A DNA stretch of 64,000 nucleotides, from contig OZ025748.1 of NCBI GenBank assembly GCA_964019335.1, positions 1 to 64,000 on the forward strand. Reading direction: 5' to 3'. Made by a program: the position numbers and the translations under genes. The DNA comes from Diplonema japonicum (lineage: Eukaryota; Protista; Euglenozoa: Diplonemea). The notes beneath the pieces are model-generated. The model had not been told where the DNA came from. It ran no database searches and saw only the letters and a program-made list of their open reading frames with translations. Below, piece by piece: positions 1-64,000 of the stretch (position 1 is the first letter of the stretch; the number at the start of each line of letters is the position of its first letter).

Positions 1-2
1 GT

Positions 3-165
3 GCGGGTTTGCGGGTTTGCGGGTTTGCGGGTTTGCGGGTTTGCGGGTTTGCGGGTTTGCGGGTTTGCGGGTTTGCGGGTTTGCGGGTTTGCGGGTTTGC
101 GGGTTTGCGGGTTTGCGGGTTTGCGGGTTTGCGGGGGTTTGCGGGGGTTTGCGGGGGTTTGCGGG
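3..165. repeat. Tandem (GCGGGTTT)n array: about 16 octamer units, then 3 GCGGGGGTTT variants; open at the window edge
   Basis: Read directly from the sequence. It abuts the 3' end of the minus-strand CRE-type retrotransposon. Confidence 0.97.
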
Positions 166-3051
166 TATCCCCCTTAGGACACTCGTCCAAGGTCTGGTTC
201 ACCGCAGCGTCAGTCGCCCCTTGTCTCTTCCCATCTGCCTGGGCCTTCGGGTCAAGCCCCTCTCCCTGCCCAGCCCTCTCGCTGGATCCTGTTCCGGCCA
301 TCTCCGTGTCTTCTCCTCCCTGCGAGGCTGCTTCGAGTCCTGCTCCCGCTTTCCCTTGTGTTCCACCCTCCACCGGTTCCGCCTTTCGCTGCTGCTGCAT
401 TCGGGCGTCCAGGTCCTTCTTCGTCTGCTCCAGAAGGGCATCCAGCTGGTGGGCCACCGTGATTGGGGGTCCGCCTCCCTGTCCCTTCACTTCCCTCTCG
501 GACGACTCCTCAGCTTCGGTGGTTTTTTCATTGCCGAAGGAGTCCTCTGTGAGGTCAGTGTTGGATTCAGTGTTGGGTTCGTTGTTCGCTTCCTCGTTGT
601 CCTTTTTTTCCTCTTCGCCGTCCGGTATCGGGGGCCCTGGATCCAACTGTACAGGCCCTTTGACTAACAGCGCCCCTGCTATCGATCTCATCATGGCCGT
701 TGACACCTCTTGGACCACACGCCTGTGTATCGAGACTCTGTCCCCGTGAGCCCGCGCAGCTATGCTCCTGGACAGTTTCTTCGTGAGGTAGACTGCTGCC
801 TCCCCGAACCCCCCCAAAGGTCTCCGTCGCGAAAGGTACAAAGGCCACGCGTGTCTTGGCGAGCTCCGCCTCATACTTCTGGCGCTTGTAGTGTTCCGCC
901 TTCGCCGCTGCGTACCCCGCAGTCTTCGCCGCCTGGTTGACACAAGACTCGTTCCTCGGGTGCACGATGACCACGTCCATAGCCATTGGGCGGGAACCCC
1001 CCACCCCACCTGGGAAGAACACGTCCGCCGGGCGCTGGGACGACCCCGGGATCAGCCCCGTCTTCTCCATCGTTGCGCTCACCCCGGCCCACTGACAGTG
1101 TCTGTGGATGGTCTCCTTCACCCGGTCGTGCCTCGCAATCCTGGCGTTGCCGCATCCCTGGGCATGGTCACCCCATACGTCCATCCCCTCAGTCTTGCAC
1201 CTCGGGTCGTGGCAGCTCTCACCCTGCTTGTAGACCGGAGCCCCCAACCACCACTTGATCAGAGCCCCAAACTCGTTGTCCGACAGCTGGTTGTAGAAGT
1301 CAGGCGTCGCCGTCAACCACGCCCCCGCATAGTGCATTGACTCCGACATCAACCTCGCTCTCGAGCGTGCATCTGCTTTCGCCAAGAGGTCCTCCAGCGC
1401 CTTCTCATCAAGCACCCTAGAGAGCCACCTCTGGCTGCAGATGTGGGGGGCCTTGGCCACCATGTCGGGTGTAATCTGCATGCCGCCCTTCGTCCTGTTG
1501 AACCACTCGAGCCAGCTCCCCCATACACCCCCTTCCAGCCCATGTTCGTATTTGGGATCCAGCTCCTTGCACAGCTTCATCGTCGACGCCCTCGAAGCCA
1601 TGTTGGCCGCGCGCAGGTGCTCCTGGCAGCTCCTCATCCCAAGCCCACCGACTTTTACGGACAGTTTCGCCTGCTGCCATTCTTTCGACCCGTTCTCGAA
1701 CTGCATGCCGCACACCTTCGCCATCGTCTTCCGCACCATCTCGTCGAACCTGTGCATGACCCCTCCCACATGCGAGTCTGGGACCACTCTCATGTAAAAC
1801 ACCAGTTTGCTGTATGAGCTGCAATACCGGAGAAGTGTGTACCCTGTCTGCCTCCCCACCTTGGTCAGCATGTCGAAGTTCTCTTCCAGCGCGCCCAAGC
1901 GTTTGTTCAGAAAGGCTTGCGTGTACTCCGGCGATCCTATCGGCGCCCCCAGGAGCATGAAGTTCCTCTCTTTGTGGAAATTCTCTTCTGTCAGGCCATC
2001 GAAGCCTGTGTCCTCCACTGTCTGGGGGAGGTCGCCACTAACCCATATGAGCTCGCACTTCTCCGGGTTTCACTTTCAGCCCTATCATTCCGCTCAGCTC
2101 ACACAAGATGTTGTACGCCTTTCTCACTTCATCCACATTCCCCACAAGGACGCCATCGTCCAGGTAGAACTGGAGGATGTCCAGGTTGCAGTCTTCACTT
2201 ATCTTGTTCACCAGGGGTTGGATGGCCAGAGAGAACAGCAGCGGTCCCATCGGGTCCCCCTGTTGCACCCCTTCCTGGGACTTAATCACCTTTCCGTTGT
2301 AGTATAATTGGGAGGGCACCCTGTAGCACCAATCGGCCCACGCATACAGCCCCGACGCTTGCTCATAGGCCTGTGAGCACAGCTGCCTCCGACAAACACT
2401 GTTGAAGGCGTTGGCGTAGTCGATCTTGAGGATCACCTTGTTTTCCTGCTTGTTGCCCCGTTCCCTGTCCACATATTGCCTGATGGTGTGTATAGCCGCC
2501 TCCATTCCAGCAGGGACCGATACCCCCACCTGGCCGCCTTTCCTCAGGTACGAAGAGGCCACTTCCGGAGCGATCTTCTTCACAAGGGATTTCCCCACCA
2601 GCCGACGCAGCACATCCCCAACGGCTATGGGCCGCACGTCCCTGTCGTTCTTCTTGAGGGCCACAAGGTTCGCCCCTGCCATCAGCGGAGCCACCTCCCT
2701 AGGGGCCGTGCCTCTAGCTAATGCGTTGACTGCCCTCGTCACCGACATCAAACAGCCTTGAGACTCAAAAGCTCCGTCCACCGCGTCCCTGATGTGCTGG
2801 GCTCTCAGACCAGTCGGTCCCGCAGCAGTCCCCCTCGGGAAGTCCCTGATTGCGTCCAGCACTTCTTCTGGCAAGACTTCTACCGCTTCCTTCGTCTTCG
2901 CCGGGTTGTCCCATTGGGGGTGTAGTGGCTCTGGATGTTTGCTCTGCAGCGCTCTCCAGCAATCCTCATTGTCTTCCGCCAGCCCCTGGGCTACAAGCGC
3001 CGCGTTTCCTGCTGTGCTCATCATCCAAATCCATGGGGGGAGGGTCACCAC
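166..3051 (-). mobile_element. CRE/SLACS-clade non-LTR retrotransposon pol region (reverse transcriptase, CCHC-like knuckle, restriction-like endonuclease) with two +1 homopolymer frameshifts
   Basis: RT motifs: RPIAVGDVLRRLVGK, KIDYANAFNSV, GVQQGDPMGPLLFSLAI, FYLDDG, LLGAPIG, GGLG. Knuckle: CHDPRC...DHAQGC followed by RHD. RLE motifs: RPADVF, MDVVIVHP, KRQKY, FVPFATETFGG. Frameshifts at about 2068-2070 and 809-815. Confidence 0.92.
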
Positions 3052-3078
3052 CTCCTTGCAACGCGTCCCCTGCCAGCG

Positions 3079-5280
3079 TCAAGTCCGCAAAGGGGTCCAG
3101 GTGTTCGGCCTGAAAGAGCTTATCCTCCGTCTCAGCTCGTTCCTTCGCCGCTTGCTTGGCGTCCTCCTTCTTTTTTCTGCGTCTTGAGCTTCTAGGCGGG
3201 CCCAAGTACACCGGCAGGTAGTGACCTCTCGATCCGCGTCTTGTCTTGCGAGCTCCCCGGCGGACCATTCATCCCCTCGGGGCCCCACCTGTACCCTTGA
3301 CCTGCGGGTGGTCCTCCTGTCGCTCCCCGGCAACACTGCAGCATGCAGGAAGGAGGGGGCCATCCCGATGCCCACCCCCAGCACCTGCCTCACCCCTGGG
3401 ATCAGCAAGAGGGAGAACAGGGCGACCCAGGCCCACACCCCCAGGTGCTCCCATCTCATCCCTTCCTTGCTGTGTCCCGTCCGTCTGCGGTGCCTCCTTG
3501 CACCGGTTGCAGCCCCAGGTGCCGGGATTCTGGGTGCCAGGGGTTGGGCTCCAGGCGTTCCCACCTCGGTCAGCTTCAGCCCCATTGCAGGGTCATCTGG
3601 CTTCTGTTCCAGGGCGGCCTCGTGTTCCTCTCTGCGGGCCCTCCTCCTCCCTTCTTTCCTCGCACGACGGTGCCTTTTCTTCTCCTGTCTGGCAGCCTCC
3701 CTCGCGCCCTCCCTCGCCTTGGTCCTCTTCTCCCGACGCCTCTGAAGGGCCGTTTCGCTCCTGTGCCTCCTCCTGTTCTTCTTCCTCTTGGGCGCTGGCT
3801 TAGGTTCCCTGCCACCCATGGCAATCCAGGGGGCTCTTTTCTGTCTTCTCACAAGGGTGTGCAGTGGTGCTCTCACGTCGCTCACAGCCTCCGCCCCAAC
3901 CACACCTTGGCGGGCGGTGGGGGTGGGTGCTGGGTCCCCCTGGTTGTTTGAAAAGAAAAAAGGCTCCTCCTTGTTTGTTTTTTTTTTTTCTTTCCCTTCC
4001 ACCCTCAAAAAAAGCCCCCGGCCCTTGGGGACCAGGGTGTACACCTCCGTAGAGGGTCCAGAAAAAATGGGGGGCAGAGAGGGAGGAGCACTACCTTCTC
4101 TCGGGCGTGCTGTCTCTCCCTCTGCCTTTTTTTCCTCTGAAGAGGGTCTGTTTTTCACCTCCGTGGAGGGTCCCTCTGGGGAGGGCTCTAAAAATGAAAA
4201 AGGGGGGGACAAATGGGGGGGAGGAACACTACCCTCTCTCGGGGGTGCCACCTCTTCCCCTCTCTCTCTATTTTCCTCCGAAGAGGGTCTGTTTTCCGTG
4301 GAGGGTTCCTCCAAAGAGGGCTCTAAAAATGAAAAAGGGGGGGACAAATGGGGGGGAGGAACACTACCCTCTTTTGGGAGCGCTGCCTCTTCCCCTCTCT
4401 CTCCATTTTCCTCCGAAGAGGGTCTGTTTTTTACCTCCGTGGAGGGTTCTAAAAAAAAAGGGGGGGGTTCATTTGTTAGCCCAGGGGGTGGGTCTTCCTG
4501 GGGGGGTATGTGGGTGAGCTCGGGGCCAACCGCACGCAGGGTGATCGACACCCTGACACCAGTGGACACCCCTGACGGGATGTGGTGTGTCCACTGGTGT
4601 CTCGCTTCGCCTTCCAACAGTGCCCATGAGAAGGGGGGCACCAGGTACCTCGCTACCCTGTCCCCCTTCCTCATGACCATTGTGGTCTCAGCCCCGTACG
4701 ACAAGACTAGGATGACCAGTCCCAGTCTTGCATCGTCCTTGTGGGCAGCAATCCCACAACCAGGTCTGTACTTATTCACAAGTACCTGGTTGGGGACCAC
4801 CTTGAGCCCTGTGGTGGCAGCCACCTCCCTCACCCACCCCTTTGCCTCCCCTGGGATGCCAGTGGTGGGGCACACCTCGGCGTCCATCCCCTCCCACCAG
4901 TGCCCATGCTGGAGCGTCTCCCTCCCCGTGTTCCCTGACAGGGCCTCCCACTTCCCAGACAGCAGAGCTTCTGGGAAGGTGGGGGCAGCACCTGTCTTCA
5001 ACCTGGGGGGGTGCTCACCATCTTTCAGTATCCACCCTTCCCCCTTTTTCTTCTTTTTTTTTTCCTCTTCAACTATGGCAGGGTCGGCTGCAGAGGTCGG
5101 GCTTGCAGCAGGGGCGGCTGCAGCGGTCTCAGTTGCAGCAGGGGTGGCTGCAGCGTTCAAGGCGGCAGGGGCAGCTGTGGCGATTGTGGTTGTGTCGGTC
5201 GTGGCTGTGGCAGGGGCGGCTGCAGCGTTTGGGGCGGCAGGGTCGGCTGCAGCGTTCAGTGTGGCTGGGGCTGCTGCCAC
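3079..5280 (-). CDS. Retroelement-associated ORF: Ala/Thr-rich N-terminus, AlkB-type 2OG-Fe(II) dioxygenase domain (about 4525-5035), three tandem Pro/Glu repeats, Arg/Lys-rich tract, hydrophobic segment
   Basis: PNQVLVNKYRPGCGIAAHKDD...LSYG...EGEARHQWTHHIP...RVSITLR matches the AlkB NxY, HxD, distal H and RxSxTxR signatures. Start codon uncertain. Confidence 0.85.
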   Translation of the reverse strand: MAAAPATLNAAADPAAPNAAAAPATATTDTTTIATAAPAALNAAATPAATETAAAAPAASPTSAADPAIVEEEKKKKKKGEGWILKDGEHPPRLKTGAAPTFPEALLSGKWEALSGNTGRETLQHGHWWEGMDAEVCPTTGIPGEAKGWVREVAATTGLKVVPNQVLVNKYRPGCGIAAHKDDARLGLVILVLSYGAETTMVMRKGDRVARYLVPPFSWALLEGEARHQWTHHIPSGVSTGVRVSITLRAVGPELTHIPPQEDPPPGLTNEPPPFFLEPSTEVKNRPSSEENGERGEEAALPKEGSVPPPHLSPPFSFLEPSLEEPSTENRPSSEENRERGEEVAPPREGSVPPPHLSPPFSFLEPSPEGPSTEVKNRPSSEEKKAEGETARPREGSAPPSLPPIFSGPSTEVYTLVPKGRGLFLRVEGKEKKKTNKEEPFFFSNNQGDPAPTPTARQGVVGAEAVSDVRAPLHTLVRRQKRAPWIAMGGREPKPAPKRKKNRRRHRSETALQRRREKRTKAREGAREAARQEKKRHRRARKEGRRRARREEHEAALEQKPDDPAMGLKLTEVGTPGAQPLAPRIPAPGAATGARRHRRRTGHSKEGMRWEHLGVWAWVALFSLLLIPGVRQVLGVGIGMAPSFLHAAVLPGSDRRTTRRSRVQVGPRGDEWSAGELARQDADREVTTCRCTWARLEAQDAEKRRRTPSKRRRNELRRRISSFRPNTWTPLRT
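4045..4465 (-). repeat. About three imperfect tandem units of roughly 120 bp encoding PPPHLSPPFSFLEPS..PSTEVKNRPSSEE
   Basis: Repeated blocks visible in both DNA and translation; also present in copy 2 (about 7580-8060). Confidence 0.85.
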
Positions 5281-5582
5281 AGTCGTGCTTGCGGCCAGGG
5301 TGGCTGTGGCTGTAGGTCAAAACCGTGGTCTCTACTTGTGATTTTTGGGTTTGTGGACCTATCTACTCTGGTTCACTGCAGCTGCAATAATATGTACAAG
5401 AGGGTGTGTTTACCTGTGTAAACAGATCAGTTCCTTAATCGTATTTAAAAAAAGAAGGGGGGGGCAATATATTTTTACAGGTTGGTAATGGGTGAGTGTG
5501 TTTATGTTTTGAACAACTGTGTAAAAACAGTGCTCAGATATCAACCTGTGTAAACAGATGAGTTCCTTCCTTTCCAAGGTGC

Positions 5583-6935
5583 TCAGCTTAGAACATCCAA
5601 TGACATTCTGCATCTGGCTTTTGACAAAGTCTTTGAAATCACTTTAAAGTGATGCTCCATTGGTGCCTCAGAGGTTAAACTGCACCCAAGCATCAGTGCA
5701 AAGACAGCTAGTGTGTGAAGCATGCCAAGCTTTGAGTTCCAAAAAGCAAAAAAGTTTAATGTTGGGCTGCAACCTATTGCTAGGTACTCATCAATCTGCA
5801 TCCCCAGCTGCTGCTGATCTGCCATCATTTTTCACAATTCAGCAAACAGGACAAGGTGATCCAGCAGTGTGTTTCACAGTGTGACCAAGTCTGAAAGTTC
5901 TCCAGTTGATACTTTGGGATTCAGAAAAGTATACAACCTGATACCAAGAAACAACATGTTTCATTTGGCCCTTGCTTTGTAAACCTTGATGACTTCAGAG
6001 ACTGTGGTAGCATTGAGTGACCCCTCCTGGGATTCAAGGAATTTCTTCAAGCTCTTTCCAACAACGAAAATTCCATATGCCACCATAGCCATGCCAGATG
6101 TGTCCCCTTGCACGATCTGTTGCAACTGCAAAGGGTGTGGAAATCTGTATTGTGAATTCCAGCTCTGCCCCAAACCCTGCCTCTATGCCTGGAAAGAATT
6201 CTAGGAGATCAAGGATGGACTTCATTGTTTCGAATTCCATCTGGTCTTCGTATACGTCTTTTCATGGCATACTCCATGTGAGACCTGTACAGTGTGGAGT
6301 GCCAACTGCCCAGCTTTCAAGGTCCATCTCTTGATCAGTGTTTTCACTTTGGCTCTAATGTTAGCCAGTTGCTCAATCTTGAAGATGTCACCAAGGGCAA
6401 GTTGCATGGAATGTGCAACACAATGATATGCTAGGACACCTTTGCAACTCAGCATTGTAGTTGTATTGTTCAAAAGCTGGTTCATTCCAGCAGAGAGCTC
6501 AGTGTTGTTGGAGTTGGTGTCAGAGTTGGAGTCAAGGTCAGTGACACCTGAAGTGTCACTACTCTAATGTTGCTGCTAACATCCTCAGTGTCATCAAGTG
6601 AGAGGTTGAGTTCCACTTTGAAGTCAATGTATCTTTGCAAGCACTGCTTGCATCGCACTAGCATTATCAGCACATACTGAAAATACATGTACAACATGGC
6701 TCTGAAGTTCCAGTATCATTTCACGGATGTGGGATGAAATGACAGCAGCAGTGGCACTCACTTTTGTAAGGTCTATCATCTTGCAAAAGTAGCTGTTCTT
6801 CCCATCTGACATACTAATGCCAAGGATGCTTTGATGGTTTATTGTGGTCCCATCAACAAGTCTGTCTCCTGTCCAAGTTCAACAACACAGCTTTGCATGT
6901 GTTTCCTGTTGATTCCTTTCAATTTGCCTGCATTG
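5583..6935 (-). pseudogene. Decayed hAT-superfamily DDE transposase
   Basis: Motifs in the expected order across shifted frames: LVDGTT (first D, about 6853), CADNASAM (second D), HCVAHSMQL (CxxH), TRWNS, and C-terminal SEAPME..F...LSKARCRMS (E / dimerisation domain). Multiple stops and frameshifts. A near-identical 25-bp direct repeat lies at about 5412 and 5544. Confidence 0.8.
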
Positions 6936-6944
6936 AAATTAAAT

Positions 6945-7280
6945 ACTCACGTAGGGGCCAAGCTCCAATCTGGTAGAACCATGACTTCCCATCCAGCTGC
7001 ACAATGTACTCGTTTTTCACCACCATCTCCTTCACATCAGCAACAGATGGCAGATCAACTGATGGAGGGTCCCTCTGTGCATTGCCCACCAGTGATGCAT
7101 CCACCAGCCTCCTCTTCCCACTTGGCTTTGGAACTGTGAATGCTTTCACCACGTTTTTCACCTTCTCTTCTGTCCCTTGTTTGTTGGGGTTCCACAGATT
7201 CCACTGCCTGTGTAGTGCACAGTGTGTCTGGTTCGACGAGCATGCCACAGCACACGTTCCACAGAGGTTCACCTTCATGA
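6945..7280 (-). pseudogene. RT fragment of DIRS/Ngaro/TATE-like (tyrosine-recombinase retrotransposon) type
   Basis: KAFTVPKPSGKRRLVDA...LPSV...IVQLDGKSWFYQIG resembles the early RT motifs of LTR/YR-type elements, not CRE. Truncated against the hAT remnant. Confidence 0.65.
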
Positions 7281-8825
7281 CCTCTCAATCTGTGTCTTGT
7301 CTTCTTCAGCTTTACCAGTCCGAATCTCTGGGTCAGGCCAGCACCAGCTTTCCCCACCATCACTTCCAACATGGCCCAGAGTGACATCAGCCCCCCCTAT
7401 CCAAACTGAAGTGCTTCCCACCAGGGTGCCCCCTACCACTAGCCAAGTGAGCTCCCCAGCAGACCATTCATCCCCTTGGGCCCCACCTGTACCCTTGACC
7501 TGTGGTCCTCTGTTGCTCCCCAGCCTCTTCCACAACACTGCAGCATGCAGGAAGGAGGGGGCCATCCCGATGCCATGGGTGGAGGGTCCAGAAAAAAGGG
7601 GGGGCAGAGAGGGAGGAGCACTACCTTCTCTTGGGTGTGCTGTCTCTCCCTCTGCCTTTTTTTCCTCTGGGTCTGTTTTTCACCTCCATGGAGGGTCCCT
7701 CTGGAGAGGGCCCTATAAAAGAAAAAGGGGGGGACAAATGGGGGGGAGGAACACTACCCTCTCTCAGGAGTGCCACCTCTTCCCCTCTCTCTTTTTTCCT
7801 CTGAAGAGGGTCTGTTTTTTACCTCCGTGGAGGGTCCCTCTGGAGAGGGCTCTAAAAATGAAAAAGGGGGGGACAAATGGGGGGGAGGAGCACCACCCTC
7901 TCTCAGGAGTGCCACCTCTTCCCCTTTCTCTCTATTTTCCTCCAAAGAGGGTCTGTTTTCCTCTGAAGAGGGTTCTAAAAAAAAAAGGGGGTGGGTGGGG
8001 CACTATCCTCTCTTGGGAGTGCCACCCCCCCCTTGCCCACAAAAAAGGGGATCTAAAAAAGGGGGTTCATCTGTTAACCCAGGGGATGGGTCTTCCTGGG
8101 GTGTGTGGGTGAGCTTGGGGCCTACCACACGCAGGGTGATTGACACCCTGACACCAGTGGACATCCTGGATGGGATGTGGTGTGTCCACTGGTGTCTCAC
8201 TTCACCTTCCAACAATGCCCATGAGAAGGGGGGCACCAGGTACCTCACCACCCTGTCCCCCTTCCTCATGACCATTGTGGTCTTGGCTCCGTACGAGAGG
8301 ACTAGGACAATCAGTCCTAGCCTTGCATCATCCTTGTGGGCGGCAATCCCACAACCAGACTTGTACTTGTTGACAAGTACCTGGTTGGGGACCACCTTGA
8401 GACCTGTGGCAGCAGCCACCTCCCTCACCCACCCCTCCACCCCCCCTGGGATTGCTGTGGTGGGGCACACCTTGGCATTCGTCCCCTCCCACTGGTACCC
8501 GTATTGGAGGGTCTCCCTCCCTGACAGGGCCTCCCACTTTCCTGAAAGCAGGGCTTTCAGGAAGGCAGGGGCTGGGCCCGTCCTCAACCCAGGAGGGTGT
8601 TCACCATACACCAGTACCCACCCCTTTTTTTCTCCCTCTTTTCTTCCCTCTTCAACAATAGCAGGGTCGGCTGCAGGGGTCATGGTCACAGTGGTTGTGG
8701 CTGCAGCAGGGGTGGCTGTGGCAGTCTCAGTTGTGGCAATCAGGGTGGCAGGGTTGGCTGCAGCGTTCAGGGTGGCTGGGGTGGCTGTGGCTGTAGCAGT
8801 GGTGGTCTCTGCTAGTGATTTTTTT
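7278..8825 (-). mobile_element. Second, more decayed copy of the AlkB-containing module (AlkB domain about 8125-8625, ORF 8003-8689)
   Basis: Colinear homology with 3222-3372 and 4045-5346. NKY, HKD, WTHH and RVSITLR motifs retained. Confidence 0.88.
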
Positions 8826-9189
8826 ATTTTATTATTTTTTTGTGGTAAAAAGGTGGTAGAATGATATAAATCTTAAATTTTCGGAAGAAAGTTGATTCCT
8901 TGAAGAGAAAAAAAATTCGATAAGGTGACCACAGCTGGGAAACCTACTTCAAGGAGCATTTTGCTTATCATCACCCAAAATTAGGCCAAAATTCCAAAAA
9001 TACCATTCTAAAATGAAGCTTGATTTTGTGATTTTCAGGTGGCCATTTAGACCCTAAGGAAAATTCCTAAAGTGATTTTTGAAAGATTTTTTTCAGTCCA
9101 AGTGGGGTCAAAACTTTCCATTGGCTGTTCAAAATTCCATTTTCAAGACCAAATTGGGTGTTCAAAAAAAAATTTTTTTTTTGCCCTCC

Positions 9190-9580
9190 CAGTGTTGTTA
9201 TGAGAATGAGTTGCCCCCCAGAAATTTTTGAATTTTTACTTACTTTTTACTTCAGAATATAGTTTAGAGATGTGTATTCCACCTAAACACCTTTCTGAAC
9301 TTTTTGGTTTGCAGAAATGGGTTTTTAAGGTGTTTTTAATATAAATTTCATGATTTCTGGCTTTTTCCAGAAAAAAGATTTTGGGGTCAAAAATGGCCAA
9401 AGTGACCCCAAGTTTGGGGTCCCCTGGGAAAAAAAAATTTTTTTTTGGCCAAAAATTTCCAAAAAAGTCTGTTTTGAGGGTGCTATATGAGTGAGGGTCC
9501 CTAGAAAAAAAAATTTTTTTTTGCCCCCCCACCCCCCCAGCCCCCCCCACCCCCCCAGGTTTTTTCCCATAACAACACTG
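9190..9580. mobile_element. hAT-like non-autonomous element (MITE)
   Basis: TIR pair CAGTGTTGTTATG(A/G)GAA at 9190-9206 and 9564-9580; CAGTG start is typical of hAT. No matching 8-bp TSD seen. Confidence 0.6.
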
Positions 9581-10290
9581 GTCCTTGTTGTCTCTGATGG
9601 TCTGGTGTTGTTGGGTCGTTGCTGTCCAGGAGGAAAGCGATTCTCGTCTTGATGATCCTTTCTATAAGCTTGCAGAGGTTGCTTGTGAGGTTGATGGGGC
9701 AGTAGCTCCCCTTTTCCGTTGGGTCCTTTGTTGGCTTCTGGAGCGGCTTCGTTAGTGCCTTGTGCCACTTTGGTAGGACGGTTGTGCTGTTCCATGAGAG
9801 GTTAATTGTGTGGAGGAGGGCTGCTCTGGCCATTGGCCCTAATTGCAGCAACATCTCATTGTGGATGAGGTCGATTCCAGGGCTTTTGTGCATCTTCAGT
9901 TGTGACATTGCATGTGCCAACTCGTGCTCGTTAAATTTCATTTCCGATGCACTTGTTGCCTCTGGCGTCGCATCTGTTGTTGCTTTCTCAGACCGCCCGT
10001 TACAGGTCTTACACACATCTGCATAATGTTTCCCGAGTACGTTGGCTTGCTCCATTGCTGCGAAGATCGCTTTGTTGCCTTCAATCAGCTTGCAGCTCCT
10101 GTTCTTTCCTTCGACCCTTCCATCCATCACCTTGATGCGGCTGTAAATTCGTCCCAGCCCCTCCTGTGTCATCCCTTCCACCTCCTTCTTCCACAGTGCT
10201 TCCTTCCGCTCGTCCACTAGTTTTTGCACCTTCTCCCTTTGCTCCTTCGCCTTCTTGACCTCTTTGTCAGTCACCTCTTCCTTCTTCCTC
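9581..10290 (-). pseudogene. Non-LTR (ingi/I/R1-like) RT N-terminal fragment
   Basis: ELAHAMSQLKMHKSPGIDLIHNEML...W...KPLQKP.KDP....SYCPINLTSNLCKLIERII...QQG, cut off at the QxG motif by the MITE TIR. Confidence 0.85.
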
Positions 10291-11217
10291 TGCAATTGTT
10301 GTGGGAATGAGGCACCCAAAGCCAAACACAAGAGAGCACACCAAAGTGGCTGTCCCTGCTGTTTCCCCCCCAAGAAACTACAGGGAAAATGTCTTATCAG
10401 GATAGACATAACGAAGACCAAGAAGAACAAAATAGCAATTCCTTTGCACGAAAGTGACACCTATCGTCAGTCCAGAGTATCTACTCCATCTTTTCTATTT
10501 TTTTTCTGTGCCCATGCTACTGTGGAACAATTCCAACAGTAAGGCCAGCCTTATTTCGTGTGACATGGTCAAGCCTCATGCCTCTGACCAATTAGCACTG
10601 TGTGGTGTCTTGTTGGCTATTAAACCAACCAGAAAGCAGAAGTCCTGCTAAAAGTTCCCCTTTACACACTACATCACAAACTAGTGCAGCACAGTCGTTG
10701 CCACTGAGCTTCTCAAGAACCTCTGTGGTGGGTGTCCTGATCGCCAGTCAATTGGCCTCATTTTGGGGTTTTTTTTTTTGAAACGATGCCATATCTTTTT
10801 CAATGTAACCAGTAGGCCCCAATGCACACAACTGCATGGCATTGCGACAGAGGGACTCGTGCTGGAAACAGCTGAGTTACAGCTAATGATGGTGGAGATG
10901 GTAACTTGCAACTCGCCTTTGCACAAAAGAAGACAATGGACTTCAGTGTTCACTTGTGGAACAGGCCCTTCGAGAAGGGGTGTTTGCTCAAGCCGCGGTC
11001 ACTGAGGTGGTACTACGACAACGGTTTGAGGCAACAGTACCTCCAGCGGCTGTTCCCACACGTCATCCGGCTCTCTGCCCTTCACTGGGGCACAACACTT
11101 CAGGCGTCCTGCCACACACCGCAGGTACCCTTAAATACCCTTTTTTTTCTTTTTTTTTCTGCTTCGGTTTTTTCCCTCCTGCTTCTTCTCTGTGCAACAA
11201 TCACACAGGTAACATGC

Positions 11218-13200
11218 ATGGCAAGCGTTCTGGTGTATGCAGTAGCAAGCTCAATAGCAATTAGTTATGGTAGTGAAGTGTCTCTGGGATATAACAAGTG
11301 TTTGAACCACCAGGGATGGTGTCAATGCCCTGGGCAGAGTGCGCTGACAGCATTGTTCAGGTCTTCCTGTGAGCTACTCGAGTGCATTGACAATATGAGG
11401 TGTGCCGACCTAGCAGGTGGTGCTACAAGGACAGGGTGCATGACTGTTGATACTGTCTGGGACTCAACAGAGTGGTTGTCATGTCCTGCAAATACCTTTA
11501 TCACAGGCATTTACCGCGGGACATGTAATTCGTTGAATTGTATTGATAAATTGGAATGCTGCACCTTTGATGTCCCTAGCAACACACGCGTAGTCACAGG
11601 AACCGAAGACTGGATGACCTGCTTTGACAACAGAGCATGGTGTGTCATACCTCCCGATTCCTTTATATCAGGATTTTATCGTTCTTCGTGTTCAAGCATA
11701 AGGTGCTTGGAAAAGGTGTCCGTAGGACGCTTCATTGACCCTTCGCAGGCTCCACCCACTCTCGCACCCCCAACCCCCGCACCACGCACGCCGTTCCCTT
11801 CTACATCTGCACCAGCTACACCTGCGCCTTTCACGCCTTCACCTTCTACGATTACTCCGGATACATCTTCTCCCGATACATCAGCTCCTTGGACAACTGT
11901 ACCTTCAACCTCAGCACCCTTGACACTTCATCCCGTCACCCTTCCTCTCACAACAGCACCTATCACTGCGTCGCCTTCAATGCCATCAGTATTGCCTGCC
12001 TCTGTAGAACCTGTGGCTTCTCCAAATGCTGTTCAATCCACTCCACCAGCGCCTGTGCAAACATCTGTAGGCATGGATACTGCTGGGAGCATCGCATCAG
12101 GTGCCTCCCTGCTTGGAAACCCTGGTGCGGCTGCAGCAGCTTCGCGCCTCGTTCTTATTAAAGAGGGATGCCATGATGCAGCAACGAGGTTCCCTCCTCC
12201 CTTGCACCCGACACGCTTCACGGTACAGAGTAGTGAGGCAGCAGGAGCCGTTCTGGGGAATATAGGTATTGTTGTGGCTATGACGGCGCTCTGGACCGCA
12301 GTGGCCTACGCAGCAACGTATGCAGCACCGCAATGGTTCGAAGGCATCGATCTGTTGGGATGGCTGAGGTTGCCAACAGTACCGCTTGTCTTAATTCAAA
12401 CACTGTACCAGGGGACGGCTTTGGGCGCGGTAGAGCTTGTGATTCACCCCGAGTCCGTCGGACAATGGATGCTGGGAGCGGTTGCCTTAGTGATGTGCTC
12501 GTGTGTTCCAGTCGCTGTGTTCGTGGTCACGGTGCATGGTGTACCTGAAAAAGCAAGACTGGCTTTTGATACTCAATGCAGCGGTGTGGTACGGGGGTTC
12601 TTACTGGGTAACGGGGAATGGGTTAGCTTGCGTAAGACACACCACTGGGTAAACAGATACACCTCGGTGATAAGGCCTTGGCGGCAAGAGGTGGCGTGGT
12701 TCAGCACAGTGGAATTTGTATCAATGCTAGCACTGGCCTTCATTGGGTCAGTGCGTGCAGACACATCTGTGGAGTGCGGTCACATAAAGGGGAGCATGGC
12801 TTTGGTGTCCTCGGCAACAGGTTTTGCCGAGGGCTTGATGTGGCCGCATGCCAAGCAGCGGGATAGCGCATTTGACTTCATCACGTTGAGCTTGCAAGCA
12901 ATGGGACTGTTCTTGATGGCAATTGGGTACTACTGTGGGGTCTCGAGCAGCCACTCTCTCTTCTCCACATCTCAAGACATATTGTTTGCAGCCATTGTGG
13001 TGGTCCTTATCCGAGTAGGCTTTGACATAATCTCAGAAGTGTATGTCCTGGTGACGGGGAGGAGAAAGCGTCTCCAGAACCTGGAGTGGAACAAGGTACC
13101 TTTCTTCGTAACCCCTCTTTTGCTGCTGCCGTTCCCCGAGCCAACAGCACCTTCTGCACAGGCAGAAGACGGCGACGCATTAGATAGGTTCGTACTCTAG
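11218..13200 (+). CDS. Predicted surface protein: signal peptide, three Cys/Trp-rich repeats, Pro/Thr/Ser stalk, multipass membrane domain; 3' exon structure uncertain
   Basis: ATG at 11218 in ORF 10906-13200. Repeats of the form W..C....FITG.YR..C..L.CI....C. Stalk APPTLAPPTPAP. Seven or more hydrophobic helices. Probable intron at 13096-13161. Confidence 0.75.
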   Translation: MASVLVYAVASSIAISYGSEVSLGYNKCLNHQGWCQCPGQSALTALFRSSCELLECIDNMRCADLAGGATRTGCMTVDTVWDSTEWLSCPANTFITGIYRGTCNSLNCIDKLECCTFDVPSNTRVVTGTEDWMTCFDNRAWCVIPPDSFISGFYRSSCSSIRCLEKVSVGRFIDPSQAPPTLAPPTPAPRTPFPSTSAPATPAPFTPSPSTITPDTSSPDTSAPWTTVPSTSAPLTLHPVTLPLTTAPITASPSMPSVLPASVEPVASPNAVQSTPPAPVQTSVGMDTAGSIASGASLLGNPGAAAAASRLVLIKEGCHDAATRFPPPLHPTRFTVQSSEAAGAVLGNIGIVVAMTALWTAVAYAATYAAPQWFEGIDLLGWLRLPTVPLVLIQTLYQGTALGAVELVIHPESVGQWMLGAVALVMCSCVPVAVFVVTVHGVPEKARLAFDTQCSGVVRGFLLGNGEWVSLRKTHHWVNRYTSVIRPWRQEVAWFSTVEFVSMLALAFIGSVRADTSVECGHIKGSMALVSSATGFAEGLMWPHAKQRDSAFDFITLSLQAMGLFLMAIGYYCGVSSSHSLFSTSQDILFAAIVVVLIRVGFDIISEVYVLVTGRRKRLQNLEWNKVPFFVTPLLLLPFPEPTAPSAQAEDGDALDRFVL

Positions 13201-14053
13201 ACCGGTCAACCCCAACCCACCCCATTCACGATGCTTTTGGGTACAGTTCTTTTCCTACGTTTCTTCTTCTTCTCCTCCCCTTTAACAAACACTGATTAGA
13301 ACACTATCCCCTTGTTCACCTATGTGCGGTGGCCTGCAGTGAGATCCATGATCTCTCGCTGCGGGATGTCCACTTCTAGTAGTAATTCAACACGATGTGG
13401 CTTTTCTTTTCTTCTTGTTTCCAATCCCTCTTCCTCCAAGGGTAGCAGCGGCTGTGGCATTTTTCACCCTTTTGAGTTTTTCTTTGATTCTCTGTCATAG
13501 TTTCTGAACATACGTGACCTCCTAGGGTTCCTTGAGGAATAGTCAAAACTTTTCGGTGCGACGTGCAAATAATTGTCATATGAGAGCGGCGGGCGTCCAC
13601 CGTAGTACCTCACAGTGTCCTGTTGAGGGGGTTCTGGAAAACCCCATTATTTTGGCAAGAACCCCCCCCTTTTTTTTAAACTTTATACGAATCTTATTTC
13701 CCTTTCCCATTTCCTCTTCTAAGCAAAATTCGAAGGTGGCTATTCTTTCGTGTTACAAATATTTAACTTCAAAAAAAAAAAGAAAAAAAATTGCTTTCTT
13801 ATTACCTTATGCAACTTGTGCCGAGCAACTTTTGCAGCTTTTTGAAATCTTTGCGAACAACAAAGACATAAGTCATAAAGAATATTTCTTTTTAATTTTT
13901 ACTTCTCAAAAAAGTATAGAAAAAAAGGAAAGAAAGAAAAGTACCCCCCCCCCCCCCCCCATCCCCTCTCACGTTCGCTGGTTTTGGTTCTGCAGAATAT
14001 GAAAAACAAGAACCTGAAATGCATGGAGCGGTCAGGAAGGCTCAGTAAAAGTC

Positions 14054-14096
<43 letters not shown>

Positions 14097-14883
14097 CGGA
14101 AAAGTAGTTCCAGCAACAGTGGTTCAAAACTAGCTCTGTTTTGGCTTGGCTTGGCAACTTTTTACTGCAGTGTAGTTTTGCATAAAGGGCTCTTCTTTCC
14201 AGGGCAAAAAAAAAAAAAAAAAAAAAAAAAAAACAAACAAACCAGTGCCCAGTGAGTAAAAATAAACGCCAGATGCGTTTGTATTTTGTTTGTTTTTTTC
14301 CTTGCCTAAGGCACTACCACGACAGAAGGGATCAAACACTAGATGAGTTGGCTGTCGTTAGGCGATCCTGTCACATACTGCAGGTTCCCTCAAAGACATC
14401 TTTTTTTTTAATTTTTTTTATGTTCCTTCATCTTTATGTCGACACTACCGAGACAAAAGCTGTCGCGAGTCTCCATTTGACGGCCTCCTGTCGAGCCTTT
14501 AATGTGTGATCTTGTTCAACGCTATGAACATAGATAAAAAAACCATAAAGAAACAAAAAGAAGAAGAAGAAGAAAAAAAAAAATTAGAACGAAAAAAAAA
14601 AAAAGGAGGGGAATTTCTGAATTTAGCGGAAGATATCGCTTCTTTCATCCTCCTCTGTTTGTTGTTGTTTTTGCTTTTTTTTTTTTTTCATTTCTATTTT
14701 CTCCCCTCTTATTTCTTCCTCTCACCCATCTAATTCAACCCTTCTCCCCTGCTCTAAAGTAGTTTCCTGGGGTGTTGCAATTTAAAGCACCCTCCCTTTC
14801 CCCATATTTCGTAACCACAGACTCATTATAGGGACAACGAATAGATGTTCTGAAGGTGCGGCTAGGTTTGAGCATCTTGCACG

Positions 14884-17800
14884 ATGTCGTTTGACTTTGT
14901 GGCGCTGGGTGATGTAGATAAAATCTTAGATGGCCTAGACAGCGCAGGGAAGCAAGGAAAGGGAAGGTCCGCCCACGAGGAAGAAGCGTCCAGAAAAGAG
15001 AAAGAACCTGCGGCGTTCACAGCCAAACCGTGGTCGCCCAGAAGCCCCGTCATCCAGCCCACACTACAGTACACAACATACCAAAACTATGCTGAAAAGC
15101 TTCTTCAGCCTAAAAAGCTAGGCACACCGTTAGTTCAGCGGCTCGTTTCGGCCACAGGCACGGGGTGTTGCTACGTTGTGCAATCGAGAGACCCTCGTGA
15201 ACGCGACAAGAACATCAAAGGGAAGGGTGGCGTTTGGAGCACCAACACAGCACGAGAGAAAAGCGCTGAATGCACACTTCAAATTAACCAAAAGCTGCAC
15301 TGCATCACACCTCCCAAAGACGGTGGGTATGAACAGGGGGCGAAGCTCTTCTACGATGCAAAGGTGCATGTCCTCACTGACAACGCAGTGCCAACTATCA
15401 CCACCTGCGACATCCTCGGGGGACAGCACCCACAGACAGGAATGAGCGCCATCAAGACTGTCCCTTGCTTCGACGGTACTGAGGTTATTCAAGGCGAGGG
15501 CCCCAAGGGCGTCACATTACATAAACAGAGCTTCACCATCGACGGAAGGCACATAGCACCCTTCATCAAGTTGGTGTTTAAAGGCAAGCGGTCGGACTTC
15601 GCCCCCGCGGCCAGCACCCACCGCATAGTGTTCCTCACCATCGTTAGAGGGTCCACCTACCATACCGTGCTTCCGGAGAAACCAAAATCCGTTCCTGAGC
15701 CTTTTCTGCAGCTCACGCCGCAGAAGCCTACTTTAGATATGGCCTTCACCCCTCGCGAGAGCCCTGCGCTCAAGCCAGTGACCCCAAGCAGAACGGCTCA
15801 GCAAGGAACGCAAAAAACGCCACTGAAACCTACTCCCCTGCGGCTCAATCCCGACACATCTTTCGATCCCCACCAGCGTGCCATTGCAGCAGTGCACTCT
15901 GCACACGCACGGTACCGCGAGAAGAGTAAGTCCGTGTCGCCTTTTCACTCACAACACACCGAGTCCGACCTTGGTGTCGCTACACCGGAACGTGTTTCTG
16001 ATTCCAGTCACAGTCCGGACCCGGCACCTCACATCCTTGAAGGCACCTTTGAGAACATGGCTGACGATTTGGGATATAACTTGGAGCACTTCGAACCTAC
16101 CTACCCTAGCGAACAGGATGGTGTGCCTGAGCACAGATACATGGAACCCCATAGCGAGATATATATACCTGTGCAGCCACCCCAGGCCCAGCCCCACCCC
16201 CAACAAGAGCACAGCTACTATCAGCAGAATCAAAAGCTGCAAGAGCATCACCCCGAGAATGCCGAGGCGCACCACCACCACCACCAGCATCTACAACACC
16301 AAAACCAGCATCTTCACAAACGACAAAAAGAGAGCGAAGAAGAGCACGTTCAGCTACAGCAGGAAGAACACCTAAAATACAAGCAGCTACAACAGCAACA
16401 GCAACAGCAACAGCAACAACAACAGCAACAATTGCGGCAACAGCAAGAACAAGAAGAACAACAACTACAACAACTGCAACAACAACAACAACAACAGCAA
16501 CAACAACGGCAACAACAACAACAACAGCAACAACACCACCGACATCCGCAACCTCGGCCTCTACCGCAGCCACATCAACTTCCACAACCCCTGCACGACC
16601 AGCCGCGTCGCTACGAGCCGTCACCCTCTCCCACTCAAGATATTAAAAACATCTTCGGGCACCCTACGCAGTCAAAACAAGCAGAACATGACACACGCTG
16701 TGATGCGGAGCGTTATGAGCACCAGAGTCCATCTAGAGCCAGTCCCGTGGGCCGTGTGATGACATCACGTCAGAGGGAGGAACAGATACAGGATGTAGAA
16801 AGAGAGTTGCAAAAACTGCAGCAACTGGCGTCGGCTGCAGAAAGTGCTTTCACGAGTGTAGCACATTCTCCGCCTAAAAGCTGTGAACGCCCACCCACCG
16901 TGCCGATGACGAATAGATCACACAGGAATGGTCAGCACGATGGATCCTCTCCCTCGGCGCCGTCAGTTAGGGCTAGCCCTCGCGTCAATTCCTACAGCGC
17001 CTCAACTCCCAAAACCCCGCGCAGAAGCTACAGCCTGCCAAGTCCTAGTCCTGAGACACAGATGCTGCAGCAACAAATTGCAAGTTTGCAAAAGCAGCTC
17101 ACCGACCAGCAACAGATGTTGCAACAGCAACAACATCAAGTACAGCCACAGCAACTGCTACCACAGCAGCAACTACCACAACAGCAGCAACCGCAACTAC
17201 AACAGCCGCAAGAGTATCATAACGTAGGCAGTGCGACCCCGAGCACAATAGGGATACCCACAAGCCGCAGCGTCTCACCTGCATTTTCACATCACTTCGT
17301 CCCAATGGCCATGCCTGTGACGAGTGGCATGGGAGTGCATAGTATGGGCGTGCCCCTTGCACCTGTGACACCCATCCTAGCACCTATGCCAAATGAAGGT
17401 GCGGAACACTTCGACTACCGCAAACACACCCCGGGTGTGCCAAAGGAGGTTGCTGAGCTGAAGGACCAAATGGCACAACAAGACCAATTCCTAAAAATAA
17501 CGAGAGAACAGCTGAAAAAGCAAGAGGAAGACACAAACATCCTATTTGTGCGACAGGTATAATACGAGCGTCATGCCACAGCACAAACAGGTGATGCAGC
17601 AAGAGGAAGCAAAGCGGCAGCGCAAGAAGGATGATGTACGACAAAAACAGTACCAAGGAAAGCTGGCAGAGCTGCATGGGAGGTATGACGAACGGATAAT
17701 AATAACAAATACAGGGTGACTGAGCTCATACCTGCTGTGCCTATGTCGGCGACAGAACCCGTGAAGCAACAGGTATTGTCACCAACAGCAGCTTACACTA

Positions 17801-19544
17801 ATCAGACGATGCCACGTTTGCAAGAAAGGCCTCTCGAACAGCGTGCAGCGGACTTGGCAGACAAGAAACTTGCAAGGGTGCATCTGCTTGACACGACGAT
17901 CGTCACCCCAACGGAGGTAGCACCGTCGCCAGTGCGAAACACCGACAAAGTGAGCCCTAATGAGTCAGAACGGAGGAAACAGGAAGAGAAGAATCTGCAG
18001 CTTGAAATTGAAAAGAAAATAGAAGCACGTGCCGAGGAACTCGCACAGCAAAGGGTTGAGGCTATCCTCAAGGAGCAGAAGAAGCAACAACACAAGAAAA
18101 TCACTCCAACTAAAAGTACACCTGGGCACGACACAGTTCTTAGCGAAGCACCTTCGCCCATAATACAGAAGTCGAGCACACCGATGAAGATAGGCCCCCC
18201 CAACACGCTGCAGACAGTGGCGTCCACCCTGGCAGTGCTCAACGTCCTGCGTGACGTGCTGCAAGCAAAGGGCGACCTCAGCCTTTTAAAGCACCGTGTG
18301 GCCTTCAACCCGTACTGCAACTTCGACACGCTGAACACAGTGCTGCGGATGAACAACTACTCGGTGTTTGTGTTTACGAACCAGTACTACCTGAAGACTC
18401 TGGATGACATGTGTGGCACGCACCACCAGAACCAAGCGCAGCTGAGGGAGAGCACGTGGGAGGCATTGATCTCCACTGTACCTCTGCGGATCAAAGCTGT
18501 GACTCGCGTCAACGAGGTGGCAGTGCTGTGCAAGGCAGTAGTGCCACAGGATGATTCAAGCCCCCGCGGCAGCAGAAGCAGCGATTTAACTGCAGTAAAA
18601 TACTTCATACTCTTCCACAGCGGTGTTGAGACAGCCGTGCATGCCTTGAGACAGGTCTCTGTCCAGTTCCCATGGTTCCACCTGCACTGCTTGCTTGATT
18701 TTGAAGAACGTGTTTACGATCACCTTGTAAAGGACGTCGTCTCCATGGCACCTGTGTATGCGTTGCTTGTACCATTAACTCTTTTTACAGCGATAATGAA
18801 GACGCGGGACCGCACGACGATGACACCCCGACTAACGGGCTTGTGTATTACACCGACCTCACCCAGCAGCATCCTGTGCTTGCTTTCTTCCAGGGAAACA
18901 AGGTGCTGAGCTCCTTCATTTGGGACGACCTGATATACTCCGGGCACTTTGACAACAGGTGTGCGCAAGAAAAAAAAAGCGAAAAAGAAACCCCATCAAC
19001 TTCACACCACAGTGGTTTTTTGAAGCTGAATATCCGCAGGCACACCCCCACGTTGTACCACTGGCGGCGGAGCGGGACACCAGGGTCGGCGTCGATAGAG
19101 GTGCTGCTGGCGCATAATAATATTGGAGCGCATTTGTTCACAGAGTACTTTGATGGAGTGGTGGTGGCGCAGAAGACAGAGGCGATGCTGAGGCAGCTGC
19201 TGAAAGAGGAACAGCTAAGGGAGGTGCGGGAAAAAATGAAAGTGGTGGAGGAGTCCTTTTTCACGAATGACGTGGGAGCTAGCACGCTGAGGTTCCTGGA
19301 GTTGTGCAACACACATAGATGGAGCCATGTGGCAACAACCCTCCATTGTGATGATGATGCCTTTATGGATGCGGTTTACGAGTGGCGCAAACCGTACCCC
19401 AACGTTGTCACTATCTTCTACACCAACAAAGCTGACGTGCTGTTCATCAAGGATGGCTTCAGGGATGTTACAGCTGCCAAGGTTGGCAACACCCTCCTCC
19501 ACACGATACGTAGTTTGACGGATGGCGTCGCACCCGCGCCGTGA
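14884..19544 (+). CDS. Large Gln/Pro-rich coiled-coil hypothetical protein, four predicted introns
   Basis: ORFs 14884, 17716 and 18843 join in frame through GT-AG introns 17557-17590, 17683-17714 and 18756-18790. A probable in-frame intron lies at 18959-19012. Confidence 0.75.
16381..16535 (+). repeat. CAA/CAG poly-glutamine microsatellite within the CDS
   Basis: Read directly from the sequence. Confidence 0.9.
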
Positions 19545-20282
19545 CATAGATTTTATTTTAGAGTTATTTTTACCCCCTCACCCCATCTTCTTTAAACCCC
19601 CCTAGATTTTATATTTGGCAAAAAAAAAACTTTTTTAAAAAGGTGCCTTTAGGTGCCATGAGAGTAGTGTTGTATAATCATAAGGGGTTCCGCGTGGAGC
19701 ACCCCTCTTTTTTTTTTTCTTTCTCTTTCTTCGTTTGTATCTTCTTTCTCTTAGGGTGCGGTCCTCTTAGGGATTTGCCCTTAACCATCGCCTTTTTCTT
19801 CTTTCAGAAAAGTCAGAAGAGATGGAAGGATACTGACGAGGGAAGAAAGAATCTTTTAAAAAAAAAAGCAGGTGTTGCTCCCCCGGTTCCTGTCTGAGGA
19901 TGTATTTCCAATACGTTGCCCAATGCTTCTTCCTTTTTTTTTTTCTTCTTCTTCCTTGCTTTGGTTTACTCATGGGTTGGTAGACACGTGGCCAGAGCTC
20001 CCCCTCTTTTTTTTTGTCTCGAGGTTTCGGGGTTGCACTTTTGACCCCTCCCTTCAGGCTTTATAGAATCCCTTCTCCACTCGATTCCAAGATTTTTCTT
20101 CTTTTTTTTGTGAGTTTCTTTTCCCAATTTTTTTCTTTCCTGCACTCTAACCTATATTATCGCAATAGGCACAAAAAGAAGACGAAAAACCGGACAAAAC
20201 GGAATGTTTGCGAGGTGAGGTGGTTCTCACAAGAAAGAAGAAAACAAATTTGAGCAGCCCCCCCCCCCCCCCCCCCTGTTAA

Positions 20283-22069
20283 ATGCTTGCGATGCGGCAG
20301 GCAAGCGAAAAAACATTGTTAGTCGTGTTCCTGCTTCTCGTGCTGTACCCTGTGATCCATGACCAGCTTGCTTCTAAGGAGAACGTGATCAGCGCGGAAC
20401 CTTACATAGCGCGTTTAGAGGCCGACATGGCTGCCATGAAGAACAGCTTGAAGCAGAAACTGTCGGGCTCGTCCCGTTCGGCAGCACCGCATCCTGAAGA
20501 TTGGGACGCCCCGCTGTGGGAAGGCGAGTTCTTTTCATGGACCGACTCCTTATCACTGCGCGATCCCAAGCTCGAGAACCGGCCTTCTTTGGTTGTGTTA
20601 GTTACGGCACTTTTGAGGACAGTCCTGCAGAAGGAGGCCAAATTCTGGGGGAGAAATCCATGGGGAGGCATCAGGGTGCACATCGCACCCTTACATGGTG
20701 GGAAGCTAGGCGACAAACGGAAGTCATGGGTGCCTCTGCAATGGACCACGCAAACAGTCCACACCACGAACGCCACCGACTTCACCACTGTTATGCAATT
20801 CACTTCACTGACCCCAACCACTGTCTACGCCTATGTCATCCTCTTACAGATCAATGGCACATGGCACACTCATTACGAGGCTACCTTCAAGACCTTCCCC
20901 GAGGCGGGTACCCTGTTCTCATCTCCTTTGGTGTTCGGGTTCGGTTCGTGTATCACGCCCAACAATCGGGGCACCGCAACAGGAGCCTCGCTGAGGCTGC
21001 TGTCAAGCTGGGGGAACGCATTACAGTTCTTTCTGTTCATAGGGGACTTCATCTACTTCTGGGACGAACTCCCCCACACGACCGACGAGTACAACAGGTA
21101 CTACTACAGACGGCTCATGACACGCGAAGTGGTGAACGCCATGCGAGCCCACCCGTGGATGTTTCAGTTCGACGACCACGAAGTTCACAACGACTACTCA
21201 TCGGGAGGGGACCCTTCTACACACCCTTACCATGCCCCCGCCATGGTTGCGTGGGACAACATGATAGCCAGGGCCAACCCTACTCCAAACCCACCCTTCA
21301 CAGTGCCTGCTGTTGACATGCCGTATGTCAGGTGGTACACATATTCGCATGGAAATGCGCACTTTTTCGTAGCAGACGTCAGGTCGTTCAAAGTGCACAC
21401 GAAGGACCTCACAGGGCAGCTGTTGGGTGAGCACCAGATGAGGGGCCTCAAGCACTGGTTGTCAACAATGTGTAGGAAGGACACACTGTCGTGGTGTTTC
21501 TTTGTATCGCCGACTATCTTCACCCACGGTTCCTACCGGACTGACCTCTGGTTCGGGAATATGAAGGAGCAGAATGAGGTTGTGAAGCTGATGACTGCCC
21601 CTGGTGTGTGTCCTGTGTCCATTTTATCGGGAGACAGCCACATGGCAGGGGCATATGAGGTTGCGCCCTCGGTGCACGAGTTCACCTGTAGTCCAGTTGA
21701 TGCGTTTGGTTTGTTCTACCCCTGGGCTGTACCGCCTCGCTTTGCAAAGTTCAAAAAAGGAAAGCGTCCGAAAAATTTCGACTGGAGCTGGCCTAAACTG
21801 GGGGACCTTGCACCCCCGAAAGCATTTTTCCAACACATCCCTAGACACCTGGCCCCCGCAGGGTTCAATTGCATCATTGAAATGAACAACACAATCAAGG
21901 GGAACGAGGTTACGGTATGGCAAATAAAAAAAAAAAAGAAAAGAAGAAAAAAAAAAAAAACCCCCCCGACCGACAGGTGAACGTGAGGTTTGATTTAATT
22001 GACGGACATGCAAAAGGAGGGCGGCTGTTACACACGCACCACCAGGCGTATTCGGCTAAACTCAAATAA
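20283..22069 (+). CDS. phoD: PhoD-family alkaline phosphatase D with N-terminal membrane anchor; intron 21915-21976
   Basis: FGFGSC, IGDFIY, DDHEVHND, ADVRSF, LLGEHQ...WL, LSGDSH. Splicing restores the C-terminus VNVRFDLIDG...AKLK*. Confidence 0.85.
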
Positions 22070-22510
22070 CAATGGGGATATGGGGAAGAAGCAACTTTTT
22101 AATCTATGGTCGGATAACAGAGATGACAGAATTTGAGGAAGAAGAAAAAAAAAGGTTTTACTTCTTTTCCCTTATTTCTTGGGAGAAAGTTTTTTAGAGG
22201 CTTATCCCCCCGTCTGTAGATTGTCAAAAGAAAAAAGGTTTAAAAACCACCTTAAAACCCAGACGCAAAAACGAGAAAAAAAAATTATCTTGGTCTCTTA
22301 AAATTACTTTTCCTCCCTTCTTGGTCTTTCTCCGCTCGTAGCACACGACGCCAATCACCTTACCGCAAGTTTAATTGGTATTTTACCTCCTTTTCTCCAA
22401 TTTTTAATTTCCTTTTTCTTTTCTCTCTTTTTTTTTTTTTTTTTTTTTTTGTATTTGTTGATTGTTTTAAAATTGGGTCGTTCGCACGCCCGCAGTGTCT
22501 GAGGGACGAT

Positions 22511-23158
22511 GTGCACGTAAGAGGAGATCGTTCTGAAAGGATGGCTGTCATGCTGTGTCACGATTTGACATACAGGCAGCTGGTCTACCGGACACTGTGT
22601 GGGGCCTGTCATGAAGAGTGTGGGAGTAGAAACGAGTTGATGCGGCACCTCGAAAGATGCCCCGATCACAGATTTGAAAGAGAGGAAGAGGCCGGAGGGG
22701 AGGAAACCCAACTGTTTTGTCGCATCCCCGCCAATGTGCTTGCAAAAATTCTAGTCTTCTTACGAAAACGAACCCTAATAAGGATCAGCAGGGATCTGGG
22801 CAGCATAAGGTTCGGTCTGGGCGCTGCAGGTGCACTTCTTGGCCACACTCCTGAACACTTCTGGAAAGCAGCCCTCCTGCCACTCCTCTCGAATCAGTTT
22901 ACTGCATCATCGTCATACATGTGGGCCATTCCCTTGCACCGTGTGAGATGTAAGACACCGAACTTGGCATTGTGCACCTCGGGGCACACCTTGCACCTGA
23001 CAACGGGATCTTCTGTTCATGTAACTGCCCATGTAAGCTCCCCTACCACGGGGTGGCATGCGTCCCACTCTTGGTTCACACAAACCCGCTGCACCACCGA
23101 GCTACCGATCCCTTGCACGGACCCTTTGCTCTTAATCGTCACAGTGGAAGAAAGTTAG
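22511..23158 (+). CDS. Hypothetical protein with C2H2-like zinc finger and F-box-like segment; start uncertain
   Basis: CGACHEECGSRNELMRHLERCPDH; LFCRIPANVLAKILVFL. Confidence 0.55.
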   Translation: MHVRGDRSERMAVMLCHDLTYRQLVYRTLCGACHEECGSRNELMRHLERCPDHRFEREEEAGGEETQLFCRIPANVLAKILVFLRKRTLIRISRDLGSIRFGLGAAGALLGHTPEHFWKAALLPLLSNQFTASSSYMWAIPLHRVRCKTPNLALCTSGHTLHLTTGSSVHVTAHVSSPTTGWHASHSWFTQTRCTTELPIPCTDPLLLIVTVEES

Positions 23159-23261
23159 TAGCATTTTTTCTTCTTTTTTTGTTGTTAGTTCTTTTCCCTT
23201 CCTTTTTTTTTGTACAACATAACTACACTCCACAGTGATCAAAAAAAAAAAGAAAAGAAAA

Positions 23262-24590
23262 ATGCCGCAAAAGGTGTTGGTGCTCGGTGCGGGTCTGGTT
23301 GTGAAGCCCCTTGTTGCCTACCTGGACAGGCACGGTTACGAGGTGACCCTCGGAAGCCGTGGTCTGGAGAAGGCGCAGAAGGTTGTGGAGGGGACCAAGG
23401 CCAAGAGCGTGAAGATCGATGTTGAGCAGAAGGAGGACCTGGCCGTGCTGGAGAAGCACATCAAGGAGGTGGACCTGGTGATCTCTATGCTCCCCTGGCT
23501 GCTGCACACCACCGCCGCGAAGATGGCGATTGGGAACGGGAAGCACTTCCTGACCACCTCGTACCTGTCGGCCGCGATGAAGGAGATGGACGCCGAAGCC
23601 AAGGAGAAGGGGCTCATCATGATCAACGAGTGCGGTGTGGACCCCGGTACCGACCACATGTCTGCCTCGAGGGTTATGGACGCGCACAAGGCCAAGGGAG
23701 GCAAGATCACCTCCTTCACATCCTTCTGCGGTGGTCTGCCCGCCCCTGCCAACAACAACAACCCCTTCGGGTACAAGTTCTCATGGGCCCCGCGTGGTGT
23801 GCTGCTCGCTGCCAAAAACGCCGCGAAGTACTACGAAGGCGGTGACCTCAAGGACGTCCCGTCTGAGGACCTGTGGAGTGTGGCCAAGAAGATGGACGTG
23901 AAGGGCTTCAGCAAGCCTTTCGAAGGTGTTCCCAACAGGGACAGCACACAGTACAAGGAGATCTACAACCTTCCTGACATCAAGACGCTGCTGAGGGGAA
24001 CCTTCCGTTACGCGGGGTGGGCGGACATCCTTCTGTCGCTGGTGAAGTTGGACATGCTGGACCTGACCGAGGGTGAGATCGACATGACGTACAACCAGAT
24101 GATGCTGAAGCAGGCTGGCGGCGAGGGTGATGCGAAGGAGGCGGTTTCCAAGAAGGTGGGCCACCCTGTCGACGGTGAGGTGATTGCCGCCATGACGTGG
24201 CTGGGCCTCTTCACGGACGAGAAGGTGCAGGCAAAGACAAGGCTCGACTCCGTGTGCGAGCTGATGAAGATGAAGAACGAGATGGAGTACGCAACGGGTG
24301 AGAAGGACATGATTGTCATGAAGCACACCTACGAGGTGGAGTACCCTGACAGGACGGAGTACCTTTCCACCCAGCTTGTGGACTACGGTCTCGACGACGG
24401 TACTACATCCATGTCCAGGACTGTGGGCCTCCCTGTTGCCATCGCAGCCCGTCTTGTCCTTGAGGGCAAGATTGCCCTTACCGGTATCCAGATCCCCATT
24501 GTGTCTGAGATTTACAACCCCATCCTTGACGAATTGGCAAAGGAGAACATTATCTTCGAGGACAATGTTGACAAGGTGGTCAAGAAGTAA
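23262..24590 (+). CDS. LYS9: Saccharopine dehydrogenase (L-glutamate-forming) / saccharopine reductase
   Basis: VLVLGAGLV, TTSY, NECGVDPGTDHM, SFCGGLPAP..NNNPFGYKFSWAPRG, PNRDS, RGTFRY.GW, MSRTVGLPVAIAA, YNPIL.EL. Confidence 0.95.
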   Translation: MPQKVLVLGAGLVVKPLVAYLDRHGYEVTLGSRGLEKAQKVVEGTKAKSVKIDVEQKEDLAVLEKHIKEVDLVISMLPWLLHTTAAKMAIGNGKHFLTTSYLSAAMKEMDAEAKEKGLIMINECGVDPGTDHMSASRVMDAHKAKGGKITSFTSFCGGLPAPANNNNPFGYKFSWAPRGVLLAAKNAAKYYEGGDLKDVPSEDLWSVAKKMDVKGFSKPFEGVPNRDSTQYKEIYNLPDIKTLLRGTFRYAGWADILLSLVKLDMLDLTEGEIDMTYNQMMLKQAGGEGDAKEAVSKKVGHPVDGEVIAAMTWLGLFTDEKVQAKTRLDSVCELMKMKNEMEYATGEKDMIVMKHTYEVEYPDRTEYLSTQLVDYGLDDGTTSMSRTVGLPVAIAARLVLEGKIALTGIQIPIVSEIYNPILDELAKENIIFEDNVDKVVKK

Positions 24591-24607
24591 GAGTGAGGAA
24601 CAACGGG

Positions 24608-24651
<44 letters not shown>

Positions 24652-25290
24652 AAGATATAGACCTCCTGCAGTAACAGCGGATGGGCAAACCCCTCTTTTA
24701 TCTTCTCCCCCTTACCTCCGTATTCCCTTTGTCTTCACAAAAAAGAAGGCAACATGAAAAAAGAAAAAGGAAAAAATAATGCAGGAACTCAAATCCGGCT
24801 AACGCATGCCAACGGGGGTGAGTATGTTACTGTATTTATTTTTTCCCTCTTTTTTTCTTTTTTTTTATTGACCCGTCTCTCTCTCTCTCTCCCCCCTCCC
24901 CCCTCCCTTTTTATCCGAAAAGGGATGTGTTTCAGCGTTTGGTGTTTTTCTTCGATTTTCAATATATAAAAAAAAGAACTGCGCTTTTATTATATTTTTT
25001 TCTTATTTGGAAGAAAAAAAAAAGAAAGTCGCATCACCAAAAGAGTGTGTGGATGGCGGGAACAAAAAAAAAGGTGGAAGGAAAGTAATTTTCCCGCCCT
25101 TTTCTTTTTTCTTTTCACCCCCCCCCCCCCCCCCCTCGCATTTGCAGCTACCGCTCTTTGCGCGGCGCGAATAAAAAAAAAAACCAACCCCTCCAACAAC
25201 GAAGTCTTCTTTCTTTTTCTCTTCAATAAAAAAAAACCTACTTTTTTCCCCCCCCCTTTCTCTCTTTTTATCTATCGAAAAAGGAACAAG

Positions 25291-27686
25291 ATGTCGGGCG
25301 TGAGGACGGTTGCGACAAAGGCGGTGGTGTACGCCCCTTTGGACGAGGCCATCCCGCTGCTGCCGGGGAACAATTTCCATGACGACCCCTTCAACAGGAG
25401 CACGCTCAGGAAGAGCCACCAGCTGGGAAGATCCAACGCACAGGCAGAGTTCGTACCGCCCACCGAGTACTCCGCCCTGAACAACCCGATGGGCTTCACA
25501 CGAGACAACCTGTCCCCTCACATCCGCGGGGGAAAGCTCAGCAACGACGAAATCATGGCGCAATGGGCTGAGGTCGACAAGCCTTACACCTTTCTAGGGT
25601 ACTTCAAAGAAGCAACATGCGAGTCACGTGACGAGGAATACCGCATACGGAAGGTCTCCATCACGTACTACGAGAACGACGGCACTGTGTGCATCAGGGA
25701 GGCAAAGACGCAAAACAGTGGCGCCATGAACAGCGTCCACGGTGGGGGAGCCTTTCTTGTCAAGCGGCATAAGCTATACGAAAGCAACGGCGAGCAGATC
25801 ACGTTGGAGGACATCCAAATCGGCGAGGATTTCGAGTGCTACGGGAAGGTGTTCAAGGTCATCGACTGCACAGAACGGACACGCATCAACCTCCAGAACA
25901 AAGGTTGGGTCCTTCGCGACCCGCTGCCCTACCCGGAGGACGAGGACGTGCACCAGAAACTGAACAACAACAGGATGATGATGAAGGGCGTGCGGCACCT
26001 CACCACCGATGCCATGGACGTCAAACGGCAAGCGGAGTTCGCTGTCGCTGGTCGATTCACCAAAACACGACCGGAAGCCATACGCGCGGCACAGCAGTAC
26101 CTTGCAACAGATGGCAACAAACACCTGACATTCAAAGTGTTGTGGGACGACCGGGGGGAAGCAAACGGGGACTGCAGGCTGCTGTCGTTGAAGTACCACC
26201 TTGAAGACGACACCTTCGAAGTCTGCGAGTCGAGGGTTCACAACAGCGGAAGGGATGGCGGTGGAAAGTTCCTCTGCAGGCAGAGGCTTCCCTTGGACCC
26301 ATCGGCACCACAGGTCGTGCAACACAACACGTACGGCGTGCTCCTGCAAACAGGCTTCATCACCTACAAGGACATACACATCGGGAAGACTTACCAAGTA
26401 CATGGCAAGAGCATGATTGTCTACGACGCTGACTCCTTCACGAGGAACTGGTACAAACAAAACCACACGGAACTGGCTGAGAAAGTCGACGTGGACCCGG
26501 TAGTGCGAAGGGACGAGAAGCCGGAAGTGAAGCACTACCCACCACCACACAACGGGCTCGGGACAGAAGAAGACAGCTTGGGAAACTGGAAGAACCTGAT
26601 GCTGAAACCTGTGAAGAAAGATGTGCAGCGGACACTAACAGAGGGGCATGTCGTGCACCGCTACAAAGCGGTGCTGCACGAACCGTCTGCGGAAGAGGAC
26701 GACAACAGGACCTTCGTTGTGAACTACCACGTGGTGCCGCAGGAGTTCGAGATCATGGAGAACTCGGTGCGCAACTCAGGGATCGTGTCCGGGAAATTCC
26801 TAGGGAAGACGAAGCTGTACAAGGACAGCCCAACGGTGCCAGGGAAGAAGGTGCCAATCACGGAAAACGACCTGCACGAAGGAGCAATCCTCCCGGTGTT
26901 GGGGAGGAGGTTTAGGTTGTTACAACTGGACGCTCGGAGTGTGAAATATCGCGACGGGATTGAAGACGCGCCTGACGTAGAGAGGGTGAAGCGTTTGATC
27001 GTGGAGATGAAGGACCTGTTGAACCAGAAACACGAGAAGCTATCAGTTGCGCTGAAATGCCTCGCCAGCAACGGCCGTGTGACTGTGGCGGACTTGGAAC
27101 GCTTTTTCAGGTCGAAGAACCAGCCGATCAGCAGGAAGGAGGCCAAGACCATTCTCAACCACTTCGACACCAAGGGGCAGGGCTTCATCGAGTTCTCGGA
27201 CTTTGTTGCAATGATGGAAGTGGCATGCTCCACACGGCTGGATGCCGCCAGCAACCGTGCTACAGCAGTCAACCTCTCCTGCATCGACGAGACAGAGCAC
27301 TCTGCCGCTGACACCTCAAACCTCTCCGTCCCCGATGAGCAACTCAAACGCCGCACACTGTCGATGCTGAGAGACAAGTTGCTGCAACGCAGAATGCGGC
27401 AGCAAGAAGTCTTCAGACTGATGGTATATTGCCAGGGGGAAGGATTAAAAAAAAAAAAAAAAAACAGGCTGGACACCAGTCCGATTCTCGCTTGGATGTA
27501 AAAGAGTTTGAATACGGAATGAAGAACGTGCTGCACTTGCAGCTTACAGACATTCAGTGCAAGATTCTTGTTGACACATTGTTTGGTATGTTGTGTGAGC
27601 AAAAGAAAGGGGGGGAAATAACACTCCCGACAGAAGGAAGAGATAAAGTGACGTTCCGCGATTTCAGCGTTTTCCTTGAAGGGTGA
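25291..27686 (+). CDS. EFHC1: EFHC1/Rib72-like axonemal protein (three DM10 domains plus EF-hand); intron 27424-27467
   Basis: LPGNNF.D, three DM10 repeats with E....NSG...G.F..R/K, PPHNG.GTEEDSL, EF-hand FDTKGQGFIEFSDF. The intron joins the ORF 27429 frame. Confidence 0.9.
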
Positions 27687-27890
27687 GCAACCCTGTCTTA
27701 TCTGTTATATTTTTTTTCTCCACACACCCACATACCCCCCCCCCCCCTTTTCTTATGTGAATATTTTTTCTTTAGTTTCTTCGGGAAACACCACACACCA
27801 CGCAGCCCCCCTTTTTTTTTGTATGCAAAGCTTTCCAAAAGTCTCATTAGAAAAAGGAGGGAGGTATAAAAAAAAAAGGGAAACAAAATA

Positions 27891-28223
27891 ATGACGAAGG
27901 CAGGCGCGCCACGGGAATTCATGAAGACGAAGAAAACGAGAGAAGAGCGATTGTCCGCCATGAAGAACGTAACAAGAGCAGTGTTGAGAAAAAACAGGGA
28001 TCAATTACTGACCGCGCTGCGACAGGGGAACGGGGGGAGTGCGAAGGCTTCAGCAACACAAATGGTCATCGACCAGCTCGAAGGAGATGTGGATGTACAA
28101 GAAGCACTGGAGATGGAGAAAGCAATCGAAGAAGAACTAGCGAGAATCGAAAAGGAGTACGCGGCGACATACGAGTCCTACGGGGTGGACAGCGAGATAG
28201 AACACTACTCCCAAATGTGTTGA
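27891..28223 (+). CDS. Small hypothetical protein (110 aa), weak resemblance to RPA-interacting protein N-terminus
   Basis: Clean ATG-to-stop ORF with coding-like composition; basic R..R..LL..LR followed by an acidic helix. Confidence 0.6.
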   Translation: MTKAGAPREFMKTKKTREERLSAMKNVTRAVLRKNRDQLLTALRQGNGGSAKASATQMVIDQLEGDVDVQEALEMEKAIEEELARIEKEYAATYESYGVDSEIEHYSQMC

Positions 28224-28349
28224 TGGTTTTTCTTCCGTTTCTTCTCTCTTTTCCCTCTATTTTATAGAACTGATTATTCACCTTGCGGGTACAGCGCTTG
28301 CTTACTTTCTCCCACTTTCTCTTCTTCAACACAGGGGCCCGAAGCCAGC

Positions 28350-29660
28350 ATGTACACCCCCACCCGCCTGCTTTACAACAATTTGTTGATGTCGTCCAGC
28401 TTTGCTTGGGCGGAAGGTGCTGTGGCTGCGATCCTAGCGGTTTCCGCTGCGCTCATCAGCAAGGAAGCCAACTCCGCAGCAGGGCTTGGCCTGTACCTCA
28501 GCTTCTCTGCGGGCACGTTGGTGTCGCCTGTGGTGGTTGTGCGGCTCGGCTTGAAGCCTTCCCTTGTGCTTGGGTTGGTAGGGTTCTCCCTCTTCGCTGC
28601 ATCGTTCATCGTCCCGAAGACGGGTGTCGTGCTCACCGCAGCGTGCATCTCCGGCTTCCTTGGTAGTGTGCTTTGGACCGCGCAGGGCGGCTACTACACC
28701 ACCAACGCTCTCATGCACTCCAAGGTTAGTGATAACTCCAGCAAGACCTCCATCGGCATCATGGCTAGTATATTTGCTGGTGTTTTCCCCCTCGCCCTTA
28801 CTCTTTGCAAGCTCACCTCCTCCTTCATCCTGCAGTCGTCTACCCCTCACCCCAACACCATTATCTACGTGGTCTACACGGCCACTGCGGTTGCCGCCAC
28901 CGTGGCGATGGGGTTCGTGCAAGCCTTCGAGATCCCCGACAACCTCCGAACGGGGCAGGGGTTGGTGGAGAACATAGCTGTGACACTGGCGTCGTTGAAA
29001 GACACGAAGATGCTGTTGATGGTGCCCACGAACGTGGCGTTCGGGCTGGCGACTAGTTACTTCCCGCTTGTGGTGACACCTTTAGTTAGCGAGGTGCATG
29101 GGGCTCACTATGTGGGGTACCTGTATGCCCTCTCAGGGCTGACGTCCTTCGTCTTCGCAATGCCGTTCGCGTGGCTGTCGAACAGAGACAGGTACGGGCG
29201 GAGCACCGTGATGATAGTAGGGGGCTTTGCGTATGTAGTGGTCTTCGCGGTCTCGTGGCTGGTGAGGCCCACGAACACACCTTCCTTAGCAATCATTTTC
29301 ATGTTTTATGGAATAGGGAACACCGTGTGGCAAGGTACGTGCATGGCTGTCTTTAGCGACTACTGGCATGCGGCACCTCTTCCCGCATTTGCCAATCTGA
29401 AGCTCCACTCCGGTCTCGCCTCGTCATTTGGTTACGCGCTCTTCCCCCACATTGCTTCCCCCGTTCCAGAAGTCCTCTGCCTGATCTTTTCCGTTGTGGG
29501 CGTTCTCTGCTACCTTGCTACTCTTCTTCATGTTATTCCCGAGCGTGTCCCTGTGACAGGCCCTGACGATTCAGACATGATACAGATGTCCAACTTGAAC
29601 CTCATCACGCACGACATATTCGCCCCACCACCTCCTCCCGAGCAGGACACTCTTGAGTAG
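28350..29660 (+). CDS. UNC-93-like MFS membrane protein
   Basis: About 11-12 TM helices; Y..F....L.SP.VV.RLGLK, G..GSVLWTAQG.Y, D.KMLLMVP. Confidence 0.8.
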   Translation: MYTPTRLLYNNLLMSSSFAWAEGAVAAILAVSAALISKEANSAAGLGLYLSFSAGTLVSPVVVVRLGLKPSLVLGLVGFSLFAASFIVPKTGVVLTAACISGFLGSVLWTAQGGYYTTNALMHSKVSDNSSKTSIGIMASIFAGVFPLALTLCKLTSSFILQSSTPHPNTIIYVVYTATAVAATVAMGFVQAFEIPDNLRTGQGLVENIAVTLASLKDTKMLLMVPTNVAFGLATSYFPLVVTPLVSEVHGAHYVGYLYALSGLTSFVFAMPFAWLSNRDRYGRSTVMIVGGFAYVVVFAVSWLVRPTNTPSLAIIFMFYGIGNTVWQGTCMAVFSDYWHAAPLPAFANLKLHSGLASSFGYALFPHIASPVPEVLCLIFSVVGVLCYLATLLHVIPERVPVTGPDDSDMIQMSNLNLITHDIFAPPPPPEQDTLE

Positions 29661-29846
29661 TAACTCCATATTTCTTTTTTTTCTTTTTTCCTGTGCCCTA
29701 GTAGTATTGTTCCTTTTTCTTCTTTTTTTTTTTCCCCACACTCTTTTCATTATCCCCCCTTTTTGTTACGGGAAAAGAAAAAGAAAAAAAAAACGGGGGG
29801 AAAAAAGGTGTGGTGGGAGGGGAGACCACATTTTTACCAAAAAGAA

Positions 29847-30937
29847 ATGCTGTTGAGCACAACCATGAGGACGGCAAGAGGTGTGGGGGTGGCCGGGAGG
29901 CGTAAAAGATGGTGCAGCGAGACGGGGATGCAGACGAGGCTGGAGGTGAGGAAGGAGTGGGCGGCAAAAGCGGTGGACTACGTTGGGAAGTATGCGGTGC
30001 TGGGAAAGATAAAACTAACGGGCCTGGTGGCCTTCACAACATCGGTTGGGTTCGCTGCTGCAGGAGGCCCAGTGCTGAGCCTGGCGCACGCAAGCGTGGT
30101 GGGGGGCTGCTTCCTGCAATCAATGTCCGCAAACACCTTCAACCAGATAGCAGAAAAGGACTTCGACAAACTAATGAAACGAACTGACAGACGCCCGATG
30201 GTAAAGGGCACTGTCACACCCTCAGAGGCACGGGCAGTGGGGAGCCTGGAGCTCACAACAGGCACAGCAATGCTGTACGCCGTCGACCCCACATCGGCTG
30301 CACTGGGTGTTGCATGCTGGGCTTTATACGTTCACTGCTACACACCTATGAAACGGGCACACTGGTTGAACACATGGGTGGGTGCTGTGGTGGGTGCGCT
30401 GCCACCGATGATGGGCACTGTGGCTGCTGGTGCCGGGGTGCTTTCCCCGATTTCTATCTTCTTAGGCTCCTTTTTGTATTTCTGGCAGATCCCGCATTTC
30501 ATGTCTCTGTGCTACCTTAACAGGAGAGACTACAAAGCGGCTGGCTTCCAGATGCTTTCCTCCATCGACACCAAGCGTGCGGGTCTCTTCTCCATCAAGT
30601 ACGCCGTCTACACCACAGCCGCTGCGACCGCCATGCCCTTGTGCTATGGGCTTGCCTCGCCTTTTTTTGTGGCCGAGTCCCTGGCCTTCGGGTCGTATTT
30701 CGTCTACGCCTCTTACCTCTTCCACCAGGAGCCTTTGAAGAACGCTAGGAAGCTGTTCTTGATCTCCATTTCCTACCTGCCTATAGTATGTGGAATGGGG
30801 AAAGAAGGGAGAAAAAAAAAGGAAAAAAAAAAAAAATAATAATAACACAGCTTCTTGTATTGTTCCTGGTGCACTGCCCCGACTTCAATCTTGGTATCTC
30901 GCCCAAGCTTCTTTGTCCGATGGCCACGGAGAACTAG
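29847..30937 (+). CDS. COX10: Protoheme IX farnesyltransferase (heme O synthase); intron 30786-30850
   Basis: ANTFNQ..E...D..M.RT..RP, YTPMKR...NTWVGAVVGALPP, WQIPHF, DY..AG..ML, ARKLF..S..YLP. Splicing restores the last TM helix. Confidence 0.93.
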
Positions 30938-32050
30938 TTCAAAAAAAAAGAAGCAAAAAAAAATGTAGAGACGAAGAAAGGAAGAAGGGGGGGGGGGGGG
31001 GGGAAGGACGATTTTTTTTACTTTTTATTTTTTATTCGACGATTGTTATCTATTTCTCTATGCTTTGGTGTAAAGCTTTTTCTTTCTTTCTTTTTCTTTT
31101 TCTCCCCCCCCCCCCCTCCTCGTTTTTTTTTTACTTTAATCAGTGTCTCGGGAAAAAAAAGGGAAACAAAATGTTTTGATGGGGACATTCTTATTTTCCC
31201 CCTTATTAATATCTCAGTTGGTTTCTTTGGTCGGTTACGGAAATATTAGAAAGAAAAAAAATTGCAAAATAAAAAAAAAGAAAAAAAAAAAAAAAAAAAC
31301 TACCACGTTTATTTATTCATTGTTTCTGCCCCTTTCTCAACCCCCCCCCCCCCCCCCGTATTCTTTTTATGATGAGCAGAAACAATTTTTGTAATTTATC
31401 AAAAAAAAAAGGTTGTATAGGTGTTTTACAAATATTCTTTATCAGGTGGAAGAAAAAAGCTTTTTGTTGTTTGTAATCACTTAGGTAGGAGGGGAGGGGG
31501 CCTTGTTACGCCTGTGTGCATTGGAATCAGGTTAAGGGTATCAAAGAACCCGTGACAGCAACCGCAACATGCTGTCGGAAAGGGTTGGGGGTAAAAAAGA
31601 AATACTTCTCCCCCCCCCCCTCTTTTTCTTTTCAATACAGTGTTCCCCACCCTAAAGAAGAAAAGAAGGAAAAAAAAAAATATTCCGGCCACCATCCGTC
31701 ACCTTGCGTAAAGCTTAGTTTGGAACTTTCCTAACACAAAAGCATGTTCGAGTACAAAATCTTTTTACCCCTCCCCCCCCCTCCATCATTTTTCCTTCTT
31801 TTTTTTTTCCCCTTAGAAAAAAAAATAAATAAATCAAGGACACCGGCAAGGGCCTTGTTTTTATTTACAGCCTTTTTTTTGAAGGAAGGGGAAAGAAACC
31901 AGATAGGGCCTGAAGATAACCCCCCCCCCTTTTTTCTTATCGTGCCCTCTTCCTTAGTTCGGTTCTATGTTTTTTTTCCTTCTTCTCACATTTCCCTCTT
32001 AGTGCAATCCTGCAGGAAAAAAAAAAAAAAAAAAAAAAGTAGCAAGAGGA

Positions 32051-33484
32051 ATGGAAAATGTTTTCCCCCGAACAAACCTAGACAGGTACGCCCGGGAGCT
32101 GTCGACAATCGCCGAGGATTTCAAATGGGTCCACCAGTACAGGTTCGTTGAATTCTTTGTGAAGAACTGCTATGATGATCTTCCTAAAGACTGGATAGAG
32201 AGCTTAGAAGAAGAAGACGAACCATCTATACGAGCAATGGTAGGGGGAGGTGTCAAAAAGGACTGGCCGGAGAGCCTCAAAACATTCGTGCAAGATTGTG
32301 AAAGCCTACGCCTGAGGAACAGGAAGGAAATCGACAAACCAAAACAACTAGACACCGAAATGAAACGCACACTCTCAGAAAAAAAGCAACACGAAGTAGC
32401 ACACATGGCAGAGGGCATCCATGAAACCGTAACCCGAACCCCGAAAAAAACAGCGGTGATCCTGGACATCGGCAGCGGCCAAGGGTACCTTCCAACAGTG
32501 CTGGCACATAAATGGGGTTACGATGTGGTAGCAGTCGAAGCTTGTGAAGGCAACGTCAAGAAGGGTGAAGAACGAGAAGCGTTGATCACGCAAAGAAAAC
32601 GAAAACGTGAAGCTCTTACAAATCAAAAGGAAGGCGTTGTGTCTTACCACCCTGCATACCTCTCACCAGACACCACTGCAAGCGAGCTAGACAAGCTGCT
32701 ATCAGCGAAAAACATCCCTCCTACCACGCCCGTCTGCCTCACAGGGCTTCACTCGTGCGGCGACCTCACACCACTCGTCCTTAAGCTCTTCTCAGCGTCG
32801 CCACGGATATCCTCGCTTTCTATTGTAGGGTGCTGCTATTACAAGATGGGGTGGCCGACTCCTTCTGCCTTTCCGATGTCGAAGCCCATGGCTGACCTTG
32901 CTACTTTACTGGGTCCCACAGGCGCACAGTTAGCATGTGAAAACAGCATGCGATGGCCTGTCATGGATGCCCCTGAGTGGCAGCACACCAAAGACCTTTC
33001 TCTTAACAGAGCCGTGTTGGAGGTGGTGCTTCACAGGCTGTACCCCACGCTGGTTGAGTCCATCGGGATCAGAGGTGTGTCAAGGAAGGTGACGAAGCTG
33101 CCTTTCATGGCGTACGCGAAGCATTGCCTTGCAAGGCTGAAGTACCGGCGGCTTGACCTGAGCAACGCAACGGAACCGGTCGACGGCGGGGGGCATGCGC
33201 GGACAGAGGAAGCGTCCGAAGACCTTCCCCCGCCGCTTGTCGACCCTACAGACCTTTACCTCGCTGACACCTACGCCGCATATGCTCCTTCCATGCACCG
33301 GTTGGTCATCTGGCTCACACTCAGGGAGTGTATCTCACCTATCTTGGAAGCGCTCTTCATCGTTGACAGAGCGCTCTACCTCAGGGATGCCCTCCCCGAC
33401 ACTGCCGTCAGCGTGTCCGCAGTGTTCGACAAGCAGGAGTCGCCTCGGAATGTGATGATCAGCGCTGTGAAAGGGAGTGCGTGA
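32051..33484 (+). CDS. METTL25/RRNAD1-family SAM-dependent methyltransferase
   Basis: KKQHEV, LDIGSGQGYL, GLHSCGDL, VGCCY, LEALFIVDRALYL, FD...SPRN. Confidence 0.88.
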   Translation: MENVFPRTNLDRYARELSTIAEDFKWVHQYRFVEFFVKNCYDDLPKDWIESLEEEDEPSIRAMVGGGVKKDWPESLKTFVQDCESLRLRNRKEIDKPKQLDTEMKRTLSEKKQHEVAHMAEGIHETVTRTPKKTAVILDIGSGQGYLPTVLAHKWGYDVVAVEACEGNVKKGEEREALITQRKRKREALTNQKEGVVSYHPAYLSPDTTASELDKLLSAKNIPPTTPVCLTGLHSCGDLTPLVLKLFSASPRISSLSIVGCCYYKMGWPTPSAFPMSKPMADLATLLGPTGAQLACENSMRWPVMDAPEWQHTKDLSLNRAVLEVVLHRLYPTLVESIGIRGVSRKVTKLPFMAYAKHCLARLKYRRLDLSNATEPVDGGGHARTEEASEDLPPPLVDPTDLYLADTYAAYAPSMHRLVIWLTLRECISPILEALFIVDRALYLRDALPDTAVSVSAVFDKQESPRNVMISAVKGSA

Positions 33485-33559
33485 GAAAGAAAGAATAACA
33501 CCATTTTTACTTGTTTCCTTTGTAACTGCAACACATGTAACACGACAACGACAGGTAAC

Positions 33560-34735
33560 ATGGTGCTGCTCGAGAGCTTTGTGTGCTTGGCGATGGCCAT
33601 GAGCTACGACGTGAGCATAAGCAGTACGGGCGAGAAGCTCAACAAGAAGGAGTGGAAGAGCGAGAGGTACGGGAACGGGGATGCGGTGGCAAATGACTAC
33701 CTGTGGACGGAGGGGCTCCTGCAGGTAACAAAGGATCCGGTGATGATCCGACTCATCTCGGAGAAAGCGAAAACATACCTGGGGGAAAAGGTAGACGGTG
33801 TGGTGGGCATCTTCGATGCCAGGCCCGGGTCTTTGATAGGGTCGTTCAAGGCGAGCGAATCTGAAAAAGCACACGTGAACCACCATGCCTTGTTCCTAGG
33901 CAACGGGGACCGCCAGGGACTCTTCCAGTATGAAGGCCACGACACAGGCACCTTCTACGGGCCGCAGTGGGTGTACACGCACGCGGAGTGCAGATCGAAA
34001 AAAAAAGATTGCTACGGAGCGGTCCAGGTGACTAACATTTCAATCCGCACGAAAGCAAAGGATACCATCTCCATAGTCCCGAAGGACGCCAGGGACAAGG
34101 GACCGATCAAGGGTTCCCTGAGGAGCCTGGATCCTGCGATAAGGCTGCCTGCGAAGATGTTCGCGTTGTACGAGGCGGAGAACGCAACGGCAATGGTGAT
34201 ACACTTTGCGGGCGGGATAAACCTGGAGATCCCAACCAAACATTTACAAGTGGCGAAGACAGACTATACTATGGTGACCCTGGGGCAACCGGTGTTTAAG
34301 GTGGCGAACGTTGTGTTTGAAACAGGCAGCGGAGGGCTTCGAAGGAGAGTGGGCTTCAGCCTGCCAAGGACAAGTGTGACGGCTACAGAGGAGTTCAGGT
34401 CGGCAAACGTTGTACTTCTCGATGAGAAGTATCCGGTTGTGGAGATGGGTGTTGGCGGTCCGTGGGGCCCTGTGCAGACAGGTTTCATGGTAGCCATTGA
34501 TACAAACACCAACGACATCGCCATCAAGGAAGGCCCCCACAAGGGTGAGAATGTCCCGCGGCCTTACGTCGGTGGCTTCCGCCACGCCGTTCTCGTCTTC
34601 CTCTGCTTCTTCCCCATTGTTATCTCCCTTGTTCTTAGAGAGGCCAACAGGGCCAGTAGTTCCCCACGCTTGTCTCCCCGTCACGTTGACGTCGATGTTG
34701 AGATGTCAGTTTCACCTTCACATGACCTCGAGTAG
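33560..34735 (+). CDS. Hypothetical type I membrane protein
   Basis: 391-aa ORF with N-terminal hydrophobic signal and C-terminal TM helix. Confidence 0.7.
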   Translation: MVLLESFVCLAMAMSYDVSISSTGEKLNKKEWKSERYGNGDAVANDYLWTEGLLQVTKDPVMIRLISEKAKTYLGEKVDGVVGIFDARPGSLIGSFKASESEKAHVNHHALFLGNGDRQGLFQYEGHDTGTFYGPQWVYTHAECRSKKKDCYGAVQVTNISIRTKAKDTISIVPKDARDKGPIKGSLRSLDPAIRLPAKMFALYEAENATAMVIHFAGGINLEIPTKHLQVAKTDYTMVTLGQPVFKVANVVFETGSGGLRRRVGFSLPRTSVTATEEFRSANVVLLDEKYPVVEMGVGGPWGPVQTGFMVAIDTNTNDIAIKEGPHKGENVPRPYVGGFRHAVLVFLCFFPIVISLVLREANRASSSPRLSPRHVDVDVEMSVSPSHDLE

Positions 34736-34979
34736 CGGTTGATGGAAGAAAATTAAAAAAAAGGAAAGTAGAAGAGAAAGAACATTTTTTTTTTGTTTTT
34801 TTATCGTTCCCCCCCTTTTTTTTTCTTGGATTCTTCTCTCGCCTATTCGTTTTTTTTTTTACCCCTCCCCCACCACCACCCAGTGTTTTTGTTTTTGTTT
34901 TTCTTGCTCTCCTTACTTTTTTAGGGGAAACAAATAAAAAACTGCCATTTTTTTTTTTTGTAAGCGGGTTTCCCAACGA

Positions 34980-35819
34980 ATGAAGCGCAAAGCACCGTGG
35001 GAGGAGTTGGTTCGGAGTAATGATGAACATCCCTGCCGGGTGGTGGAGCTGACGTCGACCCACGTCAAGGGAGGCGGTGGTGGGTGGTGCAATCTGTTGG
35101 AAAAACACCGCAAACGGATACAAGGAATAAACGTAAATTACCCGGTGCAACAACACCCTGTCAAGCCCCCGTCCGTGTGGCGCGAAGGGGGCCCTTACGC
35201 AGAAGCGTTGTGCTATCTAAAAGCGAGCGAAAAGGGCGGCGGCGATACCGCAATGGTGGATAGATACTTGGATGTTGTTGCAAAACTTTTTCACGAACAC
35301 AAGGACAAGCATCAGAAGATAGAAGGGCTGACTGTGATGGTAACAATCGCAAACGGGAATGGGCAGAGCACGCAACTGTTGAATATTTTCGAAACGTGTT
35401 TCGCAATGTGCGTCAACAGCAAAGCTTGCGTTGCGAAGCCAGCATCACTAGAGACATACCTGTTCATCGTTCGGCTGTGGACAACAGTACCAAAGCACAT
35501 TTTAGAGAAGCACCTTGAGAAGCTGTTAGAATGGCTTCCTGAAGCACTCCTGGACACGTCTAGTTACACTGTCGCAGTAATGATAGAAGCAGTCATGACA
35601 CAGGGGTCGCTGTCGCGGCCAATGCCAGCGTTCCTTTCACAGGTCCTCCACTGGCACGATTTCTCTTTCACACGGCACCGGGAGCACTTGGCAACACTCC
35701 CCAAGGCCGCCCCTTCTGATGGCTACGTCCCTAGCGCAGCACCGCCCGCCGATGTGGCCCATGAAACTTGTGGCGTTCCGTTTGTCGTCTGCAGCATCCT
35801 CACCGCATGCTTTTCCTAG
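34980..35819 (+). CDS. Hypothetical protein
   Basis: 279-aa ATG ORF of coding-like composition between homopolymer spacers. Confidence 0.6.
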   Translation: MKRKAPWEELVRSNDEHPCRVVELTSTHVKGGGGGWCNLLEKHRKRIQGINVNYPVQQHPVKPPSVWREGGPYAEALCYLKASEKGGGDTAMVDRYLDVVAKLFHEHKDKHQKIEGLTVMVTIANGNGQSTQLLNIFETCFAMCVNSKACVAKPASLETYLFIVRLWTTVPKHILEKHLEKLLEWLPEALLDTSSYTVAVMIEAVMTQGSLSRPMPAFLSQVLHWHDFSFTRHREHLATLPKAAPSDGYVPSAAPPADVAHETCGVPFVVCSILTACFS

Positions 35820-36003
35820 TTACACAACGCCCGGAAGAGGCTTAGTTATATTTATATCCGGTATCCCCTTACCATCTCTCATATCCCTTTCTCTCTTTTT
35901 TTGTTTTCTGTTTTCTTTTGTTCAATGGCGTCTTATCTATGTCTATATAAACTTCAAAAGAAGAGAGAAAACAAAAAGAAAGGGAGGGGGAGGGGGAGGG
36001 AAC

Positions 36004-37910
36004 ATGAGCGGGTGCCCTGTCGAGGACAACGTCCTCCTGGTGAAGGAACTGTTTGATCTGAATGATGTATGATTTCTTTTTTTTATAATTTTCCCTTTTT
36101 TTTTTTTCCCCCTGGCCCCTTAAAAAATCTCTCCCAAGAAAAAAAATAAGAAGAAAAAAAAGCCATCACACTATTTGTCGTACTTCAGATAAATGACAAG
36201 AAGGCACTGACCAATCTACAGGTCTCATCAGTATCGTGGTACCACCAAGTGCAAGTGCACACCACTTGTCCTTAGCCTTACGCTCAGAGAGACAGTGGTG
36301 GTATCCTGCTTTTCGTGTGTCTCGGTTGTTGCCGACGCTCTGTCGTGCCTTGTGTAGTCCTCTGTCTCCTCGTACTTACGAGTTTGTCACAGATTTTGCG
36401 GTTATGGAGAGTTGATGTCCTTTCGCTGAATCGCCGGTCTGCGTGCTTCAGCTGCATTTCCCTACACAATTGTGCCCTGCCAACACAACTTTTGGAGATT
36501 TTTAGGCCTACACAATACACATCACAGGTCACGGGGAACGGCTACAACACCGTAAACAAAGTAGTGACGGTAGGGAACAGGGTTGCACAAGGGGAGGGCG
36601 ACAGGGTACGGCACCTGGTGAAAGCGTGTGCGGAAGAGGATCTGGTGGACGAGGCAGGTTTTGTGAAGGTACTAAAAAGCCTGTGCTTCAGCCTCACCGC
36701 AGCACAGCTACGGAAACGCATCGGCGACATCGTGCACGGCATGCGGGAGGACACCCGCACACGGTGGCTGCACAACACGCGCCTCACAAAACTAAACGAA
36801 GACGCCACTGTGACAGGGCTCTTCAAAGCTGCATCGAGCAGTGCAGGGGGTGTCCTCACGAGGGATAAACTGGAACCGCTCATAGCAGCCCTGCTCCCTG
36901 ACATGCCACGGCGGGAGCGCAAGAAAGCTATGAAGATCATGCGGGCGGAACCGGTCAGCAACGCCATCCCCCTGCAGGAGATAAAGCTCATCTTGGAACA
37001 CGCGCCCCTCGATGTCGAACAGACGGACCCCGACGTTGTTCCCAACATCCCCAACATCCCCCCCGTGCTCCCTGTGCAGGAGGTGGTGACTGAAGGCTAC
37101 CCGCAATCTGTGAATGAACACGTGAAGACAAACAACCAGGTACAGTCGTTGCTGAGAGAGAATGAAGAGCTGCGATCGTGCACGAAACGTCTGCGTGACC
37201 AGCTGGACACTGTCACGCAGCTGAAAGTCAGGTCGAGCCAGCACCAGAAGGGGATCGAAGAGAGATACGCGGAGCTGGAAGATGAGCTGGCGAAGTGCAG
37301 AGCGGAGCTGAACGAGTCGCGAGGGATGAACACCATGCTGACGGAGAGCCTTGCGAACGCAGAGCGCGTGCACTACGAGAAGAACAAAGAGATCGAGGAA
37401 CTGATGAAGCGAGAGCCCCCTCGACGGGCAGGGAGCGTCCCGTTGGGGCAGAAACATCAACAACTGCGAGACGAAGCTGCTGAAGCGATGCAGCCGCATG
37501 CTTACGAACCGCAAGTCATCTACAGGCTGGTGACGGAGTACGACAGCCTTGTCGTGAACTACGATCAGAAGCTGCAGGAAACAAAGGCAAGACTGCATCA
37601 ACACATCCGCCGCGTGCAGCAGGCTGAGACTGAGTTCATACGGTTGGCCTCATCAGTGGAGGCAAAGTCACCACCCATTGGTCCCAACACTGCAAAGCTT
37701 CCTGAGGCTCTTGAACAGCTGCAGGACGCGATGGTGCTGATGTCTCATATCCATACGTCGCCCTTCCCCACGAGCCGAGCCTCGCCTCCCACTACTCCCG
37801 GGCAGACGCAGAGGGCTTTGCAGCATCGGTCACACAATACTACACCAAACATGCGGAGCAGGAGTACGCCTTCTTCCCAGCCACGCAGAGCAGCCTACGA
37901 TAGATTGTGA
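36004..37910 (+). CDS. Coiled-coil protein with degenerate EF-hand-like segments; 5' exons unresolved (first exon 36004-36066, main exon from about 36528)
   Basis: MSGCPVEDNVLLVKELFDLND is followed by a GTATGA donor; acceptor CACAG at about 36527; long heptad region. Confidence 0.6.
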
Positions 37911-38129
37911 ACCTGTTTATTGTTTAGATTAACTTAGAGTTTATGTATCTGTTTTCTTTTTTCCCTATAAGACCCCATTGCCACGCTGGGCGTCTCCCAC
38001 CTCAAAGAGGGGTTTGAACTGCTTGTATGCCTATGGCACAAAGTCGAAGCGCTTCGCAAAGTCCAAAGCTATGCCCCTAGGAGAAACAAAGGGGAAGAAG
38101 AAAAAAAGCAAAAAGGGGGTAAAAAAAAA

Positions 38130-38359
38130 ATGCCCCTCCCGGCACCGCCGCCACCTACCCGCAAAGAGGACAATTTCATCGGCATCAAGAACAACAGCAC
38201 TGCGCACAATGTAGTCAGCAGTGCTTATGATGACACTTACTGCGAGCGGTGCCCTGTTCCAAAGGTGTGTCAAAAAAAAGAAAAAAATATTTTAAAAAAT
38301 ATCAGGCCGCTTTGAGCTTTGGAGGCGGCGTGTTTTTGAACGATGGTGGTTGGGTTTGA
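38130..38359 (+). CDS. Putative 62-aa microprotein with intron 38265-38305
   Basis: ATG after an A-run; GTGTGT...A-rich...ATCAG intron like those of neighbouring genes; spliced product ends AALSFGGGVFLNDGGWV*. Confidence 0.45.
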
Positions 38360-38579
38360 AAAAAAAAAAAAGAAATATGACAAGAGAAAAAAAAAAACAC
38401 AAAAAATCTTTATTTACACACATTTCCTTTCTCCCCCCCTGCCTTTGTGTACATTATTTCTTTTTTTTTTGTTTATTCATACCTCCCCCACCCCTCCTTT
38501 CTCCAAAGGAAAAAAAGAAAAACAATACAACGAAGGTGTTCCCATACACATAAATATAATACAAAAAAAAAAAAAAAAA

Positions 38580-40691
38580 ATGTCCTCCCTAATCGAAATA
38601 GGGGAGGAGGGGAAGACAGCACGCTCAGAGGTAGTGGGGAACAGGGTACAAGGCAGAAAAGTGCAAACGCTTCACGGGGCGTGGGAAGGAGGCAGGAACG
38701 CTGGGTATTTCAACACAGTGGGGAGCAAGGAAGGGTGGGAGCCTACAAAATACGTGCAGGGCGGGAAGAGAAAGGTAGAGGACTACATGGACGAAGAGGA
38801 CATGAGGGACATGATGAAGGGGAGGATGTACGCAAAAAAGGAATACCGCGAAGGCGAACCACAGAAAGCAGCGTTGATCCAACTTTGTTCCGGCTACATA
38901 GGAGCAAAACTTCTACGAAAGATGGGGTGGAGGGACGGGACCGGAATTGGTGAGCGCACCAAAATCGCAGCAGAAACCGAAGACGACGACGACGAACTCA
39001 TAATCCCAAAAGACCACATCCTCGAAAAACTCACCATGAAGAAGGACACCTCGGGCCTTGGATACAAAGGCGATACCGACGAACAAGATCAAAAAAACAA
39101 CCAAAAATCCTTCAGTAGCTACCACCATTCCTTCATGTCCTACGACTCCGATGGGGAGGACGAGGCAGCAGTTTACGGCAAAGAGGACAAGTCCCTCTAC
39201 GACCTCTCAGAGCTCTTCCCGCAGAACGAGCAGAAACGGCGAAAAACATCAACAAAAGAAGACACCTTCTACGACCCGTACACCCTGGCCACCTCTGAGA
39301 AGGAGTTTTCAACATGGAGGGTGAAGTTCATCAAGGGAAACAGGTACACAACCCAGATGGAAGGCGCGGAACAATTCACGGTGCAACCCTTAGCAGTTCC
39401 CAAGGGTTGGGTCCCACGTCCTAAAAACATAGTTGAGGTTAAAATGGAAGAAGTTAAAGAGGAAAAGAGGAATCCGTTCACCATCCCGCAGCCCGAGATC
39501 ACCATCGAGCCTGTTAAGCACACTGTTGAGCTGTTCAAGCCGTTACAAGGCACACTTGGAAGCAGATTCACATCAGGCAGACGTCAGGAACTCGCTCCAT
39601 CTGCAAGCCGCACGCCCATGACAGCACTCCCGCAGGTCGGATTGATCAACCCTGACCAACTACTGTCTGAAGAAGGCCGAGAACAAGTGAAGGAGAAGGC
39701 CATGGAATCCGCAGCGGCGTCCGGGAACTTTGGGAAGCAAACTCGCATCACACGCCAATGGTATCCGGAATCGCTGGTGTGCAGGAGATTCGACGTTGCA
39801 GACCCCTTCCCCGGGACGGCGCACAAGGGGGATTACGTCAAGAAGGATGTTTTGAAAACCGAGAACGACTCCTTCTTGAAGAGTTTCATGTCAGGTTCAG
39901 CATCTGCTGCAGCAGCGGCCCCAACACCACAGCAGCAACATATAACTGTAACCACGGTCTCCGCCAACACCGGGAAGGAAGCCAGAATGCAACGGAAAAA
40001 AGCTAGACGGGAGATCAAGAAAAAAGAGGAAATGGAGCAAGCCGTCGACGATATCATGAATGAGTTCTTCGACTCCGAAGATTCGACCGATGAGGCAGAC
40101 TCGGGCAACAACTACAACAACAACGCTGACGACACCCAAAGGACCGAGACAGAGACCCCGCCACAAATCGCCTTTGCACCGGTTGTCGCGGAAAAGCGCG
40201 AGGAGGAGAAGAAGAAGGAGACTAAACAAGAGAATGAAACGGATGAAATCGGGCTGTTTAAGTCGATTTTTGACGACAGCAGTGATGGAGAAGCAGAGGA
40301 GGCGCAGGCAGAGGTCAAGTCAGAGCCCAAGGAGGACTCTGCGGAAGGTCCGCAGAAACCCCTTCTCTTCAGTAAGAAAGACACGCTTTCCAACCCCAAC
40401 ACCGCTTCCTGTATAGAGGCGGAGAATGAAAAACTCAAAAAGCGAATCGCGGTGTTGCGAGAGCTAGCCGGGTCTAGTGACAGGGGCAGCACATTAGACG
40501 ATGACAGCCGGTCATCTGACTCTAGCAGCAGCACAGAGTCGACGAGGGAGCGGAAAAAAAAAAGGAAAAGAGAGAAGAAACGCGCGAAGAAAGAGAAGAA
40601 AAAGCTGAAGAAAACCGTGAAGAAGGAGAAGAAGCGCGCGAAAAAAGAGGCGAGGAAACTTAAAAAAACTGGCAAGAGGAACATGATTTAG
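38580..40691 (+). CDS. GPATCH1: G-patch domain protein 1 / TOUGH-like splicing factor
   Basis: HGAWEGG..AGYFNTVGSKEGWEP, EDYMDEED, G-patch IGAKLLRKMGWRDGTGIG, R..RQWYP..LVCRRFDV.DP, LFKSIF, Lys-rich tail. Confidence 0.9.
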   Translation: MSSLIEIGEEGKTARSEVVGNRVQGRKVQTLHGAWEGGRNAGYFNTVGSKEGWEPTKYVQGGKRKVEDYMDEEDMRDMMKGRMYAKKEYREGEPQKAALIQLCSGYIGAKLLRKMGWRDGTGIGERTKIAAETEDDDDELIIPKDHILEKLTMKKDTSGLGYKGDTDEQDQKNNQKSFSSYHHSFMSYDSDGEDEAAVYGKEDKSLYDLSELFPQNEQKRRKTSTKEDTFYDPYTLATSEKEFSTWRVKFIKGNRYTTQMEGAEQFTVQPLAVPKGWVPRPKNIVEVKMEEVKEEKRNPFTIPQPEITIEPVKHTVELFKPLQGTLGSRFTSGRRQELAPSASRTPMTALPQVGLINPDQLLSEEGREQVKEKAMESAAASGNFGKQTRITRQWYPESLVCRRFDVADPFPGTAHKGDYVKKDVLKTENDSFLKSFMSGSASAAAAAPTPQQQHITVTTVSANTGKEARMQRKKARREIKKKEEMEQAVDDIMNEFFDSEDSTDEADSGNNYNNNADDTQRTETETPPQIAFAPVVAEKREEEKKKETKQENETDEIGLFKSIFDDSSDGEAEEAQAEVKSEPKEDSAEGPQKPLLFSKKDTLSNPNTASCIEAENEKLKKRIAVLRELAGSSDRGSTLDDDSRSSDSSSSTESTRERKKKRKREKKRAKKEKKKLKKTVKKEKKRAKKEARKLKKTGKRNMI

Positions 40692-40791
40692 CACCAACCT
40701 TTCCCCCTCTTCTTCATTCGCATTTCAAACGAAAAAAGCAAAAAAAAGAAAAAAAAAAAAGGGAAAAAAAAAAAGAGGGCAGGAGGAAAAC

Positions 40792-40827
<36 letters not shown>

Positions 40828-40842
40828 ACAAAAATAAATATT

Positions 40843-42150
40843 ATGTCGCACCAACCTGCCGTTATCGTTCCAGTGGGGAGCAGAGGGGGAGGGGGTGGGG
40901 GAGCACCACCTCCAACAAGCTTGCAAAGATCTCCCGGTGAATGGCATTTCGAACAACCTGGCAAGGGTCAGAAGGGGAAGAAGGGAAGCCGTGTGACCCC
41001 ACCTCGCCAGAGGTCCCCTCCCCCAGGCGAGAAACCGCAATTCGTCAAAATCAAGGACCCAGCAGTGAAAGGGAATGTGCTGTACGACGTCCCCGTCACC
41101 ATGATCGTGCACACACAGGGTTTGAGGGAGTACCTGGACACAGGCACCCGAGATGACGGAAAACGCCACACGCACAGAGCCTGCATTTGCAAACTATGGA
41201 TGGAAGGACGGTGCGGGCAAGGCGCGAAATGTAAGTCGTTCCACGTAGACCCTCCTTTAGTCGACACTATGCGGAAGGAAAGGGGTGTTGAGTTCGACAC
41301 CTCGTTCGTCTCGGAGCTCATCGTCAAGCACGCTAGTGGGGACGTCTTCGCCGTGCGGTACACAGCAGCATGCAAAACAAGAGGCCTTGAAGCCTACAAA
41401 ACACAAGCTGCAAAGGGAATCGAACCCGCGGCGCTATGTGTGGACTTCAACCTCCCGTCCGGTGGTGTCGGGACCTGCCCTGCCGATAGGAACTGTGCGT
41501 TCATACATATCAAACCGCATGAGTTGAAGGAGTACGCTGACGGGAAGCAGAAGACACCCTGCTGTGCTGTTCATGGTGACACATCTGCGAAGACGTTTGA
41601 AAGGCCTGGGTCGTTCGTTACTATTCAGAACGAGGCGGGGCTTCTTCCGATACCTGTCGGCCGTATTGCGACCACTGCAGGGTGTTCGAGGATTAACCCC
41701 GCGACGCCCGTCACGCCGGAGATCCTTTGTGCCATTCACGTGCGTTCCAGGTGCAAGTTCGGGCGGTCGTGTACTAAGTTGCATATTTGCAGGGATTTTG
41801 CGAAGGACAACAGTCTCGTCCCTGCCACACCATCGACACCCCCGTTTAATGTGTCGCCCACTGCTCGTGGGATCGTTCCTATACACAAGCTTGACAGGCA
41901 AAACGATGATCTCCCGCAGTGTGGGTCCAGCCTCCCGCCATTGATGGAGGATGAGGTGTGTTTGAGGGGGGGGGAAAAAAATATTTTAAAAAAAAAAATC
42001 AATATTTAGACGCAGGCGAGTCCAGCCAGACCCTCTGCCACCCAGCACCTTCAGGATCCTCTGTATGGTGACCAACCCCCGCCAGAGTCGTTTGAGCTGC
42101 CTGAGTGGGACCCTGATACGGATCTCTTGAGACAGCAGACAGCTGAGTGA
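40843..42150 (+). CDS. Multi-CCCH zinc-finger RNA-binding protein; intron 41956-42015
   Basis: CKLWMEGRCGQGAKCKSFH, C...CPADRNCAFIH and CAIHVRSRCKFGRSCTKLH, each preceded by T.G motifs as in euglenozoan ZC3H proteins. Confidence 0.85.
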
Positions 42151-43042
42151 TGAGATGAGGAATGCCCAATTTCTTTTTTTTTTTTTTTTTTTTTTTTTTG
42201 ATCCGAGATAACATAAAAAAAGAAAGGGAAATGAGAAATTTAAAAAATAAATAAATAAGAAAATGAACCATCTGGGGGAAAAAAAAACGGGGGTGGTTGG
42301 GGGGGGGGGGGGGGGGTGGTGTCATAAAAAGGGAATCACCTCTATTGTTTTTTTTTTTTGTTTGTTTCTTGTTTTTTGTCAAAATTGAGAGCAGAAAAGA
42401 TTAAGAAAAAAAAACAAAAAAAAGAAGAAATTGGTGAATACTGAAAATGAGGCGAGAGCGGGGGAGGGAGGGGGGGGGGGGGGGGGGAGGAAAACCGAAA
42501 TAAAAGAAGAAAAATGAGCCACCACCCCCATATGCTTTTTACGCCTTAAAAAAAAAGTTCTCTTGCCCTCCTTGAAAGTTCTCTAGCTAGCCTTTCACAC
42601 ACAGAAAATTGACACGAAAAAAAAAATGAGGTTCATGAGAAAATTAAAAAAAAAAGTGTTCCTTTTTTTTTCTTTTTCTTCTTCTTCTTCTTCTCTGTTT
42701 TTATTCTTTTGTCCCCTTAGCACCATGACCAATAGCGCCTCACCATTTTTTTTTTCTTTTTTTTTTCCCGTAAGCACAGGGGGGATTATATATATTTTCC
42801 CCCCTTCTATCCTAACCTGCTTTGGGTGTGCTAAGGGGACTGAAAAGTCTTCTGAATAATTGTCTCCACCTACCCCCCCTTTTTTTTTACCCTCCCCCTT
42901 TTTTTTTGTTCAGTATTTTTCAGACGAGATGGGATGGTGCTTTTTTTTTCTTCTTTTTTTTTTTCCTTCTTTAAATTTATTCCTTTCCTGCAAGGGAACA
43001 TTTGATCGTCTCTGATGGCGTTGTGACCCCATTCCATTTTCT

Positions 43043-43075
<33 letters not shown>

Positions 43076-43524
43076 TCTCCCAGTTTTACTTCTATCCCCC
43101 CCTTTATCCGGGGTTATTGCCGCCTCTTCTTTTTTTTTTTTTTTTTTTTCTTATATCTTTTTTTTTTATTTCCGGTTTATGGGGTATTTGCGTTCCAACG
43201 ATTTCTTAGCGCAGCAAACAAATCTCTCTCTCTCCCCCATTTTCTTTTTCTCTTTTTCCTCTTTCGATCTGCCTTACTTGCTTACTTCATGTTGGGGAAA
43301 AAAAAAATGGAAAAAAAAAAAGAAAAAAAAAACATCCCAACGTAAAATAGGCGCAACAGCCGCGTCAGGGAAAAGAAAAAAAAAAATGTGGTGGGGTTTA
43401 AAAAAAAAAAAGAAAATCCGAGAAAAGAAAAAGAAAAAAAAAAGGAATAATGAGCCCATGATTTCCCTTCTTCCCCCGTGTTTCCTCTCACACTCTCTCT
43501 CTCTTCCCTGGGAGAGAGGGGACG

Positions 43525-43560
<36 letters not shown>

Positions 43561-43701
43561 ATACCGGAGAAATGTGTCTGAAAAGAGGAGGGAGGAGGAA
43601 CAAAAAAAAAAAAAGAACGTTTCTTTATTTATTTGCTGCTCTCCCCACCCTCCCCACCCTTATATATATAGTTCCACCCATTTCTTCAGAAGCAACAAAA
43701 G

Positions 43702-44232
43702 ATGAAAGACTTCTCTGCCACGCACCTAAGATACGAGGAAGGAGACACGTTAGGCTTGCTGTGCTGTATTGGATCGTTGCTGCCATATGCAATGGGGATA
43801 GCTTTGATTACTTGGTTCTGGGCGCTCAAAAAAAAGCAAACGGTGATGGTAGGGATTGGTGTTCTTGCGAGCGATGTTTTAAATTTCGTCCTGAAGAATG
43901 TCATCAAAGAACCGAGGCCGAGCAGCCTTCGGGGGGACTACGGGATGCCCTCCCGCCACGCACAATTCACAGCCTGCGCGTGCCTTCTCATTTACCTGAC
44001 ATCCACATCTTCAAAACCACTTTCCATAGCCGCTCTTTCCCTCACCACCATAGGTGTTTGCTTCTCCCGTGTGTACCTAGTGTACCATACAACACTTCAG
44101 GTTGTTGCTGGGTGTGCGGTGGGGTTGGTCTTTGCATCCGGGTGGTGCTTTGCGTGCAGCAAGCTAAAGCTTCTCAACGATATGTTCGAAGTTGTGCAGA
44201 AGATCGCAGTGCGGGTGCTGGAACTGTTTTAG
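43702..44232 (+). CDS. DOLPP1: Dolichyldiphosphatase (PAP2 family)
   Basis: K.VIKEPRP, YGMPSRHAQF, SRVYLVYHTTLQVVAG. Confidence 0.88.
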   Translation: MKDFSATHLRYEEGDTLGLLCCIGSLLPYAMGIALITWFWALKKKQTVMVGIGVLASDVLNFVLKNVIKEPRPSSLRGDYGMPSRHAQFTACACLLIYLTSTSSKPLSIAALSLTTIGVCFSRVYLVYHTTLQVVAGCAVGLVFASGWCFACSKLKLLNDMFEVVQKIAVRVLELF

Positions 44233-44518
44233 TATTTTTTTTTTTCTTCTTCTTTTTTTTTTCCTGCTTAGTTTGCCAGGTTCAGCTCAATTGGCCAACC
44301 TTTTGCCTCGGCTCAGTTCCCAGTGGCCAACTTTTCCAAGCAGTCAGCTTACCAAGCTCTCCAAAGGACTTCAATATGCCGAAGCAGCAGAAAGTGAGGA
44401 GCGGCTGGCCCCCCCCCCCCCCCCCCCAATATTTCCCCACAATTATTTTTTTCTTCAAAGGACACCCCCTCCCCTCCCCTCCCCCGGCATGTGAACATCG
44501 TTAACTCTTCTTAAGAAG

Positions 44519-45019
44519 ATGCCGCCTTTGCGAAGTGCGGTTGTCCTCGCTGCCGTAGTGTGCTGTGTGGCGGGGGGATGTCAAGAAGGACGGCTGGACG
44601 AAAACTACTGCGAGCTGCAGGTCTCCGAGGTGAAGGCCACGGCAAAATTGTGCGACTGCCCGTGGCAAGAATGCGCTAAAGAGGCCGGGGTGTACAAGTG
44701 CAGGGACACACACATGGACATTTACGTTGGTGTCACTGTGCTGTGTGTGATCACCCTAGGTGTCCTGCTTGGTGCATGGGTGTGTTGTTGTAAAGGTAAA
44801 GGTTGTGCCTGCACTGCCTTGTGCAGGGGAGGGGTGTGCTGTGGCCACGCCCGCCTCCTTGTAACGCCTGCTCCTATAGAGCATGACCAAGTCCAGCATG
44901 TTGCTGTAGAGCCCCATGTAGTAACCATGGCCCCCGTTTCTGTCCGGCAGCACCCGCTCCGGCCCACTCAGGGTGTTCCAATCCTTGGTACTCCCCAAGA
45001 GCTGCCTGAGGTTGTGTGA
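44519..45019 (+). CDS. Small Cys-rich single-pass membrane protein
   Basis: Signal peptide, Cys-rich ectodomain, TM helix followed by CCCK. Confidence 0.7.
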   Translation: MPPLRSAVVLAAVVCCVAGGCQEGRLDENYCELQVSEVKATAKLCDCPWQECAKEAGVYKCRDTHMDIYVGVTVLCVITLGVLLGAWVCCCKGKGCACTALCRGGVCCGHARLLVTPAPIEHDQVQHVAVEPHVVTMAPVSVRQHPLRPTQGVPILGTPQELPEVV

Positions 45020-45375
45020 CACCAATAGTGCGTGATATATTTATATATTTTTGAATCTTTTTTTTTTCTCGTTGCAACGGTAAGGGGAGGGGGGGGGGGA
45101 AGAATAAAATAAAGAAATTGAAAGGGGTCCTTTACTTAGAGAGAACATGGGTGATTCTTTGTCTCTGTTCCACCACCCCCCCCTCAGGGGCTGTCTTATA
45201 CAAGAGAGAAGGGTTATAAAGAACGAACAATTGCAAAAAAGAAAAAAAAAAAGAAAAAAAAAAGGATGTGAGCTATAGATTGGGCTGTGAAGTTGAAATT
45301 CCTGTTTTTCCTTTTTTCCTTTTTTTTTTTTTTAATCTCCGATCAAGGAGGGGATATGGTTTTGATCCCCTTCCG

Positions 45376-45412
<37 letters not shown>

Positions 45413-46398
45413 TTGTTTTTTTTAACCCTTAAACACCCAACTGATTCTGTAGAAGCGGTTGGTTAATAGTGTATTTGTTCTCCGGTCACCCAGACCAAAG
45501 CCTCGGATTGGCATTCATAATAATAATAATAAATAAAAAAATGGAATGGAAGGATTTTGAAGATCTGCGTTAAATGCGCTATTTGTATCCATCTGAAACT
45601 TGATAACTTCATCCCAGAACGGGGTGTCGAGGGTATTTTTACCTGCTATTTACCGCAATCCTCTTTTCTTTTTTTTATTTACCCCTTTCTGGTGAAGGGA
45701 TGGAGCAAATCTTTCAAATGCGTACCTCGAATCCACAAAGACCCAAAATCGGAAAATTTCAAAAAAAAAAATCAATTACCCCCTGGGGGTTTAAGGGTTA
45801 AAAAGAAAATCCCTCTTCTTCCATCTTCTTCTTTTTTTTTCCTCTGTTGGCGAACAAGAACTTTCCACCCCAGGCTCTTGTGTATTTTAGTCATGGCCCG
45901 ATATACTGTTGCACCCAACAATTCTGGTGAGAATACGAGAATGAATTCGAGGAAAAAAAAAAAAAAAAAAAAATGAAGGGGGAAAAAAAAAATCCATTTT
46001 CAGTTTTTTCTTGAAGGGAATAAAAAAAAAAATACCCCCCTCTTAAGTTATCCCCCCTCCCAAGAATGTTTCCAATTGAGGCGCAGGAAGAAAAAAAAGT
46101 TCTTTATTTAAAAAAAAAAGAGAGAGAAGATAACCCGATCTAGCTACCGGATACCTTTCCCTCTCCCTCTTTCTCTCCGCTCTTTTTTTCCCCCCCCCCA
46201 TTCCTAGTTCCCCCCCTCCCCCTTTCGCCTACGTGGAGGGGGAAAAAAAGAATAAAAAAAAATAGGGAGTAGTAGTAGATATTGTGTTCATGTGTCAAAA
46301 AAAAAAAAAATCCGCGTTTTTTTTTCTTTTTTTTTCCCGTTTCATACTTTTTAAAAAAAAAAGGGGGGAAAAAAAAGGTGGACGAACGATACACGTCC

Positions 46399-46428
<30 letters not shown>

Positions 46429-46431
<3 letters not shown>

Positions 46432-46956
46432 ACCAGCAGTTTCAGATCGTACGTATGGACGGCGAACGGGCACGAGCACACCAGAGAGGACGTCAGGCAG
46501 AGAATCTTAAAGGATGACAACACAACTTCATATTTCTTTTATGCACTGCGCTGTGGAGGGATCAAGAAGATCAGGGGTTTTGCACACGGGATACCCGAGA
46601 GTATAAATGACAGTATTCTTGGCGGGTTGTGGAGAATAACACATCTCCGGGCTGCTCATCAAGGGGACACCGAGTCGCTGGAATCATTAGTGGTACGGAA
46701 GGGGGGAAAAAAAAATAATATATATATATATATACACTATCAGGATTACTGGGCCCCGAGTTATACGCTTCCCACACAAAGAATTTGGCCCTTGCGGACT
46801 GAATACATCAACCACCTGGTCGCGCAGGACAGAATTTCCCCCGAAACAGCCAAGGAGAGCCTAGAGGTTGCCTCCACTATGCTCCATGAAGAGGAGGAAA
46901 TAAAAAAACCCGCTGGAAAATGGGGCGATTTACTAGGCGCAGGGCTCGGGAAATAG
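46429..46956 (+). CDS. Hypothetical protein with a 51-nt in-frame intron at 46693-46743
   Basis: ATG after an A-run; GTACGG...A/AT-rich...ATCAG interrupts otherwise coding-like sequence. Confidence 0.65.
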
Positions 46957-47114
46957 AAACGAAAAAAAAGAAACAAATAGCAACTGCTGCTGCTATGAGA
47001 ACGTTCCCCCCCCCCTACCCACCCACCCACCACCCTTCAAAAATATCCCAACCATGATGAAAACGTTAAGAACAAAAAAAAGGGGGGGTTGTGTGTGGGA
47101 AAAAAAAAGGAAAA

Positions 47115-48242
47115 ATGCAAGTTCGAACGAGAATTACAAGGCAAATACCCCCATTTTGCTTTATCGAACAACGGGTGCAGAAGGAGCACAGCGGGCGCAC
47201 CTTATCAGACGTCCTTGGGGGACACAACACCGATTATGTAGGTGGGGACATCGACAACGACACGAGGGATGTGACCCTCGCAGGCGCCAAGGAGGTGGGA
47301 AAATGGGGCGGTCTGGAACATATGGAAACCTTCATCATAAGCAAAGGCCCCAACGACAAATACTTCAAATCCAACCCCCCTTGGATCGCGAGGTACGTTG
47401 TTACAAAATTTCGAAATCTCCTCATCAAACTGAAGGACGAGCTCATATGCATCGACATGACTCTAAAACACAACAACAAGCGCACCATCGCCTACAGCGC
47501 TGAGAGGGACGTCTCATCTGCCGAACAAGTAAACTCAAAACAGGACATGTTCAGCGCCAACAAACTAGGTTTTTCAGTCTTCGAATCTTTGAACTTCCGT
47601 TCCGCTGTTCTTGGCGCACCCACAATGCCAAAATGGACTAGGGGAACCTCCACCATCAGCAAGGACATGTATCGACTGATAACCCGTAGAAAGGTCAATG
47701 CTCCGGAAAGAGGCGATCGGCAGTTGATCCTTAGAACACTCCACCAGTTCCCATTTGAGCATTTGAATCCGCACACTCAAGGGGAGATACGGTTTCTCGA
47801 GGCGTTGAGGTACTTTCAGCACGAGTTGAAATGCGATGTGGTTCGAAACTGGGTTGAGGAGGGGACGAATTATGCGGAGCTGCGGGTCCCAGCGTACTCG
47901 GTGGGAACCCTTCGGACACCATTGGGCATGCGGGACCCCACCGTGCCCGAGGCCTTCGATCGTAAGCTTCGCGCACATCTCCGCAACCTAACCCCCGCCG
48001 CCGCCACCATCGAGCACTGGTTCGGGGACTTTGTCAAACCCCATGATCTCACGCTGGGCAGCATCAGAGATGGGGTCGCCAACAACGGGAAGATCTGGGG
48101 CGGGTTGCTCGGGAGGCACAGCAGCGTGCCGAAAAGCGCGCGGCCGTGGACCAAAAAGAGCAAGAGCAAATACTGGGCCAACGAAAAATACGAAGGCCCG
48201 GCCACTTTGAAGAAACACCTCAGCAGCCTCCACAATATCTGA
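47115..48242 (+). CDS. Hypothetical protein (375 aa), possibly organelle-targeted
   Basis: Long ATG ORF with basic, Arg-rich N-terminus; family not recognised with confidence. Confidence 0.7.
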   Translation: MQVRTRITRQIPPFCFIEQRVQKEHSGRTLSDVLGGHNTDYVGGDIDNDTRDVTLAGAKEVGKWGGLEHMETFIISKGPNDKYFKSNPPWIARYVVTKFRNLLIKLKDELICIDMTLKHNNKRTIAYSAERDVSSAEQVNSKQDMFSANKLGFSVFESLNFRSAVLGAPTMPKWTRGTSTISKDMYRLITRRKVNAPERGDRQLILRTLHQFPFEHLNPHTQGEIRFLEALRYFQHELKCDVVRNWVEEGTNYAELRVPAYSVGTLRTPLGMRDPTVPEAFDRKLRAHLRNLTPAAATIEHWFGDFVKPHDLTLGSIRDGVANNGKIWGGLLGRHSSVPKSARPWTKKSKSKYWANEKYEGPATLKKHLSSLHNI

Positions 48243-48326
48243 AAGAAAACAAACAAAAAAAAAAACTTTTGTTTCTCTTACATTTCGTCAAAATAATATA
48301 AGAAAAAAATTTTTTTTCCAAGTCAG

Positions 48327-48366
<40 letters not shown>

Positions 48367-48368
48367 CA

Positions 48369-49710
48369 ATGGTACCGGTGCCCACGTTCCACCCGGACGG
48401 GGGTGAATGCACGCCAGAGGGAAGTGTGAGGCTGAAGCTGTCAGGGATCGACGCCACGCTCAACGCACAAGGCTACAAAGTGTTGTACACAATGGACTTC
48501 AGCGATCCAGATGCCACAGGAAACACGAGCACACTGACATACAGATCACCCATCGGGCTGGGCGACGCAAGGGGAGGGGAAATGTTGATACGGGCAGTCG
48601 TGGTGGGAAAGGACGGCATGCCTGGCCGACAGGTGGCAAGGGCATTCCACGTCAAGGCGAGCGCAGAGCCCACCCCGTCCCAAACCACACAACGCATTCA
48701 CACCTGGCAGGGCTTCAGCAAACCACCTGAGATTACAACCGAAACGTTGGCAGTGGCGCCTAAGGACTTGGTACCTCTCCCACACCCACAAGAAGGTGAG
48801 GTCACATCACTTGACTATCTTTCGGGATTGATGACGAAGGAGGGACCGGACAACATTGCAGCCCCTCCAGGGGATATACCGCAATACGTGTGCGATTCCT
48901 GCGGGCGGTCATGGTCTGCAGAGGAGAGGATGTTGAAACACAAAGAATTTTGCAGAGGACCGTCCCGACCTTCATTATCACGATCACCTTCCCGAAAGGT
49001 CCACTGGGAAGGCAAGGACTCTTCTTCATGCAACTCCGGCGCTTACAATAGGTCGCACGACTCAGGGGGGACGGGTAACTACTCCTTTACTCCCAGTGCC
49101 CTGTCTACATTTTCCGCACGTTCAAGCTCGCAAAACCAACGTTTTTCTCAACCTGCTTCTACCCAATCGTCCATTACCCGGACCAGCAACAGTGGGTGGT
49201 ACGGAAGTAAACCTAATATTAAGTCACCAAGCCGTAAACCATTGGCACAGCCGAAGGGTATGGTACCGTGTCCTTACTGTGCTAAGGAGATGCGACAGGC
49301 TGCTCTGGACACTCATATCAAAAGGTGTCCGGAGGAGCCGTCCAATAAGAAGCAGCTTTTCTACGAAGCGGAGTCGAGGAGGAAGCTTTCTTCATCTAGA
49401 AGGAGCTCCTTCTCGACCAGCCCTGTGAGCGAGCCGGACCTGCCGCCTATGACCCGCCATTCGGCGACGTTTGCCTCCCCCGTCCCTTCTCCCGAAATCG
49501 TTCCCACTTCCCCTGCAGCGAGGATTGAGCTGTCGTCTGAGAGCGGGTCGAATACTTCGTCGCGAAGACCTATCCGGCCTTCCTCTGTGCTGCAGGGAAG
49601 GCGTGATGCGTGGAAGCGAGCAAGAGCGAAGGTATATATATTTTTTGTGGGAAAAAAAAAAAAAAAAAAAAAAAAAAAAACAGCAAGTGAATGCCACAGT
49701 AGAACGATAG
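48369..49710 (+). CDS. Protein with N-terminal Fn3-associated/CHB_HEX_C-like domain, two C2HC zinc fingers and Ser-rich linkers; intron 49632-49683
   Basis: PTFHPDGG...YTMD.SDP...Y..PI.L...IRAVVV; CDSCGRSW...KHKEFC; CPYC...THIKRC. Confidence 0.75.
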
Positions 49711-51845
49711 ACTCTCCCCCCCCATGGTGGGTGTAGAAAAAAAAAACTTTTTTTTAAAAAAAAAAATTCTCATTTTTTTTTTGTGTAGTTATTTCCCCCA
49801 CTGGCCCTTCTCTCTCCCCCCTAGATAGGAATACTCTTTTCCTTCTTCGTTTTTCTCTCGAGTTTTTTATGTGCCCTCCTGTTAGGGGTACATGAGCATT
49901 CTGAATAGGCTGCATACCGACGGTGGGGAATGGGCAGGGGGGGGGGGGGGGGAGGGGGGGAAAGGGGTTATGGGGAAGGTTTCCCAAAGTGTGCCTTTTT
50001 TGTTTTTTCTCCTCTCCTTTGTTCCTCTTCCCACCCCTCCCGGTGGTAAGAACTTCTTCTTCGTTTGTCTACTGGCCCTATTGCGGTTTTACAAGAATTG
50101 TGCGAATAAGAAAAAAAAAAAAAAAAAAGTACAACCAACTGACAACTGAAGAAAGAAAGTAAGAACGAAAAACACAAAAAAAATAAAAATAAAAATATGC
50201 GACCCATATATCCTTTCACCCATGTTGTATTCATGAAAAAAAAGGGGAGGGGGCGGGGGGGGGGGGGGGGGGGGGGGGGGGGCCTTGTAAGTTCCGGTCA
50301 GTCTTCCTTCATATTTATGACGTGTGTTGGGCAATGCACTACAAGGGGAAGGGTTTTTTTTTTTTGGGGGGGAAAAAAACGAGATATTTCTGTTGGTTTC
50401 AGGGAATGGGAGAGGAAGGGGAAACCACAGAGGAGAGACACGTGAAAGGAACGTTGTATATTTGTTTGTGAATTTTTTTTTCTTCCACATTTTGAGGTGG
50501 GTCTTCTTTCTTGAAATAATTCATCACCCCCCCCCCCCCCCCCCCAACAAGAGTCGTGGCGCTATCAAGAAAATATCACTGCTGTACTTTGATCTTCTCT
50601 CCTGATCCGTAGTTGCCAGCTGTCTAGTTATTTATGCTTACAAATGGATCATGGCCGCCACCCGCTCTTTTTCCCTGCCCCCCCCCCCCCCCCAAGCAAC
50701 TTTGCATGTGTGAAATTGCAATTCTATTTTATTATTATTTTTTTTAATGTGCCATACAGGGAAGAATGTCTTTTTTTTTCTCCCCCCCCTTTTTTTTTTT
50801 CTTCTCTCTCTTTGAAGAGAATAAAAAAAAAATAATGTCAAGGAAAAAAAAAAGAGAGAAAAAAAAAAAGAAAAACTAAACACCGACAGCGAAAAATGAA
50901 TACTATAGAAATTGGAGGGGTCGTTTTTTTTTTTTTTTTTTTTTTTTTTTTGCAAAGGGTATTTTGGGCCGTTAAAAAATCCTATGTAATCCCTTTATAA
51001 TTGTTTTAGGGGATTTGCACTTTAAAATGGAGTCTGGCAAGATAATCAGCTTTGTCAAATCCCAAGGTATCAATCTTTCGGCTTCCATCTGGTTTAACGA
51101 TGCACATATCTAAAAAAAATGCGTACGGCTGGGGGGGGGGGGGGGGGGGGGGGGACTGCACACAAAAAAAAGCCCCACCTCCTTCCACCGGTTTCTTTAC
51201 GGAGTTCGAAAGATGAAACAAAAAAAAAAAAAAAAAAAAGCAAAAAAAAAATATATACTGCACCCCCTTAAGTAAAGGTTGACTTTCAAAGTCCCTGTGC
51301 GTGTTTTTATGGTTTCTTTTTTTTTTTTTCTTCCTCAGTTTTTGGAAGAAGGAAAAAAAAAAAAAAAAAAAAAGAGGGGAATAGGAAAAATAAGTACACA
51401 AAAAACCTTAACCGACAACCCCCTCCGGGCATCTTTCATCTTTTAGCCTCCCCTCCCCTCCTCCCCCACTGCCTATACCAAGTCTTTATTATTACGCTCC
51501 ATATTCGCTAAGTGACCCGCCCTATGTCCCAAAGGGGTTATAGGGGGCTATAGGGGAAAAAATGTCAAAAATGCCCAAAGGTTCATTGAATTTTTTTTTT
51601 TCAAAAATCCATATGTCGAACATGAAAGAACGGTGAGTTCCAAGGAAGTTCCAAAAAAGATTTTCCAAAAAAAAAATATTGGGGGCCAACCAAAATGACC
51701 TTGGAAGTCGCCATTTTGGGTTTTGGCCATTTTTGCCAAACTTTTGCAACTGGGCACTTTTCCCTTTGAAAAACATGGTTAACAGGGTTCGATCCCAGAA
51801 GCCAGCATCTTCCTGACCAGTAGTTCCTTCGAAAATATTTTCGAA

Positions 51846-51925
51846 GGCATAGTAGTCTAGTTGGGGGGGGCTTTGCCCTGTACCTAGGCGAAGCGGGTTC
51901 AAACCCCACTCCAGCGGATTTTTTT
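51846..51925 (+). other. tRNA-like Pol III unit (degenerate) inside the TIR element
   Basis: A-box TAGTCTAGTTGG at 51853-51864, B-box GGTTCAAACCC at 51896-51906, T7 run at 51919-51925. Cloverleaf imperfect. Confidence 0.55.
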
Positions 51926-53228
51926 AAGGCTCACCACAGGGGAGAAACGGCAGCCTAAACCGGTATTTCCGCGAAAGCTTTTCGTAAGCTTGTGGGAGTC
52001 TAGTTGAGAAAAGTGCAGTTTTGAGGGAAGGACAACTCTTAACATTGTAAGATTGTTAGTCAGTAAGCATAACAGTCCTGTCCTCTGCACTTCGGCCGTA
52101 ATCACCAAATACAAACGGGTGGAGATGACGAGAAGGTCAAAGAGGGTTCCGTAGGGGAGTTTATAGTTGAAGAGACAGATGCGCGTCTACGCCGTCCACC
52201 ACAGTCCAAATGGCATAGTCATTTGAAAGTGACGTTGCCTTTGGGGCAGAAGTTATTTCTGCTTGGAAGGTACTTATGTGGGAATTACACCGATCACCGG
52301 TCACGTTTGCGTTGGAAGATCCTTGACCCGCGTGCCCTGGTTTGATGACCAGCCTGAACGGAACGGAGACTATGAAACAAGCAGTGACGACGACCGGAGA
52401 ATACTTCCTACTCCTGAGAGCACACGGGCAACTCGAAGGGAAAGACCAAAGCAAGCCCTTCCAGCCAGCAGAGAGCCTCAGACAACGAGGACTCCAGATG
52501 GACAGGATCGCGATAGCGGAGTACAGCCACAAGGAGCTCCACTACCGGGTCCACTAAACAAAAGAGGGCAAGAAGTGAGATCTCAGAGCAGACGGGGTGG
52601 AAGTGCCATATGCAGGCAAAAACAAAGGATGGCACCCCAGCCTCATCTTGTACAAGAAGCACAAGACCGAGGAAGCAGAGGAGGGCCACCCGAGGCACAA
52701 CAGAGGACATGGACAACCTCCCCAACGCAGCAGCAACAACAGTAACAGCAGCAGTAGCAGCAGCAAAGACAGTAGCGACAACAGAAAGTAAAGAAGAAGA
52801 CATCAGTACCTCCCCCCCCTTCCTCCTCCTCCCTTCCTGCTGTTCTACGTCGGGTGGATCAAGCGTCTAGGAGCTGAAGAAGCACGTGAGCGGGAGCCTG
52901 ATGATGAAGCACGGAGAAGACATTATCAAGTAGCTCAGGAATCTGAAGTAGTACGACGGACCGAGACGAGTCAATGGCAATGGAACTCGTACTAGACTTC
53001 GAGAACAGGGAAAGAGGTAGATAAGTAGAGATAAGTAGACAAGGACGTTCCAGAACAGGAACCTCCTTTATCTCATCTCTTATTCTGTGTTTATTTCATC
53101 ACAGTGTTGATGGGCTGAGGCGTGTCGTGAGTGTGTATCGTGGAGGATATCTGGTGTGGAAAGAAGGGAACCTACTCCACCCACTATGCCGGATGCGTGA
53201 GTAAAGATGGGGGGTCAGAGTTTTGAAT

Positions 53229-53317
53229 TCCTGTGTGGTAGAGTGGTTACCGTGCTCACCTGTCAGGCCCCCCTGTTCCAGGAGTCGCGGGTTCGAATCC
53301 CGATGCAGTGGTTTTTT
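53229..53317 (+). other. tRNA-derived (Asp-GUC-like) Pol III unit inside the TIR element
   Basis: A-box TGGTAGAGTGG at 53236-53246, CTGTCAG anticodon-loop-like heptamer, T-arm CGGG-TTCGAAT-CCCG, T6 at 53312-53317. Confidence 0.6.
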
Positions 53318-53626
53318 CATCAGGGTTCGAACCCCACTTGTGCCGTGTTTTTTCCACCGGAGCTGCTTCATTTTGTATAGTACAAAGTAAGGCAAATCAC
53401 CAAAAAAAATTTTATTACAAAAAAAAATTCCATATGTCGAACATTGGGCCCCGGACGCAAATAAATCCATTCCAACCCTAGAAAAAGCAATTAGAAATTT
53501 TTTTAGCTCTTCAAAATGCGGTTTCTGGTGGGTCACTTAGCGAATATGGAGCGTTATTATTATACCTTGGGTGTATTGGTAAAATATCTTTTTTATATTT
53601 TTTTATATAATTATTCTGGTTCTTTT

Positions 53627-53673
<47 letters not shown>

Positions 53674-53821
53674 CCATTCGGCTTTTCCGCAAAAAAAAAA
53701 AAAAAAAAAAAAAAAAATTCTCCACAGTCGAAGGAAGGGACCCTTCTCTCCCGCCCTCCCCCCCCCCCCCCTCCCTCCCCCCCCCTGCCTTTTTTTTAAA
53801 AAAAAAAACTTTCCCCGTCCC

Positions 53822-54492
53822 ATGGGTGACTACGACTGTGCTAAAAAATATGTTAAGATAGCAGACGTCGCACATTCTTGGGACTCAGAAAAGGTGGGTT
53901 CTTGGTTGGGTGTGTGGGGTGCAAAAGTTGTTGAAAGACACCTTTATGGGAAGACTGGGGGTGGGGTTGTAGCCCTTGTACCCTCTGATAGGATTTGCGA
54001 AATGACATCGAAGTTGGGCAGAGAAGTTGTTGTGACAAGCTGGAAAGACAAGGGAAAGAGCAAACGAGACAAGAGCAAAGTTCTTATGGTACAGGTGCCT
54101 GGGCTGACCCGGCAGTTGACAGATAAGGAGGCTGGGGAGATCAGAGACGTTTTATTAAAAAAATTGCAGGAAGTAAAATCGATAACTTTAGAGACGGCCC
54201 CGTGCCTCACTGACGACCGTCCTTCTGTAAAAATTCAAACAGTTTTTGTGGAATTCCCGACGAGAAAAGAGCTAGAGGCCTGCTTGACGCCACCCCTTTT
54301 GGATGCGTACCCCTGGCATTCATACCATCTCTTCACCATTCAGGCAAGCGAACGGGCCCACCTTCATACAAAGCTCAATAACGTACCACACCCAAGGTTT
54401 GCTGACCTTGCTTGCTACATGGCCCCCACCCCTCCTTCCATTCTGCAGGAATGGGGGCCAACGCCGAAAAACACCCAGATAGAAGGTCCGTG

Positions 54493-54493
<1 letters not shown>
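53822..54493 (+). CDS. Hypothetical protein (223 aa)
   Basis: ATG at 53822 in the non-homopolymer part of ORF 53516; coding-like composition. Confidence 0.6.
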
Positions 54494-54523
<30 letters not shown>

Positions 54524-56412
54524 CTCCTCGAGGGGGAAGAGGGGTATGCACCTTACCCTCTCCCTCAACTATTACAAGTGACACCAATACCACCGCAACA
54601 CATTTCAGTTCAAAAAAAAAAAAAAAAAAAAATAGTATTCCACCTTTCTCCTCTCCCCTCTTTTTTCGGATTTAGTTTTTTTTCTTCTCTCTTTTTCTTT
54701 TTTTTTTTTTTTTTTTTTTCTGTTCTCCAAGATTATTCTATTGAAAAAAAAAGAGTGGGTAGAGAGGTAAAAAAAAAATAAAAGAGAGAGAGAACAGGGT
54801 ATTTCTATGAATTTCTTTTTTTTTCTCTTTCCTTCCCTTTTCTCTCTCTCTCTCTCTCTTTTCCTGCGTTTTTTTTTTCTCCCCTGCTCAAACCGAAAGA
54901 ATAGAAGAAAAAAAAAAGAAGAAGAAAAAAAAAAGAGAAATCTGTTCAACCTTTCCTTACTCTTTTCCAGTGCTCGAAGTTTACCTTTATTTTTTTTATT
55001 GAGATAACTTCTTACCCTCCCTCCTTCACTCTTTCTTTCCCTTGGGTTACTTTCCCCTCATAACTTTATTTCGGCTTAAAAAAAATCTTTTCCCCCAGGT
55101 ATCAGCCCCCCTTTTTTTTGTAGTTCTCTCCTTCTTTTTCATATGAACAGAAAAAAAAAGAGAAGAGAAAAAAAAAAGGGAGGGGAAAAAGTAAAAATCT
55201 TTTTTTTTTTTTTTTTTTTTTTTTTGGCACGATCTTTAAGAAAAAAAAAAGGTGGGTTCTTTTTTTTGAAAAAGATTTTTTGAACAACTAAACCCTCCAG
55301 AAAAAAAAAATAGTTTTTTTTTTTTTTCTTTTTTTTTTGTATTTTCTTATGTGTTTTCCGTTCCTCTTAGCCAAGTGCGGTGCCCTGGCACCCAATTTTT
55401 CGTTATATATTTTCTTTTTTTCTTTTTGAACAAATAAACCCCCCCAGAAAAAAATAGTTTTTCTTCTTTTTTGTATTTTATATCCCCCCTTTTTTTTTCC
55501 CCTTTCCAAATACGGAAGAGGAAAAAAAAAAAGAAAAAAAAAGCGAGGGAAAATTCTGGAAAATGGAAGATGGGAGGTGATTGTGACACCTGAAACTCTG
55601 TTTGTTGATAGCGAAACCGGGGAGAAGTTAAAACTGTCATTTCTCTGAAATCATAGTTAAATAAAAAAAAAAAAAAAAAAAGCCCAATTGCTGTACACAC
55701 TAGCACAAGGAACGCTGGGCTGGTCTTAGACCGTTATGTAGGAATAACCAATAACCGCTAGATTGTGACATTGAGCTTTTATTTCCTTTTTTTTCTTTTG
55801 TTGTTGTTGTCATTCCTTTCAGCTAGTCCGGGTTACAGTTTTAGTTAATCCCAGGATAGGGCTCAGCTGAATGGAAATATTTTATTCTCCCCCCCCCTTT
55901 CTCTTTTTTTTTCCCCTGCTCCTTCTTTCCTTATCGCTCTAGAGTGAACCGGGGGCGGTAATGGAAAAAAAAGTTTTTTTTTTTTGCAAGCTCAAAATAA
56001 TATTTCAAAAAAAAAAAAAAAAAAAAGAAGAACAAATAAAAAAATAAAAAACCTCCCTCCTAATTTTTAAAAAAAAAAATAAAAACGAGCAATGAGGCAG
56101 TATGGTCTACAAGTGCATGGATTTATTATTTATTATTTACTAGTTTATTCCCCCCCTCCCTGTCTGTTATCGCTGGTACATGCAGATGTGCCCTGTTGTT
56201 TCTTTTTATGTCCCACCGACAACGAAGCTTGTTTAAGGAAAATTAAAAAGGGGGCGTCAAAAGAAATAACATCTATCCCCCCCCCCCCCCCCCCCCCGCT
56301 TCTTTTAAGTTGCTTGTACGCCAGGCGGTTCATAAGCAACCAAAGTCGTTCTTCTTTTTCTAAATATTGTGTTTCACCGTATTTTAAATATCGGATACCT
56401 TTGGGCTGCCAC

Positions 56413-56453
<41 letters not shown>

Positions 56454-56592
56454 TGCCACACCGACTGTGGTGGTCGTACTGAGCGCCATTTGACTTGTGC
56501 CCACCTTGCCGACTTTTTTTTAAAAAAGAAATCTTGGGAAGGAAGCGTCCAGTGGTTTCTTGTTCTTTAAGTCATTAAGGTCTGACAGGGTT

Positions 56593-56632
<40 letters not shown>

Positions 56633-57238
56633 ACCACTTACCACATTTTCCTTTTTTTTTTCTCTTTTTTTATTCTTTTTTTCTTTTTCTTTTTCTTTTT
56701 CTACCACTATTATTTTCACCACCCAAATAGATAAAAAAAGGGGGAAAAGGGTAGGGGTCGCCATTTGTCCCTCCTCCCCCTGGTGTTCATATGCCTGGAC
56801 AGGCACGAAAGGAAACGAAGAAAGAAATGGCGGAACGCGCGAAAAAAAAAAAAAAAAAAAGACACAAGAAAAGAAGAAGAAAAGATGGCTGGAGTTTAAT
56901 AGCTTGCTCTCTTCACCTCCCAACCTTCCCCCTCCTTTTATTGCAAAAGAGAAAAAAAAAGTGACCCGTATTTCGTAGAAAAGCGGTCTTCATAAGTTTA
57001 AAAAAAAAAAAAGATCATCAAATAAAAAAAAAATTATTTTTATTAAAAAAAAAACCCCCCTCCCCCACCACTAGTACCACTGTTCTGTTAAAGCAGATAA
57101 AAAAAATTGAGGTGTTACAAGAAGAAAAATAATATTACGACCCCCCCCATTCCTTCTTTTTTTTTCCAAAAAAAAAAACGACCCCATCCCAGGATACATA
57201 CACGGGGGGGGGGGGGGTAGGCAAAGAAACAATGCTAT

Positions 57239-58474
57239 ATGATGCTTATAATCTATGCGGCATTGTGTTCACTGTCGGTGTCGGGGAGGGATCCGCGGGC
57301 GCCGGATTTTTACTATGAAACGGTGGAGGTGTTGAAAGGAGAAGGCTACAAGGCAGCAGCGGGCTGGGAAGACGGTGAAGGCTGGCTGGCCATCCTCAAC
57401 AACACCCATGTACTCGGTTTCGAGAAAGAAAATAACGGCGCAAAGTTATCCCGTACCGCGAAGATTGACCACGGACTGTCAACCTGCGTAGTGGACGGCC
57501 GTATCATGGTCAGAACAAAAAACGCAGTAAAAATTTTTTCAAAAACGTTCGACTCGAAAAATGCAACGGTCCACCCGATGCCCACAGCGAAACAAGACAG
57601 TATTTTAATCCACAAAAAGTTCCACCGGCAATGGTTCGACCTCCAACCTAACATAGGTGTCCAATTGTACAGTTTGCCAGACGGGGACAACGCCCCCGTC
57701 AGCGAGGCATATATCTCATTACCACATGCAACAGGTGGGTTCTGGTCTCAAAACAAACTTTTTGTGTATACTCGTGAAACAGGGGAGATATTCATCCTGA
57801 ACGGAAACCTAACCGAACACCGTGTTTTGTATCAAAGGGGTACAAAGGATATAATTGGAATCACACCGTCTCCTTCGCAAGAACACGTTATCGCTGTCAC
57901 GCAGACGTCGATCATCACGGTCGACGCGAATACCGGCGCTGTTTTTTCTGAAAACACGGAAATTTTTGACATCATCAACCACCCAGTTATGTTTACGTCT
58001 GATGGGGGCGCATCCGGGGCATTTGTCGAAGTGTCACAGCTGCTTCTTCTTGATTTGGGGAATCCGCCTTCTTATCTACATGACATTGCCTCGTATCCTA
58101 TTATTTCCCTGCAGGGACCTCCTACTAGTGTTGTTGTTACTTCTGTTGATTTTACTGTTGTCACCACCACAACGGGGCTTTACATTTTTCGAACCACGTT
58201 TACCAATCCTGTGCCTTGGGTGTGGGTTCTTCTTGTGTTCTTCGTCGTTTGTCTGCCTTTAGTAGGGGTGGTTGTGTATTGCAAGCTGCGGGCTCGGCGG
58301 CGGAAGGAATCGTTACACGCTGAGGCAATCGGGAACTCGTCTGCTGAAGAAATGCGCGAGGAGGAGGAAAGATGTCCCACCATTGCCACCTCCCCTGAGG
58401 AACACCCTGGCAGCACACCAGCGAATTCACCGAACGGTGGTGCCATGATGATGGATGAAGACAGCTTGATATAA
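57239..58474 (+). CDS. Type I membrane protein with beta-strand-rich (possibly propeller) ectodomain
   Basis: Signal peptide; TM helix PVPWVWVLLVFFVVCLPLVGVVVYC followed by a basic stop-transfer. Confidence 0.75.
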   Translation: MMLIIYAALCSLSVSGRDPRAPDFYYETVEVLKGEGYKAAAGWEDGEGWLAILNNTHVLGFEKENNGAKLSRTAKIDHGLSTCVVDGRIMVRTKNAVKIFSKTFDSKNATVHPMPTAKQDSILIHKKFHRQWFDLQPNIGVQLYSLPDGDNAPVSEAYISLPHATGGFWSQNKLFVYTRETGEIFILNGNLTEHRVLYQRGTKDIIGITPSPSQEHVIAVTQTSIITVDANTGAVFSENTEIFDIINHPVMFTSDGGASGAFVEVSQLLLLDLGNPPSYLHDIASYPIISLQGPPTSVVVTSVDFTVVTTTTGLYIFRTTFTNPVPWVWVLLVFFVVCLPLVGVVVYCKLRARRRKESLHAEAIGNSSAEEMREEEERCPTIATSPEEHPGSTPANSPNGGAMMMDEDSLI

Positions 58475-58506
58475 TAAAATTGTCAGTTCAGGGATTTTTT
58501 TTTCTT

Positions 58507-58543
<37 letters not shown>

Positions 58544-59358
58544 TTCCCCCCTCGAATAACGAAGAAAAAAAAAAGAGAAAAAATTGGGGAAAAAAAAAAA
58601 GAAAGAAAAAAAAAAAAAAAAAGCGCACAAAATGGACAAGAATTCGGTGTTATGACCCAGGGTTTTTTTCTGGGGGGAGGGAGAAGGAACAAAAAACAAA
58701 ACATACGCACCTCCTTTTTCTAGTTTCTTCTTTTTAACATTTCCTTCCGGTACAACCGGGAAGACGGATTAAAAAAAAAAAAAAAAAAAAGAAGAAAACA
58801 TTTAAAAGGAGTGGGTGTGGGGGAGCAACCATTCTTAGTCGTGCGCGGTCTGGAAGAAAGAAAAATTTAAAAAAAAAAAGAAAAAGATATCTTAATTTAT
58901 CAAAAAAAAACTTTTTTTTATAATTATAAAAAGTGGAAAGCACAGTCTTCGCTGCACAAAAGTCAGTTGTCTTTTTTTTTTTTTCTTTCTGCCTCTTCGG
59001 CCTGTGTCCGACTCAAACATTATTCTCGGATGGCAGGCAAACCCTATCCTAACCCTATCCTCATGGGCACACCGACAATGGTAGCGGTAACCTTCCAAAA
59101 AATGCTTTGATCGAGTTCCGCAGGAGATTGCCACAATTTCCTTAAAGCCCTGTGTAATGCGAACAAATATAGAGCCCCCGAAAAAAAAAGGGGGGGGGGG
59201 GCATTGCGGTTGCAAATAGTAGGGTATACGTTGCGAAACCGATAAAAAAAAAAAGAAGAATAAGAAAAACCCCCAAGTATGCTGGTGGAAACTCTTCGCT
59301 TTGGGAAGAAAAAAGAGGAGGGGTGTAATAAGGTGTTGCTAAGGTACCTTTTCTTCTT

Positions 59359-59687
59359 TAGGTGGTGGGGATAACATGGAAATATAAGAAGTACATCAGA
59401 TGTGTTGTTCGCTGTTGACCTCCTCATCGGTCATCACCGGTAGCGCCCGAGTGGAAGAACGTAACGCAGATGCTCAGGGTGACGAACAGGCAGCAAACTG
59501 CACGAGCGCAGAATCTTGGTTACCCGGGACGCCCCGGCTAGGGTTGAGCACACCGCATGCATTAAGGACACGACGCGGAACGCAGAAGAAGCTACTGCTC
59601 GGCCGAGGAGCGCCCCCTGTAATCAAGTAGGTAGTTCGTGCTTCGTTGCACGCTTAACGCCACCTAGTGTTGCAATCAAAGCCCCAT

Positions 59688-59727
<40 letters not shown>

Positions 59728-61048
59728 CCAGGAAAGGGAAAGGGTTCCCAAGCATGCATAGAAACGGGGAAAAAAAAAAAGAAACTTCATACCTGACTCC
59801 CTCTTGTTTGTTCTTGACACGGTAAATGAGGCCTGGGACCGCCTCCAATATGTTTGCTTTTGCTCCTGTGAACCTATATGCTTTAGAAGAGGTTTAACGC
59901 AATCCTTTGATTTTTTTTTTTTTTTTCCCATTCTGTTTTCTCTCTTTTTTTTCCCCTTCTGAAAACCGACCCAAAGACGGATTCGGATAGATAAGAGAAC
60001 CACCACCACTCATCACCAGCTTCTACAGAAGATGCGCATAAGGGTGAAGGTGTTCAAAATGAATCTTTTTTATCCAGTGAATGCAGTGTGGGGGTGAGCT
60101 TTTGTTCGCAGATAGAGGAAGGGTGGGGGGTGGGGGGGGGGGGGAGAGAAAAATTCTCCAATTCATATTATTTTCCCTCTTCGTGTTATTCAGCCCCCCC
60201 CCCCCCCCCCCCTTCCTTCCTAGGACTATGCTGGCAGGAAACGTCTCCGTTTCCGTTTCCATACTTTTCAAAATTCTTATGGAAACGCGTTTCTTTCTTA
60301 AGGAAACGTAAGGAAACGTTTCCGTATCCGTTTCCGTTTCCCTTTTTTTCAAAACATGCATGGAAACGCGTTTCCATGCCAGCTTATACATAGTCCTAGG
60401 AAGGGGAAAAGAGCTTCCTCGTGGGGGCAAGAATTATTTGTGTTTTTCATTTTTTTTTTAACATAGACCTCCCCCTCCTATAGTGCGGCTCTAGCGGGGG
60501 GCTTGTCCTGTACTTTGAGTTTTTTTTCTTCTTCCGGCTGCACAGGTTCTTTTCAGGTCAAAAAAAAGAAGAAACTGGATGGTCATATTCTTTCCCCCCT
60601 CTTCCTTTGCGAGATCATAAGGTGGTACAGAAAGTAAAATGAAACGAAAAATCTTTTTTTTCAGGAAAAAAAAAATACCCCCCTTTTTATATTTTAGGGA
60701 CTCAGAATCCACACAATGCCCAACAGGGGGAGGACCAAGATTTGTTAATTCCCCCCTCCCCCACCACCAATTTCTTTTTGTAGTCCCAAAATAAATCATA
60801 TTAAACTCGATGATACCCTGCACAAGCACCATCTACTTGATTACAGGGGGCGCACCTCGACCTAGCTGTCTCTGTTCCGCGTTGCGTCCTTAATGCGTAC
60901 GGTGTGCAGCTCAACCCCAGCCGGGGCGCCAACCAAGATTCTGAGTCCGTGCAGTTTGCTGCCTGTTCGTCACCCAGAGCATCTGCGGTGATGACCAACG
61001 AGGAGGTCAACAGCGAACAACACATCTGATGTACTTCTTTACCACCTA
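59359..61048. mobile_element. Long-inverted-repeat element (arms about 59386-59630 and 60833-61039)
   Basis: Arms of roughly 210-245 bp are reverse complements with indels; outer ends TAGGTGGT / ACCACCTA. Confidence 0.7.
60215..60404. repeat. MITE-like hairpin with GGAAAC/GTTTCC internal motifs
   Basis: Perfect 16-bp IR CCTTCCTAGGACTATG (60215-60230 / 60389-60404) plus inner IR GCTGGCA(T)GGAAACG. Confidence 0.75.
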
Positions 61049-61358
61049 TTATAATAAAAAAAAAGCACTTCGGAAAAAAAAAAAAAAAAAAAAAAAGAAG
61101 GTGAGACCACGACCCGAGAATAACCCAAATTTAAGTGCAAAAAAATAAAATAAAATTTAGAACTCCCCCTTTAAAACGATGTGTTGATTCTGAGCCTTGC
61201 TTTCTCCTTTTATCCCCCCCCCCCCACCACCACTCTTCCCCATCTGGCAACCACACGCACTTTTTTTTCTTCTTTTTTTTTTTTAAATCCCCTCTCGACA
61301 ACACCCGCGGAAGAAGCAAAAAAAAAAAAAAAAAAAAAAAAAAAGTGAACAAACTTAA

Positions 61359-63512
61359 ATGACCACGTTGTCGCTTACAAGGAGAAAGCGATGGCACACA
61401 AAAGGACTACCTTACAGGCTTCCCGTAGGGGTGCTGCATGAAGAAGGACGGGACAACCGGGACAACACCCACAACGATGTAGATATGAGTGGTTTGACAA
61501 CTGTAAAACACGCCCTTGAAAGCCTGAAGGAAGAAGTCAACGCGAAAATCAGCAAGGCAGGCTGGGAAAATAGACCTCACGGGGCAACTTTACTACATGA
61601 AGGCGAGGCCTACCTATGCTCTTTAAAGGCGTACTATGACAGCTTCTGTTCACAACAAGGGAGGGAACTCCTGGGGAACGTCGCCGACTGCTTCGAGAGG
61701 ATTCTCGCAGAAACCGGAAAGCTGACTGACAAGGTACAGAGAGCCGGGGAAAGAATATTAGAAATTGAAAACGCACACAAACTCATGATCAAGGACCTCA
61801 AACAAGATTTTGCGACAAAACTGTCAAGTTGCAAGGCGACCGTTCAACAGGCTTCCACCTACACCACACAACTCCAACGAACTGCGGACATTGCCACCCG
61901 TGAAATAAACCAGCAAACCACCACGGTCTTCTCCTTGAAAAAAATAATTTCCGAACACGAGCTCAACAGAGACCAAGCTGCGCAAAGGCTCTCGGACGGC
62001 CACTCAACCCTCAGGTGTGTGTACGCGAAGGTGCAACGACTGCAGGAGGAAAACGAATTGCTGCGGAAAATCGCAAGACATAACACATGCCTTTTAGATG
62101 AAATCGATGAGTTGAAACGCGCGCACGAAACCTTGAAAGGTGAAAACACACGCGTGGAAATGCTTTTGACAGACTGCGAAAACAAAATGCTTGTCGAGAA
62201 AACAGAGTGGAAGCAAAGAATGGTGAATGGGAACAGGTCGCATAATATAATCGAAGCCGAGCTTGCAACGCTTCGACTTGAGCACGCGGACGCCACCAGC
62301 AAGCTTGCTGAGATGGGTTCCGAGATAGCGTATTTAAGAGAAAACTACACCCCACGTCCAAAAGGATTTCGGAACCCCGGACAATCCACACGGGATTTTA
62401 CGCAAAACCTGCAGGACAAAACGGTAAAACTGGAGAACGTCTTGGAACACACAGCGAAGAAACTGACATCCGCGGAAGCGTTCGCCACGTTTCTCGCAGA
62501 GGAGGATCGTGCTGCGGTGCCGGAGTGTTTCCCGCACCACAGCAAGAATCTTCCTGGAAAAGGCGGTTTCAAATGGATACCGGTCCATCTCCGGCATTTC
62601 GGATCGCTTCGACATCGTAGCCTGACCACTCTCGATGTCCAACACACCATGAAAGAACTGGAACTCTGGGCCGGCCCCTTCAAACTAGAAGACCCAAACG
62701 TTGAACCACAGGACCTTTTATGGTCATGGATATCTGCAAAACACCAACCGTCAGAACACCACGAGACAATATACAACATTCTGGAGGCTGCGAAACGGAG
62801 TAAAAACCCGATTTTAATTGCATATGATGAGTGGTTCAACGGGGAGATAAGCTGGGCCAGTATTAAGGAACTGGAAAGGGTCGAGACAGCACTGGTGGAG
62901 GACATCGAGAAAGCAGCGGCCGGGAAGAAAGAGCTGCAGAAGAAACGATTTATCGAGGTGATTGCGCAGTTTTTCGGGAAATCGAAAACCGAGGGTGAAT
63001 ATTTCCAGCTGCGGTGTGCGTTGCAGCGAGACATAGATGCCTCAGGAGGGAGGAAGAAAAAAGTTAGTTCCAACCCTGTATACTGGCAGGCATTGTTCTC
63101 ACCCACTGCACCTAATGCTTCTTCGGATTTCCTAACATCGCTACGCGCGCAGCATTTCCAAAATATTCATGATCTTACCGCGGATGTTGAACACCTTCTC
63201 CACTCCAGCTCCATTGCTTCACACGATGTCTTGTACACCAGCACGTTGTTGCTGACGTCTATTATCCTCTCGGTCGAGCCCCTCACGCCAAGCTCTTTGG
63301 CTGCTTCGATATCCCAGGCTTTATCCGAATCTGGGGAGTCTATTTTCCCCTTGCAACCCCTTGTGGCCAGGCTTCGGAAGGGGCTCAACCTGAAACGTCT
63401 TTCTAAAAAACAGGATTTAAAACGACCCTTGAAAAGCTTGATGACCGACGCAATCACACGCGCGAACGCTGAACTACAAAAGGAGCTTAAGAGTAGAGAA
63501 GCGGAGGATTGA
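61359..63512 (+). CDS. TSNAXIP1: Translin-associated factor X-interacting protein 1-like axonemal coiled-coil protein
   Basis: Long coiled coil, then YTPRP, G.G...IPVHLRHFGSLRHRSL...DV...MKEL, YN, and F...LRAQ. Confidence 0.7.
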   Translation: MTTLSLTRRKRWHTKGLPYRLPVGVLHEEGRDNRDNTHNDVDMSGLTTVKHALESLKEEVNAKISKAGWENRPHGATLLHEGEAYLCSLKAYYDSFCSQQGRELLGNVADCFERILAETGKLTDKVQRAGERILEIENAHKLMIKDLKQDFATKLSSCKATVQQASTYTTQLQRTADIATREINQQTTTVFSLKKIISEHELNRDQAAQRLSDGHSTLRCVYAKVQRLQEENELLRKIARHNTCLLDEIDELKRAHETLKGENTRVEMLLTDCENKMLVEKTEWKQRMVNGNRSHNIIEAELATLRLEHADATSKLAEMGSEIAYLRENYTPRPKGFRNPGQSTRDFTQNLQDKTVKLENVLEHTAKKLTSAEAFATFLAEEDRAAVPECFPHHSKNLPGKGGFKWIPVHLRHFGSLRHRSLTTLDVQHTMKELELWAGPFKLEDPNVEPQDLLWSWISAKHQPSEHHETIYNILEAAKRSKNPILIAYDEWFNGEISWASIKELERVETALVEDIEKAAAGKKELQKKRFIEVIAQFFGKSKTEGEYFQLRCALQRDIDASGGRKKKVSSNPVYWQALFSPTAPNASSDFLTSLRAQHFQNIHDLTADVEHLLHSSSIASHDVLYTSTLLLTSIILSVEPLTPSSLAASISQALSESGESIFPLQPLVARLRKGLNLKRLSKKQDLKRPLKSLMTDAITRANAELQKELKSREAED

Positions 63513-64000
63513 ACCTGGACCTCGCCTTCCGGCCGGTTTTTTTTTTTTTTTTTTTTTTTCTCTTTTTTTTTCTTATTTCCACGGTGCACGCCACTTTAAA
63601 AAAAAAGGAGGTGGGATAAAGGGGAAAATAAAAACAATATAAAGGGAGGGGAGGGGGGGGTTTTTTTTTTACCCTCCCCCCCATATTCCCCCCCCTCACC
63701 GATACACTGGAAGAAGTAAGTCTTACTGCGGAAGGGCGATGGCTGCTGGGCCCTGTCGCAGCCAGGGACAAAAAGGCGAAGGGGGTCCCTGAGGAATGCT
63801 TGACATGCAGTTGTGGAAGGCTAGCGCATGGTCTCCCGAAAAGGGTGCGAGAGGCGCTGGTCAGGACTGGGAAGTTTAAGGACCATGACAGTGACAACCC
63901 CCACGATCCCGTAAAAAACAGAACGGGTGTTGCTCCAGCGGTGATGCCGGAGCAAGCTACTGGGGTCCCTGACCCCCCGAGAACAGTGGGCCTCACTACA

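Follow-up and report, generated by a model that had tools for sequence, protein, structure and literature searches.

The AlkB-type 2OG-Fe(II) dioxygenase domain encoded near the left end of Diplonema japonicum contig OZ025748.1 is a conserved, selected module of a retrotransposon, and neither nesting of a host gene nor misassembly accounts for it. It lies in a minus-strand locus at 166-5346 of the window (the 64,000-nucleotide stretch analyzed here), which is a decayed copy of a family whose intact members code for AlkB and RT-RLE within one protein. The first-pass annotation had proposed a retroelement carrying its own AlkB, and this is borne out by at least nine loci with one open frame of 2,700 to 3,005 aa containing AlkB, zinc finger, OTU, RT, and RLE, by the retention of AlkB, OTU, and RVT_1 in one frame and in this order in three diverged lineages, and by a second species, Diplonema papillatum. 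The AlkB domains of the three intact lineages are 80%, 65%, and 51% identical to that of the window copy.

Intact members are ∼9.6 to 10.7 kb long, and their first bases are the complete 39-nt spliced-leader sequence. They code for a single polyprotein of roughly 2,800 to 2,900 aa (counted from the first ATG), which opens with a short basic N-terminus and the AlkB-type dioxygenase. A linker, proline-rich and basic, then leads to zinc finger(s), an OTU cysteine protease, and another zinc finger, after which come RT, RLE, and a C-terminus that is long and acidic. AlkB is thus additional to the zinc fingers and OTU domain and does not take the place of zinc fingers, with which, as typical of CRE elements, the first-pass annotation had contrasted it. 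The OTU domain of intact copies scores 42 to 60 bits with PF02338 (cut-off, 23.3), and its D-G-[ND]-C and H-Y boxes are retained in lineages B, C, and D and in D. papillatum. The RT is of the non-LTR type, with RVT_1 scores of 54 to 69 bits across the window and intact copies; its nearest solved relatives are R2 proteins (E 6e-8), and there are 1,482 homologues of RT-RLE length with 30 to 46% identity. The RLE, assigned by motif inspection only, has the C-x4-C...H-x3-C, RHD, (R/K)PAD, and D-V-x-V motifs in all lineages. The copy population is typical of RLE non-LTR elements, with 5' truncations and a defined 3' end, and no terminal repeats of the element itself (LTRs) were seen; the 3' ends are lineage specific.

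These elements are associated with chromosome ends. There are 118 AlkB matches in the genome, nearly all within ∼10 kb of contig ends, those at left ends being on the minus strand and those at right ends on the plus strand. Intact members are nearly confined to contig ends, where their 3' end points toward the chromosome end, and the neighbors of copies are either an 8-bp repeat or older copies. A count of co-occurrence across the assembly, as the first-pass annotation had advised, supports the association, with AlkB upstream and on the same strand in 45 of 63 RT copies (modal spacing, 3.7 to 4.1 kb); the other 18 look 5' truncated. All related RTs in the genome fall in these AlkB-bearing lineages. 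Misassembly was considered and rejected, because the layout recurs at many chromosome ends and in a contig from an independent run, which at 3,003 nt bridges the linker, zinc finger, OTU, and RT intact.

The window copy is a composite of segments of different ages, all on the minus strand. An older 5' fragment truncated at both ends (3248..5346; 96.9% identity to C39-type copies by alignment) contains the AlkB domain (4480..5052; Pfam core 4534-4935) with its catalytic residues complete, proline-rich repeats (3900-4480), and a basic region (3248-3900). It is followed by a 235-bp linker piece (3013..3247), which in intact copies is located just upstream of the zinc fingers, and by a young RT and RLE segment (166..3012) with 99.3% identity to the intact C9, C16, and C39 copies (blastn). 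Within this segment the RT motifs are at 2152-2634, with a Pfam RVT_1 match of 53.9 bits in the ORF at 2038-3051 in the same orientation as the AlkB frame, and the RLE follows at 963-1214 (CCHC knuckle, 1152-1214; RHD, 1119-1133; RPAD, 1020-1034; D-V-V-I-V, 963-980).

This copy has numerous lesions. The zinc fingers and OTU domain have been lost in a 1,481-bp deletion at 3012/3013, a further 142 bp are absent at 3247/3248, one-base insertions near 2063 and 809 (one-base differences from the contigs of other runs) shift the frame, and ∼2.9 kb of the element's 3' end is absent, with the terminal repeat directly adjoining at 165/166. By alignment to intact copies it begins ∼370 nt inside the element, and therefore is without the spliced-leader head, 5' UTR, ATG, and ∼58 codons; no occurrence of the spliced leader was found anywhere in the window. 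The 733-aa minus-strand frame (3079-5280) does contain a complete AlkB domain, as first noted (Pfam 2OG-FeII_Oxy_2, PF13532; 46.9 bits versus a cut-off of 31.2; aa 116-249). It is not a native gene, however, as it has no native start and its final ∼55 residues are out-of-frame read-through behind the 142-bp deletion. Likewise, the orientation, RT, and RLE of the downstream pol stand, but its description as near-intact does not, given the 1,481-bp deletion, frameshifts, and 3' loss. Decay has produced the local arrangement in which the AlkB ORF stops 28 bp short of what looks like a near-intact pol, and the 28-bp spacing is a by-product of the lesions. The window copy is dead, and so has no bearing on present activity at this locus.

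Whether the AlkB frame and RT-RLE of the window arrived together is evenly balanced, and we consider it about as probable that they are two separate insertions merely resembling one element as that they are not. The junctions at 3247/3248 and 3012/3013 are private to the window copy in a genome-wide comparison, and every other genomic copy matches the 3013-3247 piece alone, diverging on both sides. The two sides also differ in age, with about 3% divergence from sister copies for the AlkB part and 0.7% for the RT part, and in mutation spectrum, with CpG transitions accounting for 25 of 26 private changes in 4300-5315 and 0 of 15 on the RT side; the unequal ages suggest that there may have been two insertions. 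Other chromosome ends, moreover, have a distal copy joined straight to a 3'-eroded proximal copy. A single copy later partly gene converted would give the same picture, however, and both pieces derive from one family, whose intact members have AlkB and RT in a single frame. Chance nesting thus accounts for the local junction only and not for the association of AlkB with RT. The first-pass annotation had taken a unique junction as a mark of chance nesting or misassembly; the private junctions do refute its local picture, but the family-level association stands.

The AlkB domain itself is well preserved. In the window copy, the catalytic motifs are NxY (4768-4779), HxD (4732-4743), the distal His (4582-4593), and RVSITLR (4534-4554), and the domain has ∼95% identity to the nearest genomic copies, corresponding to roughly nine replacements. 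PF13532 scores are 39 to 51 bits in the three intact lineages, N93, Y95, H104, D106, H156, R167, and R173 are invariant among five sequences from four lineages, and RxSxTxR is invariant across the lineages compared. Substitution patterns indicate that the domain is under purifying selection, with dN/dS of 0.20 to 0.38 among copies (Fisher p between 5e-7 and 5e-12), and the neutral evolution that the first-pass annotation had raised as the alternative is not seen. No domain is better preserved than AlkB between lineages B and C (70% amino acid identity, compared to 54% for RT and 32% for OTU). Its dS is also lower than that of RT (0.87 versus 1.69), and part of this high conservation between lineages therefore reflects later exchange of 5' modules.

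D. papillatum gene models share the AlkB, OTU, RVT_1 layout, as in KAJ9442719.1 (AlkB, 290-380; OTU, 1047-1128; RVT_1, 1510-1736). These models were recovered by an exhaustive profile search; word-indexed protein searches with the AlkB domain alone or within the 2,884-aa protein gave no matches. AlkB identity between the species is as low as 38%, with the catalytic N, Y, H, D, H, R, and R all present in D. papillatum, and a Q replaces the second Asp of the D. japonicum HxDD motif. In a tree of the 157 best relatives, from which the D. japonicum host AlkB paralogues were left out, the AlkBs carried by elements of the two species group in a clade of their own with 10 members (SH-aLRT 82). It is very improbable that the domain is a recent host ALKBH duplicate decaying neutrally as a passenger. 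There are about 16 host AlkB-like loci at internal chromosome positions from which such a duplicate could derive, but the best of these are just 31 to 34% identical over about 90 aa (E 1e-6 or worse), and the persistence of the domain with intact catalytic residues at the between-species divergence, dN/dS well below 1, and the separate clade in that tree all argue against it. The clusters most similar to the domain consist of small AlkBs from viruses and phages, which is a lead only; a direct plant-virus origin was rejected, at an identity of 24% or less. We note that the D. papillatum element-borne AlkBs are currently misnamed, with the NCBI pipeline giving the models an ALKBH8-derived name ("tRNA methyltransferase") and the homologues being automatically annotated as "SLACS 132 kDa protein". 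These misnamed genes probably inflate the host AlkB gene count behind the dynamic-methylation argument in the D. papillatum genome paper.

The left end of the contig (1..165, plus strand) is a terminal 8-bp repeat, (GGGTTTGC)n, capping the element where its 3' end is broken, and the three repeat units closest to the element are 10-bp variants. The same repeat is present at other contig ends with the same polarity, with 5,568 matches of a 32-mer; four tandem units of TTAGGG were absent. A nanopore artefact was considered and rejected, as the assembly is HiFi and the repeat is very deep in four public runs. The C-rich strand of the repeat runs 3' outward, and canonical telomeres have the opposite polarity. 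A search of papers for the literal 8-mer repeat gave no match, and the D. japonicum genome note (PMC13598402) is silent on telomeres and transposons. Further into the window is a second, older AlkB-bearing fragment of the family (7177..8807, minus strand; AlkB domain at 8003-8689), with about 92% identity to C9-type copies, internal deletions, and CpG transitions constituting 46 of 52 private changes. It adjoins an unrelated minus-strand retroelement fragment (6940..7176) coding for an RT-like peptide with no Pfam match. A second AlkB-RT fusion at 6945-8825 was considered and rejected, because the junction is unique and the two sides are separate everywhere else in the genome. The ORFs at 5583-5828, 6222-6485, 6919-7278, 9501-10460, 10906-13200, and 14884-17562 have no Pfam matches.

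The locus is the outermost, decayed part of a head-to-tail stack of one retrotransposon family at a chromosome end. The older AlkB-bearing 5' fragment (3248-5346) adjoins a younger, 5'-truncated, and internally deleted RT-RLE fragment (166-3247), whose outer end was broken and then capped by the terminal repeat. As to mechanism, we favor, with some reservation, an account in which AlkB acts in cis. It is plausible that the element mRNA is trans-spliced as host mRNAs are, and that a nick in the G-rich strand of the terminal repeat primes its copying (target-primed reverse transcription), which would account for the observed element orientation. The AlkB domain, carried in the same polyprotein, may act in cis on the long RNA template or cDNA, oxidatively removing base alkylation, either RT-stalling lesions of the m1A/m3C type or a mark used in silencing, for example m6A. 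Polyprotein cleavage or removal of ubiquitin may be the role of the OTU domain.

The predicted structure of the AlkB domain has the double-stranded beta-helix fold of solved AlkB proteins, although the AlphaFold model is of moderate confidence (pLDDT 71.8, pTM 0.73). Foldseek places Escherichia coli AlkB, ALKBH6, and ALKBH2 together at the top (E 4e-9, TM 0.55 to 0.65), whereas a profile search against the PDB ranks ALKBH8 first (56 bits, E 2.9e-14), followed by Ofd2 (37 bits), ALKBH3 (28), ALKBH2 (23), and E. coli AlkB (19), with ALKBH5 not significant. Since ALKBH8 is closer to the domain than any classic repair AlkB among solved structures, that the domain demethylates RNA or cDNA of the element itself is something that we infer. 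An ALKBH8- or Ofd2-like hydroxylase acting on tRNA, other host RNA, or a chromatin-type protein at chromosome ends, and not on the element's own nucleic acids, is an unlikely alternative, consistent with the profile ranking (ALKBH8 having a tRNA hydroxylase domain and Schizosaccharomyces pombe Ofd2 being a histone dioxygenase) and with the NCBI naming. Only AlkB, OTU, and RVT_1 are identified by Pfam in the 2,884- to 3,005-aa proteins, however, and the ALKBH8-defining RRM and Trm9-like methyltransferase domains were not found in them; the joint ranking in the fold search also argues against a hydroxylase, as does the HxDD motif of the D. japonicum lineages, which we take to resemble that of ALKBH2 and ALKBH3. 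To our knowledge, all other polymerase-linked AlkBs with assayed activity, including viral ones, target RNA methylation.

Somewhat less likely again is that AlkB repairs 3-methylcytosine, formed as a side product of cytosine methyltransferases on heavily methylated element copies or transcripts. Old copies have 23 to 40% of CpG bases hit by transitions, an extreme footprint such as 5mC deamination would leave. D. papillatum is reported to have DNMT homologues (PMC10161547), and DNMTs make off-target 3mC and coevolve with ALKB2 (PMC9246332). By the PDB profile search the domain does not belong to the ALKB2 type, however, and we infer any link between CpG decay and AlkB. Returning to an AlkB that acts on the element itself, a more ambitious version, which we regard as doubtful though a little better placed than either of these alternatives, is that a LINE independently assembled a plant-virus-like AlkB-OTU pair and needs it to copy a 10-kb trans-spliced RNA, and that the element is a structural component of chromosome ends with a functional link to end maintenance.

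An AlkB acting on RNA or cDNA of the element itself would imply that retrotransposition is limited by base methylation or alkylation, and so strongly that a LINE carries its own eraser, a situation with parallels in plant RNA viruses and in one lineage of orchid Gypsy elements. The many young copies and a cultured protist would then offer a tractable system, beyond animals and plants, in which to test whether retroelements are controlled by epitranscriptomic or alkylation-based means.

Among known elements, SLACS, CRE1/2, and CZAR are similar in that their hosts are euglenozoans, they have a spliced-leader association, and in their one large pol a CCHC knuckle and an endonuclease of the PD-(D/E)xK type come after RT; the D. 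papillatum homologues were given a SLACS name automatically. SLACS, CRE, and CZAR interrupt spliced-leader RNA genes at a fixed site, whereas the Diplonema elements start with the complete 39-nt leader and sit at chromosome ends. Their copies are not inserted within spliced-leader RNA genes, as is characteristic of the CRE clade, and we have not kept the CRE-clade label initially given to the locus. Diplonema proteins are also about 2.5 times longer, and we know of no AlkB or OTU in SLACS, CRE, or CZAR elements. MoTeR of Magnaporthe and FoTeR of Fusarium, compared here by their published descriptions, are RLE-type non-LTR elements in or next to telomere repeats (PMC7367193, PMC12857005), and so are alike in their location at chromosome-end repeats; their hosts are fungi, and the abstracts report no AlkB or OTU. 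Human ALKBH8 (PDB 3THP/3THT) shares with the Diplonema domain the GY..Y premotif, HxD, His, and Arg pair, but also contains an RRM domain, a methyltransferase domain, and, ahead of its final Arg motif, an insertion, none of which is present in the Diplonema protein.

The first-pass annotation knew of no AlkB in RLE non-LTR elements. We likewise found no description of any LINE with AlkB and OTU ahead of RT in one protein, but for retroelements at large there is a precedent in an orchid (Phalaenopsis) Ty3/Gypsy element, a retrotransposon with a fixed AlkB-family dioxygenase, whose AlkB ORF is an m6A demethylase in vitro with a proposed role against host RNA-level control (PMC9289625). That is a plant LTR element with AlkB in an additional ORF close to plant RNA demethylases, whereas the Diplonema elements are non-LTR and have an ALKBH8- or viral-like AlkB fused in a polyprotein with an OTU partner. 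In the group 2 Flexiviridae replicases, AlkB and OTU, in that order, precede the polymerase within a single polyprotein (PMC544882), a module order identical to that of the Diplonema elements, although these are RNA viruses with MT, HEL, and RdRp. The Diplonema AlkB is just 13 to 24% identical to those of Flexiviridae in structural alignments, and the likeness is therefore probably convergent; the recurrence of the AlkB-OTU pairing in unrelated polymerase polyproteins points to functional coupling. AlkB thus has precedents in orchid Gypsy elements and plant-virus replicases, and it is the non-LTR AlkB-OTU-RT-RLE fusion that seems to be new.

The window spans the initial 64 kb of contig C101 in an assembly of 62.5 Mb and 132 contigs, and its minus strand carries at 166-5346 the two co-oriented components that the first-pass annotation had proposed. 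The Pfam 2OG-FeII_Oxy_2 profile scores above its curated cutoff in the 733-amino-acid (aa) AlkB open frame (3079-5280), and a reverse transcriptase (RT) frame (2038-3051; Pfam RVT_1) is followed 3' on the same strand by a restriction-like endonuclease (RLE) pattern with CCHC knuckle, RHD, RPAD, and D-V-V-I-V motifs. Lesions were mapped by alignment to chromosome-end copies from other contigs, and the near-intact pol described earlier does not survive this comparison, nor does the 733-aa frame as a native gene. Aligned to intact copies, the window copy has lost the first ∼370 nt of the element and with them the leader, the ATG, and some 58 codons; the spliced leader is absent from the entire 64-kb window. 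The tail of the 733-aa frame is out of frame because of a 142-bp deletion at 3247/3248, and a 1,481-bp deletion at 3012/3013 takes out the zinc fingers and the entire OTU domain. Identity to intact copies is 99.3% in the RT-RLE part (166-3012), which has frameshifting one-base insertions near 2063 and 809, extra letters that are missing from contigs of other runs, and the element is lost about 2.9 kb short of its true 3' end, with the terminal repeat directly adjoining the break. Both deletion junctions are private: the 235-bp island that they bound (3013-3247) matches alone in about 40 other copies, with different flanks on each side. A 517-aa open frame (3788-5341, plus strand) lies antisense to the AlkB frame and recurs at the second AlkB copy (7770-8864, plus strand) and in intact copies; the GC-rich composition of the sense frame probably accounts for it.

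Elsewhere in the genome, open frames of 2,700 to 3,005 aa run through the AlkB match at no fewer than nine loci, four of which were translated, and in three lineages a single frame holds 2OG-FeII_Oxy_2, OTU, and RVT_1 in that order (Pfam), with AlkB identities to the window of 80%, 65%, and 51%. The four translated frames have zinc-finger-like Cys/His clusters on either side of OTU and RLE motifs after the RT. Full copies start with a 39-nt sequence ending CAGTTTCTGTACTTTATTG, which we take to be the host spliced leader from its likeness to the kinetoplastid leader, and the ATG lies about 150 nt beyond it; the genome contains 217 occurrences of a 19-mer of the leader, both at element heads and at numerous internal sites. 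The proposed co-occurrence of AlkB and RT is borne out by counting, with AlkB upstream on the same strand in 45 of 63 RT copies, mostly at a distance of 3.7 to 4.1 kb, such tallies from tblastn-type searches being lower bounds. The remaining 18 look 5' truncated, and three tandem 6-kb units on contig C99, whose open frames would start within the OTU region, exemplify such truncation. All genome RTs related at an E value of ≤1e-10 fall in AlkB-bearing lineages, and a 3,003-nt contig of an independent run extends from the linker through zinc finger and OTU to RT and lacks the deletion seen in the window. Together, the one-frame loci, the RT copies with AlkB, and the independent contig therefore exclude misassembly and chance nesting at the family level. 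The first-pass annotation had tied those two explanations to a unique junction and to AlkB being absent from most copies; the junction is indeed unique locally, but most RT copies have AlkB. In lineages A and B and in Diplonema papillatum, the region separating AlkB from the zinc fingers also has long hydrophobic stretches (residues ∼720 to 830 of the C9 frame and ∼620 to 660 of the D. papillatum protein P0023); these stretches may be membrane-spanning segments and are not obvious in lineage C.

The two halves of the window locus differ in age. The AlkB half is about 3% diverged from sister copies, with CpG transitions making up 25 of its 26 private changes (counted in 4300-5315), and the RT half is 0.7% diverged, with none in 15 (165-3012). 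The simplest reading is that an older, 3'-eroded proximal fragment has been joined distally by a younger, 5'-truncated copy; alternatively, the locus may be one copy that was partly converted later. The C9 end is arranged as in the first reading: there, the leader of a full copy abuts an older copy that breaks off within its 3' untranslated region (UTR). In the second AlkB fragment (7720-8807), C>T or G>A changes at CpG account for 46 of 52 private changes, and the CpG bases hit amount to 40% there and 23% in 4300-5315. A footprint this extreme resembles that of 5-methylcytosine deamination in subtelomeric copies that have been silenced.

The terminal repeat (1-165) reads (GGGTTTGC)n 5' to 3' inward at left contig ends and as the complement at right ends, and the 3'-ending strand at the chromosome tip is therefore C-rich. 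Canonical telomeres have the opposite polarity. TTAGGG arrays are absent from the genome. In the window, the repeat caps the internal break of an element, and in one deep run the repeat is joined to at least 10 different internal element positions, as if breaks were healed by repeat addition. Copies are stacked head to tail at the ends: at C9:9,900-10,700 a distal leader lies within a few bases of a proximal copy whose 3' UTR is eroded, at the right end of C16 the 3' end of one lineage is followed by a 5'-truncated piece of another, and C24:1-30,000 has a 10,659-bp tandem array with about 230 nt of extra sequence ahead of each leader. The second AlkB fragment adjoins an RT-like fragment of a different retroelement at 7176/7177 (6940-7300), and the two sides occur only separately elsewhere (one on C114, C91, C66, and C82, the other in about 33 element copies); with the junction unique in the genome, the two were brought together by chance, and a second kind of AlkB-RT fusion is ruled out. 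Farther inward lie a LINE-like RT N-terminal fragment (9501-10460, minus strand), a 764-aa repeat protein that is rich in Cys and hydrophobic in its C-terminal half (10906-13200, plus strand), and an 892-aa glutamine-rich protein (14884-17562, plus strand), all three without Pfam matches.

The NxY, HxD, distal His, and RxSxTxR motifs of AlkB are invariant among all lineages and are kept in D. papillatum. Pairwise dN/dS values of the domain are 0.20 to 0.38 and the synonymous excess is significant (Fisher P of 5e-7 to 5e-12), contradicting the neutral decay that the first-pass annotation had allowed for. Between lineages B and C, aa identity is highest in AlkB (70%), compared with RT (54%), RLE (40%), and OTU (32%), part of which reflects later exchange of the 5' module, because dS is 0.87 in AlkB versus 1.69 in RT. 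The AlkB regions of lineages A and B differ, and the parts downstream are near-identical; by these comparisons the elements are mosaics.

Among representative matches, the only long proteins of this AlkB type are D. papillatum gene models. In KAJ9442719.1 (2,635 aa, "SLACS 132 kDa protein, partial"), AlkB lies at 290-380, OTU at 1047-1128, and RVT_1 at 1510-1736, the spacing of the D. japonicum element, and further models carry ALKBH8-derived names. In a tree of 157 AlkB domains, exclusive of the D. japonicum host loci, the ten element-borne domains form an exclusive clade (SH-aLRT 82) that holds both species, and their sequences, at 38% interspecies identity, fit one old acquisition of AlkB. 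The D. papillatum genome paper gives "SLACS reverse transcriptases" and "a dozen AlkB-type genes" separately and unconnected (PMC10161547), and that dozen probably includes misannotated element models. Two element-borne AlkB frames, KAJ9446222.1 and KAJ9439924.1, are annotated as "tRNA (carboxymethyluridine(34)-5-O)-methyltransferase." Telomeres, transposons, and AlkB go unmentioned in the HiFi-based D. japonicum genome note (PMC13598402). The closest D. japonicum host loci have 31 to 34% identity over about 90 aa, and no match better than 1e-24 came from an exhaustive profile search against 1.84 billion representatives, the best matches being unnamed metagenome proteins of 170 to 240 aa. Language-model look-alikes, a lead only, point to small AlkBs from giant viruses and phages, and viral structural matches have identities of ≤24%. 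Among the nearest AlkB relatives, the metagenome proteins P0112, P0034, and P0069 are fusions with three different partners, OTU (556 aa), mRNA cap guanine-N7 methyltransferase (646 aa), and NADAR (628 aa); the AlkB-OTU pairing thus also exists outside retroelements and plant viruses.

The elements sit at chromosome ends with their 3' ends outward, the leader at the head, a shared domain order, and AlkB under selection. Their template would be a trans-spliced mRNA, and nicking of the terminal repeat in its G-rich strand, with priming on the RNA 3' end, would give the observed orientation. The polyprotein-borne AlkB could rid the ∼10-kb template or the cDNA of alkylated or methylated bases, and OTU could cut the polyprotein or strip ubiquitin. 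An AlphaFold model of moderate confidence (pLDDT 72) matches E. coli AlkB, ALKBH6, ALKBH2, ALKBH8, and ALKBH3; sequence-profile scores separate these relatives more clearly, at 56 bits for ALKBH8, 37 for Ofd2, 28 for ALKBH3, 25 for ALKBH6, 23 for ALKBH2, and 19 for AlkB, with ALKBH5 not significant, and the activity may instead be ALKBH8- or Ofd2-like, on tRNA or protein. DNMTs also generate 3mC as a by-product, and they co-evolve with ALKB2 (PMC9246332, a review); a heavily methylated element might therefore benefit from carrying a repair enzyme, which would be a possible link between AlkB and the CpG decay.

The first-pass annotation knew of no description of AlkB in RLE non-LTR elements, and our literature search likewise found none of AlkB, or of AlkB with OTU, in a non-LTR element. 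Among LTR elements, an orchid Gypsy lineage encodes an AlkB that is an m6A demethylase in vitro (PMC9289625). Flexiviridae replicases have AlkB and then OTU (PMC544882). An LTR retrotransposon with AlkB and viral replicases with AlkB-OTU are thus already known, and the two domains together in a non-LTR element are, as far as our literature search goes, new.
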